A stretch of 64,000 nt of DNA from Raja brachyura (GCA_963514005.1 OY740818.1:15314001-15378000), one strand, 5' to 3'. Positions 1 to 64,000 are shown, numbered from the stretch's first letter. Notes: generated by a model not told the origin, from the letters alone. Translations and numbers: made by a program.

Positions 1-207
1 GGGAGAAGAACAAAGGGAAGAGATGAGACTTTTGCCTTCCATTACAGTGAGGAGGTGTTGGGAGATTCACTGTGACGGATGTTTGTGTAAATTGTGTTAA
101 GTAAGTGTCTTGGGATTTTTTTTTTGTAATGTTAAGACTGTGGAAAGGCAATTTTGTTCAAACCAAGCTGTTTGAATGACAATAAAAGGCATTCTATTCT
201 ATTCTAG
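1..207 (+). repeat. Interspersed non-coding repeat family (related copies at ~3390-3575 and ~16600-16870)
   Basis: Shared ttgccttccat(t/c)acag(t/g)gagga...gatgtttgtgtaaattgtgtt; ends with AATAAA plus a short tandem tail. Confidence 0.7.
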
Positions 208-436
208 TACAAATGGGGGAAGGTTCCTAAGCTGATAATGATCTGCCAGGAGCCTAAGTCCATGTTTCTTTCACAGCACATAACCAAGGGTGGTTAGTCA
301 GCTCCAAGAATGTATTGAGTGATGGCAAAACTTAGTTCTGCAAATCAAGACCTGCACTAATTAAAACATCTTGTTTGCTGTTTCCTTTCCATTCAATCCC
401 AATTTATGGGATATCATGCACTGCATACTGCTGTAC

Positions 437-531
437 CTTATTAATGCTTTTTCTCCAAAGTATTCTCCTGCTTTTAATTTCTTAATTTCTTGCGGTTCTT
501 CATCTCCCTCTCGTGTCTGTGTCACCTGGAC
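437..531 (-). CDS. prkg3: PRKG2-like coding exon 7 (CNB-B)
   Basis: 95 nt; gaacag|VQVTQTREGDEEPQEIKKLKAGEYFGEKALI|gtacag. Confidence 0.93.
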
Positions 532-3500
532 CTGTTCAGGATCAATAAAACCACAAGTGCCCTCACATCTTTCAACAGCAGATAGATACAAATGCACATT
601 AACAGAAACAACTTCTATTTCAGGACAACTTGTCACATTGCTAATTGATAGTCTGGCAACAAGGCAGTTATTGCATTTGTGTCTTTCCTCTCTTATCATC
701 ATCATCATTGTTGAAAACATCAAGGGGCATGGTGCCTTACAATACCGTGTAGGACAGTGATCGCAACTTCTACTGAAGTGGGGATGGCCATTGGCTCGCT
801 AGGAGCTCATCTGCCCTTTGACAAGTCTTGTTTTTGGTCTGGCTGGGGGTCCACAGCCCCTTCCTCACCTGGCAAACCAGGTGGGGGAGACATTTTAGTG
901 GCCGTCTATCCGACCATGGAGCAGGTAGCACGGGACTACATCGTACCCATGGCGGTGAGAACTCCCCCCAACCTGACCTCTCTTAGATTGCAGTGAAAAA
1001 TGATGCAAGACTTTGAAAATGGCTTCAAATAGCACATTTTAAAATGAACGTTGGGCATTAGCACATAGGCATCTGTGGTACACTCAACAAACAAAGTCAG
1101 TCGGTTTATTTTGGTGGTTGGATTGTGGAGGAAATTTGACTAAGGAATGTCCTTGCACTTATTTATGGTTTTTACACACCTTACAAACCCACGCTGCAGA
1201 TTGCACCACCAGAAATGCAAAAAATTGCACCCACTCTTACATCAATCAATCAGTCTAGATTATACGATCAAGATTGGAATGCAAGTTGGTTCATTCATTT
1301 AATAATACACAGACAACGGAGGCAAATGTAGTTATTACTAAAAGCAGTGTACTAATTTAGTAAATCCTCCAGTTCAAAAAGAGATTCAAGAACTATTGCC
1401 CTTAGCGGCATCACATCTCATAGCAATGGGACTCCACAGATAATTCATGAATATACATCATCTCCTACCTTTCCTTTTGCAATAATGAAGAAGGTGCTAC
1501 CTTGCTCTCCTTGACGAATTATATAATCGCCCTTATCGTAGTAATCCTAGCAGAGATGGAGAGATTGAACATTACTACGCCATTGAAGGTAGATATAAAA
1601 AATGATGGATTAGTCATAGGAATAGATATGCTATTGGCATAATTTGCAAGCCTGTAGTAATCTAGGGAATATAAATATTTTGTTTATACTCCATAGTACT
1701 AGGCTCCTCATTGCTACAAATTCTAACTCATTGACTAACTCAATGCCTGTCCTGAAAAGCCCAGCTAGTTTAGCTTAGTTTAGGTCATTATTGTGTGCAC
1801 CCAGATAGAGTAAACAGCTTTTTTGTTGGAAAGACAATACATGATTACAATCAAGCTGGCCACAGTATACAAATACATGACAAAGGCAATAACGTTTAGT
1901 GCAAGATAACGTCCAGAAGAGTCTGATTATACCTTTTTATTATTTTTTCAAGGGATGTGGGCTTTGGAAGTTGAGGTTACATGGAACTACCCATTCCTGA
2001 ATTTTTTTAAGTTGCTGTGTTGAAGCTGTACTGAAACAGCATGGACATGGGAGTGGCAGGTTCTGGAGTACAAGCTTTAAGCACAATTGTCGGAATGTTG
2101 CCAGGGCTCGTTGCCTTTTATATCACATGCAATGCATTGAATTGGCTGCAAATTGACATCCATCATGCTGGGAATCACTGGAGGAGGTCAAGTTGGACTA
2201 TTTAGTTAAAGTGTTCAATAGGAGCTAGAAGTAGTATTAAAATGACTTTATCAAATCAAGCTGAAAGAACCTGCATTGGCCAGACATTAAAAAAACCCTT
2301 TCATATTGAAATCTTGTGCTATTGGTGAGCACAAACTATACAAGTGTTTCTACTTCTAGTGTTTGATATAGATGTTTATAGGTGGCCCTTTGGTACCACA
2401 ACAGCAATATATGTAAAGAAAAGAGTAGATGCAAGGAACTGCATTTACAAAAAAGACACAATGTGTTGGAGTAACGCAATGGGTCAGGCAACATCTCTGG
2501 AGAATGGGGATAGGTGATGTCTCGGGTTGGGACCCTTCATGCAGATTTTTTTTTAGAAAATTGGGGAAATTTGGCAGTTGCTCCTTTGATGCCCCGATAG
2601 CAAGATGAACATCCCAATGGTCTTTAACATAATCAAAAACCCTTACAGCAAAGGAAATGGTATCACTTACAGCAAATGGTATCACTTACAGCAAATGGTA
2701 TCACTTTCTTCCCTCTACTAACTGACGCTGAAGATTTACTTTTCAACTTTGAAGGCCACAATTTGATATCTTGACAAACTTAACCCTGAAGAATTCCCAA
2801 TAATTTTGGTCATCTACATATCTGCCGGAGAAAAAGTGCTCCAGCTTTATTGGTTTATTATTGTCACGAGAAATTTGCCTATATGCTCTCCAGTCAAATC
2901 ATACAATACTCGAGTACAAAAAGTGCAATGAGGTAGAATGGGAGATCAGGACAACACCCTCCGCTTAATAGAGGATAGTTTAGCTTATCTGGTGGTATGG
3001 GCTTTCAAGCTTTTGCATCTTCTTCCCTATAGAAGAGTGAAGAACAGGGAACGACAGGGGTTTAAATGGCCTTTGGTTAAATTGGCTACTTTCCCAAGGC
3101 AGAGTGAAGTGCAGATGGAATCAATGAGGAAAAGGCTGGTTTGTGTGATGGACTGGGCTACATCCAAAAATCTCTTGCGATCTTGGCCAGATCTGTTGGC
3201 AAACCAAGTTGTGATGTATCCCAATAAGATGCTTTCTACGGCGAGGAGACCCTTCACACAGACTGAGTGTGTAGTGAGTGTTCTTCCTAGTGACCAAATA
3301 ACAATCCATTCACTTGACATCTCTGAGGTTGGAGACGTTTAGCCAACAAGGAATTTGATATCTGACTTTGTACTTTGTTCTTGTGACAACAAAGGGGGAA
3401 GATGACAGAATTTTATTGCCTTCCATCACAGGGAGGACTGTGGTGGATGTCTATGTTAAACTTTATTTAATATGCTGTGTATATTTTTGCTTTTTTACCT

Positions 3501-6500
3501 AGTGTGGCTGCATGGTAGCTCAAATTCCACTGTACCTTAATTGGTACATGTGACAATTAAATTGAATCATGAATCTTGAATGCTTCTTTAAAAGCCCATA
3601 AATGTGTCAATTGGAATTCATGATTGCAACATGCCACAATATTAGTACATCCTGAGTATAGTCAAATATGTTCTTGAAAAACCTTCAAAGCTAAAGAAAA
3701 TGTACTCACAACTTCAAGACAATCAACAATCTTGGACAACTTCTCTTCGGGCAAGCCTTTCAATATCGAAACACTGCATAATAAATATACAAATGTTTTT
3801 AAAATTGCATTATGTCAATAGAAACCTATTCCACATCCAGCACTAACAATAAGTTCTGAATTTATTCAGCTCTGTATATAAGCATAACACATTATTTTCT
3901 CTACTCGGAGACCCTAGCTATCTGGGAAAGTACCTTGAGATGGGTTTTGGGCAGATGGATTGGATGCAGCTTACAGCAGCACAGGGCAGCAGTAGAGGAC
4001 ACTGACATCATTGCCAGGTCAGTCAACCCCCCCTTCAATCACTGATCATTAATAGAAAACATTAATAATGAATGTTATTCATTGGATGGAAAGAAATACA
4101 GTGCTTCCCCCCCCCCCCCCCCCCCCCCAATCTGAGATTGTAATCAGGATTGCTGCTTTGCTTGCCATATATTAATGATTTAGGCTTGGGTGTAGTGGGC
4201 ACAATTTCCAAATATGTAGATGATAAATGAAACAGAAGCATGCGGGGACGATGGTAATGGACTTTAAGATAATAAGGACAAGCAGGTGGAATGGTGGACA
4301 CATAATGGGTGAAACTCGCACAGAAAAAACATTTCAGCATGAGGGATAAAGACAGGCAATGTAGGCTAAATGATACTATTTCAAAAGGGATAACACAGCA
4401 GAGGGATCCAAGAACATATACATGTGTGTACATCATTGAGCAAACCGAGGGAACAGCTAAAATGTGTACAGGATCATAAGGACACAAGGTCATGCGTAAT
4501 AGGAGCAGAATTAAGCCAATTGGCCAATCAAGTCTACTCTGCCATTCAATCATGGCTGATCTATCTTTCCCTCCTAACCCCTGGGTTCTTGGGCTTTATT
4601 TATAAATATAATACAAAAGGTATAATACATTGTCCTATCTGGGACACATGACAATAAAACTCTCTTGACTCTTGAAAGGTATAAATAAGGATTCATGATG
4701 AACCTTTATAAAACACTGGCTCAGTTACATTTGGAGGGTCTAAGGAAGGATGTAGAGATGAATGGCTGAAGCAGCCGGGGCTTCCAGCTCTCACCTGCTG
4801 AGGAAGTTGAAGTATTTCCTATTCCTCGCCTGTGCTGTTTCCATCATGATGCTTTGGAAAACCTGACGATCCAGAACCCAAATCCAAGACTCTGTCACAG
4901 CTGAAACAGTTACGGGCGATAGATCAGTGAATAAATATTGAAAAGACCAAATCATAGTTATAGATTAATTTTTGAGAAGATTGATATCTCTGTAATCTAA
5001 CTATAAAAGGAATATTTCAAATTTTCCCTGATTAGCTCGCACCAACACCATGGAACCTCTTCACCTGTCTAAAGCATGTTAGAGTTGAAACCTTCCACCT
5101 GAGCTGGCCAGCTGGTTGGCTCTCTGAAGTGAGATTGTCTTTTAGATTCATAGAGCCATGCAACATGGTAACAGACCCTTCGGCCCAACTTACCTATGCC
5201 GAACAAGATGCCCCATCAACACTAGTCCCACCTCCCCATGTTTGGCCTATATCTCTCTACATTTTTTTCTATCCATGTTCCTGTCCAGATGTCTTATAAA
5301 TGTTGTTATAGTACCAGCCTTAAACTTCTTCTGCCAGCTCATTCCATATACCCACTGCCCTGTGTGAAAAACTTGCTCCTCAGGTTCCTATTAAATCTTT
5401 CCCCTCTCACCTTAACCCAATGTCCCTTATTCTGGATAAAATACTCTGTTCATTCACCCTGTCTATTCCCTTCACGTTCTTATACATATCTATAAGATTA
5501 CCCCTCATCCTCCTGCGCTCGAAGGAATAAAGCCCAAACTTGCCCAACCTCTCCCTATAGCTTAGGCCCTCAGGTCCTGGCCACATCCTTTTAAATCTTC
5601 TCTGCACTCTTTCTAGAGTAACAATATCCTCGGTTCCCCAACCCACTTGCCAGGTTGATCACGATCCTGCTGTAATTTTGATGACCATCTTCTCTATCTA
5701 AAATACCACCCACTTTAGTGTCATCTGTAAACTTACTATTTGTGCATTCTACATACGCACCCAAATCATTGATATAAACCACAAACAGCAGTGGGCCCAG
5801 CACCGATTCCTGAGCCACACTATTAGTTACAGGCCACCTCAAAACAACTTTTCATCATCATCCACTTCTTCCTTCCATGAAGCCCATTCTTTATCCAGTT
5901 GGCTATCTCTCCCTGGATCCCATGCAATCTAACCTTCCAGAGTAACCTCCCATGTGGAACCTTAGCAATGCTTTTCTGGTCCATATAGATGATGTCTACA
6001 GTTTTGCCCTCATTGACCTTTTTGATTACTTCTTCAAAAAATTCAATCAGATTTGTAAGACATATTTTCCCATGTACAAAACCATGCTGACTATCCCTAA
6101 TCAGCCCAGCTATATAAATGCATAAATATCGTATCCCTTAGAATACTCTCTTGCAACAAGGCCTTTCACAGATATTAGGCTCACTGTTCTATGTTTCATT
6201 ATATTCTATATTCTTCCACCATTCAATGCAGCATCTAAGATTCTTCCCCAAAAGAAGGTACAACTGTCGTGAAGTTCCCCAAAGCTGTCTGTGGAATTTT
6301 CTGCCTCAGAGGGCGGTGGAGGCAGGTTCTCTGGATGCTTTCAAGAGAGAGCTAGATAGGGCTCTTAAAAATAGCAAAGTCAGGGGATATGGGGAGAAGG
6401 CAGGAACGGGGTACTGATTGGGGATGATCAGCCATGATCACATTGAAGGGTGCTGGCTCGAAGAGTCAAATGGCCTACTCCTGCATCTATTGTCTATTGT

Positions 6501-9500
6501 CTGAGGTTAAAATCTGTCACCTTGGATGGGAGACTTCTATGAAAACTGTTGGGTAAATTAATTAATTCATGAGCTGACATAATATAATTATCGGTTGTTG
6601 TCAATGAAAAATTAAGATTGTAGTTATGTGCATACCAAAGCTGCCCACTTTGGTGTGCACCAATCAGAACTTGAAATATAAAATGTAGTGCTAATCTGTG
6701 ACATTGTCCGCCTTTGTCATTACGTCATCCATTCATGCTCACACCATCAGGATAGGCACGGAGTCCATCATTAGTTATAGATCCTCAGCTTGACATACTT
6801 ATTCAGTTCGTTGGTGCAGAATTTGACATTGACATTGATTGGATCAGAGCAGCTTCTCCACATCACTCCCAGTTTGCATGTCAGCTCTGCACTTACAGAG
6901 AGAGGAGAGGAGTGAGAGAAAGACCAACACTCACAGAGATCAAGCTTTCATTACCTTTAACAGTAGCAGTCCTTTTGCAGTTGTAGAGAATTGCAAGCTC
7001 GCCAAACGCTGTCCCTGGATGCATCTGTCCCAACAGTTTGCCATTCTGCATAACTTCCAAAATCCCTTCTGTAAAAGTATAGTTAAAATTTAATTGCAGT
7101 AACAATCAATGTTCAAAATTAAATTGTGTAGGAAGCGAACTGCCGAATTATACCGAAGATAGACACAAAATGCTGGAGAAACTCAGCGGGTCAGAAGAAA
7201 AGGAATAGGTGATGTTTCAGTTCGAAACCTTTCTTCAGATTGAAAGCAGACACGGTGTTGCAGAATTCCCATCAGAGAGAAGATGAGAAGTTCCTAAAAG
7301 TAGGCATATCTTGAGGAGATATCTCAGTAGAGCAGACAAAACGTGTAAGAAAGAACTGCAGATGCTAGTTTTTACCACAGATACCTCTGGCTCTCAGTCT
7401 GAAGAAGGGTTCCGACCCAAAACATCACCTATTCCTGTTCTCCAGAGAAGCTGCCTGACCCATGAATTACTCCAGCATTTTGTATAAATGTTCAAAGTTA
7501 CCTCAATCAGAGACTGAGGTAACGTCAGGCTGCACTGGATCTCTAAATCTCATAACAGGTGCATTACTTTAAATTAGCTTTCATTATTGCACAGTCCACT
7601 ATCCAATTTTATTTTAGCTTTGTTCGGCTTCATTTTCAGCTTAATGATTTATTATACAATTAGCAATGAACACCACAGAATCAGCACCATATAGAGAATG
7701 ATTCAGCCCAAACTGGAGCTTGTTGGTGCTGCAGCAACCTCCTCCTACTTCCATCTTTTCAAATCAAAAGATTGCTTCTCTGTCACGAGTGTTTAGGCAG
7801 CTTTTTCTTTTATGAACACAATCACCTCAACTATTCACCATTAGAATAGATTTCATATTCTCATCACTCTCTGGGTAAAGATTTTGCCTGCATACCCTTC
7901 TGGATGAACTGTGATAGTTTCATGTTTTTGACCTTTAGTTCTGGACCTTCAGATAAGTGGATAAATCGTTTCAATGTCTGTCCGATTAAGCCACTGCTTT
8001 GTTTCATAGATCTCCATCATATCCCTTCTCAATTATTCCTCTTTAAAATAAAAAGCCGCAAAATGATGATTCCAGTTTTATTTTATAACTTAAATATTCA
8101 GGAATTCCACGAAGGAGCCAAAGAGAAATGTATAAAATTATGAGAGGCAAAGATAGGATATACAGTCAAGACCTTTTTCTCAGGATGGAAAAAAAAACAA
8201 ATACTTGAGGGAATAGTTTTAACGTGAGAGGGGCAAAGTTTAAAAGAGACAAAACGGAACAAGTGATTTTACACAATGGGCCGTGGATGTATGGAACTCA
8301 CTTCCGGGGTTGGTAGTGGAGGCTGATACAAAAGTGGCAGTTACTGTAAGATTCTTTTAGACAGGTACATGGATATGCAGGTAATAGAGAGATATATAAT
8401 CAGATGAGATTAGTTTATCTAGGCATATTGGGCAGACATTGTGGACCAAAGGCCTGTTCCTGTGCTGTACTATTCTATGCTCTATATTCTATGTTCTAGA
8501 TCATACTGTACATTGTCAGTTATCCAATTAACAAACAACAAGATCATTAAAACACATAACAAGAATATGGAACCAGGGAACATTATCCTAAAATCAAAAC
8601 CAATTAAGGAGTACTTAAAGATAGCGGAGTCATGGGATATGGCGAGAAAGCAGGAACGGGGTACTGATTGTGGATGAGCAGCCATGATCATATTGAATGG
8701 CGGTGCTGGCTCCAAGGGCCGAATGGCCTACTCCTGCACCTAGTGTCAATTGTCACATACACACAAATGGTGAAAACTTGGAATCTTCTCAGAACCCTGG
8801 AGCTATGAAGACTGGAGGATGGATTTTAATGGATGTTATAAGGAGCAAAGTCAGGTTCATGAAGGTGACACGCAGATCGGCCTGAAGGACAGGCACCCTT
8901 TGCATCAAGCTTCAATACAAAGAGATAGACACAATCTGCTGGAGTAACTCAGCGGGACAGGCAGCATCTCTGGAAAGAAGGAATGAGTGACCTTTCGGGT
9001 CTAGACCCTCTTCAGACTGAGAGTGAGACGAAAGATATGGAAGGGTAAGGTGTGAAAACGACAGATCAAAGCAGACGATGATCAAGGAAGTTTAGAATGG
9101 TTCTAATGGTTCAGTATGATGAGGCCCACCTGCCAGAACATAGAGGTGGTTTCCTTGCTCTCCCTCCTGGATGACGAGATCTGTTTCTCGGTAGCTCCTC
9201 TCGTACATACATTCCACTATCTCCCTCACATGCTGCGGCTCCAGCTTCTTCAGGAATTCATTGTGCATTATCGCATCCGTTATCAGTTTCTTCAAACTGC
9301 ACAATATAATACTCAAGTTATCACAAACATCCCTGGGGGTAATCATCACAAAAACATTCCACGTACATTACCCTCCTGTGGTTAGCAATTAACACTGTGG
9401 AAGGGACATTTTTGATTATTCATGTTGAAGACACGAGAGACTGCAAATGCTGGAATCTGGAACAAAGTTCATAAATTAAAAATGTCATAAGTTATAGGAG

Positions 9501-11543
9501 CAGAATTAGACCATTCGATCCATCAAGTTTACTCTGGCATTCATTCATGGCTGATCTATCTTTCTCTCTCAACCCCATTCTCCTGCCTTCTCCCCATTAC
9601 ACCCGAGGGATGGCAAAGATCAAAGTGCCTGAGGATGCTAAATCTATGGAGCAGGCAGCATCTACGGAGGGAAGTGCACAGAGACATTGGAACCTTTCTT
9701 CAGATACTTATTTTTACTGTGCTGGAATCAAATTGAAGGATTGCCACCATTGAGATAGGGACAGCCAACAATGAGGAGCACACGTGTTCGTTGAGAAAGT
9801 GGCAAAATGCTGGAGTAACTCAGCAGGTTAGGCAGCATCCCTGGAGAAACGGGACAGGTCCAGACCGTTCTTAGACTGGTCATTGTTTCTATTTGCTCTT
9901 TGAGGGTTTTTTTCTATATTTAATTCAAACTCATTATGAGAATCAAGATATCACCAGAACAAGTTCATATAGTCATATACAGTAGTCCACCCCTCCACAG
10001 CCATGAGCTTTTGTTAAGTAAACAAACTCACAATTCTTTATGCATGGGCCTGAGGAAAAAATACAAGTCATTGATTAAATTATCAAACCCTATGGGGCAG
10101 CCCGACGTAGTGTAAGAAAATTAGAAATACATGTTCTTGCCTTTACTCTTCAATGTTACTCTTCAATACAGGGACCTTCATGTTCCAAAGTATTTTACAC
10201 GCAATCTGGTACGTTTTATAGTACTTATGTTGTTATGTTGGACAAACTATTATTTAAGGACAACAGACAGCGGTCATATGATAAATTACATAAAATGAGG
10301 ATTAATACTATTATGGATTAATATTGACCTGGATACTAGGAAACATGGTAATCAATGTGCTGTTTCGGGACAATGATGTTTGAGTGGAAGAAGACAGCTC
10401 CTTTGTTCTTGTGCTTTTATACCAGAAAAGTAATAGTTTTTTTTTAATGTCACTGAATCTGGTCTGCAAGAAATCTCTAATCATTCCTCCTGCAGAATGG
10501 GGAGAATCTCAGAGTTACAACCTCTTAGTAATTCAGCTAACAGAATGCATATTATGGTTCATTTCCAACCATTAAATTGCAGCCTTTAGATTATTGTCTG
10601 TATTTATTCTGGATTCAAACATATCTTGCTATCAATTTGAAAACGAGACTTCATTGTTCAGTATTTGCTCAGTGTTTTGGTTTTATAATCTTCTGTAGCA
10701 ATGAAAGCTAAACATTCTGCTGATGATTCTCAAACCAGATAATTAGTAATTCTGAGATTTCTACAGTGCTGTGACCAACCTGCAGGTAATTAACTGGGAA
10801 TGTCTAGGTTGCCTTAAAACTATACATGTCCATGCAAACTGGAAGTATCTGGTACTATGAGCTCACACAATCCCCAGCCAAGTTTGAATTTGTGTTAAAA
10901 TTGTTGCAATTAACCATGTTGCTTGAGGAGAAAGTATGATGCATAAATAAGTACAGAAATTATCCAAGCGAATGATGTGATTGCCTTCTATGGTTGTCCT
11001 TGGTATGAGGAGCATGTTTGGTTGAATGGGTTGTATTTCTCCCACACCGTGCTGAAAATCTAGCTGCTCATTTGCTGGGCCAGGTGAGGTTCTTCGCTCT
11101 TACCTGGAATCCTTCCGTACTCGAAGCTGCTCGATGGAGAACTTCTGCACACTGTGGCAGTAATAATTCCGGGAGGTCGGCTCCGCTGACACTCCCTCTT
11201 TGGCCTTGAGGCGTCGGTGGATCTCAGTAGCCACCTGGGCAAAGCGTTTTGGCCCTTGGTTTATGACACTGACCAGCTTCCTGTGTTGGTTGGCAGAAGT
11301 GGTATTGTACCCAATGGCATCCTGAAGCTTGCCGATTTGGGAAAGTTTCCCTTTAAGTTCTTTTTCCAGCGACTGTATTTTCTGCAACTTCTGCCTCAGT
11401 TGCTCATCCTTCATCCTCAGTTCTTCTTCTAGAGTAACAATCTTCCTTCTGAGGTTGTCCAAATTTTCCAAGGAGGTGTCTGTTGGGGTATGGGGGGAGT
11501 TATGCTGTTCAGGCCTTGATGCTCTCACAGAACCGTTTCCCAT
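437..11543 (-). CDS. prkg3: cGMP-dependent protein kinase, PRKG2 subfamily (probably paralog prkg3); 5' part, 7 coding exons, continues beyond window start
   Basis: Seven GT-AG exons splice in frame to MGNGS...leucine zipper...AKEGVSAEPT...CNB-A (FGELAILYNCKRTATV)...CNB-B (FGEKALI). The protein is collinear with PRKG2; the paralog assignment is inferred from divergence and adjacency to COL13A1. Confidence 0.8.
695..985 (-). mobile_element. GC-rich structured insert, possibly an RTE-derived short element with (ATG)n tail
   Basis: (CAT)4 at ~696-708 on plus; several hairpins; composition distinct from flanks. Confidence 0.4.
1469..1546 (-). CDS. prkg3: PRKG2-like coding exon 6 (CNB-B)
   Basis: 78 nt; ctgctag|DYYDKGDYIIRQGEQGSTFFIIAKGK|gtagga. 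Confidence 0.95.
2655..2707 (+). repeat. 19-bp tandem repeat x~2.7
   Basis: aaatggtatcacttacagc units. Confidence 0.9.
2850..3290 (-). mobile_element. Rex1/Babar LINE 3' fragment
   Basis: VESILLGYITTWFANRSGQDRKRFLDVAQSITQTSL...HLNPCRSLF resembles the Rex1 ORF2 C-terminus; gtgacaataataaa 3' end. Confidence 0.8.
3710..3773 (-). CDS. prkg3: PRKG2-like coding exon 5
   Basis: 64 nt; tatgcag|SVSILKGLPEEKLSKIVDCLEV|gtgagt. Confidence 0.93.
4165..4750 (+). mobile_element. Degenerate CR1 fragment with nested short insertions
   Basis: Remnants of YINDL / KFADD-like codons; inverted CR1 3' UTR piece at ~4490-4580. Confidence 0.55.
4795..4900 (-). CDS. prkg3: PRKG2-like coding exon 4
   Basis: 106 nt; tttcag|AVTESWIWVLDRQVFQSIMMETAQARNRKYFNFLS|gtgag; not in ORF track. 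Confidence 0.93.
5148..6150 (-). mobile_element. CR1 LINE fragment (degenerate RT)
   Basis: ORFs SVLGPLLFVVYINDL, KFTDDTKVGG, LERVQRRFKRM...ERRRMRGNLI. Confidence 0.9.
6286..6502 (+). mobile_element. CR1/HER1 3' end
   Basis: LWNFLPQRAVEAGSLDAFKRELD...GYGEKAGTGY plus 3' UTR and (TCTATTG)n tail. Confidence 0.88.
6955..7068 (-). CDS. prkg3: PRKG2-like coding exon 3 (CNB-A phosphate-binding cassette)
   Basis: 114 nt; ttttacag|EGILEVMQNGKLLGQMHPGTAFGELAILYNCKRTATVK|gtaatg. Confidence 0.95.
7122..7486. mobile_element. Inverted pair of hammerhead/Penelope-type repeats
   Basis: Minus copy ~7125-7240 and plus copy ~7395-7485; TSD aatgttcaaa(a/g)tta at 7108-7121 and 7487-7500. Confidence 0.75.
8110..8745 (+). 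mobile_element. Two CR1 3'-end fragments
   Basis: CR1 C-terminal remnants, ggcctgttcctgtgctgtactattctatg tail, second GYGEKAGTG-type 3' UTR at ~8620-8745. Confidence 0.7.
9130..9296 (-). CDS. prkg3: PRKG2-like coding exon 2 (start of CNB-A)
   Basis: 167 nt; gcag|...LKKLITDAIMHNEFLKKLEPQHVREIVECMYERSYRETDLVIQEGEQGNHLYVLA|gtggg; phases match neighbours. Confidence 0.95.
11104..11543 (-). CDS. prkg3: PRKG2-like coding exon 1 (myristoylation motif, leucine zipper, autoinhibitory region)
   Basis: ATG at 11543 in gcaATGg context; MGNGSVRAS...RRLKAKEGVSAEPTSR...RVRKDS; donor AG|gtaag at 11104; upstream acceptor ttttgtcag near 11597. Confidence 0.95.
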
Positions 11544-13799
11544 TGCATGAATATAAATCATCCCAAAGATCTCTCAACAGATGCCAAGCTGGGCTGCTGA
11601 CAAAATAAAGCAAACAGTCATACAGTAGAATATTGTTAAAACACAGGCAGCTGATATAGTGCTTCTTAAAACTCTTTAGCAGGTTATTTCTGGTTCCATT
11701 AACAATTGCTTCATCTTTGCAAATGACACAGTGAACAATTAGACTAAAACATATGTGTAAAATTGTCACCAAACCTTAGCTTAAGATCCAAAGGGCATTA
11801 CTTAGTTGATTAATGGGGCGTGCAGTCCTCTCCAGCATTTCCATGTGCCAGGCTGCCAATTGTTTCTAATGTAGAAAGCATGGTTGACACATTGCTTCGC
11901 AATAGCAGTGTGACAATGATGATTTGCTTTTGGTCCCTGGGTGACAGATGAATATTGGGAATGCGTTGGGGAAAAGGAGGTTTAATGGTCTAAGAGTTTC
12001 AGACTTGCAATAACAGTTATTTTTCCCAATGGTTTTTCCAAAATTAAAGGTCTTTTTAATAGTTAAAAGTTTATTTCTTAGTGTTAGCTAAAGATTATTA
12101 AAGCCAATGGTTAGCAAATGATGGGAGCTAGTCACTGGTTTCTCTATTATCATGTGTACCAAGGTACAGTAGGATACTTTTATGCATACAGTTCAGCTTT
12201 GACTATCACCACACATAAGCATAATCCCCAGTTAGTACAGAAGATTTAGAATAGCCCACTGAGTCTACATGCACGAGTCGCCATTTTGGCGCCATTTTAC
12301 AGCCCCAGCTGTAGCTGGCCACAAAGGTTCATTGTAGCCGTCACCTCAATTCTGGTTGTCCCATGAACCATTGTCCCTCTCCTTGCACGGCCCTCTTCAG
12401 CCCTTGTTCTCTGGCTGTTTCATAGAATATCATGTGCATAGTTTTTAAGGTGAGAGTGGGAAAGTTTAAAGGAGATGTGCGGGGTACATTTTTTTTCATG
12501 CAGAGAGTTGTAGGTACTTAGAATGTGTTGCAGGGGAAGGCATTTAAGAGGCATCTTTGGATGGGCACATGGAAATGGGAATGAAGGAATATGAATCATG
12601 TACATCAGAGAATAGATTTTACTTGGCATCATGTTTTGCACATTGTGGGTCTTGTGCGGGACTGTTCTACGTTCCGTGTTCTATGAAGCAATGCATGTCA
12701 TTTTCAATGACCTCTCGTGATGAAACTGATATCTCGTGATGAAAGAAATTGTTAAGAAACGCTGGTGTCTGATTACTTTGTGGAGTTTATATGAATTAAG
12801 CCATTTTTTAAAAAAGAGAACGTGAAAATAAATATATGCAACATTTTAATTAGATCAAAGGTCCTGAATACTTCTAGGTCAACCACTATGAAATAGATAT
12901 AAAATGTGGAAAAAACACACCATATAGTTACAGATTGCTTAACTTGGAACTTATAAAACAAATGTTCAGCTACTCAGTAAAAGGACAATATGTGAAAGAA
13001 TATATAATGAAAGGATCTATGATATCTGTAACAAGGTTGAATAATTTAGCATTGAAGATTAAAGTGGAAAGGTTTGAAGAACGTATTTCAGACTAAGTGT
13101 TGTTAGAATTAGAATCTATTGGCCCATTTGCAATTGAGATTATACACTGTTCAAAGGGAAAGATGGATAAATATTAGAAGTGCAAACCAATCTGGAGAAA
13201 CAATAGGAGAGTGAGATTAGTAAAAGGGAGTTGTATGGAGCCGACATCATGAGATAAACTACTCAAACCTTTAAGACAATAGAGAAACGACATCAAAACC
13301 CTTCAACGTGTCAAACGGGGATGAAAGTGATCTTTAACTCTTCTCCCTCCAGGGGAATGGTTGTGAAGATACTTCTCCACAAATCCAAAATAAAGTATCA
13401 CTGCAGGAAGGGAAGGATGGAGGAACAGAAGATCATCAATCTTTGGAATTCTCTACTCCAGGAAGCTGTGCAGACTGAACAATTGAATCTACTCAAGGCT
13501 GGTTCTTCATTTAGGATAGCAGGAAGGTCAAACTTCATGAGGAAGATATGAGAAGGTGTTGGAGATTAGAGCAGATGTGGTCTTATTGGACAGTAAGGAG
13601 CAGGCTCCATCCAATCCAGTTTCTTGTATTACTTTAGATGGGAGACTAAGGGGAAGATGATGTGGTTGCAGGGAAAGGAACCAGAATACTCAGGGGGATA
13701 CAGATGTAATGGGTTGTATGTGTACAGAGACATAACATTCTGAATTTCCCTGAGGGGTTCAATAAAGTATTTATTATTATCATTTATTGGTAAATAGTG

Positions 13800-14010
13800 A
13801 ATCGAGATATGGAGAAGGAGGGAGGATTAGAAGAAGGAAAAGCTAATTGAGAGACGTGAATTGAGAAATTGAGAGAGGAGAGGAGGTTGGAGGGAGAAGG
13901 AAGGGGAATTAAAAAGATTGTGAATTGGGAGGCGAGGAGGGGAGGGTGAGATTGGAGGGAGAAGAGGGGTGAGTTTGAAGGAGAGGGAATGGTGCAGAGG
14001 AAGGCGGAGA
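13800..14010 (+). repeat. Purine-rich (GGA/GAA) low-complexity tract
   Basis: ggagaaggagggaggattagaagaagg-type composition. Confidence 0.75.
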
Positions 14011-14705
14011 ACACATTGTAATACAACGGCTGGAAGGGTTGAGGCAGGACAGGGACTCCAGAATCACTGACCAGTATTGCCCTTGTGAATGATGCAGAAT
14101 TCAGAAAACCAGCTTGGATGCGGGAGAACTGGGTCGGCGGATGGGGGAAAGAACAATGAACTCAAACGTAGATTGCACTGATTACTTTTGATCTAATCCT
14201 GTGACCCCCGCCCCGCGAAATAAACCAGTCCCTCGGGGTGGGAGGGAGAGAAAGGCGAATCCATCTGATTTACGCCGCAAATCTATAGCGTTGTGGCAAA
14301 CATCAGGTTCAATGTACACCCGTCCCATGGAGAGAACTGAATCTGAAAGGAGGCTAAACAACAAACTCTTTCAAAACAGTATCTGACTAATGCACTGTTT
14401 CAAATCTCAAAGATAAGTTTTAGTAAAAGTTGCTGGTAGATGCATTTACACCAGCAGATTAAATAGGTGGATGGAAGGGAGGGAGGGAGATAGATTGGAG
14501 GGAGAAAGATGGGAGTGGTGCGTGCAGAGAGCGGTGAGATGTTGGAGCTAACATGGGGGTAGAGGGGAAGACACCCTCCTCCCTTCCACCTTTCCCGCTG
14601 TTCCCATTGTTTGTCCCCCACTCCAACCTGCCTCCATCTGCCCACTAACTCCCTCCTCACCTCCACCAGGTTGCACCTGGCGCTCGCCAGCCCCTCTCAG
14701 CTCTT

Positions 14706-14973
14706 TAGACACAAAATGCTGGAGTAACTCAGCGGGTCAGACAGCATCTCTGGAGAAAAGGAATCGGGTTCTTCAGACTGAGAGTCGGCGGAAATGGGAA
14801 ACGAGAGATATAGACGGTGATGTTGAGATATAAAACAAATGAATTAAAGAGATGCAAACCCGAAACGTCACCAATTCCCTTTTCTCCAGAGATGCTGACT
14901 GTCCCGCTGAGTTACTCCAGCTTTTTGTGTCCATCTTCGGTTTAAACCAGCATCTGCAGTTCCTTCCTACACA
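14706..14973. mobile_element. Inverted pair of hammerhead/Penelope-type repeats
   Basis: gacacaaaatgctggagtaactcagcggg...catctctggagaaa and its reverse complement at ~14860-14935. Confidence 0.75.
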
Positions 14974-14984
14974 TCCTCTCTTAC

Positions 14985-15380
14985 CTCTTTAACAGGTTAT
15001 CTCTCCTCTCCGTCCCCCATGCAGGATCCAGACCCGAGCCGTCTCTCCGCCTCCGCAGATGCTGCCAGACCTGATGAGTTAGTTCCTCCAGCGCTTTGTT
15101 TTATTTCCCTACGAAGTTGCCGTTCTCTGCATCCGTAAACACAGACAGACTGGGCTGTGCACGATCCCTGCGCCCTTTCCTCTTCTCTCCCTCCTGGGCT
15201 TTGCACCGTGGTGCCCTGGGCCGGGTTGGTCAGACCCAAGATCTTTGTGTCAGTCTGCGGGGTTAGTGGGACGTGTCCAAACCAACGGCCGATCCCACCT
15301 CCCACCACATTTGCGCTGAACCCCTTCGGCTCAGTCCCTCCCTCTGGCGGATGTAAACAAGGAGTGCGAGCTCGTCAGAA
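14985..15380 (-). promoter_or_regulatory. Candidate promoter / non-coding first exon of the PRKG2-like gene
   Basis: Locally GC- and CpG-enriched; consensus donor GAG|gtaaga at 14985; the ATG exon has an upstream acceptor, so a 5' UTR exon is expected. Partly overlaps repeat relics. Confidence 0.3.
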
Positions 15381-15384
15381 AGTT

Positions 15385-16180
15385 CATCAGTTATGTTCAT
15401 AAGTTAAAGGAGCAGAAAAACCCCTGTCCCACGGTACGAGTTCATTCCAAGAGTTCTTCTGAGTTTGCCCTGATTGGAACTCGGAGATTTACGGTAAAGG
15501 CCACTCGTCGGTCCTCGGGGCTCTCGTGGACATTTTTCAACATGTTGAAAAATCTTCACGAGTCTTCCCGTGCTTACCTGCCGTTAGCGAGTCTTCCCGA
15601 GTACCTGCCGTTAGCGTTACGAGCCGGTAAGAGACGTCCCCGAGCTCCGACGTACCCGCTACGTTCATTCTCCGTGCTTACCACAAGTTTGATTTTTTTT
15701 TAACTTGGGAGAGCTCTTGGAATGAACTCGCACCGCCTATAAGGCCATTCGGCTCATCAAGTCTACTCCATCATTCAATCATGGCTGATCTATCTTCCCC
15801 TCTTAACCCCATTATCCCGCCTTCTCCCCATAACCCCTGGCGTCCTCACCTATCAAGAATCTGTCGATCTCCACCTTAAAAATATCCAGTGATTTGATCT
15901 CCACAGCCGAATATGGCAATTAATTCCACAGATTCACCACCCTCTGACTACAGAAATGTCTCCTCATCTACATTCTAAAGGTATGTCCTTTTATTCTAAG
16001 GCTTTGGGCTCTGGTCCTAGACTCTCCCATTAGTGGAAACATCTCTCCACATCCACTCTATCCAGGCCTTTCACTATTCGGTAAGTTTCAATGAGGTGTC
16101 CCCTCATCCTTCTGAGGCCCAGGGCCATCAAACGCTCATCATATGTTACCCCAATCATTCCTGGCATCATTCTCAAAAAT
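15385..16180 (-). mobile_element. CR1 3' fragment interrupted by a MITE
   Basis: Inverted CR1 3' UTR (ggagcaga...aggccattcggc) split at 15419-15737. Confidence 0.7.
15419..15737. mobile_element. Palindromic MITE with a related CCCCTGTCCCA terminus; right end truncated
   Basis: gtacgagttcattccaagag / ctcttggaatgaactcgcac inverted repeats; central palindrome tttttcaacatgttgaaaaa; CpG-rich, so probably young. Confidence 0.75.
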
Positions 16181-16599
16181 ACCTCTGGCATTGAACTTGG
16201 CCAATCACCTGAATTACAGGATCAACTTCACAGTCAGCAAGGGAAAGGCTCCCAAGGGCTTGCACCTTTGGTGCTCAGCTGTTAACTTTATTTAACACTG
16301 GGATCAATTGGTTTTGGAAGCTGTTAATATATTGGTTTATTACCGTCACGTGCTCTGAGATACAGTGAAAAACTTTGTTTAGCAATGCCCTCCAACCAAA
16401 TCATTCCGTACAGGAATATAATCAAACCATGAACGAGTGCCTGAGTCTGAAGAAGGGTTTCAATTCGAAACATCACCTATCCATTTTCTCCAGAGATGTT
16501 GCCTGACCCGCTGAGTTACTCCAGCATGTTGTGTCCATCTTTGGTACAACCAGCATCTGCAATTTATTTTGAATACATACGTGAATGCATCATACGTGA

Positions 16600-16872
16600 G
16601 GCATCGCCCGGCGCGGCTTTAATGGCCGCGGGACTAATTTACCATCGTCCGCCGGTGGCTTTGACTTTGACATCGGGAGGAGAATGGGGAGTGCAGGGGA
16701 GAGATAAGACTTTGCCTTCCATCACAGTGAGGAGGAGATTCACTGTGATCGATGTTTGTGTAAATTGTGTTGTGTCTTGGTTCTTTTTTCTTGTTTGTAT
16801 GACTGCAGAAACCAAATTTCGTTTGAACCTCAATGAGGTTCAAATGATGAAATAAATTGTATTGTACTGTAT
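16600..16872 (+). repeat. Longer copy of the repeat family seen at 1-207, with CpG-rich 5' part
   Basis: gactttgccttccatcacagtgaggaggagattcactgtgatcgatgtttgtgtaaattgtgtt. Confidence 0.7.
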
Positions 16873-18636
16873 CAAGGAACAAGGAAACAGATATAGATGG
16901 GGAAATAGCCAAGGTAACCAGGTTAGTGTACAAAAGTGGCGGAGTCGCCTCCAAAGGTCACACACTCTATCTTTGGTCCAAATTCTTTGGTTCTGACGAT
17001 AACTGCAATTGTGACCTTGAAGGAAATTATACTTTTAATACTATTGGCTGCTCCAGGGTTCAACAAACATGTGCCCCATTTACCTTTCACAATTGCATTT
17101 CCAGTGAATAAGACTGAAAAATGGTCCCCATCGAAAATGTCGCCCAGCCATTCCCTCCACTGATGCTGCCAGACCCGCCGAGCTACTCCAGCACATTATT
17201 TTTCCTCAGCATTCCAGCATCCACACTAATCCTACACTGATTCCATTTTAATTCCCCTATTTCCTGTTAGTTGCTCCAGATTTTTACCAGTCAGCTATGC
17301 ACTAGGGACAATTTACAATGACCAATTGACCTGCCAACAAGTAGTTTTCCATACGCCAGGTTGCTGTCTGATTCATCTCCCACCCTATTGAAGACTTTGT
17401 CTCTGGAACTGATGCGCTCTAATGCTGGGAACACTATTCTGCACTTTGTGTCTTCTCCTTTGCTTTACCTATTTTACTTGAATTTAACTTGAATGTACAT
17501 ATGTATGGTATATCTGATCTGTTTGGGCAGCGTGCAAAACAAAGTTATTCACTGTACCTTGGTACACAGACAATGAATAACCTAAACCTAATCTTTGGTC
17601 CAGAGTGGCATCTGTTAACTTCAAACACGGTGCTCAATGCTTCAACTGCAGGAAAGTGCATCTAGGGCTTTTCAATGTTCACCTTTTGAAGATGTAGGGG
17701 AAACACAGCAGGAGATCTGCCTTTCAAAGACAAACAGCAGTGCACATTCTTCTGACTAAAGGAAAGGTGAAATATTGTGCATGGAGCTGCTATGACAGTT
17801 CAGCTCACACTAAATTTCCATGATGAGTTCCGCATGTTCCGTCTGCTTTGAAGTCTGGGAGCATCAGCCCTCTATTTGCATTTATCTTAATTCTTTCTGA
17901 AAAGTCTACAGATTCCTTCCTCCTATCGAGGCAAAGACTTAGGGTTGACTTGATGGATGATTTGTGAATAGAGGTTGCATCTAACATTCGCTTGCGTGAA
18001 TTATTTAGATTTACTGATAAGAGACACTCTGTGAGGCGATCGTGAAGTGGACATCAGCAGGGGCCCACCCCATTCCCATATTGGAATTATTAGCAGGGTA
18101 CGACATTTCACCAAACTAATTAAAACTGTTCTGAGGCAGGCATAATATCTGTAAAAACTACTCGTCCAAATAACGTAACGCAAACTTCTGGAAGAAGTCA
18201 GTGGATCAGGCTGCATCTGGGGAGGAAATGGTCCGGCAACATTTCATGTCCAGACCCTTCATCAGACTGAAAGGACAATGAGTCTGAAGAAGGATTTCGA
18301 CCCTAATTGTCACCTGTCCAGCCCCTCCACAGATGGACCGGTACATGGACAGGCCAGGTTTAGAGGATGTAGGCCAAACGCAGGCAGGTGGGATAATGTA
18401 GATGGGACATGTTGGTCGGCGTGGGTAGGTTTGGTCGACGAGCCTCCATCCACGCTGTATAACTATGACTATGCAATGCTGAATTCCTGCAGCACCTTTG
18501 CTTGAGATTGCAGCAACTGCAATGTCTTGCAGACCAAGTAGCACTAGATTTTTCTGCCGATTTTTGTATTCCACCTAATATTATGTCACAAATCCTCAAT
18601 GACTAAAGTTCACAGTATAAATTACAGAATTAGGTG

Positions 18637-19203
18637 AAATTCAGTCTGAAGAAGGGTCTCAACCCAAAAGTCACCCCTTCCTTCTCTCCAGAGATGTGGC
18701 CTGTCCCACTGAGTTACTCCAGCATTTAGTGTCTCTCTTTGGTTTAAACCGTTCCTTCCTACACATTTTGTCTGCTCCACTGTGAAATCTCCTCAAGGTG
18801 TTTCTTCTTTGAAGAAGCTCTTCTCTTCTCTCCGACGAGAGTTCAGCAACATCCTGTCTCGCTGTTCCCCCTCTGTGATTCCTCCTGCTCGCTGACTCGA
18901 CCACCACGTTTTAACCCGGTCTCACTACCACAGCCATGTTTGTGTTCTCGGTGCTTGCCTGCGATTCCATCTTCTAGCTCGGGGATTCCAAATCCGGTTC
19001 CAGACCTCGCAGTTCGGACCCAACCCAATTACAGACAGTCGATCTGTCGCTTTTCGCAACAGTTCCCATTCCGTGCCCTGCGTTCCACACTTGCTGCGAT
19101 GGATTAGTCTGAAGAAGGATCGCAACCTGAAACGTTACCCATTCCTTCTCTCCAGAGATGCTGCCTGTCCCACTGAGTCACTCCAGCATTTTGTGCCTAT
19201 CTT
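18637..19203 (+). mobile_element. Retrozyme-like unit: two direct hammerhead-bearing repeats flanking a ~340 bp CpG-rich core
   Basis: Repeats at ~18643-18765 and ~19106-19203; 12-bp TSD cagaattaggtg at 18625-18636 and 19204-19215. Confidence 0.65.
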
Positions 19204-19834
19204 CAGAATTAGGTGGAGCACAGGTGATGTTTGCTGCAGGTTTTAAATGTCAATGGCAGAGAGCAAATGTTAGCTTAGCTAACCTAGGTTTTAGATAACG
19301 TAGCTTTCATGCCTTGCCCAAAAAGGCATAAGAAGAGGGAGCAGCAAATTGAATGTTAAATCTTTTCCCCTTCACCTTAAACCTATGTCCTCTGGTCCTT
19401 GGTTCATCTTCTCTAGGCAACAGACTGTGCATCTACCCGATCTATTCCTCTCATTATTTTATTCTCATGATTATCATGATTCAGTAGTCAAAAACTAGGC
19501 TTAGAATACATTGCTTCTCAGTTAGTTGTCCATGGCAGTGGCATTGTAACTCAACCTTGTATTTTATAAGGAAGGTGGAAGAGTAGATATGATTTTTCCC
19601 AAGATTGGAGAGGTTTTTAAGTCCTTTGCTATACTTCACTTAACATGTTCTTCCATTTGCAAAACACAAACTGCCGGAGGAACTCAGCGGGCCAGGCAAC
19701 ATCTATGGACGAAATAGACATATGACGTTTTGGGTAGGGTCCCTCCTTCAGACCCTGGGCATCAACAGCGTTCACCTGCTCTTTCTCTATTGACCATGAT
19801 TAATAAAGAAACAATGGGGTGGAATTTCATTTTT

Positions 19835-22041
19835 AAAGTTTTATGTTCTGTACAGCAGATATAACAGACAAAAATGATAAGCCAAATGTTGTCAGAAACC
19901 ACATATTATTCAAAACCCTTTTACAATTGCACCGGGTAAAATGAATGATATTTTCAGAGCAGGATCCCACATGCAGTGGTAAAGTTAACTGCACTAAAGG
20001 CACAGGTAAAGTACAATATCCATTTGATTTTTTTTTTTGAAAAATATATTTCTTAAAAAGTAGATGTTTATACAATCAAAGTTTCTGCATGCAATTAGTA
20101 AGTGTGAACAGCCTGCAAATAGACTCTGAAAGTAATAGACGTCTAGAGCATCAACAAAAAAAACTGGAAATTGGAGTCATATTTACTGATCTCCTTCAAT
20201 GTACTTGATATAATAAACTCAAAAAAATATAATACAAGTTAATTTACAAGTATTTTTTATAGTATCATACATCTTATGCTACAAAAACAAATCCTGATAT
20301 AAAAAGTTTGTAAATGGTTTTCTGTGATTGCTAATGCATACACTTCAACAAGTTGATTCAAAAGCATCAAAATAACTTATGCAATATGAATGCAAAATTG
20401 AATGTTGCATTAAAACTGATCATTAAAAATGAATACAATAGTACATATCGCTTCTGTAGCTTTGTAATGACTGTAGCAAAAAAACTCCTGTAGCAAAGAT
20501 ACTTGGAGTAAAACAGAAGCTGACAAAAAAAAGTGACAAGATTGCAAGCTTTTTTCAGATGCAAGGATTAGAAAATGTTGTGGATCAAAAAAGGTTACAT
20601 TTTCAGAAGTCAGAACATATTTTTTGCTAAGATTCATTCATTAGAAAAACTTAAAAGTAATTTTTACAACTCTTCAAAAGTTTTTTTAACCCCTCCTTAA
20701 TTTGAATGTGCACTAAGTTTATTTAACCAAGTGTAAATTTAACCAAGCAATTCGCTGGAACCAAAGCAGTGGAAAAGTATGTTCAGACAATAGCACCAGT
20801 TGCGAAGGCATAGGTTTGATAGAAGCTAGACTGATAGCTCTGCTAATGAGCTGGCACATGCATCATCAGTTGAATGGCCTCCTTCCGCTCTGCATCAAGA
20901 ATTACAGCAAAATGGAATCTCATTATCCACAATAACACTATGGCTTACAAAAGCTAAAAGTATTGCTTGGATAGGAATGAATGGATGATTCATGTGGCCA
21001 TATTAAAAAGGCCTGTGTCATATGGATCTCAATTGTTTAAAAGTAACAATGTTGTCAAGCATGCAAGTGATTTCAAAGTATGATTTTCATAGGCCGTAAA
21101 AATTGAAATTATTGCTCTGTAGACCAATTGCACTTCACTTAAACCATTTACACTGATGGCTTGCAACACTAGATCGGCATGAGAAGCATAATTAAAGCAT
21201 CTTAAAGCCTAAACATAGGGATTTAGCCATTTGTTGCACAGGTCTAGTTTGTGTATGGTTGACAGAGCTCTTGATTTGCATGTAAAGTTAGAAAAAATAA
21301 GTTACAAAAATCTAAATGCAGTTGTCTGAGGAACAAGTCATGGATCCTCTGGGTGAAGAAGTAACACCCCCCCTCCATAATTAAAAAAAATCATTCACAA
21401 ATGCAGGAAAAGTACCAAAACAAGTTTCGATTCAAAGAAAGGAGATGATACCAATTACTTATTTAAATGAACTATACTAAGTCATTGAAATATCACCATA
21501 AAAAAAGATGAAAACTGCCAGCAGTTCTGGTCAGTTCCCTAAAGCACATCTGTTAAAAGGAATCATTTTCATACTTGGCAGTGTAGTTATCTCTTCCTTT
21601 TTCAGTAGAAAGAGAAAAAATAAATCCACAGTGACTTTGACCTTCTAGCTAAAGGTCTACCAAAAATATATATGTTTATCAAAAGAAACTGCTCAACAGA
21701 CCATTCCTGTGCAAAAGATCTGGGTCAGTAAAACAGACCTTCTAGTCCCACAGTCAAAATGCACATGGATATTTTGTTGCTTTTTCACATCCCGCCTGAT
21801 GTACAAGGAAGAACGTGGCTCAACCACAGATTTCAGCGACTACGGTACACAAATGGCCGCTACGCAGCAGATGTCCCATTCTGTAAGTCTGTAACTTCCA
21901 GCATGTGTTCCTCCATTTTTTTGCGTCAAGCTCTTTTGTTTTCGACAAGGAGTCGTGGAACGTCGCTCTGTAGCCCTTTTCAAATCATTCCAGCTTTGGC
22001 CAAATTCATTACTTTTTAACATTTAGCCACGGAGTTTGACC
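19835..22041 (-). other. Candidate alternative terminal exon / long 3' UTR of COL13A1
   Basis: Acceptor tacctactaccag|GGT CAA ACT CCG TGG CTA AAT GTT AAA AAG TAA TGA, followed by ~2.2 kb of U-rich, nearly repeat-free sequence. Confidence 0.4.
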
Positions 22042-22149
22042 CTGGTAGTAGGTAAATACATTGTTCAGAATTTGTCACTTCAAACGCCAGTCACGAGCAA
22101 AGTCCACTGATTCCTCATGTAGTTTCAGGAGTAGAAACATACATGTACC

Positions 22150-22412
22150 TCGCTGTGCTCAGATTAGAGACTAAGGTTTTCTCATATGTAGCAAGGGCTC
22201 TAGTTTCCTCCCACATCTCAAAGATGTGCACATTAGTAAGTTAATTGGCCGCTAAAAAATGTTCCTAGTGTGTAGGTGAGTGACAAAATCTGGGGAAAGC
22301 TGTTGAGGATGGTACGGAAAATGGGATTGATGTAGGTCTAGGGTAAATGGATGATTAATGGTTGGCATGGACTTGATGGGCTGAAGAGCTAGTTTCTGTG
22401 CTGTGCCTCTCT
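22150..22412 (+). mobile_element. Degenerate V-SINE
   Basis: gtttcctcccacatctcaaagatgtgc...gttaattggcc...tttctgtgctgt. Confidence 0.6.
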
Positions 22413-22589
22413 GTAGTGTTAGTACTGCTACCTACAATCACATCTTACCCCTTCATCTTAGGATCAGATGGCTTCTCTCCAGGGATTAAAGGAAGTGGGT
22501 GAGAACATTGAAGATACCCTGACAATGACTTTCCACAGTTCCCTTAATTCAACAAGCAATTTACTGCATGTCTCTCTTTGGAGATCTTT

Positions 22590-23850
22590 AGGTGGTCAGA
22601 TACAGCCAGCATATGAAAGGTGAAGCATGCCTATTGAAAAACTGCCACGCTTATGAACGTTACGGCAGTGCCTTTTTGAACTGCTGCAGTGTGCATGGTG
22701 AATGTGTTCTCACCGTTTTGAGGAAGTGCGTTTCTGGATATTGATGAAGTGGCAGTGAAGGAGCAACAAAATTATTTCTACATCAGATAGGCCGTGATGG
22801 ATGGATACTAGTTTGAAAAGATGAGGAGGTGTAGCCTTATGTTTGCTGTTCTTATCTATTTGGGTAGTAAAGGTTGTGGTTTGGAAGGTGTTCTTGACGT
22901 CGTGGTGAGTTGTTACAGTATATCTTGAGTCAATAGTACGTAAATAATGGAGTGTCTGTTTGGGGTGGGGGATGGGGTGGCAAATAAATGGGCTGCTTTT
23001 TCTTGGATGGTGTTGCTGCTGAAATGTCATTGTAGCTGCATTCATCGAGCAAACAGGAAAGCATTCTGAAAGATAGACGCAAAATGCTGGAGGAACTCAG
23101 TGGGACAGGCATCATCTCTGGAGAGAAGGAATGGGTGACGTTTCGGGTCGAGACCCCTTTTCAGACTGATGTCAGGTGAAGATGGGTCTCAACCCGAAAC
23201 GTTACTCCTGCATTTTATGTCTATCTTTGGTTTAAACCAGCATCTGCAGTTCCTTCATAGGCATTCTGAAAGGTTCTGGGAATTTGGCCTCAGCCAGATT
23301 TTTTTAGCCGCAGGATTTAGATGACTGGTTGATTTAAGTTTCTGGTCAATGGTGCTTGACAATATTGTTGATGAGGACTAGTTATACATAATACTAAGTG
23401 TCAAAGGGATGTCATCAGAGCCTCAGTTGGAGCTGGACATTGTCGGCCACATGTGGAGCAACCATTATTATTTATTACCACACTCCTGAATGCTGGTCAA
23501 GTTTTCCTGCATGTAATTAGAGACTGGTTAGGAGAAGTAAGAAGCATAAATTAATTTTATGCAATCATCACTGAACAATCCAACTTCTGACTTGTAAAGG
23601 ATGGAGGGTGTTAGAGCTGAACAATTTGGCCTGAGACAGTACCTTGAGATGCTCTCACCGTTACGTCTCGATGCTGAGAGGTAACACCCACAAAACAATT
23701 CCATTGAGGTAGGACAATAGGAAGGATTTTTCCCAATGCCCATTAACCTTAATTCCTTGCTGTACAGTTGGTCAATGGTGGCCTTGTTGCCAAGATCTGG
23801 GGTTCATTAACCTTGTCAAGAACCAAATTGAGCATCAGTGAGCAGCTTGA
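22590..23850 (-). mobile_element. Highly degenerate LINE remnant (CR1/L2 type) with nested hammerhead-family repeat
   Basis: Degenerate RT-like codons (GLFSDDCI in ORF 23528-23743) and LINE-like 3' end. Confidence 0.45.
23073..23260. mobile_element. Inverted pair of hammerhead/Penelope-type repeats
   Basis: 12-bp TSD gcattctgaaag at 23061-23072 and 23261-23272. Confidence 0.8.
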
Positions 23851-23989
23851 GTGAGCTTCCTCTTGCTGATGAGAGAGAGCAGATTGATAGCATGGATTGG
23901 GTTTTATAGAACAGACCTACCCGTACAAAGTTCCACAATGTCAGGTGAATGCTTTACTTTGACAGTATATCATAACAAACATAGATGTT

Positions 23990-24262
23990 GCATGGCGGCG
24001 CAGTTACTGCCTTACAGCGTCAGAGACCTATGTACGATTCTGACTAAGGGTGCTATCTGTACGGAGTTTGCACATTCTTCCCGTGACCTGCAAGGGTTTT
24101 CTCCAGTGCCTCTGGTTTCCTCCCACACTCCAAAGATGTACAGGTTTGTAAGCTAAATGGCTTGGTAGTATTCTAAACTGTCTCTAGTGCGTGTAGGGTA
24201 GTGTCATTGTGCTGGAATCGCCGGCTGAAGGCCCGTTTCCGCATCATATCTCTAAACTAAAC
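23990..24262 (+). mobile_element. V-SINE (HE1-like)
   Basis: gtacggagtttgcacattcttcccgtgacc...ctcccacactccaaagatgtacagg; ctaaactaaa tail. Confidence 0.85.
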
Positions 24263-25569
24263 ATGGCGGTTCTGGGCCATAATTCTTCAGCACCATTGTT
24301 AGAATGATGATAAGGTAGATAGCATTTGCTGTATCCCATGCACACCAATTCTTAGTATCGTGAGAAGGAATTTGGGTTCATTTGTTTCTACGACGATGAC
24401 AAGATAGATCATCTACTTAGCAGCTGCAGGTGAAGAAGGTTGCAAATGCTTCTGCCTTGTTGTTTGCACTCATGCTTCAGTTTAGCATCATGGAGGAAGG
24501 GCCCAGCGCTCCCTATTTTTTAACAATATTCTGGAGGAGATGTATCGAAGGGTCTCGACCCGAGACAACACCCATCCCTTCCCTTCAGAGATGCTGAGTT
24601 ACTGAGCATTTTGTGTCTGTCTTCGGTGTATGTGAGAGGATATCAGTGAGGATCAGACTTTTCACTGATTCTTTCACCGCCAGCCATCTGTCGGCCATGA
24701 CGTTCAGGGTATAACAGCACAGTGATGCCGCAGTTTGCTCTGCTGATGCACAACTCCCATGAGCCCATTTCAATCCTGACTTTGAGTATTATCAGTGTGG
24801 AATTTACACGTTCTCCCTGAGTGTGAATTTGACCCCAAATGCTCTGGTTTGTTGGAGGATGGAATCGAGGAGGATTTGAAGGGTAAGTGAATATGAACAG
24901 GTGGAGGTGAATAAATGGGGGAAATTGAACTGGTGAGAATGGCCTGAGAACTAGTATAGACTCATTGGGCTGAATGGCCAATGGAAATAATTATTGTAAT
25001 AAAACAAATATAGAGTTCAGTAGAAAGTACACAAGCTGAATCGATGCCTAGCAATTATTGTCTGGCCCATTAACATATCAATTTTTTTTTGCATATTAGA
25101 TTGTCATTGCTTCATTAATTGTTCTTCCACTGGCATTCCCAATGCCAATGGAAGCTGATTCAATAAGGAAATTGGATTATTGATTGAAAAAGATCTGTTG
25201 GGGAATGGGAAAAGGGCGGGATGAGGTTAGATTTAATTGAAACATTTCTATCAAAGATCCAGGACAGGAAAAAAAACAAATGCTCTCCTCTGCATTTTGT
25301 TGCTTTATGATTCTCAGAAAATTGATGCAAAACACATTTGATGGCTGTGTCTCTGTGGACTAGAAATTGCTCAAGACTGAATTTGTTTTACCGGCACTAA
25401 AGCGGATAGCAGATGTACGGCATCATCTTGTAACAGTATATACATATATATTCCAAACTTTAGAGTATCTAAAAGCTTGTACACGTGCTTAAGGAAATTC
25501 CTCTGGACCATGCAATTAGTTGAAAGCAAACAGCAAGTCTTATTCTTGTGGGCCATGTCAAATGACATC

Positions 25570-26596
25570 TTTATTTGTGCCTTCTGCTATTCCCAATCAT
25601 AAAGTCAACTTCAGCAAAAAAAGGCTGTACTTTCAGCTGTTATCACACTCAGCTTATTCATCACCATACAACCATTAATAAGAGTTGCTATCAGTCAATA
25701 ACTGTAATAACACTTAAGTGTTTTTCTAGGAGCTGAAGCTTAATACAGCATGTAAACATTAACCATGGCTGATTTGAAAATGCTGAGACAACAGTTTAGC
25801 ATTCCTTAATGTTGTTCGCCCTGGTTAGGACATATAATTATTTGATACAGATTCACCTACAAAAATAAAAAAGGAACGCATCCGTCTCTTCTCAATTTTT
25901 ATTATCAGCTGCCTCTGCTGAAGTAATTGAATTGTTTTGCTTATATTGGGGTTAACACACTTTGTGTTATATCAGCGAAAAAAACACAAATAAATGGGAA
26001 GCACAAGAAACTGCATATGCCGGAATCGAACAATAAACAAAATGCTGGAGGAACTCAGAGTGTCAGACAGAACCTGTGGAAGGAATCAGACAGACAATGT
26101 TTCAGATTAGGATCTTTCTTCAGCCTGAAGGACTCTGAAGAAAGATTCTGATCTGAAACATTGCCTGCTGATTCCCTCGAAAGATGCTGCGTGACCTCAA
26201 GAGTTCCTCCAGTACTTTGTTTTTAGAAACAAATAAATCCCTGGCAGGAATACATACAGTTTGCAATTGGTGGCTTGGGGCAATGGCTTCAAATAACCAG
26301 GTCTGCAGTTAAGGGCAGCCCACTTCATATAATACAATAAATTATAATGCAGCTGTGGCTCTTTATAATATGCACGAATATCATGCAAATAATAACTGCA
26401 GTATTATGTCTCAAAATTAGCAGATGAATACACAGGTACAAAGACAATGGTAGACAACACAGGATTTAATACAATTTATACAAAATGTGTTATTAAAATA
26501 TGAATTAGTTTTAAAAAAGGTAACATTTATAATTGCAAAAAACTGTATAAAAATAAATATTCTATGTACACACTCCATTCTGAGGTTAGACCATCA

Positions 26597-26599
<3 letters not shown>
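25570..26599 (-). other. COL13A1: COL13A1 last exon: TGA stop (26599-26597) plus 3' UTR; 3' end uncertain
   Basis: Acceptor gcttttctttgcag|TGATGATGG, followed by TGTACATAGAATATTTATTTTTATACAG; minus-strand AATAAA at ~25903-25898 and ~25575-25570. Confidence 0.75.
26000..26222. mobile_element. Older inverted pair of hammerhead-family repeats inside the putative COL13A1 3' UTR
   Basis: Both arms read CTGAAGA-A-AGAT-NNNN-ATCT-GAAAC. Confidence 0.65.
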
Positions 26600-63605
<37,006 letters not shown>

Positions 63606-63811
63606 CTAAGCATAAAATATGAAGATAGGAGATCAATACACAGGACCTGAAAGGAAAGGTGAAAAAGAGGGGAACATCGAGAACAGACGAGGAGACTTCA
63701 AGAACATATGAGAAAACTTCACAAACAGACAAGGAAACATCAAGGCACTTTATTCAATGTGATGAGGCCACATTGTGATACATGGGATGAGCCGTGTATC
63801 TATTTCATTTT

Positions 63812-64000
63812 GCATAGGAAGGAACTGCAAATGCTGGTTTAAACCGAAGATAGACACAAAATACTGGAGTAACTCAGCGGGATAGGCAGCATCTCTGGAG
63901 AAACATTTTGGGTTGTTTCAGTCTGAAGAAGGGTCTCGACCTGGAAAGTCACCCATTCCTTCTCTCCAGAGATGCTGCCTGTCCCGCTGAGTTACTCCAG
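63812..64000. mobile_element. Inverted pair of hammerhead/Penelope-type repeats (runs off window)
   Basis: ctggagtaactcagcgggataggcagcatctctggaga versus tctccagagatgctgcctgtcccgctgagttactccag. Confidence 0.75.

Follow-up and report, generated by a model that had tools for sequence, protein, structure and literature searches.

A probable dead, internally deleted Penelope-like element with two hammerhead repeats in Raja brachyura, and its proposed origin by a reverse-transcriptase template jump

Introduction

Penelope-like elements (PLEs) carry in their pLTRs a minimal hammerhead ribozyme, which has a bulged base before stem II, a G10.1-C11.1 pair and palindromic positions 15.2-16.2, has no helix III loop and needs a partner for its helix III (PMC4209133). 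An optional tail of 30-40 bp is typical of these elements, for which partial tandems and inverted copies are also described (PMC8557442). A study of PLE reverse transcriptase (RT) reports that the tail corresponds to two internal RT start sites, that insertion is independent of hammerhead cleavage, and that in vitro the enzyme starts internally with no need of that cleavage (PMC11167929). Transcription of Penelope starts inside the upstream pLTR, and the formation of tandem pLTRs is left open in the same report (PMC2377424). In Adineta, internally deleted, pLTR-flanked inserts have target-site duplications (TSDs) of 8-10 bp, and an internally deleted PLE derivative with a 10-bp TSD is described in that source as well (PMC3846280).

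As a criterion for non-LTR retrozymes, a preprint asks for two or more tandem units in succession, with a complete hammerhead in every unit. They have been reported from one chondrichthyan genome, with a mean length of 363 bp and ties to PLE pLTRs, and the preprint proposes, but does not demonstrate, that retrozymes originate from PLEs (bioRxiv 10.64898/2026.07.22.740005). Retrozyme circles are highly self-paired (PMC7229834). Literature listings on PLEs and retrozymes in sharks, skates and chondrichthyans, and on non-autonomous PLEs and solo pLTRs, gave no title on the family studied here, which the supplementary tables of the preprint may include. The supplements of PMC8557442 and PMC4209133, in their accessible parts, gave no match to the motifs of the family or to shark or skate names.

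Here, we analysed a 64,000-nt stretch of the genome of Raja brachyura (GCA_963514005.1 OY740818.1:15314001-15378000; hereafter the window), which contains on its plus strand, at 18625-19215, an insert of about 590 bases with two hammerhead repeats. We argue that this insert is probably a dead, internally deleted PLE that arose in one insertion event, by a template jump of the reverse transcriptase.

Results

The insert lies between exact 12-nt direct repeats, CAGAATTAGGTG, at 18625-18636 and 19204-19215. Since no empty site was seen among the contigs listed, calling them a TSD rests on their position, their length and a null test, in which 20,000 pairs of 31-nt segments were drawn at random from the window and 5 of them had an exact match of at least 12 nt. 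Between the direct repeats lie, in this order, a pLTR, the tail, a leader of 34 nt, some 101 codons, four bases of junction and a second pLTR. Three A residues next to the left TSD (18637-18639) are likely to be untemplated filler. Repeat 1, a pLTR segment that begins 5 nt before the hammerhead core, occupies 18640-18740 and is followed by the PLE-type tail (18741-18765), delimited by alignment to window copies, contig ends and 3'-end clusters. The tail, about 35 nt long in the form typical of the family, has here a private 10-nt deletion after 18750; in each of four sequencing runs some 1,500-1,600 loose contig ends at 18750 continue with the missing letters. The leader from tail to ORF start (18766-18799) is in common with 7248-7356, and the now decayed start of the family ORF, ~101 codons long, extends over 18800-19101, as placed by phmmer, tblastn and paralogous contigs. 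Four bases, GATT (19102-19105), join ORF codon ~101 to repeat 2 and are likely to be the point of the template jump; paralogous pieces end just before them, at 19096-19101. Repeat 2 (19106-19204) is a pLTR segment running from 2 nt before the core to the first, tail-less 3' end, and the first 1-3 nt of the right TSD (CAG) overlap the end of the element (C[G/A]G).

Aligned over 18643-18740 and 19106-19204, the two repeats are identical in 85 of 99 columns (86%) at a spacing of 464 nt, which is also the distance between the predicted cut triplets, GTC at 18670-18672 in repeat 1 and GTT at 19134-19136 in repeat 2. The core of repeat 1 (18646-18672) is broken, as G12 reads A and the C of the ACGT palindrome is gone. 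In repeat 2, CTGAAGA and GAAA of the core are retained; stem II is weakened by a G.U at the base and one A.C mismatch. The triplet of the family is GTC, and 19136 reads C instead of T in ~94% of the aligned contig depth.

The motif fits the minimal type I hammerhead of PLEs (CUGANGA, a bulged base, stem II, GAAA, palindromic 15.2-16.2 and NUH), and having no helix III loop it is not the canonical type I with helix III. The window contains 13 matches to the core pattern CTGANGA-N10-16-GAAA-N1-2-TH where 0.66 are expected, and none of 100 shuffles reached 13; repeat 2 is among the 13 and repeat 1 gives no match. Over 23 aligned copies, stem II is 91% paired and two of its four pairs are changed on both sides. 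Only 4 of 500 shuffles reached the covariation score of the stem, and yet the support is modest, because 414 of 500 equalled the count of pairs changed on both sides. Single hammerhead regions folded no better than shuffles, as expected of a minimal motif, and an Rfam search of the whole window at E<=1 returned nine matches, none of them a hammerhead.

An earlier reading made from the sequence only (hereafter the sequence-only reading) had described two direct hammerhead repeats of the minimal type enclosed by a 12-bp TSD, with a decayed core in repeat 1, the core CTGAAGA..GAAA in repeat 2 and cut sites at ~18672 and ~19136, about 464 nt apart. All of these features are present. That reading also held the copy to be probably inactive, and the broken core of repeat 1, the weakened stem II of repeat 2 and the decay of the ORF point the same way. 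As the core of repeat 1 is broken and helix III of a minimal hammerhead forms only with a partner, the insert is predicted to give at most one cut and no 464-nt monomer. When that monomer (18673-19136) was folded as linear RNA, it reached -100.9 kcal/mol against -106.7 for shuffles (z +0.94), and 82 of 100 shuffles folded as well; the folded copy is decayed, and its ancestor may have differed in self-pairing.

The spacer between the repeats has a CpG observed/expected ratio of 0.89 and a GC content of 52%, compared with 0.34 and 40% for the window. It had been noted as CpG-rich, which it is, and as a unique core with no convincing ORF, which it is not. Its first 109 nt recur at 7248-7356 (78%, E 2e-20), and paralogous contigs at 80-90% identity span the whole of it in all four runs aligned. 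When 18797-19024 was translated (one TGA read as X), a phmmer search of 1.84 billion proteins gave 10 at E<=0.001, the best at 1e-12, and most of these matches begin at protein residue 2-3. The tenth, P0013, was set aside as a spurious match to a repetitive protein; of the nine homologues looked up, eight are named proteins of sharks or rays. With P0007 as query, tblastn placed residues 1-75 on 18800-19024 and 80-103 on 19030-19101 (E 5e-16).

The position equivalent to the ATG, 18800, aligns with Met1 of the shark proteins, and a copy at 7307 starts MPTFRNFSSS with its ATG at the equivalent position. In the insert the start reads GTT, a TGA stands at 18893-18895 and the frame shifts near 19025-19029. 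Paralogous contigs have A at 18800 and G at 18802 in ~90% of their depth, giving ATG where the insert has GTT, and carry insertions at 19027-19029, the site of the frameshift. The ORF, now broken, accounts for 302 of the 464 nt of the unit. Judged by these comparisons, the spacer is the tail, leader and ORF N-terminus of the element itself rather than a unique core or captured host DNA.

The part of the ORF that would encode RT and a GIY-YIG endonuclease is deleted in the insert, and none of the following searches linked the ORF to either domain. No Pfam family was found on any of 11 proteins, and the homologues are truncated gene models. A word-indexed protein search with the 76-aa spacer translation gave none of 22 candidates, and a nine-sequence alignment run against proteins of 838-2390 aa for longer relatives gave none among 8,000 scored. 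Residues 1-155 of P0006 matched 3 of 392 proteins, none with an RT. ORF-related loci were not found in metagenome, viral and GTDB contigs, and a DNA-pattern search of the viral and GTDB contigs had 0 matches; the lone metagenome match to the DNA pattern, L001, is of only 31 nt and was taken as chance. The PDB sequence search with the ORF gave nothing below E 0.2 and the ESM Atlas no usable match. The AlphaFold model of P0006 (pLDDT 61.5), all-helical over its N-terminal 150 aa, had no Foldseek match at E<=0.001. In a shifted frame, one of six proteins was compatible with a PLE motif, and 15 of 300 shuffles of that protein were compatible too, so that this hint is weak. Assigning the ORF to PLEs would therefore draw on the hammerhead, the tail, the inversions, the TSDs and the layout, together with our assumption that shark PLE ORFs begin like the N-terminus encoded in the spacer. 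The same N-terminus is contained in two NCBI gene models, P0004 (mucin-2-like) and P0014 (prostatic acid phosphatase-like isoform X1), which are misannotated or exonised transposon sequence.

The repeats belong to a very high-copy family. A BLAST search with a window copy, its upstream sequence and the tail gave 27 aligned pieces, and a looser search 33 rows, some of them double, which together span 2,810 nt (~4.4% of the window). With the reference row and another truncated by the window end removed, 3' ends, counted from core C3, fall at +88..+101 in 14 of 25 pieces and at +127..+135 in 8 of 25, with landmarks 35 nt apart. On the same scale, 5' ends fall at -8..+2 in 15 of 26 pieces, including both repeats and the junction of a second insertion at 7123, described below; the clusters at both ends may in part be alignment drop-off for older subfamilies. 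Repeat 1 is one of the eight pieces with the longer 3' end, though it runs on, and the insert itself ends at +96, the first tail site. At two other copies, 51544 and 56035, a TSD abuts the 5' point. Inverted pLTR pairs are frequent. Exact flanking repeats of 9-14 nt were found at 6 of the 19 insertions tested, when 1.3% of random pairs reach 8, and the remaining 13 have no exact flanking repeat of at least 9. With its two 3' ends, inverted pairs and target duplications of 9-14 bp, the family carries the PLE insertion signature, in agreement with the earlier suggestion of mobilisation by PLE machinery.

Three copies, 51453-51549 (minus strand), 52276-52366 (plus) and 56035-56165 (plus), are near-identical and have an intact core; two of them have exact flanking repeats of 11 and 14 bp. 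They are a younger subfamily. When 7236-7380 (minus strand) was compared with 18660-18740, MAFFT placed tail and leader on the stretch that follows the hammerhead, which might reflect an ancient duplication inside the pLTR region.

BLAST and alignment revealed a second insertion of the same build, at 7123-7493 on the minus strand. It consists of an inverted pLTR, then tail, leader and ~19 ORF codons in sense orientation, then pLTR and tail, and is flanked by a direct repeat of 9-10 bp. Its ORF breaks off at nt ~57 and the repeat resumes at -8, a different junction from that of the insert at 18625-19215 (ORF nt ~302 and -2). A junction with one fixed and one variable end is thus seen in both insertions.

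Whether the 464-nt unit recurs was addressed in the window and in contigs. No other copy with the junction of ORF nt 302 to pLTR was found by BLAST in the 64,000-nt window, and there is no tandem array of the unit, the locus amounting to 1.2 units. Contigs came from four runs of four organisms, aligned at 80% likeness, a threshold that misses more diverged copies; the results apply to the 32 pieces and 15 joints listed, out of 487,473 and 1,399 respectively, and cover holes in runs X4 and X8 were not taken as evidence. Among the contigs listed, no diverged one bridges 19101-19106. Those that do bridge it (X1 record 6, X4 record 22 and X8 record 32) are 0-2 letters from the window (99-100% identical), at a depth close to that of unique flanks or of other single contigs. 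Three diverged pieces end at 19096-19101, two of which (X13 record 14 and X8 record 31) then continue unlike the window for tens of letters; all three probably come from one paralogous locus.

Summed contig depth, which is no copy number and was used as a weak hint, is in X1 ~1e7 over repeat 2, 1.7e5 over the tail and 8-14 over the unique flanks, and falls along the spacer as 17,000, 7,600, 4,900, 790, 435, 367 and 537; the other runs have the same shape. The fall hints that a high-copy family of the 464-nt unit is unlikely, while tens of copies are possible, with the 3' part of the spacer at ~30-60 times the unique flanks.

The insert is old. Among the contigs listed, those of organisms A, B and C already carry its junction, and contigs of organism F (X13 records 9 and 15) run from each flank across the TSD into the repeat end with 93-95% identity; since they cover both flank joins, the insertion is common to several organisms. 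X1 record 1, from organism A, lies on 18398-18695. It has gained 12 nt after 18611 and lost 27 nt from 18630 onwards, and this loss takes out a portion of the left TSD and the first hammerhead core; it is a further-decayed allele or orthologue.

Two host genes lie on the minus strand of the window, at 361-11573 and 33097-63605. The former, with a start near 11543, we take to be a cGMP-dependent protein kinase-like gene (Pfam cNMP_binding only at E 0.035), and the latter is a collagen gene (Pfam Collagen, E 6e-9). The insert, on the plus strand, lies between the collagen exon at 33142 and the start of the kinase-like gene, closely flanked by two other high-copy repeats that appear as depth peaks at 18340-18471 and 19352-19483. 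Non-LTR retrotransposon remnants occupy 31260-32594 and 35920-36279 (minus strand), of which 31929-32594 matches Pfam RVT_1 (E 1e-28). Decayed reading frames at 62850-63400 (minus strand) resemble, by motif, a PLE RT end with a GIY-YIG domain; the putative GIY-YIG-like remnant at 62850-63061 has no Pfam match.

Discussion

That the RT changed template was inferred because both repeats and the junction of the insertion at 7123 begin within 8 nt before the core. The junction of ORF to repeat 2 lies ~30 nt upstream of the hammerhead cut site, so that cleavage followed by ligation cannot have made it. We suggest the following sequence of events. A PLE protein acting in trans would nick an AT-rich target, and cDNA synthesis would begin internally on the RNA, at the first of the tail sites (+96 from C3), with an overlap of 1-3 nt with the target; this start would become the right end of the insert. 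The RT would copy ~100 nt back through the hammerhead and stop at -2, where most family copies end. This stop might be the start of the transcript, as the TCAGT before the core resembles, in our estimation, an initiator; alternatively, the RT might stall at the ribozyme fold. It would then re-engage element RNA at ORF nt ~302, copy ORF start, leader, tail and pLTR, and stop at -5, and joining to the staggered nick would duplicate 12 bp. In both repeats, however, (C)AGTCTG is preceded by ATT. Repeated passage of the RT around a circle would be consistent with this as well, and a circular template is therefore possible.

The sequence-only reading had suggested, as one of two explanations, a cartilaginous-fish retrozyme family. 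The host group agrees with the shark and ray homologues, but a retrozyme family does not agree with 1.2 units whose junction is, among the contigs listed, seen only here. A low-copy, retrozyme-like, non-autonomous family would have acquired the deletion once, and its 464-nt unit, cut out by dimeric hammerheads and closed into a circle, would be copied by PLE RT over 1.2 turns at several loci. Its size and the layout of a unit plus overhang fit, as does the ATT upstream of both repeats; non-LTR retrozymes derived from PLE pLTRs are reported from a chondrichthyan genome (bioRxiv 10.64898/2026.07.22.740005), and the depth of the 3' spacer leaves room for some tens of copies. We nevertheless consider this explanation unlikely. 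The listed contigs over the junction include no diverged one, the second insertion (7123-7493) has a different junction, and the discontinuity of the unit is off the cut site. The hammerhead is minimal, not canonical, no tandem array exists, and the monomer folds no better than its shuffles, unlike the retrozyme circles described in PMC7229834.

A second alternative, which we regard as improbable, is that a longer PLE of the form pLTR-ORF-pLTR was inserted first and later lost its RT/EN-coding middle through a deletion at the DNA level. Internally deleted PLE copies are known (PMC3846280) and the insert does carry other private deletions. The 3' breakpoint, however, is at -2, within the 10-nt zone where 15 of 26 pieces and repeat 1 begin; the 7123 element breaks at -8, and a random deletion has no reason to fall there twice. 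The junction, moreover, is already in organisms A, B and C.

That PLEs captured unrelated host DNA between pLTRs, as known in rotifers (PMC3846280), or that two independent stumps flank the spacer by chance, as the density of stumps in the window and the divergence of the repeats (86% alike, no closer than either is to the copy at 23167, at 87-88%) might suggest, is very improbable, since the spacer is contiguous with the tail in the second copy and in paralogous contigs and encodes the start of the family ORF, and one 12-bp duplication encloses everything. This alternative is largely refuted by the recurrence of the spacer, the ORF homology and the paralogous contigs, and the PLE-mediated capture offered by the sequence-only reading gives way to a spacer that is the 5' end of the element itself. 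A plant-type LTR retrozyme was rejected as well.

The template jump is thus our preferred explanation for the insert. As a single locus, 18625-19215 is of small weight, being an old and broken PLE derivative. It does call for caution in retrozyme screens, as a deleted PLE can present itself as a pair of hammerhead repeats separated by a few hundred bases. A wider conjecture, doubtful though conceivable, is that in sharks and rays the PLE RT routinely starts on the 5' pLTR and runs off the 5' end of the RNA, upstream of the hammerhead, after 100-135 nt. The product would then be inserted as a stump, fold into a palindrome or jump to broken 5' fragments of its own RNA. Such a jump would build, in one step, mini-units of variable length with the order hammerhead, ORF start, hammerhead, and might be the birth route of animal non-LTR retrozymes, of which 18625-19215 and 7123-7493 would be fossils. 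If junctions genome-wide are fixed at the 5' edge of the hammerhead and variable in the ORF start, run-off and template jump would explain stumps, palindromes and mini-units together.

Compared with described systems, the insert resembles plant LTR retrozymes in having two hammerhead direct repeats around an internal region; theirs are type III hammerheads with PBS/PPT and 4-bp TSDs, whereas here they are of the minimal type I with a TSD of 12 bp (PMC4918200, as described in PMC7229834 and bioRxiv 10.64898/2026.07.22.740005). With animal non-LTR retrozymes (PMC7229834; bioRxiv 10.64898/2026.07.22.740005) it has in common two type I motifs a few hundred nt apart, a long TSD, the lack of an intact ORF and a PLE-related repeat. 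It differs from them, as they are described there, in that its hammerhead is minimal and one of two cores is complete, and in that it is a 464-nt unit whose spacer, at 52% GC, is PLE coding sequence rather than a non-coding body. Nor does it form a tandem array, show a multi-copy sign among the contigs listed or give a highly self-paired monomer, and with 1.2 units and an incomplete core in repeat 1 it does not amount to two tandem units with complete hammerheads.

The likeness is greatest to EN+ PLEs such as Poseidon_Ac of Anolis (PMC11167929) and Pen1-3 of Adineta (PMC3846280), which like the insert have a minimal type I hammerhead in the pLTR (min-HHRs, PMC4209133). Common to both are also two 3' ends at a distance of 35 nt, pLTRs in direct and inverted arrangement, TSDs of ~9-14 bp, a pLTR and tail running into the ORF start, and insertion ends away from the ribozyme cut site. 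By analogy with these elements, the insert at 18625-19215 would work like a non-autonomous PLE derivative.
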